64,000 nucleotides of DNA from Ascidiella aspersa (taxonomy: Eukaryota). Below, in pieces: positions 1 to 64,000 of the stretch (its first letter is position 1; each line of letters starts with the position of its first letter). Under the pieces are notes generated by a model that did no database searches, had not been told where the DNA came from, and saw nothing but the letters and a program-made list of their open reading frames with translations. The DNA lies in contig OZ004607.1 of assembly GCA_963924565.1 (NCBI GenBank), forward strand, positions 29,512,001 to 29,576,000. Direction: 5' to 3'. The translations under genes were made by a program, and so were the position numbers.

Positions 1-805
1 GATTTGCGACTGCAGGTGTTGGGTGTTGTCTTGGACTTTGCAAAAATCAGCGAACTTTATTTGCATAGGTTGAGCAGTTTAAAGGCAGTGCATAAGAGGA
101 TGCAGTTCAGCAGTATTTAGTAGAATTTGTGCGCGGACGCCGACTTTGCAACGAGCAGGGAAAGAGCTGCGTGAGTTTGTAAGCTTTACTAAATTAGAAC
201 TTGAGCCAAAATTTAAGCTTAACCAAATCAGAAATATTTCTATTTAGAGTATTTGGCTCGATTTTTATCTTACTTATGTATTTACAGGAGACTTTCGCTC
301 CGAAGGTTGATTTATTAGCAGAGAGTTCTTGTGTATTTAGTTTTTCTCGTATAAACTAACTAAGACCAATCAAAGTTACGACGTCGGCGGCATCTGTGCT
401 GAAGTTCGAAGGGCAGAAATATCGATAGTCACCCTTTTAGTCGGCCATCTTTCCTGCTCACTGTGGTTGGTTAATTGACAAACATTGATTTTTTATCGCG
501 CCCCAAACTGGATGCGGTTTCAGCAAACAGCGCAAGAAAAGCAGAAATTGGTTTTGTTGCTTATTTCCTGAAAGATTTTAAAGGAATCGCGCGCCTTCTT
601 TACCATTATTTGTTTTTATTTTGCTTTCAGCCATCAGTTTTGTTGCCTTAACTAATAAGAGTTAGCGTTGTTAGATCAATAATCTATGTTGTACCACTGT
701 ATGTTGGTATTATCTGTTTCGTGAAAACAGGACCACCGTGACGTCATCTCACCGCGATTCGCACCTTGGAGTATTTTCTAATCACAGAGCAACGACTGAA
801 ATACA

Positions 806-841
806 ATGTCTTGGCATTTCGTCGAACGATGGCTGCAGAAG
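806..841 (+). CDS. connexin coding exon 1
   Basis: ATG at 806, [12 protein letters not shown], donor gtaaag, phase 0. Confidence 0.9.
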
Positions 842-3800
842 GTAAAGTGTTGATACCATTTTGTTGTGATTGTTTTTATGCGTATGCTTAACATTTTTGA
901 ACACACATTGAGTTATATCAGTTTAAAACATACAGAAATTCGTTGATATCCGGTTCATTGTTGTGCATTATTGCGTAAAATCGATTTAACATTCAGTCTT
1001 TTACCAAAAGTAAAATGCTAATTCTGTTCCGTAAGAAAGGTTAACACTATTATTTTTTGTAATTACATGTAATTTTTGTTTCATTTTACGCTGCGAATCA
1101 TAAATGCACCGTAAAAATTGAAAGCCGCGTGTGAAAAAGAGTTTCCCAAGACGGTGTAAAACGTATTCCCGTAGCATCAATAATGTAGTGAAATAATTGT
1201 TTGGAAAATTCCCTGTGCTGCGTGAAAAGCAACTACACATCTATGGTCGTTAAGCGTTTGACGCATACCATTGTGTCAGAAGATGTTAAAATTGAAATCA
1301 CGTGCCAGCACTTTAGTAACAACAAAAATATAAACAATAAACGGGGGTTCTTTAATTGGGGTCCATGGACCCCTTGGAGTCTAGTTTTAGGGGGTCCATT
1401 AAGGCCTAATTGAAATATTAGTATATATTTAAAAAGTAGTCAATTTTTCAACGAAAATAATTTAATTAAAAATAAAACGGTTCTGCACTGAATGTATATT
1501 TAGATCCCATTTCACTATCCTATTTTCGGATATAGTGTATTTATATTATGACGTCAATTTATGACGTCATTTTTGATATTTTTTGCATACTGTCGTCCAC
1601 GCTAAACAAATAAAAAAATTAGGGGTCTGTGGTAAAAAAAGTTTAAGAACCTATGCAATAAATGAATACGAACGGGTAAACTAGAAGCCCTTCACAATAG
1701 TTTCAGCTGGTTTTCAGCTTAAAAAACGTTTAAATTAGGTTCTTTAAAAAATATACAGTAATGAGAGAAATCAAGTCACAAAGAAAAATGCAGTTGCACA
1801 AAATGCAGTTTGTGCAGATCACATTTCTTTCGGAAGGAAACAACACTATTTACATTGTATCTGTGCAGGTCAACCAGCACTCGACCCTCATCGGCAAGTT
1901 CTGGATCACCTTCCTGATCGTCTTTCGTATCGTTGTCGTGTCCAGCGTGGGGGACCGGGTTTATTCGGACGAACAGAGCGAGTTTAAGTGTAATACGATG
2001 CAGGTAAGACATTCCGGACGTACTAGTGTATTTCATGATCCATGAGAACTTTCGGACCAAAAAATGAAATCCACGCACACGAAAACAAAAACCAATAAAC
2101 TAGCTACCTCGAAGTGTAGGCTAAAGGCCAAGTCAAACGACAAAAAACAAGTTATTGCTCTTACAACTGAAATACATGGCCCAATAATGCATTCGCCAGT
2201 ATATTTTTACGTTTATTGGTAGCACCAGGATGAACGAGGTTGTGAGTTTGGATTTCAGTGATCGGTTTTAGCTCCTTTAAAGATATTCTACAGGGCACAC
2301 TAATTTTGGTATTTAAGCGGGTTACCGGACATATCGTTTTTGTTAAAAAATACTGATCTACTAAAAAGGTTTAGTTTCATCGTGATTCGTGCATAAATTA
2401 AAGGCTTTTCATTCAAAAATACCGCAATATTGCCGTTTACTTAACGCGCGCTGCCAACATACCCACTGAAAACGTAAAAACACATTTTCGAAAAGTTGAC
2501 CCTCGGGTTTCACTACGGTCGAAAACAAACGCCCAGCATTGCAACACAACGCCAGGCCCCGTTGTTATCAATATTACATACGCAGCACGTAACGCAGCAC
2601 CGTCGCTGGTATACAGCACGTTTGTGAACCGGTCCGGGCGCAACTTCTGCGAGTGAATAATTTATCGGACTCTGTTCGCAGGTGGCCTGTCTCTTTTCCC
2701 TGTCTATGGGAGGCCTAGGCACTATACGGGCGTAGATTGCCGGGGATGATTGCATCGGTCGAGTTGCATATACAGGTTTAATTGAGCGTCGCGTTTCCGA
2801 CGAACTCTAAATAGCCGTCGATTGGAACAACATGCGCGTTTTGTAATGTATATATACAAACTTGAGGCGCGCTTACAGCGTTTGTCGATTCAATCGTATA
2901 CACGTTGAGACAATCGGAGGTCGACACTTTGAACGTTGACACTATGTGTTAACATTTTATTATCCACTGTTGTGTAATTATTTTAATAACTTTTTTCTTT
3001 TTTGTCGTTCCTGCGTCATTTTCAGTCCCTTTTTGTCGGCAATTTTTTTAGAGGGCCTAACATAAACATATTTTAGATATATTTGGTTTGGTGTATACTT
3101 ACCATCAGCCTCCGAACATTACCGTATCTTGAGAGATCGTACTTTATCTGAGTTCATTTTCAAGTTATTTTTTTGGCCATAAATTTAATAACTATTCATT
3201 CCTCGCCTCGTTAATAATGATATACAATACGCTTATATCAATATTCATTAAATTTCTAGCTGTCTTTGCAATTCCTCAGCACAATCTTATGCGACTAGGA
3301 AAATGCACCTCAATTAATATGTCAGTTTTTCTTCTGATGTGAAACAAATTTATAGCTCCGCACGAACTGCTGAACAAGTGGAGACAAAACATGACATTTT
3401 CCTTATTTCACGTCTTTTGACGGCTTGATTATGAGCTGCATCGAAGTAACAGGTATAGCAAATCAATATTACGTCAGTCCCAGTTCGACACAAGCGTATG
3501 GGTTTGGTTGTGATCCTATATAACTCCTACACATGACGTTATTTCCGTCGAGAATTTAGTTTTGGAAAGCAAAGCGTTGTAGAAAAAAATGAGCCCTAAA
3601 AAACAACGCTGTTTCAGTGGTCATGGCAAATCCTACACCAGCTATATTTATAGGTTTTGTTTTTGGTTGCTGGTACAATTCCAACCCAAAATTAATTATT
3701 TCCCTTGTCGCAGGTCGGGTGTCCAAACGTTTGCTTTAATCAGTTCTCGCCCATATCACATATACGATTCTGGTCGTTTCAAATCCTGATGGTCACCACG

Positions 3801-6800
3801 CCGTCCATCGTATTCATGGTCTACTCGGCCCACCAGATTAAGAAGAAGCCCTCCAAGGAAAAGACCTCCAGTAGCGGCCCAACGCCGTCTCCGGTTAGTA
3901 TCCGTTAACTGTATTTTCCTGCGGCTAGACGCCCTTTATTTGTTTGTCGTTGTTTTGTTTTCTTAGGCAAGGACCGATTTATGACTGTTTTCCATCTAGA
4001 GTTACCTCACGTGCGCTTGTGGAAATTTAACCTCCGTTGGAAACGTTTTCCGTTTTCGTTTCTAGTCTAACATTTTATTCAGCCTATTGCTTAAAATGAC
4101 AGTCCGCTCAATCAAATACATAAAAACGGTTGGCGAATATGGGACAGCACGCCTTATTAGTTAGCTTAATAACCGGTTGGTTGGTAGCAATTTGTAGAGT
4201 GTTATTATAGGGTTAACCACTGGTTTGACATTAATGTATTTTGTTGGTGACGACCAGGCCAGGGTATTTGCAAGTATTCGAAAAAATCTAAGAAAAATAA
4301 AGCCACTGTCTTGACCAAAATGAATTTAATAGAAAAGAAATGTAAAACCTACAACATTCGATAAATTGCTATAATTTTTTTAACATATTTTCTGCAGACA
4401 CTGTGTGTAATTTAAACAAGTGGATTGGCTTTGAATAAGTATTCTTTTTAAACGTTATTGCCATCAGGCTGTAAAAAATGTTTAACTGAATGAGAGCGAT
4501 AGTGTGTGTGTCGCAATACCTGGCTTCCATACGGGAAATTTCTAAGAAATCTAAAGCAATCCAATTAGGCAGCCAAAGGTATGAATCACATCGGCGATCG
4601 TGGTTGGCATTCCAAATATACAGTAGATTCTTAATTTTACGGGCTACGCTATAAGCTTAATCGTGTTGATTTAAAACATAAAAAATACAACCACCGGACA
4701 CCGTGGATTTCAAACACAATTCAACTACACCTGTTTCGTGAAGCAATGGTCAATGTCGATAAACCTATATAAAAATATGTGCATTAAGCCAAAGGTCATG
4801 GGCAAGTTTGTATACCACTTGTTATTTTGGCTTCTTATTATCGACGTACTAAAGAGCTAAAGTTGTAAAAGTGGGAACAGTAAGCTTGGCTGGCGGTGTT
4901 GAATGTTTTCGAAAAAGCCTTGCAAAACACGTTCCTTCTGAATTAACTGCATCTTTGCTTGCTCTAATAGAGCCTTCGCAAAACGCGCCTAAAGTACTCG
5001 GCGAATGTTTGTCCAAGCCGGACAGCTTCCATGCCGCAATCAATCGCGCGCGCAATCCTTCAGCGAATAATGCGACGCTTGGCAGGCGCCGGGCAATCAG
5101 CGCGGCTCACCCGGACTGCCATAAAACAACAGCACGATATATGCGTGAGCTGGGGACTTGCTTTCGTACATTAGGCCAGGCGCGGCTATCGACCCAGATG
5201 GCGAAAAAACTTTCGCCCGTTTAATTCAATTTCACCAGTTTGAAATCGTCGAGTGCAGCCCTGGAGAGCCGCCTTGCAATTACGTAAAGCGTCGCGTCTT
5301 CGATCCGTCCGAAAGTCCAGAAGAGCCTCATTTCTTGCGATTGCTCCCCGGGGATCCCGCTTGCAATTTGTCGACGCGATCGCCCTGGAGCTTCACTCGC
5401 CCAAAGCCAAAGCAAAACTAATCAATAATCAGCCGACGCGGGGTCGCGCGTTAATTTGAAACAAGTAGACCGCCGACACCGGTGCAGCCGCTATGCGACG
5501 GTCTAAATTTCACGCTGCTGACGTCAAGTTTCTGTTTAGTGACGTCGTGCCGTGGTTTCCGCAAGCGTAAAATGTCGCAAGGCTAAAACCGCAAATGGGC
5601 GTCGTTTTCCTATTTTGCAATCGATAAACCTGCTGAAGTGCAACAACAGTAAGACGACGCAGATTGAAATCAGCCCAAAAATAAGCCTAAGGTTAGGTCA
5701 AGGATTTACCGACGAATTACTTACTGAGACGTGTAGTAAACAATAAAAAAAAGAAAACTAAACTTATTTAAAAAAAAAGTCCTGTCAATAATTTTATTCA
5801 CAATATTAATGAGTTGAACGTATGTTGACATTTTACGTTATACTTTGTACCCATCGATGATCACTCGTAATAACTTCAATGATGACACCGCTACATTGAC
5901 TTGAAATTTGCAGCTTAATTTTCATGATATGATTTTTTGTAAAGTTTGCCTTATTTCCGTGTAGACCAAAAAGGCAGAGATGCAAGCAAATGAGGGAGAC
6001 GATGACGAAAGGAGAAGGCGAAAAAGGTTTGTTTACTGGTTACGTTCGTTTCAATACTTTGTTGATTAGGGCTTCGTACAGTGCATGTGGTTATACTTTT
6101 TGTTCATATTTAATTTAAAGCATGGTCACAGAAATCAAAAAAAAATATTACGGAAGGTAGAACATGGTCTACTTTCTGAGGCATGCATTTTTGCTCCGTT
6201 TTTAAACAATATCAACATTACGGCTTAAAAACAAGAACACAGTATATTTGCTTCCTTAATCTCTTTATTGCTTTTTGCAACTGGGTTTTGCGTTATCGCA
6301 CGGAAAATAACCATCATCACACATTTAAAATGCTTTTTATTTCACATGGAAAACTATATTTTTCAACTTGATTGTCCGTTAACCAAATTTTTCATCCATA
6401 TCTACGCCTTATTCTTTTACAACTGGTACGCCAAATGTAAACGCCTTTGTCTGTACGACAGCGTACCAAAGATATTTAAATTTTAGGTATGTTCAAATTT
6501 GAAACAAGTACAAATTTAGGAAATCGACTGTAGACTCCAAATACTGGCGTAGTACTTTCCTCTGACGAAACTCGGTTGTGCGAAAGTTAACAACGAAATA
6601 CAACTGATTAATCAACGACGGCAACCAACTTTTCATATATTTTAAAGCGGCAGGTCGGCGCGTCCCACTTCGCTGATGCCCGGCCAGGAACTGCAGACGC
6701 GGGCAGATGCGGCCCTGGACGCGCAGAAGATCCGCCAGTCGGTGATGCAGGAAATGTTCGGCGACGAGAAGTCGGCCTTTACCCAACATTACGTTCTCTA

Positions 6801-9800
6801 CTCGGCCTCCGTCCTAATGCGCACCCTCGCCGAGGTGCTCTTCATTCTGCTCCAGGTCCGTTTTTTTAGTTTAATTTTCTTTGGAGTCTTGCTAACTTCG
6901 TTTAAAGCAATGTTTCTTAATGTTTTTTCACGGCGACCGAAACACCGAAGCGTATTAGTTATAATAGAGAAGCCTTGGCTGGACATATCTTGATTTTATT
7001 GAAATCACTAAAAAAACGTGTATTGTGTTGCAAAGTGTATCGGTAGCCCCCACGAAAACAAAGTGAAGCAACACTAGATGATTCAAATTCTAGAAAAAAA
7101 ATGTTTTTCATGAAAATAACATTTTAAAAAGAACAAGCACCAGTAATGCGCGAAATAGCTTATTTGGTGTTCTATATTCGTCTTGAGTGTAAGCGCCTTT
7201 AGTGTAGGGATGTTTCCCGAATTTCATCTTCGACAAAATGATAATCGTTAAATGCGTTGAGCACTTGAACTAAGAAATTAGCTATCACTAAACCATATTT
7301 ACGTTACAAAAAGCAAAAAACAGGGTGTGTTAATAGCATTTGATACTTTTTCAAAAAAATATATTTTTGAGAGAAACAACCCCGTTTTCATCTAATTCCT
7401 GTTTTGTTTTCCAAGTTTCCTAATTTTAACTTTGTTATCACGGTTTAAACCCGTTTTGCTGGTACCTATACAACAATAGTATATGACTACATAGTATTGA
7501 ACTGGGGTTCAATTCCATTAAAGATGGCTCGATGTTTACTTTTTTAATTTGTTTATTACTAATAAATTAATAACCCGTTATACATTGGCCGTGCTTATAT
7601 GCTAATTACTATCTATAACGTAACCAAATGCCACGGTGGATTTGAATATTGGCCAAATAATCGTCAAGGGGGCGATTATAACATTGGCGTTGTACCCCAA
7701 GCAGCACTCCATATGTCGCGTAATCTGTAATTAGTGCTATTGATGGATTTTGAAATTGCTACAAATTACATGGATTGTAGGGCCTACCCTATACTTAAAA
7801 GCTCGGGATGCGCAGATCAATATAGCTTATACGGCCGCTTATTCCTATCAAATCCAGATAATGTAGGGATATGGATTTATCGTGTTCTTCTAGTGGCGTA
7901 AAAAATCGGTAAAATTTATAATCACGGTTTGGTGGTCAAAGAAACCTAATTATGATGATAGACTTTAATCTGTTCGGGGCGATGGACCTCTTAGATTAAA
8001 GCAGGGGTTCTTTTTTACCGCGGATCCCGGTTTTCTTGTTGTTCCGCATAGACCAGGCTTATAGGCAAGATATTTTAAGAGACGATGTCATAAATTAACG
8101 TCACAATGCAAATAGACTCCATAAATCTTCTGAGCAGGGTCAAAAAATGTGAAAGTGGAATGGCGTCTAAATTGATTCAAGTGCAAAAATGTTATTTTTA
8201 ATCAAACAATTTTTCTTTAAATTGATTAATTTATAAATATACCGTAATGTTTCAATTATGCCTTCATGGACCCCTTAAAACGAGCTCACGTACCGCCTAG
8301 GGGTCCATGAACCCCAGCTTAAGAACTCCTGCATTAGAGGGATGAAAGACTAGACAAACTTCAATACACAAACTTAATTGTAGAGTTGTTACCTATAAAT
8401 ATGAACATCATACTGATTACTCGAAACATTACAGAATCATTCGGCCTGATAAAAATGAATGCCTTTGTTAAGATATTAACTTACTACATCGACCGTTGAA
8501 GGTATATAACTTTTTTATGCTTTCATCGACCACGATATTGGACTAGTTCCCTATTCTTTGACTTGAGGATTAGTTTTCAAGGATGTTTAGCGAATATATT
8601 GGCCTTGAAATAAACGTCGCCAAACAATGTTTTAGGCCAAACTTTCAAAAAAATCCTAACTTTTTATATACTCATTTAAAATATAACCGCTATAACAACG
8701 TTTTGAAACGTATTTCAGTTAGGATTTACGCCATTTTATCCTAAATTCACACCTCTTAAAACACCATTGTCGTTCTTCCTATAGGCCAGAAGTTATTAAA
8801 CGTGGGCCCATTGACTCCCTTGGGGATCCGAAAAACAGATTTAGGGGGTCTATGAAGGCCAAATTGAAATATTAGTGTATATTTAGAAAATAATCAAATT
8901 TTCAAAGAAAAGGGTTTAATTAAAACTAAAACATTTTAGCACTGAATGTATTTAGACTCCATTTTACTAAATTCATCTGCATATTTCTGAAAGCCCATTT
9001 AAATTGGGACGTAATTCATGACGTCATTTTTGAAAAGTTTCTTGCCTATCGTGGTCTACGCAAAGCCAAAAAAACAAAATTTAAGGGTCCGCGCTGAAAA
9101 AAAACTTTAAGAATCTCCTGTCATAGTATAGAGTTACAGACCATGTATTATCCTTGTCGCCTCGCAAGTAAACCAAACACCCTTTTCGCCGTTTGCAGTA
9201 CAAGCTGTTCGGCTTCCGCATCTCGGAGCTATACCAGTGCACGGGATACCCCTGCCCACACGTCATCGACTGCTTCGTGTCGCGACCCATGGAGAAGACC
9301 ATATTCCTCTGGTTTATGTTCGTCATCGCCGTCATCTGCCTTTCCCTCAACGTCGCCGAAATGTACTACCTGATTTGGCAGGTGAGGGTCCGAAATTGCA
9401 AAACTATATATGGCACATAATAAAAATATCAATACCCGTACAGAATAGGTATCATTTTGAGCGTTTCGAATAACTCATTATTCATTTTTTTTCTGACGTT
9501 GAAAATGAATAAAGAGTTATTCGAAACGTTTAAAATGATACCTAAGTCTGTATGGGCTTTGATATTCTTATTACGTCTTACCACAAACTCCAACCATTCT
9601 GCTCCAAAGGATATAGCACATCTTTCCGCTATTGTAAAAAAAAATCAGTTTATTTCAATACCATTTCATTTTTCATCCAGAATTGTGGTGTAAAGAGAGC
9701 TGATAGGTCCGATACCAATCCTTTACCACCCAAGTCAAATGGATCCATGATCTGGGTCGAAATAATTACAAATGGTTTATAAATTTATGTTCAAATATTA

Positions 9801-10467
9801 ATGTTTTTTATTACTGAAATAGTGGTTTTTAGTTTCCTAATGCTGCATAATAATAGTACTTAAGCCAAAGTCGTCTGTTCATCTACACTTGCCTGCGGCT
9901 GTTTTCTAATATTGTCCTATACTATGAATAAATGTTCTTACAACATGCAGCCTCGACGTTCACCCATAGTCATAAATAATAATTCGCTTTTAACTTTAGT
10001 TCGGCGTCCGTCGCGCCCGACTCGAGCGCCGTCGGCACCGACAGCGGCGCCAGACCCTCTCGGAAGCACGCGGGGTCGCCTTGGCCGACGCCGAAATCCT
10101 GGACGGTGGGATCCTGTCCGCGAATCAGCCGCCTCCCCCCGATTACCGGGGTCTGGCCAGCATGGACGAACACGAGGCCATGGCCCTGGTTCCGGCCGGC
10201 GCCTCCGCCCCTGGAAAAACGGGCATGGCTATGAGCTTTAGTCTGGACGACGCCATCTTGCCTGAGCACGGCGGCGCCGGCGCTGCCCGGTACCCAAACT
10301 ACAGCGGCCCGAATCACCAGGCTGTTGGCAGCGCTGGAGGTTCATCGCGCAGCAACAACTTTGTGGCGCCGGTCGAGGTGACCCTGGTCGACCAGCCCTA
10401 CCTGGCCACGAACGCGGCACGCGGCACCGACAAACCAAAGGCCAACGATTACTACGACTACGTTTGA
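806..10467 (+). CDS. Connexin (gap junction protein), 7 coding exons, ~421 aa; N-terminus resembles gamma-class (Cx45-like) connexins
   Basis: Exons 806-841, 1869-2003, 3714-3893, 5965-6026, 6654-6855, 9199-9381, 10000-10467; all GT-AG and in phase. Begins [38 protein letters not shown]1 C-x6-C-x3-C ([12 protein letters not shown]), SHIRFW, EL2 C-x4-C-x5-C ([12 protein letters not shown]), SRPMEKTIF, four TM segments; ends YYDYV*. Confidence 0.96.
1342..1655 (+). mobile_element. hAT (Charlie-like) MITE, family A, copy 1
   Basis: Ends c(a/g)ggggttctt...ttaagaacctatg, caataaa on both flanks; body similar to the 8002, 8787 and 18633 copies (ggggtccatggacccc, tgacgtcaatttatgacgtca). Confidence 0.8.
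1869..2003 (+). CDS. connexin coding exon 2 (TM1, start of EL1)
   Basis: tgcag|[12 protein letters not shown]...EFKCNTMQ|gtaaga. Confidence 0.95.
3714..3893 (+). CDS. connexin coding exon 3 (EL1, TM2)
   Basis: cgcag|[20 protein letters not shown]...PTPSP|gttagt. Confidence 0.95.
5965..6026 (+). CDS. connexin coding exon 4 (cytoplasmic loop)
   Basis: tgtag|[20 protein letters not shown](R)|gtttgt; phase 0->2, needed to join exons 3 and 5 in frame. Confidence 0.8.
6654..6855 (+). CDS. connexin coding exon 5 (loop, TM3)
   Basis: gcag|..[11 protein letters not shown]...[22 protein letters not shown]|gtccgt; phase 2->0. Confidence 0.9.
8002..8331 (-). mobile_element. hAT MITE family A, copy 2 (inverted)
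   Basis: TIRs caggggttct / aagaactcctg; 8-bp flanks gattaaag / cattagag. Confidence 0.8.
8787..9120 (+). mobile_element. hAT MITE family A, copy 3
   Basis: cagaagttattaaac...tttaagaatctcctg; body aligns by eye to 1342-1655; TSD not clear. Confidence 0.75.
9199..9381 (+). CDS. connexin coding exon 6 (EL2, TM4)
   Basis: ttgcag|YKLFGF...[23 protein letters not shown]...YYLIWQ|gtgagg. Confidence 0.96.
9499..9558 (+). repeat. dispersed repeat fragment, shared with 37465-37524
   Basis: ttgaaaatgaat.aagagttattcgaaa.gtt.aaaat.ataccta..tctgtatgggct present at both sites. Confidence 0.7.
10000..10467 (+). CDS. connexin coding exon 7 (C-terminal tail)
   Basis: ctttag|[12 protein letters not shown]...KANDYYDYV*; GC-rich codons, in frame with ORF 10081-10467. 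Confidence 0.9.
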   Translation, partial: FGVRRARLERRRHRQRRQTLSEARGVALADAEILDGGILSANQPPPPDYRGLASMDEHEAMALVPAGASAPGKTGMAMSFSLDDAILPEHGGAGAARYPNYSGPNHQAVGSAGGSSRSNNFVAPVEVTLVDQPYLATNAARGTDKPKANDYYDYV

Positions 10468-11121
10468 TGAGGAACTGCTGAATTGATCTGGAACTGTGCT
10501 GATCCGGCTGTAGCTTAAATACAGTTACTTGCCAGGCCGACGTTGTCCCTTGTCCGGTGCTTTCAGTTACGATGTTAAGAAAATGGGGAAGGGGCTGTTA
10601 GGCGCCGTCTCGTTGGACTTCAGACGCCTTACAAACTTGGCGCACTGAATACTTGACCGACATGTAGCAAATTTTTCTAGCCGTAAACACTGTAGAAATT
10701 AGTTCATGCCGTTTTCGCTTTATTGCAATCCTTTAAATGGTGCAGTTTTCCACTTTAAATCATTCGTTGTAAAGCTCAGTTCCAACGTTCTAATTCAAGC
10801 TCGGCCCTTGCTTGAGTTGTGCTATCAGACGTCTTTTGTGGAGATGACGAATTGTCTTCAAGACTTGAAGCCTGTCTAATCCTCATCGTTCCAAGTATAT
10901 TGCAATCGATCATCAAGCATTTTGCAATCACTTATTTCTTTACGTTTGATCTTTAAATCAATTACACCATGCCTGTAGTAGGATTACTACACTATTGAAA
11001 CGGGTGCGTAGCCGACCGCTAAAGTGTGTTTTGCTAGTTTCGAATTCTTGGAAATAAGCCATATTTACAAATAAATTGTAAATAGTCACCTTATAAAATA
11101 ATCCGAAAAATACCTTCATAA

Positions 11122-11183
11122 AATAAATCAGAGTATAAATTACTCTTATGCAGATTTGCACCGCAAAATAAGTTTTAAATAAA
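11122..11183 (+). terminator. candidate connexin polyadenylation signals
   Basis: AATAAA at 11122-11127 and 11178-11183, followed by T/GT-rich sequence. Confidence 0.5.
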
Positions 11184-12584
11184 CATCATGAAAATTGACC
11201 ACAGACCTGTTTACCTTCATTTGTTTGCTGTTGCTATTAGAATTTTCGTGCAGCGCATAATCATGTATTATGAATGATCATTTGAAATTACTCTGTTTCG
11301 TTGATTAAAAATCGTTCAAATCGTAGCATCATTCGTCTAAAATTTTGAACTTGGCAAAAAACACTTTGATACAGGTCCCGTGACCCGCGAAGATAACATT
11401 GTATGGACACCTCGAATGCTGCTTCACAGAAAGCATGAAGACATTTCTCGTTTCATGGAAAAAGTCGTTTGTTTGCAAAGCTAAAGTTGGTTCGATGCTG
11501 TAATTGCACTAAAATTGTTTTCCAGAGTTTGTGCGTTGCGTGTAAGCAAATTTCAATCATTTTCGTCACAGAATTGAACGTCGAGTCGCTTTCGTCGCTG
11601 CGTTTGTGTCGCTTGCATGATGCAGTGTGTCGCTTTCTTCGATAAGTTTGTCGCTTTCTTTGGTTTGTTTCCGTTTTAACAATCACACGACCAGTGTGCA
11701 GCGTACACGGCCGCTTACACCGAGTTTATTTAATCAATGTTTTTCCTGTGTTCGTTTACGTCTGTGAATAGGGCTATTTCAAAAGCAACCGCGGGTATTC
11801 ATCTTACTGAGTTTTCAAAACAAATCTTTTAGTAAGGTAAATATGCCACTTAATCTGGAAGGTAAAAATATGAAGATTAACCGTACCCGGTTGCATTTGA
11901 AAAATCCCTGTAAACTTGTCTTTTTTCGCCCACTGCCCCGTCGTTGCAACGCACTTATCCTATAATACGCTGTACAAACGAAAGGCGTTTTCATTTTTGC
12001 TCGATTTGCGTTGTACAACTTTTTGCGATACGTACTATCCGTAGGCATATTCCTTAGTGTAGCACCTATGACGAATAAAACAATTAGAAAAAAAACGAAC
12101 AATATAATTTAACACAACTTTCGAAACTAAAAAGTTCCGATACCGAAGGGTATGAAATGCTATGTACATAAGATTAGTGTCTCAAGTAAAAAATACCCAA
12201 AATACTTGAGTCCACGTTGCAAATGTAGACTCTAAACAACGATGTAAAACTTCTTTAACTAAGCAATACTTTTGAACTATATTAACACCGCTCATTAGGT
12301 GTAAATAATAATAAAACTATCACCAGAGGAAAATCCAGATTATTGATAGGAATTTTGGAAATACAAAAATTCGTTTCAATAATGTCAGGCCAAATGTTAC
12401 TGTAGTCACAGTAGAATCTGCAAGTATACAGATTGATATATGGTAAACCGCAAGTTTTATATTCCTCGCGGAGTTCTCGTCAGTTAAAAAATAACTTTAA
12501 CAGTATAATAGATTGTTATAGGTATGGAAATAGTTAATAAATCCATTTCGCAGTACAACAGATATGTCCGTTCTGCTCCCTTTG

Positions 12585-12774
12585 AGCTTATGCAGCTCAG
12601 TTGGTTGAGAGCGACGATTGAGGTGAGGCGAAGGTGGTGAGTTCGAACCCCACGTCAGGCTAGTTGCTTTTATAGACTGGATCCTTCAGTGCAGTAATGT
12701 TTGATTGATTTTGTTGGTCTATTAAGACTACCGGTGTCCTATGGTAGGTGAGTAATCGGTGAACAAAAAAACAC
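12585..12774 (+). mobile_element. tRNA-derived SINE (or tRNA pseudogene with tail)
   Basis: A box (cagctcagttggt) and B box (gagttcgaaccc); degenerate acceptor stem gcttatg/cgtcaggc; no valid anticodon arm; unrelated 3' body ending in aacaaaaaaacac. Confidence 0.7.
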
Positions 12775-13019
12775 TTAGAAAGGCCTAGATGACAGCAGTT
12801 GTAACCTACACATGCTCTTTAATATTAGCTTATTTTATGTCGTCATATTCCGATATTGCTGTCTACGCTCCCCATTATTGCTGGCGCAAAGGGTAATACA
12901 AAGTCTAAAGCAGTGCATCGAAAAATATTTATTCAAAGATATACTATCTGTACAGCATTGCATGCTATACAAGGCCCAAATTATGGCCGTTGAGGTCTTG
13001 GTCAATCGTGTACTGATTT

Positions 13020-13034
13020 AGCGCCACCTACCGG
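13020..13034 (-). promoter_or_regulatory. CTCF-like motif
   Basis: agcgccacctaccgg = reverse complement CCGGTAGGTGGCGCT, close to the CTCF core consensus. Confidence 0.55.
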
Positions 13035-14774
13035 GTAGACTATATCGTTTGGAGTGAAAATTATTTGCGAATAAGTCATGCTTGCGATTTTATTTTGTTG
13101 ATAATACTCGCTAATAATAATATTTGGTCTAAACAAGGCGTTCTGATGTAATACCAATTATTAAAGTATAGTGGACATACGTAAAAAAATGTTTTTTTTT
13201 AAAGTAAAAAGGTAAGAAAAAGATGGAATTTTTGAAAAGAAAATCGGATTACTAGGCTGTTAGGTATATAAATGCTTTGCGAAAAAAAGGTGCTTTAGAT
13301 TTTTATACTTCGACCTTGTAATTAGATTTTTATTGTTTTTTATTTGGTTTATTTTTGTATGAACTTCGTGTTATCTTAGAACGCGGTAACTAATCAAGCT
13401 TTGTTAGTAAGTGTTAATCTACAAAGTCTATGGAACTATGGACTTGGGCGCCGACTGTAGTCGTTTTATATGGTTACGTTTATTAGGATTGCTACTGAGC
13501 CGGATTTTCCAATTATTTGGACTATATCAAATAAATTCAAAATTATTGATTTTATGTGCTGTTCGCTCGCAAAACCTGCATTGAAGTGAGTTTGGTTCGC
13601 CAAAGCTTCGCTGTTAAGTTACGCGTATTTGTTTGGGTAGCTGCAAAAAAAGTTAGGGAAACAACGTGCAAAGTCTCTACCTATCCTGTAAAGTGGATTC
13701 GCAACAATACATGGGAACGACGGTAATCTTCGCTTGGTATTTCTTAAATTAAATCCAACTAAAAACTATAAAAAGTCTAACAAGATTTACAAGCCGGACC
13801 AAAGTTTACTTTTATTTGAGTATATAGTTGAAATTTATTAAAATATAATTTCTGAATGGTCCATCGCCTGTACGTTTGTAAGAACTCTTGCAGTTTTCGA
13901 AAATCTATACGCACCTAATAATTTTGGTGTTATATAAAATGGAAAATTTACTCTTTACAAAAACTAGGAAATCAACTTGAACCAAAAACTAAGAAGTAGG
14001 AAAAAAATGTTTTTGAAGATAATTCAATTGCGTAAAAATGCTGTTACATAAAGTCTTATCAATTTGCTCAAAATGGGTCTTCAGTGATGAAATGGTTTAC
14101 TATTAAATAAAGCTGAGGCTATACTTAAGATTAATAGTGACGTCATAACAACACCCACAAGTGGCAAAACCCCCCACGTTGGAAAACTCTGCCAAAAATC
14201 CTCACGCATAACCAAGAAATGGCATGAACTTGTATCTTTCTTTCTTCCTCACTTTTACGAATATTTGCTCTCAAGTGTTGTCCTTTCTGTGGCGGTTTTA
14301 CAGCTAGAGGTCATATAAGAGCCTTGACAATCATCGTTTCTGCGAGACGATTAGGTGCCGCAAAAAAGTTTAACGATTGTGGGTTCGTCGCTTATGTACG
14401 TTTTATTTCATATATTCACTCCACCAATTTTTCTATATTAACAGGCCTTTAAAAGTGATAAAACACAGGTCTTTATCCTTCGTTGTGTTATTTTCACGTT
14501 TGTTGAAAATTGTGTTTTAACATTAACGACTTTGGCAGTAGATTATTTTGGATTGTGCTTGCAGACCTTATAATTGGCGACTATATTTTTACCGATTGAT
14601 GCAAGCACTGGTAAGTTCATAAATTGGTGTTGGACAATGCATATAGCATATTAAGTTGTTTTCCAGTAGCTTTTATTTAGAGATTGTATGAATTTTATTA
14701 CCTTGGTTGACATTAAACCAAACAAATCTTAAAAAAAATATTTAAAAATTGTTTGAGCTTCATGCCATTTTTAA

Positions 14775-15017
14775 CCGAAACCGCTACCCGACGTTTTAAA
14801 CGAAAAATATCACGATCCGATACCGTATCAATAACTTCATAACGATATGCTCAAACACGCAAAATAGTTTAAATTAAAAAAATTCAAGGATACTTTTTCT
14901 CAGATTATTAGGTCAAACTTTTCTGTAGTTTGGGGTGACCAAATTATGGTTAAAATACCTATATAAACTAAGTATCGGTTCGTTTTGTCTCCTATCCGAT
15001 ATTATCGAACATCCCTA
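14775..15017. mobile_element. decayed hAT-type MITE fragment (TAGGGATG-type end)
   Basis: Repeated ccgata(c/t) subterminal motifs ending in acatcccta; the other end is not identified. Confidence 0.35.
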
Positions 15018-16499
15018 TTTGTCATTTGGTTAAAATTTCTCTAATAGTTCGTTTAGATTTGCACTCGACATTTCGCTAATAAAAATTGAAAATGTATTTT
15101 ATTTCTTTTGGTAGTAAGTATAGTATTTGCCGGGACAGGTAAACGCTTATTTGCGAAAGTCTTGCGATTAATTTAAATATAAATTATTTGTTATAAATAT
15201 TCTCTGTTACATTCATGTATACATGACTTTTACATTTGTAGTTTTTGGTGTAAATGCTGCGGTTTGTATGCACTTATTATCAACAGGTGATTCGTCCTTA
15301 TTACACGTCGATTGCGAAAGGTCAATGAAACGAAGTTACGTTTTAGGCAAAGTGCAAACAGCAGAAAGCAATTATTAGTCAGCAGCAGTCTTTAAAGCTT
15401 CGCATAACAGTGATGCTTTAATCTAATTGCTAACGTTACAGTTTAGCTTTTCTGTCCACTATTAACTGTAACCAAATATACTATGTCAATTAAATCCAAA
15501 TATTGCATTAAAAACAGATTACTCTAGAAGGCCTAGATTATAGATTGTAGGCTATATGTTAAGCTACACGTGCCTAGCGTACACTATAGCAATAAACAAG
15601 AAAATTATCAGATCTAAATTATATCAGCAGAATTTGAGTTGGTGAAAGTATACACACCTCTAAATAGTCACGTGGGCAACTGTTTTTCCCGATTTTTAAG
15701 CTACACTAAAACTCTATAGTGAATATTTAGTTTTCAATGTAATAATAGGGCTTTTCAAATATTGTTACGGTATATAAATATTAACAACACCAAAATACTA
15801 AGATTTAATGACACCTATTCTTATCCATTATTTCCAGTTAAAAAAATATGATTGTACGCCAAAATATTTTTTGTTTCCAATATAAAGCCGACAGTATTTT
15901 TGCCATTTGCCCGTTAAGATTGTATTCCACTGCCGTGCTGAAACCGACTGCCAAACACAAAAATCTATTTTCTGTTAAATACGGTTGCTCTTGGAGCGTC
16001 ATAGCCTCGATAGGAAAAGAAGCGATAATATAATACGAAAAGGATTCTCATACCTTTAAGACATCGACTATCCGCTTTGTTTAATAACGAAAACCGCAGT
16101 TTAGGTTGTTTTTGTCTCCCGATCTCATTTATTGACGCATAATAAATACCTTAGGTTGTTCAATCCTACCAATTTAAATAAAAGAGAAAACACATTCCAC
16201 CTACTTTAGAATTTTTAACGCGGAAAAGGGTATGCCAAGTTTGAAAGTTTAACATATAGTTTTACAATGAAAGCAGTTTTATTACTATGTTTATTCCTTA
16301 ACATCAAGCTAAGCATTTAGCATGCTTTATTCTAGAACATTTTTTGTTGTTGTTTGCAACCACAAAATGTCTAATATCGTTTTAACGCTACGCACAAGGG
16401 TAATTTTATTTCCAAATACGGATTTGAACATATCTCTATCTAAATACGTTGAACACACAATAGCTCTCAATTAAAGGGTCTGACACCGTGGAACGATGT

Positions 16500-16770
16500 G
16501 CAACAGCAGATAGGCGGGTCTTCTAACAGGCGCGCAGCATAAGGCGGCAACGGCGAGGCAGAAGCGCAGCAAGGCCAATATAGGCCGGCAGACGCGCGGA
16601 CCAATCAATGATTTTAAAATGTATTTATATGACGAGGGCCGCGGCCACCTGTCGCCCGCCCTACGCAACGCCGGTCGCGGGAACACAGCCTCCTGGGTGT
16701 GAACCGGCGCACATGTCCCCGTTACGCGCCCCACCCACCAATGAACCCCTCTCCCAGCGTGCCCAGAAGA
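16500..16770. promoter_or_regulatory. CpG-rich promoter/enhancer module
   Basis: Perfect CArG ccaatatagg 16575-16584; CCAAT at 16601 and 16738; A/T-rich gtatttatat 16621-16630; E-box cacctg at 16646. Confidence 0.5.
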
Positions 16771-18632
16771 TTCAAAGCGTTACCTAAGGCTTTCGAAACC
16801 GGTTTAAATCATATACGTAAAGGTGTAAAAAATTGCTGTTCGAAATGTTCAAGAGCTTTGCTGTGAGCAAGGGCGAACGTACGTTACGACAATAGCATAT
16901 TATGTTACGCCAAACTGCAGGATCCCCAACTTTACGGCCTGTCGGATGCCAAGCGCTTCATGAAATGTCTTTAAATTGTATTAATATAGGCGAACTGTAA
17001 GAAAAACAATTGAATATATAAAACAACTGCCTCATCAGTTAACGGTTTTCCGAATTTCCATAACGAAGAGAAGAAATGGTGTCAAATGTAACAAATTATA
17101 AGGTGACAACAGAAAACGTGATAAGATAAGAAATAAAGCGTGAGGTGCAAAAGTGGAAATGCGAATTAATTTACATGAGTGAGAAAGAAAGAGGGGGAAA
17201 CGAACAACACGCGCACATACGATAAAACTAAGAAACAATAACGCACACCCAAACAATGAAATAATCGGTGCAACATATACTCGGAGCACACTTGTCGAAA
17301 GTAGTCGCAAAAGTTTGCCTGTTTTTACGCGAGTATAAGGCCGCGTCGAAGAATAAACACTTTTACTCGCGAAGCGACGCGGCCCCTCGAAGACAAACAT
17401 TGACGAGTCGATCGGAAACTAAACTTCTGTTTTCTTTCTCTGTTTGGAAACTTGCGGCGATAGAGGCTTCGGCGTGTTCTCCGGGTGGTTAGACTCGCAG
17501 GCCAGTGTGTTGCAATTCTCCCATTCTATGGCCGTTGGCGTATATTGCGGGTCAATTTCCCACAATATTAAATACAGTATTACCAATGTCTAAAGCTGTA
17601 ACCACATGTAAAGCGCATATATACAAGCACTATGAAACACATACATTGCTTGAATTTTTATGCTTAATTCCCGGAAATCGAAACATGTTTGTCGTTTGAC
17701 CATTTAGGCCGTTGTTAGTAACAGGAATTATTTTTAAGACGACTTTCATATTTTACGATCGCTGTGGAAAGGCAATCGTCAAAATCTGTCATCGAATCTA
17801 TTTAAATTGTGGCATCGAACAGTTGCGTTTTTATTGATCATGTCGTTTTAAATTGTTGTGCGATCATTAAAAGGGCCTCGCGTGAGATTGTGACCTGCCG
17901 CTTACAAAAAAATACAGCTTACCGAAAACAAATTCCACAAAATTAGTTCACAGTTTTATATTGGTGTGTATGTGTTAGAATTGGTGACATTTCATCCCGG
18001 AGTCGGGTAGCAAATCAGGAGGTACAAACCACCCAACAGTGGCCTGGGAGACGAGAAGCGAAAGGGTGCATCATTAATTCCTATACGCTTTAAAGCACGA
18101 GCGGCTTAACTTTGTTAAGAAATCGTCGCGCTGGTGCCAGCAGTTGCCGTGATGTAAACGATATAGATCTCCTATAGATCGGCATCGCGAGATGGCCCGT
18201 TTATACGGTGGGCAAGTGGGGACAGCAGAAGAGGCAGCAGCAGGTATAGTGGCCGCTTGTATACGACGGACACGAATGACAGATGTTGGCTTATTGATTT
18301 TGAACGCGGGAAGCGCCAGATGCCGAGACGCGATCGCTGATGCCTCTTGTTCCTGGCCGCTTCCGCGCAGCCCGGGCTCGGTTTTGGCCCAACCGGCCTC
18401 GGGTCCGCGTAGCTTATGATTGGGCCTTGTGGAAAACGACCTGCTGTTGGTCTTTAATTGCGCTGATCGAACCTGGCGTGGTTTTGTGGGTCCTATACAA
18501 TTCGCCGCCTTACTTTATGAAGTTGTCTTTTTAAAAATCCCTGGTACATCACTGGTACTCAACAACCGTTGCTATGCTTGGTTATTAAAGCACTTCTTAC
18601 CCTGACTAATATAAATCTCATTCGTTCTAGAT

Positions 18633-18972
18633 CGGGGGTTCCCAAACTTTTTTACCGCAGACCCCTGAAAATATTTTTGCTTCGCGTGGACCAATGTGGG
18701 CAAGGAATTTTAGAGATGACGTCATAAGTTGATGTCACAATACAAACAGGCAATAAAAAACTGCTGTTTCCGGTCCAAAAAATTGTGAAAGCGCAATGGA
18801 GTTTAAATGTATACTCAGTGCAAAAACGTTGTATTTTAAATTTAACACTTTTTTTGAAAAATTATTACTTTTTAAATATACACTAATATTCCAATATAGG
18901 GGTCTTCATGGACCCCTTAAAACTAATTCACGTAACTCCAAGGATTCCATGGACCCCAGTTTAAGAACCCTG
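18633..18972 (-). mobile_element. hAT MITE family A, copy 4 (inverted)
   Basis: cgggggttcccaaac...tttaagaaccctg; flanks ttctagat / ttctggac resemble the Charlie NTCTAGAN target. Confidence 0.82.
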
Positions 18973-21900
18973 TTCTGGACACTCTGCTCTAGCACGACGT
19001 TTTTGCTCGTAAAAATTACACTGGAAATATTCTTGAAATCCGTTTCCACACACCTTGTTTAAATCAACATGAAGTATTCTGAAATAACGTTGACAAACTG
19101 CATCTGATTTTAAGTTTGAAGAGCAACGTTTGAACAACGAAGTTGACCATACTAAGGAACTGTATGCCAACTTTATATTATATTTCTCATGAGGCACAAG
19201 CTTCCGTGTGTAATAAAAAGTGGCGACAGCCTGTACGATATTTAGAGTTAGTCTTCTAGTTTGTGTGCAGTTGCGTATCTAGCCGTGAGCAATAATTGTG
19301 CTGAGGTTGTCTTGATTATTTTAGGCGAAACTAAAATTGATCCAGGTTTGATATAATCACACTTTAAATTGTGAAACGGGAGCCGAGTTCACAAAATTTA
19401 AACGAAACCACAAATTTAAACGAATGCAACAAATTCTGGTGACTAATTTGTGAATGACATCTGGTTTTATTTGGTTAAACAAGTTTCCGACAGCAACATA
19501 GTTCGCATTCCGTAATTTATTTAACAAAATTAAGTTAGGTGTCGCTTAAAGTCGAATATGTGCACAAGAAATTTTAAGCCTTCAGGTGTCGCCTAAAGTC
19601 GAAATTGAGCTTAAAATTCCACGATATTTTAGCAAAAATAGTATAACATGCTAAACATTGCGCTTGACCAACAAAATAAAAAACTAAGATTTGTTTTTCG
19701 TTTAGCAAATCGTAATTCGTCGCGCCGCCGCCGAATCAAAACAGAAAACGAAACGCCTATTGATTTCATTTTGCCGACGGGCGGGTTATGATAAAACAAA
19801 AACAAAAGATAAAGGCGACGCGTGTATTTCATCCAGAAAGCGACCGTGGATTACAGGCGTGTCGAAATTTCGTCTTGGTCGTCGTCGGCGAAAAACAGAC
19901 GAACGGGCCAAAAAACAAGCGCGTATCGATTTTGCTTTCGTTTTCCTCGGGCCCCGCGCCGATGCAGCATTCGGATTGCTAATAATACACGGCGGCGGTG
20001 GGGGGAGGGGGGCGAAAAGTACGCTGCGGGACACTTTTTGGCGAATATTTCCCGGACGTTTTTTCGTCAAAATCGCGATATCGCGCGGCGCTTGGGAATT
20101 GGCGGGCGCGCGTTGCCCTGGCGCGCATGAGCGTCGCGTGCACATAGCGCTGACACGTGCGCCCAAATTGATCAACATATCGAAAATCCATACGACTGTG
20201 CTGAACACCTTATGTTCGGGCGCGGGGCCGGCGCGAAGCGACAGTCGCTAATACAATTATCGTTAAACAGATGTCCGCCGATCAAAAATAGCGGCGTTTC
20301 CGCCATGAGCAGGTCTCCGCGCGCCACCAGCGGCTTGTTGCTTTCCGCGCGCTTTAAGAAAGCACCGTGGGAGCGCGCGCTGCAGTTGTCGCGTATCGTC
20401 GAGCCTCGCCGACGGCTGCTTGCTTGCCTTCGGTTGTGGGATGTACTGCGAACTTAAGTTGTGTCGCGTTGATAGCGAGTTCTCGCGAAAATTTCTTTCT
20501 TGCCCTATAAGATCGTTTCACGACGTTTACATATAATGCGGTAGACATCGACGGGCAGGCGAGAATGGTTTGATTTGGGTGATTTTGGCAGTCGTTTGAT
20601 AAACGCTTTAGTGTAATGGGAATTTAAGTACAGCTGTCGGGGTTACTTGTACAGGTGAAGTTTATAATTATTATTTTGCCAGGTTTTGAGATGTGTGGCC
20701 TTTTTTATCATTTGTCCAATGTACAGTAAGTTGTAATGTGTCGTTTTAGCGCGCGAGATAATTGGTTATGCTAAGTTTGTCCATCACAATTTTCCCGGTC
20801 GATTTAATTTATAACCGCGTTCGTCACAAACTATACGATCGTTATTAGCAATATATCAGAACAATTTTGTTCGAGCGCTTTCGGAGTTACCGGATCTGCG
20901 TGTTTCGCATAGAACAAGGCAACAGCGAAGTGCATTAAGCTTCTCTTACCAACTTGATTAAGATTTCTATGTCCAATATTTGGCGGACAACCCGCGCGTC
21001 GACAAGTGAGCAAGCATGCGAGACAAGAAAGAAAGCAGAAGAGTGCGCCGCCGCCCATAGGCCCCAAAATAAAAATCCTTATGCGCCGAAAGGCCCGGGT
21101 ATTCATAATTTATGGATCTTCGATCGCAATTGGTGGGCAACACTTTCCCGACAGCCGGCGGGAGGCCGCCTCGCCCCACAGACCTCTTGCACCCGTCTTG
21201 CAGCAGCGGCATTATCAGCTGCCGCGGTCGGTCGTCGCCGTATTGACCACTTCGCCTAGCTGCTCCTTACGAGCCTGGGCTGTGAGTGGGCTTCCAAGCA
21301 GAAAGATATCAATTGCGTATATAGAGGCGTTAAATAGTCTGGACGTGTAAGCTGTAAAAGCCTTAGCCAAAATAGATAGCGTACTATGTTTAAAGTTGCC
21401 TATTAGCAGGTGTCTTGCTATTGCAAAACAACTTGTGTTTAGCAGATGCGTTAAAAAAAATATATATTACACCTCGCCGTTAATTTTAAACGTATTGCTG
21501 ATCACGCTGATAATACAGCCAAGTTTATCGAGCAACATTCAGATCGTGTTTTTACGTTTGGATTGCAAATTAGCCAAACGTTGGCCCAAAAGTATTCAAA
21601 CGAAGTAACTCAGATGTATAAGCTAGGGATGTAAACTGTCCAAAAGTTTGCAATAAATACGCAGCCGTTGTTTGTTTTGAATATCGAGGTTGCCAAACAC
21701 GTCTTAACCCCACTACTGCCGCAAAGATAAATTTTAATTTCTACCTTCACCAAAAAGTATTGACTTTCGACCTTCACCCCCCAAAAATATTAGAGTTTTC
21801 AAACTAACCCAGAAAGCTGATGACCGCTGATGCTGCCTAGGTCGGGGATACCAAGCCCCTCCTCCTATAGTCCCACGAGTGCCCGGGCCGCTGCCTGGCG

Positions 21901-22651
21901 TGGTGGTGATTCGACCGGGTCGATGTGCCGCTTCCCTGGAGGCAGGCCGGTGGCCCGCGTCTTCTCCACATCGATCGCCAATCGCCGGTAAACAGCAGTT
22001 GCCGTACACTGCGGCGGCCCGGGCGCGCATCGACAATTCGCTACGGTGTACAGCCGCCTGTTTCAACCCTCTTTACCATGGGCTGGGTTGATTGCTTTGA
22101 GTGTTTGGCAGGCCATACGCTGTCAGTTAGTACAGGGGCTAAAATGCAGGAGGATAAAGAAAAAAAAACAGTTCTCATTTATTTTTACCTTGAATGGGCA
22201 AACCAATCATAAGATGTGAAGAATTGCTAAGCTGTTTGGTAGCTTGAGCATTGGCAAAGGAACGTAGCACTTGTCCTACAGTTTAACATTGATGACGAAT
22301 TTTGTTCTTTAAGGAATAGGATATGGCTGTAAAAGTTGAATGGTCGGAGAATCTGTCTTTTATAGTAATTTGCAAACAGATAGATGTTGTTTTGGCTTTG
22401 TAAACTGTAATATGATTCATTTCAGTTTAATGTGATTTTCGCTCTAAATGTTTCTTCTACTCCGCCTTGTCTATAGTTTGATTTTTAAGTGTTTATCCAC
22501 CAATATACAATAAATTGTCTCGCGACGGAAAGATCAGCAACATAACAAAAATGTTTTTTTGTAAAGGTATTTAGAGATTGCTTGGTGCTGCTCCTTGTAG
22601 CTTGGTCTTTCTGCAGTAAAACTTTTGTTGTAACGCCGTTTGAAACTTAAA

Positions 22652-22737
22652 ATGAAGTCCCAAACCAGCATCACCACTACAAACATGAACACGAGAAACG
22701 ACAGAAAGATTCAAAAAGCGTCGGAAGCCGCAAAAAG
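22652..22737 (+). CDS. bHLH coding exon 1
   Basis: aaaATG context; MKSQ...KASEAAK(R)|gtgtga; phase 2 matches exon 2; acceptor ctgcag at 22616 upstream. Confidence 0.75.
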
Positions 22738-23808
22738 GTGTGATTTGTTGTACATTGAGGTTTAGCTTTAAACAATAAAAAATAACCGCTAGATTAAACG
22801 TGTTACTTCGTATCTGATTTTTAAACGTTAGATTGGATTTTCAGACATTTGTTTTAAACAATGTTTAACATAACGTATACAGCCACAAAAGTTACACCTT
22901 TGAAGCCTTGGTTTTTATACTTTATTTGGAGCAACGCTCAACGCATTATTTCGTGTTTAACTTGATAACATTGTATAACACAATCAGACATCCAAAGGGC
23001 ATTTGTATTATAACCCACGGCAAAAGAATTGCTGCCAGAACGGCGTTCCGTTAAAAAAAAATGCGGATACGCCGTTTCGGAACAAAATGTGTTTCTTTAT
23101 CATGCTATGTATCTTTTTACCATACGGCCAAATTTTCGAATGTATTTAAACCACGATTTCAGTTGCATGTTTGTGCGCTACATCGAACGGTAACCTCAGG
23201 TTTCCTAAGGTTCCTTATTTAAGATGTCCCGTTAAGAACTTTGTAACGTCATGCCTAAAAACTTCGTCGTTACTACAAGAAAACTAAACCACTTTCACCA
23301 CTGGGTAACACACTAATTAAGATTTTGTCGAATAAAACACACCAAGTAAATAACGTGCGACGATTTCGTATTGCTGAAACATCTAGGAATAGTCCTAAAC
23401 GGCTGAAGCACTTTATGAAGTAAGAAATTTCCCGCAGAAAATAAAATGCAAAAGAAAGATTCATTTGGATTAAGAAACTGAAGATGCCTATTTATAAGGC
23501 AAAAAATATTTTTTGTAAAATTTTAAGAAATTATTTTATGTTTTATACCTGTCTTGACAAACGGTCTTAAAATTAGCCCTAATAGGCTTATACCTACATC
23601 TAACGCGTGTTACGTTGTCTTCGCTAACGAAACGCATTTTTTCCACCAAAGGAAACGTCTGCGCACGGTTGCGCTGCAGCTCGCCTTTGTGCGTCTGCGT
23701 CGGCTCCTGCCTCCCAGCAACCTACCCAAGGAGAACATGAGCGAAGTGGAAATCCTGCAGGCGACGCGACGCTACATCATTCTTCTCAACGAGATGCTGC
23801 ACAACTGA
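22652..23808 (+). CDS. Small atypical bHLH protein, 2 coding exons, 80 aa
   Basis: Exons 22652-22737 and 23652-23808, phase-2 GT-AG intron. Product MKSQTSITTTNMNTRNDRKIQKASEAAKRKRLRTVALQLAFVRLRRLLPPSNLPKENMSEVEILQATRRYIILLNEMLHN*. Helix 1 (AFxxLRxLLP) and helix 2 (SxxEILxxxxxYIxxL) signatures. Confidence 0.85.
23652..23808 (+). CDS. bHLH coding exon 2 (HLH)
   Basis: ttttttccaccaaag| then a GC-rich HLH-coding frame to TGA. Confidence 0.9.
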
Positions 23809-24993
23809 GCGGTGGACTGGCGTGCTTTCAGCCTTTGCTTTCTTCATCCGCGCCGCAACCCTATTTAAAGTTCTCCGCGCGCTTTTGATTTTCCCGACGA
23901 AACGTGAATCGTCGTCTTTTATTTTTTTTGTTCAAGTTTCAGATTTGCCGTTTTCGCTCTTTCGCCCTGTTTTCTTTCGTCGGAGCTCGAGATGCTATTT
24001 TGTGTATCGCATCCGAGGCTATTTCTGGTGGTTGTTTTTCTTGAACGAGTGAACTGCGACGGCGGTTCCGAAATCTTCTTCAGCTTTGTTCTCACTATTC
24101 GTTTTGTTTTCGCGTCCACATAACTGTGAAGATGTCACTGTTGCTTGCCATTAGCTATATGTTCGAAATATTTTTTCATGTTTCTTTTATCGTAAAGTTA
24201 GCCTATCTCTACTAATTTTCAATTGATAAATGAAACGATCTATTTTTTAATTTCGAATTTGTGTAACAGAGGTTGCCATCAATTTCTTAATGATGTTTCG
24301 AAAAAATTGTTCCAAAATTTCTCGATTTTCGTGGTGTAAAGTGTGGTGAGCTGTTCCCCTCTTATGTTCCTTAGGATAACATATTATTTGTTCTTTGGCA
24401 TGTATGATGGTGTTAACTTGCCGATTTGTTATGAACTGTATTCAGAAGTGGAGCATAGTTCACCAAAATTATATAATTTTTTTTTATTTTTTAGGAAAAC
24501 CACTGCAGATTGCTAACCTTTCGAACGACAATTTTAATCAAGATTCAGAAATTTTAATCAAGATTTTGAATCGTTTATTTATAAAGCTTAAAGGTAGTTC
24601 GCGTGAATGGAAGCTAGTCTTGACGCGAGTAAAGTTGTTTTTTTTTTCGAGGATTTCAGAATCTTTTTATTTCCTACTACTCGTAACTGTGTTTTTTGCC
24701 CGGCCGCGTATTTGTGCTGTTGGGCATATCGAAAGGGCACGTGCAATAACAGTAGAAAGGTGCAAGCTTTGCTGTGGGAGTGCAATAATTAAGAGGCTGA
24801 ATGCCAAGTGGTCTATACGCTCACGACATATACCTGTTCTATATGTTTTACATTTTTCGCGACGCTGGCAGTTTGACTCACATTGCGCTAATGTATACTG
24901 CGCCACTATGGTTTGATCTGTGTGTACAGAGCCCCGATATACCTTTATGCCTCGTTTGCATGGTGTCTGGTCTTTTGTTTAGACATGCTTATC

Positions 24994-24999
24994 AATAAA
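24994..24999 (+). terminator. candidate bHLH poly(A) signal
   Basis: AATAAA followed by GT-rich sequence, ~1.2 kb after the stop. Confidence 0.55.
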
Positions 25000-25907
25000 A
25001 GTGTCTAAACGCTTGATTTGGAATATAACACGTTTTGTTGTAAACGTGTTTTCGATAGAACTTTTTATAATGTTATATCTGCGTATAAAAAGCTGGTTTA
25101 AGAACCTAATATGCTTAAATAGTTCAACAATACTAATTTAAAGACGATTTTGTTTAAAAAAAATGGTCGCAAATTTTACCCTTTTATACCGCCTGTTTTT
25201 TGTTTTTAAATAGGTTCTAATTAACTTGTGTATACCACTTATCAATGTGTGTTGACCGCCTCATTGGATTGGAGTAATACCATAACACGTAATGATATTT
25301 AATTGCTTGTGTTCCAAACAATTAAAAACCACCTTAACTTATCTCATTAGCTTCTCTAACAGTCAACAATCCTTATAATATCAGACGAATGAAAGTGAAC
25401 AATTTGTTAAACGTGGGAAAGAAATAAAATAGGCGAACAAGAAGTGACAAGATCAAAAAATAAACTTCGCGCTCTTGCAAAACTGCGTGGGCAAAAAAAC
25501 ACACAGGGGCGATATTTATTGGTGTTAACATACCACCAACCGAGGTTTGCATAAATAAAATATTGAACAAACTGTTACATATTGGATACGGCGACCGCAC
25601 AAATACCCCATAAAACAACATGTGTGGATTTTTCACTAGATTCTATAACCAGACGATTTGTGAAAACGAAAATGAGATCGAAAAGGTAATCAAGCTAAAT
25701 TTCGTAATATGCAAACGCTTCACAAAGTTTTACGCTGAAGCTCAGTGTTTTTCGGTAATACCGACTTAAAAAGAACAGTCGCCTCGTCGGATCACGGATC
25801 TATTTTCCGAAGACGTTTTTTGTAGCAACAATCAGTATAAGACGAACAGGTAACGGGAACTATATATTGAGGGTAGAAGATCGAAGATCATTTTCGTTTT
25901 TTTCGCT

Positions 25908-25949
25908 TCACGCTTTACCAAGCTTACATCGGGCAAAGGCTTCGAAGTC
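25908..25949 (-). CDS. PH gene last coding exon
   Basis: cacag|DFEAFARCKLGKA*; completes an amphipathic C-terminal helix. Confidence 0.78.
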   Translation of the reverse strand, partial: DFEAFARCKLGKA

Positions 25950-28900
25950 CTGTGGGTTTGAAAGACGTTAATATTAAAAACAACATCGAAACCAACACAT
26001 ATCCTGTTCGTACTTCCTTCAAATTAAGTTTTTTTAATAGAAAATTCCCACATCATATACCTAAAAATGTGTGTCAAGAAAAGACGATTTCGTTTGGTTA
26101 AAGCAATGCCTACAATCTGCATTAATAAGCAAATGTATGTAAGGTAATGTACATACCACTTAGGAGTTCAACCCACGTAAAGTTACAGTTAGTTTAGGGC
26201 TTAAGTATCATGCAGCTCAGGGTATCATAAAGACACTAGCCAATAATGCAGAACAAACACACTATGTTTTATAGCAAACTGTATACCTTATGCGAGTCGG
26301 TATTTATTCAATTTAATTTTTTTTTAACCATAAAAAAGTTGGCAAAATACGTTTGCAATCATCCATTGGAATATGCAAGTAGAAACAATTACCTCGATTT
26401 TCGCCAAGATGTCGGCACTGATGTCCTCCTGCGCTGCCCTTTCCGACGACGTTGAGGTTGTTGATCTTCTCCCATCCACGACGGACGCAAAGTCATCCTT
26501 CCCGTCCGGAGCGCTCCGGACCGGGGCCGGCTCGCAGATGACGATCCCAGGAAGTCCTCCAGAGTAGCTATCCAAGTCCTCCAAGGAGCGGGACTGCTGG
26601 AAGCCGCTGTCTGCGTCCGAGCTCATGTTGCCGTCGTTAGAGAGGAGCCTCTTCCCACCACGTGGATCGGTTCCGGGATGAGGCTGGAGGACGGATGACG
26701 CCGGAAGATCGCTCTTTTTTTTGTTCCTCTTGTTGCTGGTTAGTGGCGTGGACACCGAGAGCGGAGTGACGTGGCGGCTGTTGTTTGTTGGGGAATACTC
26801 TAACACGCCGTTTGTCTCCTGTGCATAGAAAGATTGAAGCGGTTTAAGTAAGACTCCATTGATTATTTGGTTTTCATGTTGTCCGTCTGACATTGTTTAC
26901 AATCAACGGCTGGCAAACGAAACAACTTATTTTATATTTAAACATGCAAGACATTTTTCTAACATGTCAATAAAGCAAGTATTTCTGCCAATCACTTTAC
27001 TGAAAAGCCAAGCGTCAAGTAACCTGCAAAATGTCAATAAAAATTGAGTAGGGTTTTTAGTTTAATGTTTTTATTTCGAATGCTAGTAAACCCAATACTG
27101 TCTATATTAGTAATCAGGACAATTGTAACAAAAGAATATAACTGGGTTCACAGATCAGCAATTAAATGAATGGATAAATTGTAAGTTGAACAATTTAATC
27201 AAACGATTGTTTTCAATCTATATAAAGCTCAAAACAGTAGAAAAAGGATGAAAATTCCGTCTCGCATTTTTTCTAAATATGCAAAACGCAAAAGATGAAC
27301 CCCAGTCCCCAGTAGTAACCCTACTCTGGTGAAATTTCTTTGAAGCAGACTAACGACAGAACTTCTAACTTACGGAAACAGAACTATTTGAAGTGGACGA
27401 AGACGCTCGATCGTCCGAGATGCTTGAGAGCTCGTCGATTGACCCCAAAGTGTGAAGCGATCGGCCCGACAGAGGCGATAGGACATCGCCGAGTGTATGG
27501 CGCCTCCTGTGGCTGCCTCCCTTGGCTTGATGTCGCCGCATGATGTCGATCGTCTCCCGCTGCTCGAGGATTACCAGTTCGAGGTCGCGCTTCTGCTGCA
27601 GCTTTTCCAGGTTGTGCTGAAGAATATAAAAACGGTAATATAAAGAAAGCAAATTTTTAATTAGTAAAACAATTAAATTTTACAAAATTTGTTAAATTAA
27701 AAGGGACAACGCTTTACAAGGGGAAAAGGATGCAGTCTTATGTAAATTATGCTTTCGAAGACGTTTCTTCTTATAGCATATAGTAATAGAGCTTTACCAT
27801 GTTTAATTTTTTTCGGATTTTTAAAGGAAAGCATTATATATTTATTTATTTTTTTGCGGTTCTAACAAATTTGTAAAATGCTTCAGTAAAAAACTGTAAA
27901 TCTGTCAAGTTCTCATACGCTTTTTAGAATAAAACACGTGAATTAAGTTAACACATTACTTTTTCCAGATTATAAAGTTACCATATTACTTTATTCCTTT
28001 GCTTATTAGCGAAAAACGGTAATTTCTATCAATTTCGACATTACATTTTATGTTATAAAAGACACACACGCATATGTGTTCATTAAATTATACGGTAGTG
28101 TTGCTACCCTTCAATCTAAAGTTGCTTATACTAACAGAATGTAGCAAACATAGGCGTATGGTTGTTTCTCGACTCGCTCCCCTCTGAGCCTGTGTAGCTT
28201 ATTTGGTAGAGCTACGGTCCCGGTATGTCCCGAGTTTAAACCTTACTGCAGTTGTTTTTCTGGCCTGCCTTGCTTGCATCATTAATCGACAGATTCTGTT
28301 AGTCTGCGATAGCTTTTTCTACGTTTTATGTTACAATCCATTTAAACCCCGCGGCCTCCATGTTGTGCGCTGGGAATTACATAATTTTCTTAATTTGCAC
28401 TAATCCAGAAGCTTCTGCACTCACCAGTTTGTTTGCTTCCTCCTCAGCAAACTCCCGGTCGATCTTGGACAGCGCTTCCTGCATCTCGCGGAGTCTGGCC
28501 TCCATCGCCGAGAAGTGGAAGTGGTTGTCGCGACGACGTCGGCCGCTCTTTGGTGCCAGGTCCTTGGAGAACTGGTCGACTTTCAGCTGGGCCGAGTTTC
28601 GTCGTCTGTTGGAAACACCGCAAACAGCGTTTTTTGTAGTTACTTGGTGGGCCAAATAAAATGCCGGTACAAGAACAGGTTCAATCTAAATGATTTTTGC
28701 GCAACTTGAAGTCCACTAAATATTACCCAATCGTGGGTATTTGCGGTGAGTGAGAACGTTTTGTATTTCTTTAACTACAGAAAAAATATTTTTCGAAATG
28801 ATGGGCGAAACAATGACACAGAGATAAATCCAAATTAAATGTTTTTTTTTACTATTTTTAAGACTCTGATAGTGACAGAAAAATCCGCTTATTTAATTAG

Positions 28901-31900
28901 AGTATATATTTCAATGTTTTGAGCGTGAACATGTTTCGTTCTGTATAAACTTTTGAACTACGACAACATAAGTTACGACTTAATTAAAATGGAGTTATGT
29001 ACCTCAGATAAATGGATAGGGATTGTTTTTGTGTTCCGATTGACTAACCTAAATTTCAAACCAAGAAACGAAGAGAATCACAAAAACAAATGAAATCTAA
29101 TTTATTGAAAGAAATATTAAAACTTAATTTACAAGACGAACCTGTTAAGAAAAGTAAGGAACTTTGCTACTTTCAGTTCTTCCTCGTCTCGGGCGCGCTC
29201 GTAGTGGTCGTTCACCTCGTCACGTGACACTCTCCTAGTGGGCGGACTTCTCATTGAGTCTTTCGAGGAATGATGGAGCGATGGCGCGGATGAAGAGCTG
29301 TCGGTGGTGGTGACCTTATCCAGGAGCCGCTGCTCTTCGGCGATCAGCTTGCGCTGCAGCGACATCTCGCGGAGCAGTTTGCGCTTCTGCATTTCCGCCA
29401 GCTCGCGGTCGAGTTTGTCTTGCGAAACGGCGTGCTACAAAGGAGATGATAAAATAAGGCGTCTATCATCTAAATATGCCGAAAGTGAGACGATTATGTT
29501 ACGCTTATTATTCCTTATTTTCTGTGCAAACTACCGAGCGATATTCGGCTTTAAAAAGAGGAAATATGGCGATTCAAAAAATTAAATGGTCGTTGGCTGC
29601 ATAAGAGCTTTTCCATTATAAGTTGTTTTCCTTGTGCCTTCTGGATAAAGATGAAAAATAAACTGGGTGTTTTTAAGTTCAAATAGTGTTTAATATTAAT
29701 TGAACACCGTGTATTGATGATTAAAAACAGAAAGTATTAGCATCGAACTTAGCCCTTGAATATTTAATATTTTATACACATTAAAGTTTTAGTATTTTGT
29801 CATTTTATTTTTAACACAGAAAAGAATACTGTCTTGCCAAATATAAGTTTACTCAGCCATGAAGTCCTGTTTACCGTTCAGGACATAAAACAATGAGTTT
29901 TTTCAAAGATTACTTGTTTTTACATCTATATTAACAAATATGTTGTTTTTTTCTAACTTATTCCTATTTGCTTACCTCAGCTGATTGCTTTTGGTTAGGT
30001 AATGGGTTGTACGGAGCAGAGAGTGATGGCATACTCGCTCTGTGCCTGCTGATTGGAGCGTTTTTAAGAGGAATCTCCAGCGTTTCCGGTTCATTTCTGT
30101 AGATTTTAATAAAACATAACTTTTTTAGTGGCATGTAGTTATCGCGTGCTTGTAAAAAGTCGATTTTACGACAAAACAGAATTGCGACTCTAGCGTAAGT
30201 AACCTAATCTCGATATGAGACAACGTCATGAGAGTTGACCCATCTGTTGTGACATTAAACCTTAAGGTCCACAACAAAAAGCTGCAGATAGGTTGAAAAA
30301 CAGTAGACAAATTCTGATAGTTACATACAGTAAAACTTCAAACGAGCCCCGGGTACCGAACTAAAGAACCATTACCTGAACATACAGGCACATTTTTAGC
30401 CGTTAATGAAAAGGTGATCAGTATCACAATTACGAAAATATTTTTGTAGTTTTATCCCCACAACCGGCCCTGAGACTTCATTAAAGTGAAGACCAGTATG
30501 GCAGAATGCTGGCGACTTGGCGACTATGTCGGCCGAAGAATCAGCCAGAAAACCGAAGTAATTGGTGTAAAAAACTAAAATTGAAAAAATTAAAAAATAA
30601 AATAAAATTGAAAAAATTATTTTTTTAAATTTTTTTTTTAAAAGTTTTTTTCCAGCATCCAATTTACAAAATACCTTGTGGTTGTTTCCAAACATATTTA
30701 ATCACATATATTTTTAAACAGTGGAAGTATGTAATAACATACCACACTACAATTGGCAGAAATTCATTTTGTTGTGTTATTTAAAAAAAAGTTACGGTAG
30801 CGTGAAGCACATTGTTTGGTTAGAAAAAGCCAGTGTAAGGCATATAGATTGTTTATTATTTTAAAAAGTATACACTTTTGATCATACAATTGTTACGTGT
30901 TGGCAGTTTTGCTTTGAATTGGCAAGTACTTCTATATTAAGTTGAATTCCCCATTCCTGTTAAATGTACAGGTATAACATTCGCATCGGCATATTAAGGA
31001 TGTACCAGGCTATGCTTCTCCACCTAAGGCCTAGCCCTAAAGTATATTTTTGGTTGTTTAATCACGCAAATGCAAAAAAATTTCGCGCTTCACGCGTCCT
31101 TTAGCCTGCTTTTGCAAGGTTTATGTGTCTTTGTTTTCAACAAATCTATCCCAAAGGGAATATGCATACTATGGGGCATGTTGCAATGTGACTGTGACAA
31201 TTTTTATTAAATTTTATTAAAAATATCATTATTTCGAGCAATATAGATTGAAAATTTATCCAAAGAATATTTTTTCATGCTTTTCAATCTGGTTTTGAGC
31301 AGCACGTTTTCACACAAATTTGCCTAAAAACAGATTATCTATATACCACTTTTAAAGCAAGAAAATCAGACATGTACGTATACCCCTAGGCCCAAGGTTG
31401 TACCTTCACATGTCCCTTATGTATTAGTTAATGACTTAATGTCCAAAAATTTTCGCGCCTTCGGCGCTACGTTTTGTTGTCCAATGTACTTAATAGCCTT
31501 GTTTATCGCCAAAACATGGCAAGGTTCAAACATTCCTTAGGCGAACATATCATTTAAGTTTAGGGGCGCGACCAAAAACCGAAGAATTTTCGCCAAAAAT
31601 GCTTGTCACCAGAAGGCTGGCAAGATTCTGCCAGCTTGGTGAAGACCAAGGTCTCGGCGGTGCTTTTCGGTATATTTACACAAAACCGCGGCGACTCACG
31701 TGATCGGCGGGGAAATCACCCTCCTCGTTTCCTTCTCGATTGTTCCGACCCAGAGCAAAAAGTCGCGGTGGTTGTCGGACGCAAAGTGGAGGGTCGGGAC
31801 TCCCTGGAAAAAAACGAAAAAAAATAGCAATTAAACATTTAAATTCCCTTCTATATTGCTTTAAAAATGGAGCCAAGTTTACCGTTTTAAAAATGGCAAA

Positions 31901-34900
31901 ATAACTGAAGCCCTAACTTACAATAGCACTGGATCCAACGTTGTTATAAATTACCATTAGACATTGTACTACACAGAAAAAAGAGTCACCACAAACGAAA
32001 CGCGAAAAACATTACTACGACGCTATACAGATTATTACAGTTTAAGTAAATATAGAATAAATAATAGGGTAGCATGTAACATTTCTTAAAGTCAAAGCTA
32101 GTTTAAAACGATTATAAATTGCATTTTAGAAGTGCTTTGTCTACCTTCTGTTGCAGCCGGAACACGAAACGGGTCCGATTCAGGTCGGTTACGTTGGCGA
32201 TGACGTCATAGCCACGTAGCAGCACCGCGTCTCTGGTGACGTCAGACTGTGGAGTGTTGTAACAGTAGAGGCACGAATCCTGGAGCACGCACCAGAACCT
32301 GAAAGTAAAAGCGGATTCGATTAAAAATTGAAGTAAAAATCATAAACATGAACATAATTTAAACCTGTTTGGTTTTTACATTTTTCGAGATGTTTAATTT
32401 AAAAAAAAAATTCGCCTTTAATTGTTTGTAGGTTTAACGGACTTGTATATATTGTTGTATGCAGAAGCAGAGCAGTCATACAAATATATACATTTTATTC
32501 ACATCACAATAATATCATATATTAATATTAATATGTCGCCTGGTTGAGTTCCGCATTATATTTTGATTATGCTAATTTTAGATATACGAATAAATACATA
32601 ACCGAATAAGGACGACACTAATTTTGAGTTTTTGTAACGGTATAAAATACGTCACGTCAAATACACCTATGTTTAAGCTGGCACATTAACTAAATCACTC
32701 AAATGCCCAAAATGCAGCTACTTGTCATCGTGATTAAAAAACCTAATTAAACAAATATCTGCAAGTAGCATATCTTAGTGTCCCTGACGTGGACATCAAG
32801 TGTGAAACTATCAACTATCAGGTAGACAGAAAGTTGTGACATAAACATATATGTGGTCAGTCTGGCAACGATACACATAACCTTTGGCGTCCAATAAGTT
32901 GCCAAACAAGTGCCTTAACGTGATGTGCTGGAAACATTTGACCTTTTACTGTCCAAGTGATATGTCAAGCGTTTTCGGCTTTTGTGTCGCAAAAGGTCAA
33001 TGATCGTTTCTGAAGAGCTTTAAATAGCCCCGACCTCAGATGACTTAGGCTTGCAAGACGTAGCCGTGCAATATTGCCAAAGCACACGGCCATTACCATT
33101 AATGACTCAAAGGCTCATGGGTTCTATTAGGCCGATTGAAGTCAAACTAAACATAAACAAAGGTACTGTAAGCCAACTAAGTTTGGGATTTTGTAAAGCC
33201 CGCCGAAATCAAATAGAACACTAAGACTAATTTGTCGACAAAATATAGTGATTTAAAATAATAGCTATATTTGCACTAAATCTCATAACTTTGCTAAACG
33301 TAAGCGCGTTGTTCACTTACGCCTTACGGTAATCCAGAAACTTAAATGTGGTTTAAAATGTGGTTTCATTTTGGTGTCTTGTAGATGTGAAAGCTCGTAT
33401 TAATTTTTAATGAATAGATCCAATGTTGTAGTCACTTTATTTCTATAGCAGTTGAACGGAGTTTATTTCCAAGTTTATTTAAAGCGGTCCCATGTGAAGT
33501 TTTTACTTAACGTAATAAAAAAATATAATGTAGAATAAACACTTATCTCTTCAGGGTTACATTGTAATTCATCAACTTTTGGCCTTTCTGCCATTTATTT
33601 AGCATGTGAATAACCGAAGGCGACCCTTTTAGTAAAAACTGCTTTTAAATGTTTTTGACATTTTTATCCAGTTTATTATTACTTTGCAATGTATATGTAA
33701 TTTACTTATAGGAACTTACGATGCCAGTATAGGCGAAATATATATTCCTTTAAACAAAAAGGCCGATCCTGGTTTTACTCAGGTTTTTACACTGTGAGTT
33801 TTATTTGTTGGTAGTAAAAAGTTTGCGATATAAAACAACATCCGCAAGCAAAACACGGCCAAGTAGTAAACCGTGTATATCAACCTTGCCTGGTCGCGGT
33901 TACGTAATATCCGAATTTAACCGAAGCCCGAGATACAAGGCTTCTGGTGGGATGCCCTTAAATAAATAATGTCGCGCGTCGCCGACCAAGATAACAAGTA
34001 TGTCGACGGCAGCTTGTCGTTTTCAGCCGCTGCTTCGTTTGCGTTGTGACGTCGGCTAAGGAACACACATCATTGACAGGCGGTAAATCAATGAATATTC
34101 GAAGGAATGAAAGGCTGTTGCCTTTTTAATTAGCCACGCGACGTTTTATATTGAATTTCGTTTGCAGGATGGTGTTTGCCGGTTGGCAAACTCAGGTTGG
34201 ATTGTTGTTTGTTATCACATATGTAAAACAAACGAGGTAAATAGTGCAAAAATTTGACCACAAAAAAAAGCAGTTCCCGGCAAAGTTGAAATATATTTTT
34301 TTGGCAACTGCTTCGAGGTCTCAGTAACCTTAGGGCTGGTATATTGCTTACATAAAAATTAAAGGCGACGAAAAAAGAGTAAATCATTTTGGTTTAGACC
34401 TGCTCTTCACTCGCCCTATCGAGGAGGAGCATGCATGTGCAACAGCTCTAGTTTACATAGGGATAGGGGGAGTTAAACGGTAGTTTACTTGTTACCCTTT
34501 GTCCATTGTATATAATTACCCGTTCCGCAGACCCTGGCAAATCCTGTTCGCTGTTGTGTATACACTTGATAAAAATACCCTGTGTGTTTAGTGTCACCGC
34601 GCCATCGGTCACATTTCATAATGTTCCGAATCGCCGCCAACCTCCGCCGAACTCGACGCGCCCGTTATAAAACAACAACGATCCTTTGGCCTGCCGCCGC
34701 GACCCCTGTTTAGATTTCCCACAGGCCGGGGCGTGCCATTGAACGGCGCTCGAGTGTTTACGTTCGGATATCGCCGAGGCGAAAATACAGTTAATCCCGA
34801 ACGTCGATTCTGTGCTTACGCGCGGGGCCGGCGACCCGACAATGCGCTTTTCCCGTTGAGGTTTCGATTTCGCCTTATCCCGTCGCACAATAAGCGCTTG

Positions 34901-37900
34901 TCCGCGAAACTGGGTCAGCTTCTTGTCTTTCGACAGCACTCGCGGCCCCGAGAAATTGCCAAAGTGTATCGGTGACACGAAAAAGTGATTTAAGTGCTGC
35001 CGTCCGCAATACGGCCCAAAGGGAAATTAGCAAAGCGCCTTCGCTTATGTTTACCGACTTGCGACCGGCGTCAAATGAGTTCATCCCGGTTCAGTTGTGT
35101 GTTGCGGGATTATCCCAACCCTTAAAGCTCTTTCCAAGCAAAGAGGCGGAAATTAGCGGATGATATGCGACGCTAATTGCCCGACAGCGGCCCTTCCATC
35201 AATGTTACAGCTCACAGTGGTTATGTGGGCGGTTTTCTAAGCATGGTGCAAATTAGAAAGAGTATAGGGATACACAACGGTCTTACATCTGTCCACAAAC
35301 TATGACAGTTGTAGTTGTGGTATTCAGATTCCAATTTGTGAGAGTGTATTATTAAATTAATTTTAACTAAGTTTGACAATTTCCTTGAGGCTTTTATCCC
35401 AAATCTCACAACCTTAAATGGTAATTATAGTCTTCAGCAGTTGTTAAAACTAATCATGTTCATTGTTTATCTACAACGACATGACACAATGTATTTTCAG
35501 CAGCGTTTTTAAAACTGTCCAATTTACTGTTTCTTACTAAGTGCTGAGTATGGAGCACAAAATATGAACCCCACATTCTGAAAGGGGCCAATAATTTAAA
35601 AACGTAACTGCGTTCGTCGAAAGAAGGCTACTTAAAACTGTCGCGGGAGTAACATTGCAATAACGGAGAGTGTTCGCAGCTGAAAAAATAACAGAGTCGG
35701 TTTACAAGGCCAGTTAGATAAACACTAGGCTACTATTTCCAAACACGTTTATCCTTGTTTGAAGTAGACATGGTCATGGCACTTAAAAATAGGGACATTG
35801 CACTTAAAAATAGGCCTTCTCATCTGGGCCTTTGATTTAATCCTTATACCTCCAGGGTCAACTGACCCGTTAACAATTTTGTGGTTCTTCGTTGATCCTT
35901 TGCTACTGTGTTTGCATTGTAGCAACAAATAAACAGTTATCTTTTCTCATAGAGGAGCATGGCAAAACGTAGCCGGTGTTTGAATGGTGCCCCTATCTCC
36001 ATTGTAAGCGGCTGCGGTTGTTCCCCTATCTCCATTGTAAGCGGCTGCGGCTATCTCCAACCACGATTATCACCAACAGTTGCCGTGTCTTGTTATCCGC
36101 AGCCGACAATCTGGCAAGACGGGAGAGGCCGAGGCTTATCACTTTCTCCCGCTTGCCGCTAATGCAAATCGCAACATGGCGACGACAGCTTGTTTGTGCG
36201 CACATGCGCCGTTGACGGGAGAGCGTTGATCGGGCCTATACAACTGACAATAACAGCGGTAATCCAAATTATGCGCGCGGTGAAATTAAAGCAGGTGGTT
36301 GAAGATAATACCGCTGGAGTTGACAGGATTAAGCAAAGCGGCGGCGCGGAGAACGATAGGCTCTTGATTGCATTCGGTCATCGAACTCCTGGAAAACCCT
36401 CAGGCGGCCAATTGAATACGCATCAAAAAAGGATTAGCGATGCGTAAGCCGGACGTCATACGTTCTTATAGTATTTCGCGATAATATAAAACACATAAGG
36501 CCGTAGGTTCAAGTTGGTCTTATAAGCTCTTTGTTCCTGCTAGTGCGATGCATGAAAGTCAATCACAAGAATTTTGGGCAAAAGGTCAAAAACAACATTC
36601 GGTTTTTTTGCGACGAATCTGGGAAAGTCAGACGCGATTATGACGTAAATTGGACAAAGTGCACAAAGTGTAAAGACACTCTAGTGTACTGCAATCTTGA
36701 CAAAAAGAAAAAAATCAAGTTTGCCTAAACCATGTTTTTTGTTTTATACAGCATTTGGGTCCTGTTTACTTGACGATGAATACCGCATTGTAACGACAAG
36801 CAAACAATTTGACCACTTCCTAAACACGATTTACATATCGTATTCATAAACACAAATTTCTTAAATCAGTTATCAACACACCGCATTCACTCCTTGAAAA
36901 TCCAACAAACATTTTTCTTAAACACTTCTTATATCAGTCAGTCGGCAATTTCCCGCCCTTAAAGCGACAGACATTTAACATTTAGATTTCCCAATGCGGT
37001 AGCAAACAATACTTTCGAATATGACAAACAACCTGCATTCACTATACCTACTCAAATATCCAACAAACGTTTTTCCAACAAACGTTTTTTTTCTCTTACC
37101 TCTCCCAGTTCTTTTTCTTCTTCTTGCTGCAGTCCAGGTATCCCCGGTGAGCGGCCGTTTCCAATCGGGTGGCCGGAATCCGGAAGACGGCCGGCTTGCC
37201 TCCGGCGCTAGATGAGGACGAGCTCTTGACGGAAATGCTCCCTGAGCTCTCTCCATCCCCATCAGTGGAGGCGGACTCTCCCTCCGACGGGGCCAACCTC
37301 TTAGCAAGTGAGTTTGACATCCAGTTGGAGAAACGGCGCTCAGAGAATCCCAGGCTACTGCTGCTGCTAGGCGAACCGAAGATGTCGGAAGAGCGGATGT
37401 CCGCTGGAAGTGAAAAGGGTTTCGATATTTAAACTGATTGCAGCTTAAACGGCATTAACATATATTGAAAATGAATGAAGAGTTATTCGAAATGTTCAAA
37501 ATCATACCTACTTCTGTATGGGCTAGCATTATAAGCATTATTCTCCAAAGGCCTTATCCCACGCATTTACTCCAAAAGGCCTTAACATAGCTTAGCGATG
37601 CTGCTTCATTACACAATAAAAGGGCGTATCTTTATGGAATCCAAAAGCATTGGCAGCAGGTTTCTGCTTGTCGATCACTGTTCCGCGGACGTGTATATTA
37701 ACAATAAAACTCAACCGTCATTACTTTGCTTTGTTTATGTATTTCACTTTACTTACAGGAACTGACGATGCTAGTGTAGGCGAAATATATAGTTCAATAA
37801 ATAAGTCTGATTCTCTGTTTCACCCGGGTTTTTAAACTTTGAGTTCTATTGACTCATCAAACCGTATGGTTGAACAAGTTAGGTGCGCGCAATGTATTAC

Positions 37901-40900
37901 AAATTTAATTGTGTGAATCACAATGTAACGTTCCGAGTTTGCTTTGAAATAACAACTACATTGTTGTACATTCGCGATAAGCAGACGCACTCAAATGACC
38001 AATTGAAGGCGCCATAACATAGCATATTATGCGTCACTCATCATCAGCATACCTCGTTCGGCAGCTATACATCATGTTTGAAAATAATCTACACACTCTC
38101 TTGATTAGATATCAAAAAGCAAAAATGGCACCGCAGTGCGAAATTGCTCCGGGAGTTCGCAGCAGTTCGAATGAGCCACCCACCTCGGCTAGTGCTCTTC
38201 CGCCGTGACGTCACTGCCGAGTGAACGGCCTCCCCCAGTTTGGTGATTGAGACTTTGCGCAGCTTGCGTCGTCGAGTCGGGGTGCTGCCTTCTGCTGACG
38301 CCTTGCTAAGGTCGGGAGCCGAGCTGAATGCTGAACAATAGGAATATGTATTTACGGCACTGATTTTTCTGACACGCTTTCGTGTTTTGAAGAATCGTTA
38401 AGTTAAGTACAATAAGTTGTGTTATTACTATAGTCCAGTGGTTCTCAACCGGGGTGCCGCGGCACACTGCGGTGCCATTTCTAATGCCCAAGCGTGCCGA
38501 GGGATATTTAGGAATCTTTGAGAATCTGAATTTTGCTCAACTCTTACAACTTTTTGTGTGGGATTAGAGTTGAATAAATTTGATTAAAACTTCCTACGTT
38601 GTGCACAGTTGATGTGTGGTGTTCCAGTTCCCTTCATTGTGACATTCCAGTGATGTAACTACAGAGAAAGCTTTAAGTGTTGCCACAATCTGTTTATTAT
38701 ATCTGAGGGGTGCCGCAAGCCATAAAAGGTTGAGAACCACTGCTATAGTCATTTTAAATGGGCGATTTGTCTGCGTTTTGCTGGATTATTCATTATTTGC
38801 TTTGTGACAAGAAAACGACGATGCATTTCTTTGTCAGTCTATTTTGCTTTTACTGAACACTTGATGATTAAAAATGCGCTATTTGGTAAAATGTGTGCGC
38901 GAAAAAGTTCATTCTTGTAGTTAACGAAATCTACTGCGCCGTCTTGCTGCGTCCATGAATTAGACATCTAGCACAATCCGTACAGACAGCAGCAACGGCC
39001 ATTGGGCGAAGATTAATCTGACAGCGGACAGGTTGTCGTTCGTCGCTTGTGCAAACAACTGGCACCGCTGCGTCACAATATGCGGATTCGAGCATGTAAT
39101 CGCGATTTGTCACCCGCACTTCGCAAAGCGAGCGTCGCCAGGCATTTTCTTCACGGTGGTCGTTGGCAATATTGACGCAATTACCGACTTTTGACAAACG
39201 GCAAGCGTACAAAACTAACTTTTATCGAGCAATAGGCTATTTAACTAACATGTCAGTGTTTTTACTATAATTAAAATAAATTTATGAACTTTGAAAAGTA
39301 TAACGATGATTAGGTAGTGCGATATTAATTAGCCAACAGTTAATTTCTACAGGGCAGATTTCATAACAAAATTGCCACTAGCGACAGCAAGGGTTGTATG
39401 GAATTTTATTACGTCGCATATGTTGCTTAACGAGGCTGAAAATCGACACTTTGCAAAGGCACGAATTTGAGCACATCTCGCCCATAACATTAGAGTTGCT
39501 TCGTTGTGAAACGAGCAGGCGGAAAGACGCCCGCCAGCATTTGCCTTTCTCGATACACGAAGAAACAGATATTTGCTGTGTATTGATTGGCTATCGACCC
39601 TTTGCGGACACTTAAAAGAAAAGCAAACACAATGCAGAGGGTCGAGTCGTTAAAACTCCAGTTGTATCCATCTCACACACATCGTCGCGCGTTTCAATAT
39701 CGCGGTGTCAATTCTTCACCCGCGGCGCGCACCACATGACGTAACCATTTCCAGAGTGTGGGAAAGTGGAATTGGCCCCCTCCTCCCTTTTGGGCCTAGT
39801 CGCGCTCGCTATGGGCATGTTTTGGGCCAGTTAAAGTGGCCAGCTCAAAAAAGACACGGTTTCTATTTTCAACAAATTTGTTGTCAGTTTTAGGACATTA
39901 CCACGTTTGTACGACTTGAACTATTCTCTTCTGTATCCTTCCCGGCATTTTTTAGGAGTTTAAAACGACCTTTTCAAACAAAGCCTGGACTATTTTTCCA
40001 GCGTATTTCCGTTAAGTGTTTGTAAGACTAAAAGTCGCGAAGAAAAGGCGCCGGTTCCATTTAAAGAAGCCTTGTAAACTGGCTATTTATCTGCCCGGGA
40101 GTGTGAGAGAAACGCCTTTTCGCCGAAACCCACAAAAGCCGCTACTCGCGCTAATGCGGTCGCGTGTTGATGTCGAAATCGAAAATGTTTTCGCGTGACT
40201 TCCGCCTAACGATGTTCCTTGGGCGAGTGGGTGGCAATGTTCTGGCCATTGACCCAGCTATGTTGGTTTAACAAACAAGGTTTCGACCGTGAAACTGAAA
40301 GCAGCGAGTAGTTTCAAATCTGTGCAAACGGCTGGGAAACTACTTTTCCAGGTTTGCGATTCGGTTGCAACCTGGAGTACTTTATAAATAAATTAATTTT
40401 AATTGACTGGTGGTGTACGATAAATTAGGATCGCCATTAAGTATGAAATACAGCTGTGTGGCAGATCGTGAACACTTCGCTATGAGTAAATTATTAATAG
40501 CGAAACAGTTAAATTATAGCCATTAAAAAAACAAAACTGCACATCTTGTTTATTTGAAATATTATAGTTGTTATCTATTATCCAAAACGTAGCAATTCAT
40601 TCAGATTCGTATGGTTTCGAAACAGTTATCATAGGAGTACAACGCAAGATGAAATATCGTGCGACAACATTTGATGTAATTTTATATTTAAGCGGAAAGA
40701 GAAAGTGTTTTACACAGCTAACGTATAGATACACAAAAGGGCACTGTGCTATTTTAGTAATTATTTGCTTTTGTGGATTTCAATTCTCACCTTCGCTCGC
40801 GCCATGATCTCCCATGCTTCTCAGGTCCTCTTGGTCGAACTCAATTCTTTTAGTTTCTACTGTTCTTTTGGGAGATTCCTGAAAATATTACACAACGTTT

Positions 40901-43900
40901 CTTTAAAGAAAGTAAAACAAAAACGAAAAGAACGAACAAGTTGGCTTTATTGCTGTCTAGACTCAGTTTGATTTGTTGTGAAAGTATTTTAATTTGTAAT
41001 TTAATTTTGCAAAAAAATTTGCCTTTAAACATTGAACGTATTATCTAAATTGACGAGCTACCAAGACATATTTTTCGTTAACTATGTGCCATTCGATATA
41101 CCGTTTTCTGCGAAAAGTTTTGGCCAACACCGACCCTTCTCAAGCGCCAACAACACACATTGCCACACAATATGTGCGGGGCAATAAATTATTGTGACGA
41201 CGCGACAGCCACATCACAAAGCCTCAAGCGCGCCTCGCGGTAAGAAACAACAGGAGTCCTAGGGAATTAGGTTAGATATCGACTGAGGCGCCTATGTTAA
41301 ATCGATTGGCATAACACGACCATGATGTTTTAATTAATACGGGCGCGACATATTTTGCAATTAGCTTATTGACGCAATGCGATTTTGTTCGAAACGACAT
41401 GTAAATGACCTGAAGACACAAAATAACCCACGTGGTGTTGGTGTTTTCAAAAACACGAAATTTCTACGACTCGTGTGGCTGTGCGACATTTATTACCCAA
41501 CGTTAGATCGAAGCACTTCTTATTCAGATTTAATTTGAATAACAGTTTGGTCAAGGCGCGCACTCTTAAATTGCGACAATCGTGCCGAATGATAGCGCTC
41601 GTGTAGTTGTTGTCGCAATTTTATATCAATATAGGGCTTTAAAGAACAAATAGACGAAAAACAACGAAGTTTACGCGTCCAACAACTCGTTTAAAGGCAT
41701 TGGCGGCTCAGCAGACGCTTGATCAATTGCCCCGGCACCTAACTCTGCACAACCAGTCGAATTCTAAAAAATCATGCGCAACATTTCGATTGCAATCTCG
41801 CTAGTTCACCTGTCGTTGCGGGTTCGCGCGCGTCACCGAACGCAGTTGTTCGACACGAGTTTTATTCACAGCGGCGCAGTTTCTACGTGTACACACCTGG
41901 TGTGCGATGTGCTGATACAAGGGAGGCGCGATATGTGGCGCAGATTTGCTTTGTCGAGGTTATACGGGGCCCGACGCGCAATACATTTACAAGCCTGTCC
42001 GACTACTGATTGCGCAATGAATAGAGACGACTACTTTTATGATGTGGCCTTTTTGTCCTCTATACCAGGGGTGAAAGTAAAACAAAAAAAATTTTAAAAT
42101 TTCATAAATGACATCAAAAAGTCATAACTGGACGTCTAATAAACCAAACCTTAGGAAACTCGACGTTATCGTTTTATGTTGTTCGCAAATGTTTAATTAA
42201 AATTTTGGTAAATGACATGACTGAGTGGCAAATAAATAAAAAAAAGAACGGTAGAAAAAAAACATTTATCGTGTAGCGGCCTACCTATAAAATTGATTTG
42301 ACCTGGACGCTTTTTCCGACCGTTTCGGCTTACTTTAACCACTGCTGTAGTGCTCTCTCTACTTAGAGGTTGTTTCCACGGATACTTTCAATATATGAAG
42401 TATATACCTCGAAATATGAAAGCTCAGAGTTTTCAACTTGAGTTTTATGCTGCTTTATACACCCTGATCGTTTAGTATTCTTTTACCCCTAGGTCAGTTC
42501 GTAATTTCACCCCTTTGGCGTTCAACGGACGCTTGAAGCACCCGGCTTGATTTTGTCCAACAAATTATCACACCGTTTCCCACCACTTTGTTCATTTTCG
42601 CACCGCTCCATACAAGCGGGATCGGTGAACACAGATCGGACTCTCTGAAGCGGCCGTGCGAATTGGCCTTTCTCGCCTCATAGAAGTGCACCTCCGCTCG
42701 GTCGCGGCCATAGATTCTCGCTCGCCACGATTTTAGAATCCCAGTGGATCGGGTTAGATTTATTGATACACCCTTCACGAAAACGGCGTTCCATTGACCG
42801 CAAAGCGAACCAGTTCAACCAAGCAATAACATAAACAGCGATTCGGTTTTTGTGCGATATTGCTTCCTGCTTTGCGGCGATCGGAAATTTCGTTTTGATA
42901 TTGCGCGGCGAGTGCGGCGGAACGGGTTTGATTTCTCGCCGGCGGGATTTTTACGACCGAAAATCAGCTGACGCGCGTTACGGCGCATTAATTTTACAGG
43001 ATGTAAAAGGGACCAATAGTTGCTAAGTAGTTAGTCAGAATACACTGCAAGTCATCTAATTTTCGTAAAACTATAACATCGCTCAAGTCACACCTAAAAG
43101 TTAATCTACAAAAAGATGGTATTGTGACGTCATAATTGTGCCACGTCAATGTGATGTGATGACGTCAATGTGATGACGTCACACTTTATGCAAACACTCG
43201 CGCCTCAGTGCGCACCTTGATGGTTATAATGCACATTGACTGCCGGAACTACCACAGCGGCCTAACTTCCACCTTTCACGCAACGCACAAAGCCCTGCAA
43301 CTGAGAGCTCAAGCAGACAACAACAGCCATTACCGCCCCCGATGCGGGGACTTAAGCACTGGCTAATACGCGCGTGGTACGCTGCCACTTGCGCCCTATA
43401 ATCCCACCAGCACACTTCAGGCTTTTCCCAGGCACAGGACTCCAGCCAGGATATCCACTGGCGGAAGACGCGCATCCGAGAACCTGAGAGACGCTATAGT
43501 CGGCTCGAGCGTAGGCGCAAAGCCGCCCGACGAACGACTTGAAACTGGTTTTCGGGCGGCGCGGGCGACAATTAAGGGGCGCAGCGGTAATCGGCCGGAT
43601 CAGCCGGGATTAACGCTGGGCGACAAGCGGCCATTTAGTTAGAAGTTTGACAATAGAACGCGATGGGCGAAATCCGACGCTCAGCACCTGGGAGAACGAT
43701 TGAATATAACAACAAGAGCAAGTCAGAAAAATAAAATTTCCTTAATTCACGTGTGTATTGCTAATTGCTGCTGAATACACACCGCATTTTATCAACTAAA
43801 AACTGGGTTAACTCCTGGTGGTTTTGAACTTTGGCGAAGCAATTTATAGTTGTCGAAACTCATGTTTAACTGCTTGAAGAGCAGAAACGACATGACGGAG

Positions 43901-45650
43901 AAACTGTTATTTTAAACTGACTGTCTTGTGTACAGCACCGAAACAAAACTAACACAACAAATTTGTTTCTTATTGCGCAACCTATTAAGCCTTTATCAGC
44001 GAATACGGAAAGCTAGAACCCTGTTAATTACTTTTGCTTAAGAAGATCAGGCTAAAAGCCATTAGCGACATCTGGAATCACCCTAATCAGCTAAACTTGT
44101 CTATATCTGGGCCCAACATTAATGACAGGACGACGTTCTTTAACTGACAGCTCTAAGAAATGCATGACGTAACGTTTGGAAGGAATGTCTTGGCGTAGGT
44201 GCAGATGAGGCATGTAAGTCGAGTTTTTCTTGGCGAGTGGGCACTGCTGCTACAAAAACAACAGACCCATAACAATTCCACATGCTTGGCCGGGCACGAA
44301 ATGCCTGTAATCTCTGACCGAATGTCTTTGCTACCTTCTGCTCATCAATCTAACGTTACGTTACCACTTGTCCGCTCAGTAAATTAAATCGTTGTTTTTT
44401 GTAGCTTCTCAAATTTAGGAAATGTTTTACTAGAAGCTTCTATTATACACATTGTTGCTGTTTTAATATTCATATTGGGTCTTTATAGAAACAAATCAAG
44501 ACGGGAAAAAAGACGGCTGTTTTTAAAGTGTCCAGGTGACCGACCCGCCGTTACATTTTTGCGGATCTGCTCTATCGACTTCTACAAACAACTGCAGATA
44601 ATCCGGGTCAAGCGTTCTCGTCTCTCAAAGAGCTCTTAAACCGCCCTGACGTAAACTGACGGACCTTTAAGTTGTGATTGCTTATTTCAATTAACCTCTC
44701 AGACGCTTTTATGAATTGCCGGAAAAGCGTTTTGCATTTATTCGAAGAATCAATATAAATCATTATTTGACGTATGAAGCTCGCAAATAAAATTGTACAA
44801 GGAAAAAAAAACAAGTACAACTGTCTTTCAATCTCATCCTAAGCCCTATCACGAGAACCTTATATTTCCAATCACGACTTTGCTCTTTTAAATCGTCTGT
44901 AAGATGCAACGGAGTCTTAACAGCTTAGGCCAAACAACGGAACACGGTCCTCTATTTTCTTATCGCCACCGTCGATACTTAGCAAACATTGGTTTTCTGG
45001 ATAAAAATATATATGTTTGTTAACAGGGCCGTGACGTACGGCAGGTAGCAGCGGACCAACGCAGACCCAACACCGAGCACTGCCTGTCCTTTCAAGCAAC
45101 CAAACGACCTATCTAGCTATGAATAAATGATAGCGAATTACGAGGCGCTCTGTGACACTACACGATGTGCATGTCCCAGCTGACCTGCATTGCCGCTGAC
45201 CGACACCGCGTTAAACTTCGATTCAGGTTCTGTTTTGCGCGAATGCTGAAAGCTATGATGCCGGTTGTACAGCGTGGACTCGAATAGCATCGCTCTGGTT
45301 CTGCGCATGCATATATATAATTAACTGTTCAACCACACAACACAATATATCCAACATACACACGCAGTCTCGCACGCATATACACTTTTTGCAATAATTT
45401 ACAACTCTACATACCGCTGTGGTTCCGTTGGCGTGAAAGCTAGGTACCTTGTTCAAATCATCGCGACAACCTGCGGATAAAAACATACTCCTTTGATTTT
45501 CCGTTTTTTTGCCGCAAGCATCGAAACTAAACCAACTCTAGCAAACTTACTGATGGGTCCTTGCTGACTTGTTTCCGGCTTGTTTATGCTGGCAAAGGTC
45601 TCCCGAAAGCTCTCGTACGACAATTCGTTTTCCTCGATAATCGCCTTCAT
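25908..45650 (-). CDS. PH-domain protein (CNK/IPCEF1-like PH) with coiled-coil region, ~767 aa, 13 coding exons
   Basis: Exons (minus strand): 45650-45551, 44249-44149 (tentative), 40878-40791, 38330-38184, 37403-37100, 32298-32145, 31803-31700, 30096-29976, 29434-29142, 28605-28425, 27616-27374, 26818-26393, 25949-25908; phases all compatible. PH domain: RIPATRLETAAHRGYLDCSKKKKKNWERFWCVLQDSCLYCY...LRGYDV...RFVFRLQQKGVPTLHFASDNHRDFLLWVGTIEKE. Confidence 0.85.
26393..26818 (-). CDS. PH gene exon (disordered region)
   Basis: cacag|ETNGVLEY...ISADILAKIE|gtaatt. Confidence 0.88.
27374..27616 (-). CDS. PH gene exon
   Basis: ttcag|HNLEKLQQKRDLE...SNSSVS|gtaagt. Confidence 0.88.
28425..28605 (-). 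CDS. PH gene exon (coiled coil)
   Basis: aacag|RRNSAQLKVDQ...EEEANKL|gtgagt; phase 2->0. Confidence 0.87.
29142..29434 (-). CDS. PH gene exon (coiled coil)
   Basis: ttgtag|HAVSQDKLDRELAEMQKRKLLRE...KFLTFLN(R)|gttcgt; phase 0->2. Confidence 0.85.
29976..30096 (-). CDS. PH gene exon
   Basis: tacag|NEPETLEIPLK...QKQSAE|gtaagc; phase 2->0. Confidence 0.82.
31700..31803 (-). CDS. PH gene exon (PH C-terminal helix)
   Basis: ttccag|GVPTLHFASDNHRDFLLWVGTIEKE...|gtgagt; invariant PH Trp. Confidence 0.92.
32145..32298 (-). CDS. PH gene exon (PH core)
   Basis: tttcag|FWCVLQDSCLYCYN...FVFRLQQK|gtagac; missed by the ORF track. Confidence 0.92.
33675..33810 (+). repeat. dispersed ~135-bp repeat, copy 1
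   Basis: Similar to 37718-37852 (ggaact.acgatgc.agt.taggcgaaatatata). Confidence 0.7.
35990..36059. repeat. 33-bp tandem duplication
   Basis: cccctatctccattgtaagcggctgcgg x2 plus a partial ctatctcca. Confidence 0.9.
37100..37403 (-). CDS. PH gene exon (Ser-rich region and PH start)
   Basis: ttccag|DIRSSDIFG...HRGYLDCSKKKKKNWE(R)|gtaaga. Confidence 0.88.
37465..37524 (+). repeat. dispersed repeat fragment, shared with 9499-9558
   Basis: Same ~60-bp sequence as in the connexin intron. Confidence 0.7.
37718..37852 (+). repeat. dispersed ~135-bp repeat, copy 2
   Basis: Similar to 33675-33810. Confidence 0.7.
38184..38330 (-). CDS. PH gene exon
   Basis: ttcag|FSSAPDLSK...RRRKLRKVSITKLGE...KSTSR|gtgggt; phase 1->1. 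Confidence 0.75.
38436..38742 (+). mobile_element. hAT MITE family B, copy 1 (intact)
   Basis: Perfect 15-bp TIR cagtggttctcaacc / ggttgagaaccactg and perfect 8-bp TSD ctatagtc. Confidence 0.93.
40791..40878 (-). CDS. PH gene exon
   Basis: ttttcag|ESPKRTVETKRIEFDQEDLRSMGDHGASE|gtgaga; phase 0->1. Confidence 0.65.
42066..42344 (+). mobile_element. decayed hAT-type MITE
   Basis: TIRs caggggtgaaagta / tactttaaccactg (12/14 match); TSD degenerate. Confidence 0.55.
44149..44249 (-). CDS. PH gene tentative exon 2
   Basis: ttttgtag|(T)AVPTRQEKLDLHASSAPTPRHSFQTLRHAFLRA|gtcagt; supplies the phase 1->0 bridge to the 40878 exon. Confidence 0.45.
45551..45650 (-). CDS. PH gene first coding exon
   Basis: MKAIIEENELSYESFRETFASINKPETSQQGPI|gtaagt (phase 1); upstream acceptor ttacag at 45766. 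Confidence 0.7.
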
Positions 45651-46318
45651 GTCGATAAAATTACTTGCGACTCTTGTAGAGAACTTGGCACATGCCACCG
45701 TCCCGGAAAAAGAATATCCACTGAACTTTACACTACACAGCACACATCCCTACAGCGACGTCGCTCTGTAACTAAGAGCAGAAAAAGCATTAGGACCTTT
45801 TGCTAGTCTTGTTAACAAGCAGTCTTACAACGGCGCGGATAAGCAGAAACAGCAGCAGTGGCTTCTGACGAATCTCGTGCCTTCGCCCAAATCCGTCTGG
45901 CTCGACTGCGCGAACGAAAAGAAGTGTCGGCTCTTGGCAGTCAAACTCCGCTCTATCTCTCTCGTTCTATTTCGGCGGAAGCGATGACCGCAACGGCGGT
46001 CAGCGATTCTTTAGAGCTACTGGACATTGGAAACGCACTGAAAACTTCTACAGTTACGCTGCTGGTTGCAATTCAAGCGGATTCGAATCGCACCTGTGCA
46101 TATCTGGCGCGCATTCGAGCGTTCCAAGCTAGCTTTTGCAGCCGGTTACGCGCGCGAGAGGCGACCCTTTGGTTTTCGCTTCTCTTTTCCAGCGCTGTAT
46201 AACCGTTTTGCGCTACGCTTCAAAACCATTTTTTCAGTCGCTCCGGAAAACCGGCTATTGGCCAAACGACTGGCTTCGCCCCCCTCGACGACAAAAAGCG
46301 AAACAACAAGTCACTCAC

Positions 46319-46480
46319 CGTTTCTGGCCTGCTTCCGCGCGGCTCTGCGGTTTTCCTCGACGCTAGTTGCAATGCAAACACGCAGCAGACTGACGAGTGG
46401 TGTCTGTTTAGTCTTTTCCCGCCTGATTACCGACTCGTCCATACAAACACGGAAGCTACCGAGCGAGTGAGCAAAAGAGT
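46319..46480 (-). other. putative non-coding first exon / promoter of the PH gene
   Basis: CpG-rich block ending in consensus donor cg|gtgagt at 46319/46318; matching acceptor at 45766; 5' boundary approximate. Confidence 0.5.
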
Positions 46481-49187
46481 TTCAGATTTGGATCTAAATC
46501 GGGACGAAAACACGCTCGGATTTCAAGTTAGAGTTGCAATAATGGATAGCGGTTAATAAAAATTAGCAAGCTTTGTAGTTTCGAAGCATTAGTTTGCCTG
46601 CTGATTTCAATTCCAACAGTTGCCTTTTCCACTAACATACCTTTAACTTAAAGGAAAATAAAATTGATTTACTTTCAATCAATAGCAACTCAATTCGAAC
46701 ATTTTTAATTCGAGGCTAATCATAGGCTGGCGATAATAAATAGTTTTTGAAAATTCAATTTGGTTGTTTTCAAAAAACTAAAATAATCTACTCAATAGGA
46801 AATGAATCACGTTATCGTTATAAGCAAACAAATCGCTAGAATCGATGAGAAATCATCCCAATAAATCACCACAACCATTTCAGAATGGCCTCAATGCAAT
46901 CTGTTTTAATATAAGCATATACGATTTCCTAATTACCATTTTAACCACATAAACTATGTATACTGTTTGCGTATGCATAATGATCTAGCCTTTATAAATC
47001 AGAAGGACACATATTTAAATCTTGCTTGGTAGAGAGCTATCAGTCAAAATATTTCAAATCGATTGATTGCCAATAAAAGCGATTCATTTCCCTGCTACAA
47101 TGGAAACTCCGAAATAGCAACCACGTCGCCTAATAACATGCACAAGCAGCGGCCCGCATATAGCCGCCTGCTGCGAAGGCCGGTCGTAAAATGCCCGTTT
47201 CTGTGCGACTGCCCATTGCGAGGCGACGGCCAATTTGCATTCGCCCCTTGTCAAGCGGCGGCCTTGTGCATTTGAAGTCGGCCTGTCAAAATCTGGCACA
47301 CAGCCTCGGCTGCAAATTCGTCCATGCAGTAGTTTGCAGGCGGATCATCGCCACTGCCACACAAAAGCAGTTTTGTTCTAGAATGTTTCCATTGTCGATT
47401 GTGCCAGGCGGTCGTTTGATGCGCTTGACGACTATTTGCCCGGTTTTGCGTTCACTAAGACAGCGCCTGGCCGCCAAGCAGAGCTGGCCAAATATATAAA
47501 CAGCGATCTTGAAAATCGGTTGGTACGGAACTTGTTTATATGCGGCTTTGTAATCTATCACGCTTTAAAGAGGGAAATGACTTTACTTCAGTTGACAGAC
47601 GCCTTGAACCTTTTAATTGGATAACATACTGTATTCTCCATTGCGGCGAACAAAAGAAAAGAGGGATTTCTTCTGTTTGGCTTTCTGTTTAAACAAAACC
47701 CAAAGACGAAATTACATTGGATTAGCAATGGTTTAACCGTTGGGCGAAGTCTTTGGGTTGGTAAACCAATATTAACTGTTTAAAATATAATTATTTGGTC
47801 GTTTTATATTAAAAAGTACTTCCAGCCAGCAAAGACTACACAAGATTACGTTACTTGAGGATTTGCGATTCAGATCGGCGTTTTTTTATCACTTTAATCA
47901 TTTCAAACCTACATGGTCGTAAAAATTGTAAGAGTTAGCAGCTAACAGCATTTAAGTCAAACAACACTAGGCTAAACACTAATGGTGTTTAAAAGTGGTT
48001 AAACAATTCTCCAAACCATTGCGTTTTCATGAATAAGTTGGTTAGCGATGATGCACCTAAACTAAAAACAAGATTAAGATGAGCTAAATCATAAACTGCT
48101 ACTCGTTTTGCAAATAAACTGTTTTTGATAAAGAGTGAAGCGTATTTGGGTAGAGCAAACAAAATGAGTACAACTTCATGTAGGAAGCAAACTAAATAAA
48201 CAAGGTGACTAAATGATTGGAATAGCTACACGACACGGTTCAAGCGCGCTATATCTAGCCTTAGCATGTTTATCTCGCAATTTCTTATAAAAGGTGAACT
48301 GTCCTAAGTAAGTTCAGCCTCCAAACACTGGTCACCTTCTACTTTCTGTAATCCCAAATTTCTGCGCTTTTGCTCCGTCCTGCGCCAAAAGGCTTGGAAA
48401 GGTTGTAAACTAATTACAGTTTTAAAGGGATTTGCGTTAAAAATATACAAAGCAAGCTTTTGTTCGAAATATAATACCAAAATAAATAGCAAATTTTAGT
48501 TACACAGTAACTCAAGGTATTACACAACAAAGATCATTGGCAATAAAATATTCTGATTTCTTACCGTTTGGGTTTAAATAGTTTTACGAATTTTGTTAAC
48601 ACATTGTCTGTTTTATCAAACCTTTGTCTGTAGGTCAATTAGAATAACTTGGAATTATCTCCTACGAATAACTTCTTTAAAATAAATCCTGCGAAATTGC
48701 ATCATTTGGTACTTAACATATCAGAACCTATATAAAGTGAAACACATCGTTGTTGATTGCGCAAGAGCTGTGTTAAAAATACTGCGTGACTCAACAGCTG
48801 TGATCTGTTTCGCTATTCAGGTTATTAATTATAGTGCGTGAAATAGTTCTAGAATATCCTATCTAGTAGTTCGATGGTAAACAATGCACAGCAAATGCAG
48901 TCTGTTTTTTAATAACGCTTTTACTATGGCGTACGCAATTGTCTTCGCCGATCTTTTTCCGAATGAAAACTATTTTATGCATTCCTCACATCCCGAACTT
49001 CGCTTTGCGGTTAAACTTTGTTTACTCAAACAGTCTAATGTGCAAATTTGATTAGTAGAAGGTAATACGACCCGCTTATGCTCTAAAGTTAGTATATATT
49101 TATAAATGATTCTCCGCACAGTTTGAGTCTTCTGCTCGTTTACAACAAACTCAATATTTTGCTAAAGTAGTGATAAACTGAAGATAA

Positions 49188-49250
49188 CCAATATAAATCG
49201 TTATGAGTTAACAAGTGCATCCAATATAAATCGTTATGAGTTAACAAGTG
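49188..49250. repeat. 33-bp-period tandem duplication
   Basis: ccaatataaatcgttatgagttaacaagtg x2, exact. Confidence 0.9.
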
Positions 49251-49504
49251 AAGTACAACTGGAGCCCGAAAAGTAAAAAATACTAGTAGTTTTAATTAGT
49301 GCCAGTGAGATGTTTATCTTTCAATCGGAAAATTTATGTAAACAAAGGGTGATTTTGTGACTCTCTATGTTTGCGATTCGTTTGTTTATATGAGCGTAAC
49401 ATATTTTCAGTAGCTTTCGGTTTAATAAGGGGTTAAAACACGCGGCTCTTACATTCAGGTAGCATTTGAGTTTCGATATTTAGTAAAAAAAATTCTCGTT
49501 TGAC

Positions 49505-49546
49505 TTCCCAATATGTCTTAGCAAGTTTCCCAATATGTCTTAGCAA
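49505..49546. repeat. 22-bp-period tandem duplication
   Basis: ttcccaatatgtcttagcaa x2. Confidence 0.85.
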
Positions 49547-49617
49547 AAATCCTCATGGAATTAATACTCTGCATTTTTCGTTGCATATTTCCGAACGAGA
49601 CTTATGATAGGCAATGG

Positions 49618-50040
49618 CAGGGGTGGACAAACTGCGGCTCGCGAGCCACATGCGGCTCTCCAGCAGGTTTTTTGTGGCTCTTCTAGTCGAATCGTAAAAT
49701 TCCCCCAAAAATGTAAAGGCTACCAAGAGTACCGTTTATGAACGTTTCTCTCTTTTTAATCTGAAGAAGTTAGTTAACTGCAAGTCAACGCTATTTCATT
49801 GCTAAGGTTTCAGATATTAGCAAATCAAACAAAAGACTGATATTCATAAATATTTTGGGTGTTATTTTGTTATTACCGTTATTATTATTGTGCTAATTAT
49901 TACCGTTTTGTTATATTACAATTCTGGTATTATTGCTGAACTTCATTATTTACCTTTTTTGTATTGAAATAATTTTGAGGCTCTCTGGTAATTGTATTTT
50001 CTGCAAATGACTCTTCCATTGAATACAGAGCCCACCCCTG
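49618..50040 (+). mobile_element. hAT MITE family C
   Basis: TIRs caggggtggac / gcccacccctg; subterminal ggctcgcgagcc palindrome; flanks ggcaatgg / ggctagag; a further right-end fragment (ggccacccctg) near 50200-50211. Confidence 0.75.
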
Positions 50041-51554
50041 GGCTAGAGTGTCACGTTTTTACCACGTTTCTTGAACAAAATTACGGAATCTATTCTTGCT
50101 CAGATCTTTTTCCTTGTCCTGCAGTGTGAATAATAATCGCAAAAATATAACTTTTGCGGTTAACCAAGCAACCAAGGCGGCTCTTGGTCTCTTAATGCCT
50201 GGCCACCCCTGGTTTGGTGTAAATGATACTGCCAGGCATAATATTAATTGATAAAGCTCTTCTGGCCTTTGTAGTTCCAACGTTTCGCGTACAGGTCGCC
50301 TTCTTTGAAGTTAACAACGCTGTACTAAATAATAGTATAATATTGGACTGGAAGTACAAGAGCCAGAATAGCTTTTTTAAGTGGTTGTTTCTAGCGAATC
50401 ACTCTTTAGCGGCTCCACCTGGAAGAAATAGTTTTTACAGCTATGCGATAGGGGGCGGTCGAGATATTACTGGAGAAAACAATGCGAAGCCAAATTGAAT
50501 CATCTCATTCTCTAATCAACACGTAAAGTTGCAGTGACGCGCAATGTTATATATTGATATCGTTTGTTCTCGCAAAGCGCTGTTTACCAGGCAAGCCATA
50601 CAAGTGCTTGGCGCACTGCGCCTGGCTTGCTATTCATAGGGCACCAGAAGGACTGCTTTTTGACAGCAGACGCACTTTGACTGTTTATTTACGTCGCGCG
50701 CGGCCTTTTAACAATCAAAACTGGCATGGCCTGTTTCCGAAACTTACACAAACAAATAAAGCGCAAACCACACGGCAAAAGTTTACGCCGTACAAGAGAT
50801 TGCAAATCTTTTAAGTGTTAAAGTATCAAGTTACATTTTCTGCCCAATGACTATTTCTATCAAGAATTCGGTTACATTTATGCTTTTTGTAACAGCTCAT
50901 GATAATTATGACGCAAAAAGTGAAAACTTTCACTTCCAAATGTTTTACGTTGCTATTATGTAAAATGTACAATGCCTTTTCTCCAAAAAATGTATTAACT
51001 TTAATAAGACAATTTTGCCTATTGTTTGCTATGGAATAATTCTACTCAAAAACGTCAAGACGGGGCCACTTCCTTGCTGAAAATGATCTACTTCGCATTT
51101 TTAACGCTTAACAAAAATCCCTTGTTATATTGACCAGACGTCATCAGGTTTCGGTATCAAAAATATCCAGTATTACCCGAGGGAATTTAGACTTGCTATT
51201 AAAACTGTAATTAAGTTATTTATCATGCCTTATATGAGCACCAATCCGTTTCGTTCTTCCCCGTGTATTTTCTTACAACCAAGGTATAGCGCGTCCGGTT
51301 ATCGCTTAAAAACGATGACGTCTGGTAAAGTGACGCATATAATGTTTCCCGCTCGTAGTCATCAGCAAGCTATAGTGCCTATACTATGCCCGGAAAGCTA
51401 AGACTAGATCAGTGTTTCAGGCTCCAACTTAAAGAGTTTCACGATTGTGAGAGGCTTTATTTGGATCTATAGTTGGCTATAGATAATCTGGACGTTCAAC
51501 AGGACGTCGATTTTAGCTAGTTTTTAAGAGAACGAACTTTTTACAGACAACGTC

Positions 51555-51648
51555 ATGGAACTAACGTTTACCTTTGCAATTCTGCTGGCGTTTATTAATT
51601 TCAGTCACGGACAAACTCAGACGACGCAAATTCCAACTACAACCAGTA
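51555..51648 (+). CDS. EGF/Sushi gene exon 1 (signal peptide, Thr-rich)
   Basis: Acceptor tttttacag 9 nt before the ATG; donor a|gtaagt, phase 1. Confidence 0.82.
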
Positions 51649-54600
51649 GTAAGTACTCAATGGTTGATGAAAATCAATCCAAAATATTTTTACTTACAAT
51701 ACTTAGAATAGTCGTTAGGCGAGGATAGCCATGCAGCAATGACAGAGATTGATTGTGAAATTCGGCTACCAATATAAATAAGGGCGCTTTAAAAGAATTC
51801 TTGGTAATTACCTGATCATACCAAGTCTTTCGTGCAATTTGTTGAAGATTGTTTGTCGCTATAGTTATATCAAATAGTTTTGCCCGATCGAATTTGTTAT
51901 GGTCTTTTGAATATTGTGCGATTGCAGTTGCATGATGTCAAAACGGTAAACCCGTGACTAAGTGATTCATACAAGCCATTGATTACCCTGAGCGTATCAA
52001 AACAAACTACTTACGCACGGTTTATATACACACTACAGTTAACAGCGACCACTTAGATGGGCTCTTGATTTTATTCTGCATACAGCGCACGGCCACCATT
52101 ATGTCCCAATATTAGGCTTACTTTAGGGACGCCAACTCGTTTTCATAAAGGGCCTCAAAATTAAGTGTACTGCTGATTTGCAGGACATAGTTATAGATTG
52201 TTTTGTCGAATATATTTGACCAGAATATTGTTAAAGAAACAAAACATTATAAAGTTACTTTCTAAAAATAAATCAACAGTATTTTCGCTTTTTAAGCTAA
52301 GTCTTGGCCTGTCTAGTTTGAAGTTTAAATTGTCTATACGACTGGGTAGTGTAAATCGTCGGCAAATCCAACAGGGAATGACATCAGAGACACTCTCGCT
52401 TTTTGTTTAAACTTTGCTTTTGAAACAAACTTAGATATGACGTAGTTGTGACGCAAACCTTGTACTCCGCGCAGCGCGTCCGCACTTGTGCCAGAACGGC
52501 GGGACGTGTAAAGCCTACAATGCAACCGGTTACTGCACCTGCAACTGCCCCATGGCCTACTCGGGCGACCAGTGCCAACTTGTACTCACCCAGGTGATCG
52601 GCAGCGTCGCCTACTCGCGTCCAGCCAACTCGACCAGCCAACCCGTCAATGGTACGGCGGTACAGGAACTGGTAAGGACACTATACAACACATGCATGCC
52701 GGCTAAATATGGGTTACGTGCTCACTTTGAGGATGCAAAGCATCATTGCATGAGCTTTTGTGGCAGAATAATCTTTGAAACTGATTTTCCGGCTTTGTCT
52801 AGAATTGTTTAGCCCCTAGTGATTATATGCATATGTTGTGTCTATTCCAAGGGTATAGCCAAACCATGCCGCTTTCACCAATAGTGTCGCATTGCACGAT
52901 AACAAGTATAGGAATCTAAGAAAAGATAGAAGTGAGTTTTACCTAATTAATTGTAATGCAAAACATATCAATAACTGACATCTGGAAGTTTGTGTTGCAT
53001 TTTAACAAAAAGGGAAAAAACATAGAAGACAAAAGGTTGACCAGCTATGGTCTATAGCAGCGCTTCTTTGTTTTGAAATTCTTACTTGTTCATTGAACAG
53101 TTTGAACGCCCGGAATATTTTCCACACTCGCAAACTGTCATCCATTTCTGACGGTTCACCCTTATTCACCCTTTTGGGTGGTTCACCCCTGCAAAAATTT
53201 TATTCACCCTGAGGTGCATTTACCTGATTAAGAAACACTGGTCTATAGTACCACAGAAAGAAATCGTTTCATAATGAGTCGACGAAAAACATCAACAGAG
53301 CCGCCTTTAGGAATCTAAATAAATCTCGATGCACTGTACTGTATACTATGTGTATACTGTAATACACCTAAATAACTGCTATTAAAGCAAGCGTTTAACA
53401 AATACGTTAGTTACAGATACACTGGTTTGTGTAATCATTGCCATTTTTACGTTGGTCAGTAATTGTATAGCCAGTGAAACTGGGAAACGTCACGGAAGCC
53501 TTTAAGTTGACTAATCCATATAGGCGAAGAAACAATAGACTTTAGTCGGATTTTTTTTTCATTGAATATCGTAACACTGGCCAGGCGTGCGACTCTTTAC
53601 AATGTGCGTTCTTCTAAATTTCAGTTGGAAAAGTCGCGATCCAAACGGAGATAAACGCGAAATAATATTGATTTGAGTGTTTCCCAAGTGAGGTGCAAAT
53701 AACGTACACACCGAATAACTTCCTTGTACGTGTTTGCCGTACGTGTAGTACCATATTATGTTTTTATACTTTGACCTGATGAAGCACAGTTGTGCGAAAG
53801 CTTGTCGAGAATCCAATACAATTTGTCTTTATACAGTACCACCTGATTCCTTTATTTATAATTAGACAAATACGGCCATATGCAAAGATTACCAAATTAA
53901 ATTACATTCAGCAGACATGCAATAAATACTATATTAACGAATTTAGAGGTAGTATATACATCGAACTTGTTAGAATCTTTCGTGCATCACATATAGTTGA
54001 CGTCAGAATTTACTTTTGTTCTGTAACCGGAAAACATGCAACGTCCTAGCCTGATCTAAAGCAAGAAGCCAGTGTTTGACTAATATTGTCAAATCCGGTT
54101 TTGACGCCAACTCAATATAACTTTACGAGCCCGTTAACACAAACCGGACTTACGTTGGTACGCGCCTGTTATAGGATACATAGTTTTCCTGTATGGGTTG
54201 AGTGTTCCTGGGGCTGGGCGGATGAGTCTCTAAACATGATAAATAAACGTACAATCCATAAAATGAGGTTGGTTTGTCATGTGAACAAGCAATTCTGTCA
54301 AGCTTTGCAGAAATTGTAACGTTATGATAACGCGTTTTTTTTCTGTGCCGTACTGTTGTTTTAGTTTTTTGTTTCGTTATTTTCTGGCAAAACTTGTAGT
54401 TAGGGGGCGGTTCCAAATTGCCATTAAATCGATGAATCATTATTCTAAATACATAGCCTTAAAGGGACTTTTTTGTCGTACAATGGAACTTTTCTGTTGT
54501 TTATTTTTGTATTTAGACGCTTTGTGAAACTTGAAACAATACGATTGCCAAACTTTTCCGACCATTTATAATTGTTTAACGTTGGATTCAGCTGACTAAA

Positions 54601-57600
54601 ATAATTTATCGATTGCGTTGTTCGCCAGTTAAGCTTATATATAGGTACAGGAGTTCTTTATAAACTTACCACTTTGCCATTCCATATACTATTTTTATTG
54701 CAAATAATGATAGTCGTTTCGTTTGTCAGTAAGCGGTCGAAACTTCGTTAAAGCGGCCTCGTTGTCCCGGAAGAATGATGTAAACTCCGTGGGACGTGGA
54801 ATGATGTGTCTCTTTGTGCTAACTATAGGATACCTGTTCGTTTATAGCGCTGCAAATAATTCATTGCGCGTTTATGTTTGTGCTATGAAGCGCATTTACC
54901 ACCTATAAAGTATAGATAGACGAAAGCCAAACAGGAATATTAGTAACCGGGAAAGTCGTACAAATGTGTAAACCAGTAAAAAAAAATTGAAATACCTAAC
55001 GTTACGGCATGAGCAGTAACAACCAAACTTTACACATTCGCATTAAGTTTGTGGAGAACAGTACAGAAGACATTGTAAACCCAGGTCACAGGGTCATACC
55101 TTTAAATCAGTGGATATCAACCGGGGTGCCGCAGCACCTGGGGTGTCATTTATAATGCATAAGGGTAGCGCGACATAATTGGCAATCTTCAAGAATCTGA
55201 TTTTTGTTCAACTCTTACAACTTTTTGTGTATGATTAAAGTGGAATAAATCCAATTATACCTTCCTTTGTGTAGAGTTGATATGTGTAGTTCCAGGTCCG
55301 TGTATTGTGACATTATAGTGAATTACCTGCGGAAAAAGGGGTGCCGCAATCTACTTATTTTTTCTTAAGCGTGCCGCTAGCCATAAAAGATTGAGAAATA
55401 CTGCTTAAAATAAATATCTTAAATAAACACTTGTATTTTCTTTAGATCGTGAGCTCCCTGACCCCCTCGCTCACGAACGTGAGAGTCGAGGCGATGCCCG
55501 GCGGCAGCACGAACGTCAACATACAATTGAAAATCTACTTCGAACGGCCGTCGGTCTGGAAGAGCTTCGCCGACTGGTTGCCGTTTGAGGCTCGGGTAAG
55601 CTCCGATCTGCAACTTCCGGCTTCCATGGAGAACATCTTTGGCAACGCCAATGTGGCCACCTTTCGCAGTTTGCAGCTGGGTGAGTTTGGGCTCGTTGCT
55701 TCTTCGTTTTTTTTTCATGGATTGCTACCAACATCCAGCAATGCGAAACATGTGACACTTAATAAGTTGAAATAACATTATTAACATTTGTATTAACATT
55801 GGGGTACATGTTTTCGTTTTATTTTGATCGTTGTTTTATTATCGAGGAGTCGCTTGACTTTCATTTATCCATGGGTTTGCACTTGTTTAAAGAGACTGCG
55901 TGAACAAGGTTCTGTGGTGAATTTGGGACGGGCGACTTTGGTACATTTTCGTCAACAGAATAATTTGTAAAATACCCATTGTTCAACGAAGCATGCCTGC
56001 TTGTTTACCGCCAAATAAGTTTAATGTTCACGGTAAAAATATTTATATAAGCAAACTATATAGTACATATAGTTACAGGGTTACCACCCATCGTAAACGC
56101 TACTATTATTGAGTGTACTGTTGCTTCCAGGCATTGTTTCAATTCTTTTCGTTTTTCGCGCCTCTTGGTTTAGAACGTGGTCCATTGTTACTTTCCTTAT
56201 TGTTTGTCTGGAATATATATATTTTTTCGCCTATAGTTGCAATTATATTGCACTAAAGAAGATTGCCCGATTAGGTGGAGGAAACGTTGGTACTTTGCCG
56301 GACGAACAATTTTACAATGCTTTATGATTATTGTTGCTATTATTTTTAATTTGCAACGCCAAGAGACGAACCCCTAACAAAACGTTTAAAGATATTGGCG
56401 CTGTAGTTTATATTTCACGATGGTGCTAGTTATGAGATGTGCTATAGTTATGAGAGCAGGGTATAACACCGAAGTCAAATTTGTAAAATGTTTGGCCTTA
56501 TAAGTTTAATAATTCTAATGTGTCGTTTTGACTGAAATATAGCCTTTATTTTTACCCACCAGACGTGCAGGAATGTTACTCAATGTGGCACACCTGCGAT
56601 GCCAACGCCACCTGCTTCAACACCCAGCCGGGGTTTCGTTGCGTGTGCGAGCGAGGCTACAGTGGCAACGGCACCATCTGCACAGGTAGGTCAGCACGCT
56701 ACATGGGTGCGCAACGCAAGCCCCTAACAAACCACCAGGAAATTAAACAGTCGAGCGAGCGTCGCTGGCTCATCGTCGCATTTTGATGAATCGGCCTCGA
56801 CGGGCTTCTCCGGCGAACGCACGCAAAGTCGAAACGTGCCACAGTCTATTGCTGTTTGCGCCAGTTCAAACTTCCTCGAACGGCCAATTTTAACGCGGAT
56901 TACGCACATAAAATAACAGTTTACGCGCGCTGGTTGTTTACATTCGACCATAGCCCTGGTGGTTTTTGTCACTGCAAACCTAACGCTACAGTTAAAAGCC
57001 GTCGCTCGCATAACAAAACATTTTGAGTTAGATATTATTTTTGTTAGGTTTTTAAGAAGAGTAATTTTCGTTAGTTTACAAAGTGTTTAGGCAGAAATTA
57101 TTAATATGGACAAAGAGTTGTTTTCAAACATTAAACAAAAACTACTTATTTGCTCGTACATTATTATTTTGACGTTGGGGTTAATAGTTATTTAGATTCA
57201 GTTTGAGCTTATCCTATCAAGTGAGGGGAGGGGTAGATTCTTGTAAAATCTGTCAACCTAAGTACTTATTTAAAAGTCTAAAAAAGTGCAAAATCATTTA
57301 AAAATCTTTAAAAAAACATTAGACTGATAGTTTAAATGTCCTGATATTACATATTTCCGTTTATTAGTCCAGGTTCATTTTCGTCTTTTAGACTGTGGGG
57401 TATTTGCAATTATAATTCCTTAGAAATGCGTCTTAACATTGAACTTCTTTCTCTCTCGTTGTGAAACTGAAATAAATGCTCCTGAAAATCTAACCCATCT
57501 GTATTACAAGCTAGCAGCTCCGTGGATCAAACCTGTTTAGGGAGAAGCTGCGCTCTGGTTGCGCAAGGAGAATAACAATATAATAATAAAACAAACGAAC

Positions 57601-60163
57601 TGCTGCGATCCGGGTTCAAACTCGCATATGACTTCCGCAGCGATCGAGTGCCAGCTGAGCCGGGTTCCAGCCACCCCTTCGTTCGCCACCCGCCAGGTTT
57701 TTGCCGACAACGGAACCGAGCTGACCGATCCCCCTGCCACCCTCAGCTTTGGGGCCCTGGTCGAATTTACTTGCCCCAGGTAAGTGGGTAATAATTTATT
57801 GGGGTATGGTATAAAACAAATCGAAAAATTAAACATGTATGTTAAAGACGTTATGTGCGTTGAGTTGTTTACAGGGACAGGGTAGGCCAGCTATTAACCT
57901 TTTGTAGGCCCCCCCAGCCTAGGAGTACAATAATAAAGATTTGACATTCCCAATTTTATTACCAATTGTGCATTGTTTTAAACGGTTTCTTGAATGCAAT
58001 ATTTGACACACACACGTTAATTAAATCTGGGCACATGAATGACTATACTTGGATACAGAATCAAATTTAAACGTGATCTTGTTTTGGGGAGCGACTCATG
58101 GGTTAAGAGGAGCATTCCAATGTGGCCCATTGTCATAAAGGACTACAAAATATAAACGAAACGAAAAAATCTATTCGAAACGCTTAAGTTTACACACTCC
58201 TTTTGTCAAATGTTAATCGATCGGTTAAAATAACTAACTATTTTATGAGTGTGACATCATAGGCACATGAGTGGTGAATAAGCATGACAGCAAACGGCTG
58301 GTGCGTGGGCATTGTTATTAACAGCACTATTGACCTCGTTTGATCTCTTTGTTAACACAATAGCCTTGCTGCCGCTGGGACGACAGAAGTCAGCGCCATA
58401 TTAGGTATAGACGCACTCCAAAGCTATCAACCCGGCAAACGCTATTTAAAGACTGTATCTGGTGAAATCGATGCCAGACTTATACATGATCTTGATTTAC
58501 ACGCACTCCCGAGGGAATACTAACATTGAGTCTTGTAACATCGCCATTCAATACTGACTGTTCAAAACAACAGGACAACGGGAGATTACGAGGCGTTGCC
58601 TAATGAACATCTTTTAGCTATGTTTGTAGACATAGGAAGAAACCTACTTTACTTTTATGCGCACGTATTTCTGAGTATTTCTATTTTATGCATTGGGAAA
58701 ATATTGCAGATTTTCTTTTTGATAACTGAAGAAAGTGATCACTAAGATTTCAAATCAACTGCAGGGGAATATATTGGCATCGCACAAATTTGCAAATATT
58801 GCTTGCCTACCGTTGCTGCAAGCCATTGTATCAATTACAAAATTGTTGTTCCGTCAAAATATTTTTATTATTAAACTTACCGACGTTTCGACAACCTCTA
58901 AAAGAAATCTTCATCGGGCCAATGACCTTGCAACTGGGACAAAAAGCTATATAGCTGCCAAACAAAAAGAAAAACATAATGAAACACGGTTTACAAGACG
59001 AGAAAAAAATTTAGATGAAGCCCGATAACAGGGCAATGCGATAATCTAACTAAGATTGCTTGTTTCGTGTGTCAATTTCCATATTTCTTTGTTAAATGTC
59101 AGGCACTACATTTTGGCTGACTCTGTCACGGGAGATGCCGACCCTGTTGTTGTCCAATGTGGGGGAACCCCCAAGTACGCCGGCTCAAACTGGTCGGGAG
59201 CCAGTGTTACGTGCAACATTGGTGAGTTGCGTTCAACAATATTCATATCTATATTAAATAGCAAATCCTGTGTTAACTATAAAAAGATTTTTATATTATC
59301 TGATAAGACAACGCTTTTTGGCACCCCTTTCAAATCACCAACCAATTTTTGCACCCACTTCTAGATGTGCTTAAATAACAAAACCATTGTAATTTTATTT
59401 TTATACGAGTAAATAAAAACATAGTAACGAAATACTAAAATACGAGTTGGTTTAACATTTAACTAAACGAAGAAATGCATTAAATACGTTTTCTGTATTT
59501 GTTTCAACGTCCCCGCACCCCCTCGGAACAGTTTTCGCATCTACAAGGGGTGCGGTCACTCCTGGTTAAGAAACCCTGGTATTTAGTGCAACAATTGTTT
59601 TGAATTTTATGTAACTAAATGGATAAAGGCTTTTGCATTGTCATACATTGAGAAGTAGGCCTAACATTAGGCGACGTAACTTTGCACAATACTTATCTGT
59701 TGTATAGCAAACGTCGAATGAATAGCAGATTCTAACGGGCACGAGTTGTATTTCTGTTGCAATAAATTTAATTCGATTTTCGAAATAAATGACAAGTAAT
59801 AATTTTAAACTGCTATTAAAGATTTTAAGCCGTAAAATCGATAGAATCGTCATATTGTTTTTGACAAAGATGTTTGTCATACATCATAACCGTAGCCGTT
59901 TCAATGTTATTAATGTCGTAAATAAACTTTACCTGCACCTGAATCCGCTAAAACGCTTTCTTGAAGACACGAGCCTGAAGATCGCGGTCGTGGTCTCGGT
60001 GATCAGCATCCTCATCATCATCGCAGTGTCCGGAGCCTTCCTCGTCAACTACTGCGTGAAGCGGGAGCGGCGCGCCAAGGAGGATAGGAGACTCCGGGAG
60101 GAGGAGCTGGGCGGAGTGGAGGAGGCAGCTTTCGACAACCGATCCTTCGACTTTGAGCAGTGA
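51555..60163 (+). CDS. Type I membrane protein: signal peptide - EGF - SEA-like - calcium-binding EGF - Sushi/CCP - TM - short tail, 367 aa
   Basis: Exons 51555-51648, 52475-52671, 55446-55680, 56563-56685, 57641-57779, 59103-59221, 59967-60163; phases 1,0,1,1,2,1. Motifs MELTFTFAILLAFINFSHG; CQNGGTC...CPMAYSGDQC; DVQEC...CFNTQPGFRCVCERGYSGNGTIC; C...FGALVEFTCPRHY...C...WSGASVTC; TM IAVVVSVISILIIIAVSGAFLV. Confidence 0.88.
52475..52671 (+). CDS. EGF/Sushi gene exon 2 (EGF)
   Basis: gcgcag|..RPHLCQNGGTC...VQEL|gtaagg. Confidence 0.9.
53058..53240 (+). mobile_element. hAT MITE family D
   Basis: TIRs cagcgcttctt / aagaaacactg; perfect 8-bp TSD gtctatag. Confidence 0.85.
55108..55403 (+). mobile_element. 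hAT MITE family B, copy 2
   Basis: cagtggatatcaacc...gattgagaaatactg; TSD ctttaaat / cttaaaat; body similar to the 38436 copy. Confidence 0.85.
55446..55680 (+). CDS. EGF/Sushi gene exon 3 (SEA-like)
   Basis: tctttag|IVSSLTPSL...PGGSTNVNIQLKIYF...SLQL|gtgagt. Confidence 0.88.
56563..56685 (+). CDS. EGF/Sushi gene exon 4 (cbEGF)
   Basis: Phase 1-1, 123-nt exon, DVQECYSMWHTCDANATCFNT... Confidence 0.93.
57641..57779 (+). CDS. EGF/Sushi gene exon 5 (Sushi N-half)
   Basis: ccgcag|IECQLSRVP...FGALVEFTCP(R)|gtaagt. Confidence 0.88.
59103..59221 (+). CDS. EGF/Sushi gene exon 6 (Sushi C-half)
   Basis: tgtcag|HYILADSV...QCGG...NWSGASVTCNI|gtgagt. Confidence 0.88.
59310..59578 (+). mobile_element. 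decayed hAT MITE fragment
   Basis: Right end ggttaagaaaccctg with gcacccc subterminal motifs; left end unclear. Confidence 0.45.
59967..60163 (+). CDS. EGF/Sushi gene exon 7 (TM and tail)
   Basis: TSLKIAVVVSVISILIIIAVSGAFLVNYCVKRERR...AFDNRSFDFEQ*. Confidence 0.88.
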
Positions 60164-62595
60164 CGTAAAGGAAGAAGATTGATGTGATGAGGAGGATTAT
60201 GACGCGCGGGCGAGCGGGGACTTGCGCTTCCCGAAGCGAGGCTATGGAGCGAAGATGTACTAGAACAATAGTTCTCCACTTTGTTTAAAAAAGGCCTTAA
60301 AAGATTTTAATTATAGCTGTTCAAACTTTAGGGTTATGACATATATCCAAATATTGGATATTCAACACTAGGAAGGTCTAACAATTTCTGGAGAAAAAAA
60401 ATAACATCATTACCAATTATATGGATGAAATCTACTTTTTGCTTTTAGGGTTTAAAGACGAATCGTTTTTACAATTACCGCCAAAATTGTTTTAAATTAA
60501 TCATTTTGCCTTGATTTATAGTTTGTATAAAATGGATTAGACACAATTTTGTCTTTGTCATGAAAAATTATTCTTACTGAGGAAAAAAAGCGTCAATTCT
60601 TTGCTAGTACAACAGGTGAAACTTTTATATTTGTTAAACCATGTCAAGAACAAAAAAATAATCTTACTTAACACTTTGTTATTCCAGCTTCGATGTGATC
60701 TTTAATCTCGTCTTGCGTAAAACAAATTGTTTATTAATAGGCGTGTAATGCATCTATTGTAATGCTACCAAAAATTTTAAAAAATATCAAACGAACTAAC
60801 ATATTTTAGGACTTTCATATGTTTTTGGCATTTGACTTTTGCTTACATTAGCAAAAAAGATATATTGTTGTTTTGGTATCTCGGGCTTGTAGACAGGTTT
60901 ATTCAATTCATTAAAAACGAATGTAAAGAGACTGATTAAATTAACCCCTTCTTTGTTAATCGAAATTATAGTAAAAAAAACAATCAATATATATTCAATA
61001 ATTTTAAATAAAATCCCAACATTTATCCTTAATAATAGAATTTAGATTGCTAGACCGAAAGACACTATTTTTTTGTTTACTAAGGAAACTGTTTCGCCTT
61101 CTATAGAGTGTGATGTATTGTAATGGCTTTTGTTAAGGAAATAGTGACAGCATTGGCAGTTAACCGTGTTTGGTTTTAACATGTTACAAATGAACACAAG
61201 CTTACCTCAAACACATATGAAACTATTGCAAACATTGTAAAAGTGTATATCATGTTCTTATTGTGTTTAACCTTATCAAATGTGCTTAAATTTCTATAAA
61301 TCTTAAAGCCAACGACCAAAAAATAACATGTTAAACGTCAATTGCTGATCTTCAAATTCAATCATTGTACTGTGTCCTAAAACCATCTTTTCTATAAACA
61401 CATTTTATTGCCACGTTTTGGTGATTTCAACTTTGCTTAATATTTCTCTGATAAAATCTAGTGTTCGCCAATAACTACTATTGCACTGTTGCGTTTTGTG
61501 TTTTATTGACTAATATGATATATCGTTGTCACCACGTCACCGGTTCGATTAATATGCACACAAAATAAAATGCCATGTTCTATGCACAACACAAAATTCC
61601 ACCGTAACTCGATTTGATATTGACCAACAAACACTTAACATTCAACACTTAGATTTAGAAATGATCGAAAACACAACCACGGAATGACAGAGGTTTATAC
61701 GGTTCGGCATCCAGATAAATACTTTGCCACCCGGAAAACAACACAACGGACAAGTTAGACGACGAAAAATGAAGCGCGTTCGTAGCGTCTCTGCTTTGCT
61801 GATTTGATCGGCAGGCTGAGCAACGTCATTTTGCAACAAAACCAGCTACGTTACGCGTATTGCACATTGGATATAGACAGAAAACGGCACCGCTCCGTCG
61901 CGTTTGTATACAGCTTTGCTAACTTCCTTCGCAAATATGTACAAGGCTGGCACACTGTTTTTGGCAGCGATTCTAAGTAAGTGGCGGCGAACTGATAAAG
62001 CCATAAGACATTTAAGTACACATGTGAAAAAGTGCAACTCTCCAATCCTCATACCGATTAGAATGCGATTATGTACACACACATATAATGAAAAGCGAAA
62101 CATTGGCGCGCTGCGAAAAATCGCTCACTTGAAAATTAGGACCATTTCGAACGGAACACTCTTCTAGGATAAATACTGCGGGTAAATTTACCGAATTTTT
62201 TTAGATATATGGATACCTCACGTAATTTGGTAAAAAATGAGAAAACTCAGAGCAAATTATGCCCTAGTTTTATCAGGCTTGATTATCATGACCAATTGGA
62301 CTTGTATATAAAAAGATTGAAATAAAAGTTAAAACGATTTGTACTAGTGCTTGTTTTATGACGGTAAAGTTTCGTTTTTCAAAGGATATTTAACGTCAGG
62401 CAAAATGGCGACCAATTTAAACGTGTCCACGACATTTTTAAAGGGGATTTTTTAAAGGTTATAAGGACTACTCTATTGTAAAATATTTCTAATACACGCA
62501 AATAAAACGACGCATTTTCGGCTAGACCTTTTGAATTTTAACATATAAACAAGTTCATTTGAAATTATGCAACTATTTCTGTTTCCTTTTCGCAA

Positions 62596-63654
62596 TTACA
62601 CGGGATTGCTCTTGAAGAATCCCTCGGCGCTGTCTTCGTTGTCAGCAGTGTTGACACTGGCCGGCAGTTTCTTGCCCTTTGGGTCCTCGTTGTGGTAGAA
62701 GTCCTGGTCCATGCGAGCCCAATCCTGGACGTCGGTCTTGAGCGTTGCCAGGACGACAATGCCGCCGAACATGGACACACCCGCTCCCACGTAGAAGACG
62801 ATCTTCCAAGCCTCACGCAGATCAGGCACCTGGTGAAGAAAGAGAAGAAGACATATGATGCAACAACTATGCGTGTCGTGGGTTTGGGGTTAAAAAGCTG
62901 TGGCATTGATAACAGGGTTGCGTTAGGCTGAAAGTTTTTCGTATTTTCAAGTTTAACTTACAGGCTTGGAAATAATTTCTTTAGCTTGGATGAGGGTGTT
63001 AAACAAGAATGGGTTTAGGCCTAAATCTTGCTACGAATCTTCTGCTTGTAATGTATCTTAAAGTCATCGCGTGTTTCCAGAATGTGTCCGAAACAGTTTT
63101 GCTAAGTTCATGCTAATTTATGTGCTGAACACAAAACCCATTCATTTTAATGTAGAGCAGTTAGTTTCTACGAAAATCGTGAAATTTTAATAAACATGAC
63201 TTTTACAAAAAATCCAGTGGCCTGGATATCTCAAAACACACTTGTCACTATATCAGGATATACATTAGGATTATTTGGAACTTTACTATATGTCACGTTT
63301 AATATTTATCATGAAGCAACAATTGTGTCATTAAGTTATTGCTGTTTAATACAAGTCCAATTTATTGTATGCGCTTCGAAAGAACACGTTCGCTTTTTTA
63401 ATAAAACATGCCATATATTGTTATATATTAGCGAGCTGGAGCTGGAAAAAGGTTTAATGGTAAGCTACTGATATGCTCGATTGTTTCATTTGTAAAGGTA
63501 TAGTTGTTCTATTTATATGTGATCCAATTCAACTTACACTTCCAGTTACATATCCTGCCACCAGGGGTGCCACTTGTCCGGAGAAGGTGGCGAAGGTGTT
63601 TGTGAAGGAATAAAGGATTCCAGAATACCTCGGGGCGATTTCAACGTGGCACAC
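62596..63654 (-). CDS. SLC17-family (sialin/SLC17A5-like) MFS anion transporter, last two exons; 5' part lies outside the window
   Basis: Exon 63654-63538 (VCHVEIAPRYSGILYSFTNTFATFSGQVAPLVAGYVTGS) and exon 62829-62596 (VPDLREAWKIVFYVGAGVSMFGGIVVLATLKTDVQDWA...). Match SLC17 motifs xHxdIAPxYaGil..TNtfat, W..VF and vQxWA. Confidence 0.92.
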
Positions 63655-64000
63655 CTGTTGAACAAAAAAACTATTTAGGTCTTTTAATAAATTTGTTATA
63701 ACTATAGTGTTGTTTCTACTGGCTTGTTGATCGTTTCGACAGTTGTGTTTTAATTGTTGCTGACAAATAAATACCATCTGCCTAGGTTTTTAATACAGCG
63801 GTATAGGTAAAATAGCGTAAACCAATATTTTTGTCTAAGTGAGTGTTTCTTGTGGAAGTCTATGTTTAACTTTAACAGGCGGTTCAGTTGGATCGCATAA
63901 AATTGTTCACCTCACAATTATCCAACGGGCATTGTCAATTATTTGTTAAATCGGCTAAAATCGACCTTTCCTATCAAATAAATTTGTTTAAATGGACCTA

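What the first reader, a model, noticed from the sequence alone, without database searches (positions are those of the whole stretch)
22652..23808. 80-aa bHLH microprotein with Lys replacing the E-box-reading Glu
Seen: splicing two exons (not joined by the ORF track) gives a protein that is essentially one bHLH domain. The basic region reads AAKRKRLR where class A factors have ANARERxR, so the invariant Glu is Lys; the usual helix-2 Lys (SKxE) is Glu (SEVE). Known: that Glu makes the base contact with CANNTG. Inference: this protein either binds a non-E-box site or acts as an Id/Emc-like dominant-negative partner that has kept a basic region. It may belong to the tunicate orphan bHLH group (Bhlh-tun type) or be a new lineage-specific family; I cannot assign it from memory.
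Basis: partly seen in the sequence, partly recalled or inferred. Interest (0 to 1): 0.75.

Follow-up and report, generated by a model that had tools for sequence, protein, structure and literature searches.

The report
Tiny ascidian bHLH lacking E-box glutamate
This is a real, spliced and transcribed gene for an 80-residue protein that is little more than one bHLH dimerisation domain, belongs to a small family so far seen only in sea squirts, and carries lysine where nearly all such proteins carry the glutamate that reads the E-box.

Summary
Exon 1 (22652-22737) and exon 2 (23652-23808) are joined in a 1000-nt contig of a public run, across a 914-nt GT..AG intron at exactly the predicted junction. 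Exon 2 alone passes Pfam HLH (24.8 bits, cut-off 20.7). Ungapped HMMER alignments to TWIST1, TAL1, NEUROD1 and ASCL1 put its Lys opposite their RER glutamate. That Lys codon (23653-23655) lies in exon 2, so with this acceptor no upstream exon can restore Glu.

A search of 1.84 billion proteins gave three clear relatives: Ciona intestinalis H2XYR5 (76 aa, 72% identity), Clavelina lepadiformis CAK8677660.1 (99 aa, 54%) and a 45-aa fragment from an unnamed ENA assembly. Lys at position 9 is shared by 3 of 3 sequences that cover it. The helix-2 Glu is shared by 4 of 4.

The gene is single-copy here and forms a long-stemmed clade of its own (100/99). Its closest known domains are group A (TAL1, NeuroD1, TWIST1), not Id. 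The ascidian Hand-r protein also has Lys at position 9, so the feature is not unique.

The function is inferred: a partner-dependent modulator that cannot read a canonical CA half-site. I class it as a new member of an uncharacterised ascidian orphan bHLH family.

The parts
22570..22651 (+). 5' untranslated part of exon 1. This is a minimum extent; the true start lies at or upstream of 22570.
   Evidence: X3 contig record 17 begins at 22570. There is no ATG in 22570-22651, and an in-frame TAA lies at 22631-22633.
22652..22737 (+). Coding part of exon 1: 28 codons plus 2 bases. It encodes the N-terminal tail and basic-region positions 1-7.
   Evidence: Translation. It is covered without differences by X3 record 17. 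It has a weak TTN..RN resemblance to the Clavelina protein.
22738..23651 (+). Intron of 914 nt, GT..AG, phase 2, splitting the codon of basic-region position 8 (Arg).
   Evidence: Joint 'skips 914 GT..AG (cut +4)' in X3; sequence.
23470..23576 (.). Dispersed repeat of about 105 nt inside the intron. It is not part of the coding gene.
   Evidence: Depth spike of 1791 against about 50. One search listed 46 matches at 79-91% identity, out of 434 first-look candidates in the genome.
23652..23808 (+). Coding part of exon 2: basic-region positions 8-13, helix 1, loop, helix 2 and the stop codon.
   Evidence: Pfam HLH 24.8 bits; translation; 72% identity to Ciona H2XYR5.
23653..23655 (+). AAA codon: Lys at basic-region position 9, the usual E-box-reading Glu.
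   Evidence: Ungapped alignments to TWIST1, TAL1, NEUROD1 and ASCL1. Lys is conserved in the Ciona and Clavelina proteins.
23743..23745 (+). GAA codon: Glu at the start of helix 2, where most bHLH proteins have Lys.
   Evidence: This column is invariant in alignment A1, 4 of 4. By my reading of the rows printed, 10 of the 13 own-genome HLH domains have Lys here.
23809..25014 (+). 3' untranslated region, with AATAAA at 24994-24999.
   Evidence: X3 records 17 (to 24484) and 20 (24493-25014) have similar depth, about 13-14, and depth is 0 in 25122-25318. AATAAA was read. The 3' end is inferred.

Best explanation
This is a functional, transcribed two-exon gene in what is evidently an ascidian genome. 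It encodes an 80-residue protein that is essentially one bHLH domain.

It belongs to a small orphan family so far seen only in ascidians: Ciona intestinalis H2XYR5, Clavelina lepadiformis CAK8677660.1, and one fragment from an unnamed assembly. By similarity the family sits among group A (Twist/Hand/SCL-like) bHLH proteins.

Shown here: the hydrophobic core of the HLH is intact, so the protein should dimerise. The basic region keeps 6 Lys/Arg in 13 positions, including positions 8, 10 and 12. The family has Lys at position 9 instead of Glu, and Glu instead of the Lys that starts helix 2.

Inferred: the protein has no activation or repression domain and cannot make the canonical Glu contact to the CA of CANNTG. 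It therefore most likely acts through a partner (an E protein or a tissue-specific group A factor). It would either make the dimer unable to hold a full E-box, giving Id-like dominant-negative behaviour with nuclear targeting by the KRKR stretch, or turn it into an asymmetric dimer that reads one canonical and one non-canonical half-site.
For: Real gene:
- A spliced contig lies exactly at the predicted junction, and exon-only coverage runs to an AATAAA.
- Exon 2 passes Pfam HLH above the cut-off.

Conserved family:
- Relatives score E 9.7e-13 (Ciona, 72% identity), 2.4e-8 (Clavelina, 54%) and 8e-4 (ENA fragment) in 1.84 billion proteins.
- The proteins are of similar small size, 76 and 99 aa. 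The Clavelina protein has an internal Met that would give 75 aa.
- Lys-9 is present in 3 of 3 sequences that cover the position, and the helix-2 Glu in 4 of 4.
- The family clade has support 100/99, and the gene is single-copy in this genome.

Fold:
- The AF2 model of the Ciona orthologue has pLDDT 80.8, with a helix at 15-43, a loop, and a helix at 56-75.
- The ranks I read in the Foldseek PDB listing are almost all bHLH or HLH chains, with TAL1 first at TMq 0.65 and rmsd 1.8.

Group A affinity:
- The family profile scores TAL1 40.7, NeuroD1 35.4, TWIST1 33.6 and MyoD 31 bits, against ID3 21.9 and E47 13.8.

Role of position 9:
- Passages of the review PMC8431614 say Glu-9 makes the strongest DNA contact and that all factors binding the CA core have it.
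- The same passages say bHLH-PAS proteins with Ala, Ser or Ile at position 9 read non-canonical half-sites in asymmetric dimers, and that positions 47-51 touch the phosphate backbone.
- TWIST2 E75K, the same substitution at the same conserved Glu, is dominant in humans (PMC10530651, passages).
Against: - No binding, dimerisation or expression-pattern data exist for any member, so the mechanism is inference.
- Ascidian Hand-r has Lys at position 9 (R-K-R-E-R) and is described as a transcription factor required for Ebf activation (bioRxiv 10.1101/138701, passages). Lys-9 therefore need not mean an inhibitory role.
- Small bHLH-only proteins can be ordinary E-box binders. Ciona Bhlh-tun1 (139 aa) binds E-boxes in vitro (PMC7693978, passages).
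- The only run on record as RNA (X4, about 6% of it read) gave no reads on the exons. The supporting run X3 has library kind '?'.
- The genome-wide Pfam HLH scan of this genome did not list this locus among its 41 matches.
- The family is known from only four sequences, two of which are unverified gene predictions.
Confidence: 0.6

Rival explanations
1. A pure Id/Emc-like sink. The protein never touches DNA. It only sequesters E protein or group A partners, and the Lys/Arg-rich stretch serves as a nuclear localisation signal.
For: - It is a single-domain protein of 80 aa with no effector domain.
- Both residues that normally face DNA are charge-reversed, and this is conserved.
- The helix-2 wording S-E-V-E-I-L-Q resembles Id helix 2 (my recollection), and the family profile does hit ID3, ID1 and ID2 at 18-22 bits.
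- The same E-to-K change in TWIST2 is dominant.
Against: - A basic region with 6 of 13 Lys/Arg and Arg/Lys at positions 8, 10 and 12 is conserved across two ascidian orders. Id proteins lack one (PMC8431614, PMC7693978; passages).
- Similarity to Id is lower than to TAL1, NeuroD1, TWIST1 and MyoD.
- Ciona already has two Id genes (PMC7693978).
Confidence: 0.25
2. A DNA-binding partner with a new half-site. As with AHR, HIF or SIM paired with ARNT, the Lys-9 monomer reads a non-CA half-site next to the partner's canonical half-site, possibly the same specificity as Hand-r.
For: - Arg/Lys is retained at the phosphate-contact positions 8, 10 and 12.
- bHLH-PAS proteins without Glu-9 are a precedent (PMC8431614).
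- By the plant (Toledo-Ortiz) criteria it would be classed as a non-E-box DNA binder (PMC4312455).
- Hand-r shares the R-K-R-x-R pattern and acts as a positive regulator.
Against: - Glu in place of the helix-2 Lys removes a likely backbone contact and adds negative charge near DNA (role of the region from PMC8431614).
- There is no effector domain.
- No binding data exist.
Confidence: 0.25
3. A decaying or non-functional gene copy: a transcribed pseudogene, or a lineage-specific remnant with no function.
For: - It sits on a long stem in the tree (1.53 changes per column).
- Canonical DNA-contact residues are lost.
- The RNA run X4 gave no reads on the exons.
Against: - The frame is open, the GT..AG intron is intact, the start has A at -3, and a polyadenylation signal is present.
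- A spliced transcript was seen.
- Identity to Ciona is 72% over 50 residues, and the odd residues themselves are conserved in two orders.
- It is single-copy with no parent paralogue in the genome.
Confidence: 0.04
4. A mis-modelled gene. The true protein would use another first exon or acceptor and have a canonical basic region.
For: Only one contig supports the junction, and that contig ends at 22570, so the 5' end of the transcript was not seen.
Against: - Positions 9-13 (K-R-L-R-T) are encoded in exon 2 itself, downstream of the acceptor that is used.
- An in-frame stop lies 7 codons upstream of the ATG, inside the contig.
- The Ciona and Clavelina predictions have the same Lys and a similar length.
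Confidence: 0.03

Closest known systems
Ciona intestinalis H2XYR5 (76 aa) and Clavelina lepadiformis CAK8677660.1 (99 aa), both named only 'BHLH domain-containing protein' or 'unnamed protein product'
   Same: They have the same size class and consist of a bHLH domain only. Identity over exon 2 is 72% and 54%. Both have Lys at position 9 and Glu at the start of helix 2. They form one clade with the window protein (100/99).
   Different: The N-terminal tails are barely alignable. Neither is characterised in any paper found.
Tunicate orphan bHLH genes Bhlh-tun1 to Bhlh-tun4 of Ciona (review PMC7693978, passages)
   Same: They are small bHLH proteins without counterparts outside tunicates and are classed as an outgroup. 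Bhlh-tun3 has not been analysed for expression, and Bhlh-tun4 gave no distinct zygotic signal.
   Different: Bhlh-tun1 is 139 aa and binds E-boxes. Bhlh-tun2 is NHLH-like. Whether H2XYR5 equals Bhlh-tun3 or Bhlh-tun4 could not be tested.
Ascidian Hand-r / NoTrlc
   Same: It reads R-K-R-x-R at positions 8-12, with Lys at position 9. This holds in the own-genome copy and in all four other ascidian sequences fetched, 5 of 5. It is the third-best match of the family profile in this genome (27.4 bits).
   Different: Hand-r proteins are 199-298 aa with long flanks. They keep Lys at the start of helix 2, and their bHLH is encoded without an intron in the basic region. The tree does not join the two groups, but it does not reject a joint clade either (AU p 0.33).
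TAL1/SCL and other Twist-superfamily group A bHLH proteins (TWIST1, Hand)
   Same: They are the best sequence and fold matches among solved structures. TAL1 scores 40.7 bits, and Foldseek ranks it first at 39% identity for the Ciona orthologue. TWIST1 is the best match for the window peptide alone.
   Different: All of these have Glu-9 and the helix-2 Lys, and they carry additional regions. There is no supported orthology.
Id / Extramacrochaetae (group D HLH inhibitors)
   Same: They are small, have no effector domain, lack the E-box-reading Glu, and are expected to act by dimerisation.
   Different: Id proteins lack a basic region altogether, whereas this family keeps a conserved one. Sequence similarity is weaker than to group A. 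No Id chain matched the exon 2 peptide alone at E <= 10.

Membership tests
bHLH superfamily (Pfam PF00010 HLH) | Profile match above the curated cut-off | tested here: met
   Exon 2 peptide scores 24.8 bits against a cut-off of 20.7, E 1.9e-5, profile 10-52 of 53.
bHLH superfamily (Pfam PF00010 HLH) | Helix-loop-helix fold with the basic region continuous with helix 1 | tested here: met
   This was tested on the Ciona orthologue only, because the joined window protein was not submitted. AF2 pLDDT is 80.8, with helices at 15-43 and 56-75. The Foldseek ranks I read are almost all bHLH or HLH chains, but the best E-value is only 6.4e-3.
E-box-binding bHLH (groups A and B) | Glu at basic-region position 9, together with Arg at position 12 | tested here: not met
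   Position 9 is Lys; Arg-12 is present. In this genome, 20 of 22 HLH loci that cover position 9 have Glu.
Group A, Twist superfamily (Twist, Hand, SCL, NSCL and others) | Supported placement with a family of that group in a tree | tested here: inconclusive
   Best matches are TAL1, NeuroD1, TWIST1 and MyoD, and Hand-like and Hand-r loci in the own genome. In the tree the sister is unsupported (53/76), and the AU test neither supports nor rejects a clade with Hand or Hand-r (p 0.33).
Id/Emc (group D) | No basic region | tested here: not met
   6 of 13 basic-region positions are Lys or Arg in the window protein (my count) and in the Ciona and Clavelina proteins.
Id/Emc (group D) | Closest sequence similarity is to Id proteins | tested here: not met
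   ID3 21.9, ID1 20.9 and ID2 18.4 bits against TAL1 40.7. No Id chain matched the exon 2 peptide at E <= 10.
Tunicate orphan bHLH ('Bhlh-tun') group | No identifiable counterpart outside tunicates | tested here: met
   5 hits at E <= 0.001 in 1.84 billion representatives. These are two ascidian proteins, one fragment of unnamed source, one weak fish protein that itself matches TAL1 best (40 bits), and one repeat protein. Many tunicate proteomes are not in these collections.
Tunicate orphan bHLH ('Bhlh-tun') group | Identity with a named gene (Bhlh-tun3 KY.Chr10.1238 or Bhlh-tun4 KH.L41.39) | not testable with these tools
   No paper links H2XYR5 to a KH or KY model.
Hand-r / NoTrlc | Orthology to Ciona Hand-r | tested here: not met
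   The Hand-r orthologue of this genome is a different locus, on contig C5. The window protein falls outside the Hand-r clade (84/91).
microProtein (single-domain competitor of larger factors) | A small protein made of one interaction domain related to larger regulators | tested here: met
   It is 80 aa. Exon 1 has no Pfam family and exon 2 has HLH only. Competitive action itself was not tested.

The most novel reading that the evidence does not exclude
Ascidians carry two independent bHLH lines, Hand-r and this microprotein family, in which the otherwise near-universal position-9 Glu of group A proteins is Lys within an R-K-R-x-R basic region. The boldest reading my evidence allows has two parts. 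First, this motif defines a tunicate-specific, non-CANNTG half-site code. Second, the microprotein is the shrunken descendant of a Twist-superfamily gene (TAL/SCL-like or Hand-like) that ascidians otherwise appear to lack. It would act as a natural, effector-less competitor or co-reader for Hand-r-type sites.
Probability: 0.15. Interest if true: 0.65.

Novelty: new member of a known kind. Interest (0 to 1): 0.42.

Why it matters
Ascidian embryos are a leading system for complete gene-regulatory networks, and bHLH factors (Mesp, Hand-r, Ebf, Mrf, Neurog) sit at key decisions in them. An expressed, conserved, 80-residue bHLH-only protein that cannot read a CA half-site is a candidate hidden modulator of those factors. 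It may also be missing from annotation here: the protein collection searched returned no self-hit for this genome.

Lys at position 9 is shared with the well-studied Hand-r. This makes a concrete question testable: what do group-A-like bHLH proteins with R-K-R-x-R bind? A review of bHLH specificity (PMC8431614, passages) names only PAS proteins and Id as exceptions to Glu-9 among the human factors it aligns.

If the protein turns out to be merely an Id-like sink, it is an ordinary addition to a known class.

Tried and rejected
Searches that led nowhere:
- The search for homologous proteins with the exon 2 peptide found no candidate.
- With the family alignment it returned only the three relatives already known, out of 1241 candidates.
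- ESM Atlas look-alikes of the Ciona orthologue (best score 0.88) and of the fish protein were generic HLH clusters.
- The earlier-findings look-ups gave nothing on this gene.

Ideas considered and rejected:
- Chance ORF. Rejected by the Pfam match, the relatives and the spliced contig.
- An alternative upstream exon restoring Glu. Rejected because the Lys codon is in exon 2.
- Id family membership. Rejected: the basic region is present and Id similarity is lower.
- Orthology to Hand-r. Rejected: Hand-r is a separate locus and a separate clade.
- A vertebrate orthologue. The fish hit P0004 keeps the helix-2 Lys, has an acidic stretch in place of a basic region, and matches TAL1 best. I read it as a TAL-like protein of a low-quality prediction, not a family member.
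- P0003 is a tandem-repeat protein with six short matches. I treated it as spurious and did not examine it further.

Rows left out:
- The tree used 13 of the 30 own-genome HLH loci. I left out 17 whose domain is split by an intron or only partly matched: L006, L009, L011, L013-L016, L018-L021, L023-L025, L028, L029, L032.
- I also left out the 11 matches that have no locus, and P0003 and P0004.
- The position-9 count used the 22 of 30 loci whose match starts at or before profile position 9. The 8 left out are L015, L017, L022, L026, L028, L029, L030 and L031.

Names from memory:
- The names I give to own-genome loci other than L007 (Hand-like, MRF-like, Mesp-like, Figla-like) are my recollection of family motifs. 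They do not come from a call.

Neighbouring ORFs:
- Six neighbouring ORFs had no Pfam family.

Not seen:
- Supplementary tables of PMC1828162 and the Ciona bHLH surveys, which may list the Ciona orphans and family losses.
Full report
**What is in the sequence**

The + strand holds an ATG at 22652. An in-frame TAA lies seven codons upstream (22631-22633), and there is no other ATG back to 22570. The frame runs 86 nt to 22737 and is followed by GT. An AG at 23650-23651 precedes a 157-nt stretch that ends in TGA at 23806-23808. Together this makes 243 nt, i.e. 80 codons plus the stop.

Exon 1 (28 codons) and exon 2 were analysed apart.

**Is the splice real?**

One call of read laying on window 20000-25900 laid four runs of the same coded organism.

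- Runs X1 and X2 cover all 30 bins and look like genomic DNA. They show no joint.
- Run X3 (library kind not on record) covers only 13 of 30 bins. It holds a 1000-nt contig on 22570-22733 and 23648-24484, reported as 'skips 914, GT..AG (cut +4)'. That is the 22737/23652 junction; five letters fit either side.
- A second X3 contig covers 24493-25014 at the same depth (about 13-14). It ends 15 nt after an AATAAA at 24994-24999, and depth is 0 in the next bin.

So there is one transcription unit from at or before 22570 to about 25014, with a 3' UTR of about 1.2 kb.

The one run on record as RNA (X4, raw reads, about 6% of it read) put no reads on the exons. Expression is therefore shown in one sample only.

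**Is it a bHLH, and is the Glu really replaced?**

The exon 2 peptide alone passes Pfam HLH: 24.8 bits, cut-off 20.7, E 1.9e-5, profile positions 10-52 of 53. Exon 1 matches nothing.

Against PDB sequences, 4 chains match at E <= 10: TWIST1 (1.6e-4), TAL1, NEUROD1 and ASCL1. All four alignments are ungapped through the basic region. They put the query's R-K-R-L-R under R-E-R-x-R, and its S-E-V-E under S-K-x-x.

The Lys codon (23653-23655) lies inside exon 2. With this acceptor, no upstream exon could restore Glu.

The genome-wide Pfam scan of this genome listed 41 HLH matches and did not include this locus. Only 60 first-look candidates were scored, and this domain scores near the bottom of that list.

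**Relatives**

HMMER against 1.84 billion representative proteins found 5 hits at E <= 0.001.

| Hit | Size | Source | Identity | E-value |
|---|---|---|---|---|
| P0001 | 76 aa | Ciona intestinalis, UniRef H2XYR5 | 72% | 9.7e-13 |
| P0002 | 99 aa | Clavelina lepadiformis, CAK8677660.1 | 54% | 2.4e-8 |
| P0005 | 45-aa fragment | unnamed ENA assembly | 54% | 8.0e-4 |
| P0004 | 284 aa | low-quality fish prediction | 43% | 5.9e-4 |
| P0003 | 456 aa | tandem-repeat protein; source not looked up | 39% | 6.4e-8 |

- The two named species belong to different ascidian orders, Phlebobranchia and Aplousobranchia.
- In alignment A1, Lys at position 9 is present in all 3 sequences that reach it. The helix-2 Glu is invariant in 4 of 4, and the core residues (A-F, L-R, L-P, E-I-L, Y-I, L) are invariant.
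- Six of the 13 basic-region positions are Lys or Arg in the Ciona and Clavelina proteins. By my count, the same holds for the window protein.
- The word-indexed search found nothing with exon 2 alone, and only the same three relatives with the alignment. Neither returned a self-hit, so the window's protein does not appear to be in that collection.
- The fish protein matches TAL1 best (40 bits), keeps the helix-2 Lys and has an acidic stretch where the basic region should be. I do not count it as family.

**Place among bHLH proteins**

- In its own genome the gene is single-copy. The family profile finds itself (99 bits), then a Hand-like locus on C8 (31.3), the Hand-r locus on C5 (27.4), and MRF-like, Mesp-like and Figla-like loci (25-27 bits). 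Apart from Hand-r, these names are my recollection.
- Against PDB the family profile ranks TAL1 40.7, NeuroD1 35.4, TWIST1 33.6, MyoD 31.0, ASCL1 24.7, ID3 21.9, ID1 20.9, ID2 18.4 and E47 13.8 bits.
- An AF2 model of the Ciona orthologue has pLDDT 80.8 and shows one long helix (15-43), a loop, and a second helix (56-75). Foldseek gave no match at E <= 0.001, but the ranks I read are almost all bHLH or HLH chains, with TAL1 first (E 6.4e-3, TMq 0.65, rmsd 1.8 Å, 39% identity).
- A maximum-likelihood tree of 21 rows and 55 columns puts the four family members in one clade (100/99) on a long stem (1.53 changes per column). The sister group is unsupported.
- An AU test does not reject a clade with Hand-r, with or without Hand (p 0.33). 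The origin within group A is therefore unresolved.
- The family's phase-2 intron in the codon of position 8 is not shared by the Hand-like and Hand-r loci here. Their basic regions lie in one open frame together with the upstream sequence.

**An unexpected parallel**

The C5 locus is the orthologue of Ciona NoTrlc/Hand-r. Its best named hits are a C. intestinalis transcription factor and C. savignyi 'Orphan basic helix-loop-helix factor NoTlc'.

It and all four other ascidian Hand-r sequences read R-K-R-E-R at positions 8-12. Of the 22 own-genome HLH loci that cover profile position 9, 20 have Glu, one has Lys (Hand-r) and one has Ala (a PAS-type locus by my reading).

So Lys-9 is rare but not unique to this gene. 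It also occurs in a factor that is needed for Ebf activation in Ciona (bioRxiv 10.1101/138701, passages).

**How it most likely works**

Shown:
- An intact dimerisation core.
- A conserved Lys/Arg-rich basic region.
- Conserved charge reversal at two DNA-facing positions.
- No other domain, and small size in all members.

From the literature (passages only):
- Glu-9 makes the strongest base contact, and all factors that bind the CA core have it.
- PAS proteins with Ala, Ser or Ile at position 9 bind non-canonical half-sites in asymmetric dimers.
- Positions 47-51 touch the phosphate backbone (PMC8431614).
- TWIST2 E75K, at the same conserved Glu, is dominant in patients (PMC10530651).
- Plant surveys class proteins with a basic region but without this Glu as non-E-box binders (PMC4312455).

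Inferred: the protein dimerises with an E protein or a group A partner and changes what that dimer can bind. It would either block E-box binding (Id-like) or shift it to an asymmetric site. I cannot separate these two outcomes with the tools here. I put about 0.6 on this partner-dependent, non-canonical reading as a whole, split roughly evenly between the two.

**Known or new?**

- The review PMC7693978 (passages) lists four 'tunicate bHLH' genes. Bhlh-tun1 (139 aa, E-box binder) and Bhlh-tun2 (NHLH-like) are clearly different from this protein.
- Bhlh-tun3 has not been analysed for expression, and Bhlh-tun4 gave no distinct signal. The Ciona orthologue H2XYR5 may be one of these two.
- No paper in the library holds H2XYR5 or CAK8677660. 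Only that review holds the Bhlh-tun3 and Bhlh-tun4 names.
- I file the window's gene as a new member of an existing but uncharacterised ascidian orphan bHLH family. The point of interest is the conserved R-K-R-x-R basic region shared with Hand-r.

**Verdict**

Interest is moderate (0.42).

Noticed in passing
window 23470-23576 (inside the intron): A dispersed repeat of about 105 nt. One search listed 46 matches at 79-91% identity on many contigs, from 434 first-look candidates. It causes a depth spike and many loose ends. In several listed places two copies lie close together in opposite orientation, e.g. G000:C9:6704252-6704516.
   Followed up: partly
G000:C5:33848920-33849072 (L007) and proteins P0006-P0009: Ascidian Hand-r/NoTrlc has Lys at the E-box-reading position 9 (R-K-R-E-R) in 5 of 5 sequences seen. 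I found no comment on this in the passages I read.
   Followed up: partly
G000:C2:9756884-9775504: A tandem cluster of five weak HLH matches (24-31 bits) within 19 kb, on both strands. It may be a lineage-specific bHLH expansion.
   Followed up: no
window 19760-22100: A G+C-rich block (0.485 against about 0.38 around it) just upstream of the gene. It has long overlapping ORFs on both strands, none with a Pfam family.
   Followed up: partly
window 25357-25898 and 26324-26893 (-): X3 contigs and a few X4 RNA reads lie at 25319-25898. A 189-aa ATG-started ORF on the minus strand at 26324-26893 has no Pfam hit. This is probably a neighbouring gene of unknown kind.
   Followed up: no
protein P0004 (Coryphaenoides rupestris KAG7282237.1): A fish low-quality prediction with a duplicated TAL1-like HLH whose 'basic' region is acidic. 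It may be an assembly artefact or a degenerate TAL-like gene.
   Followed up: partly
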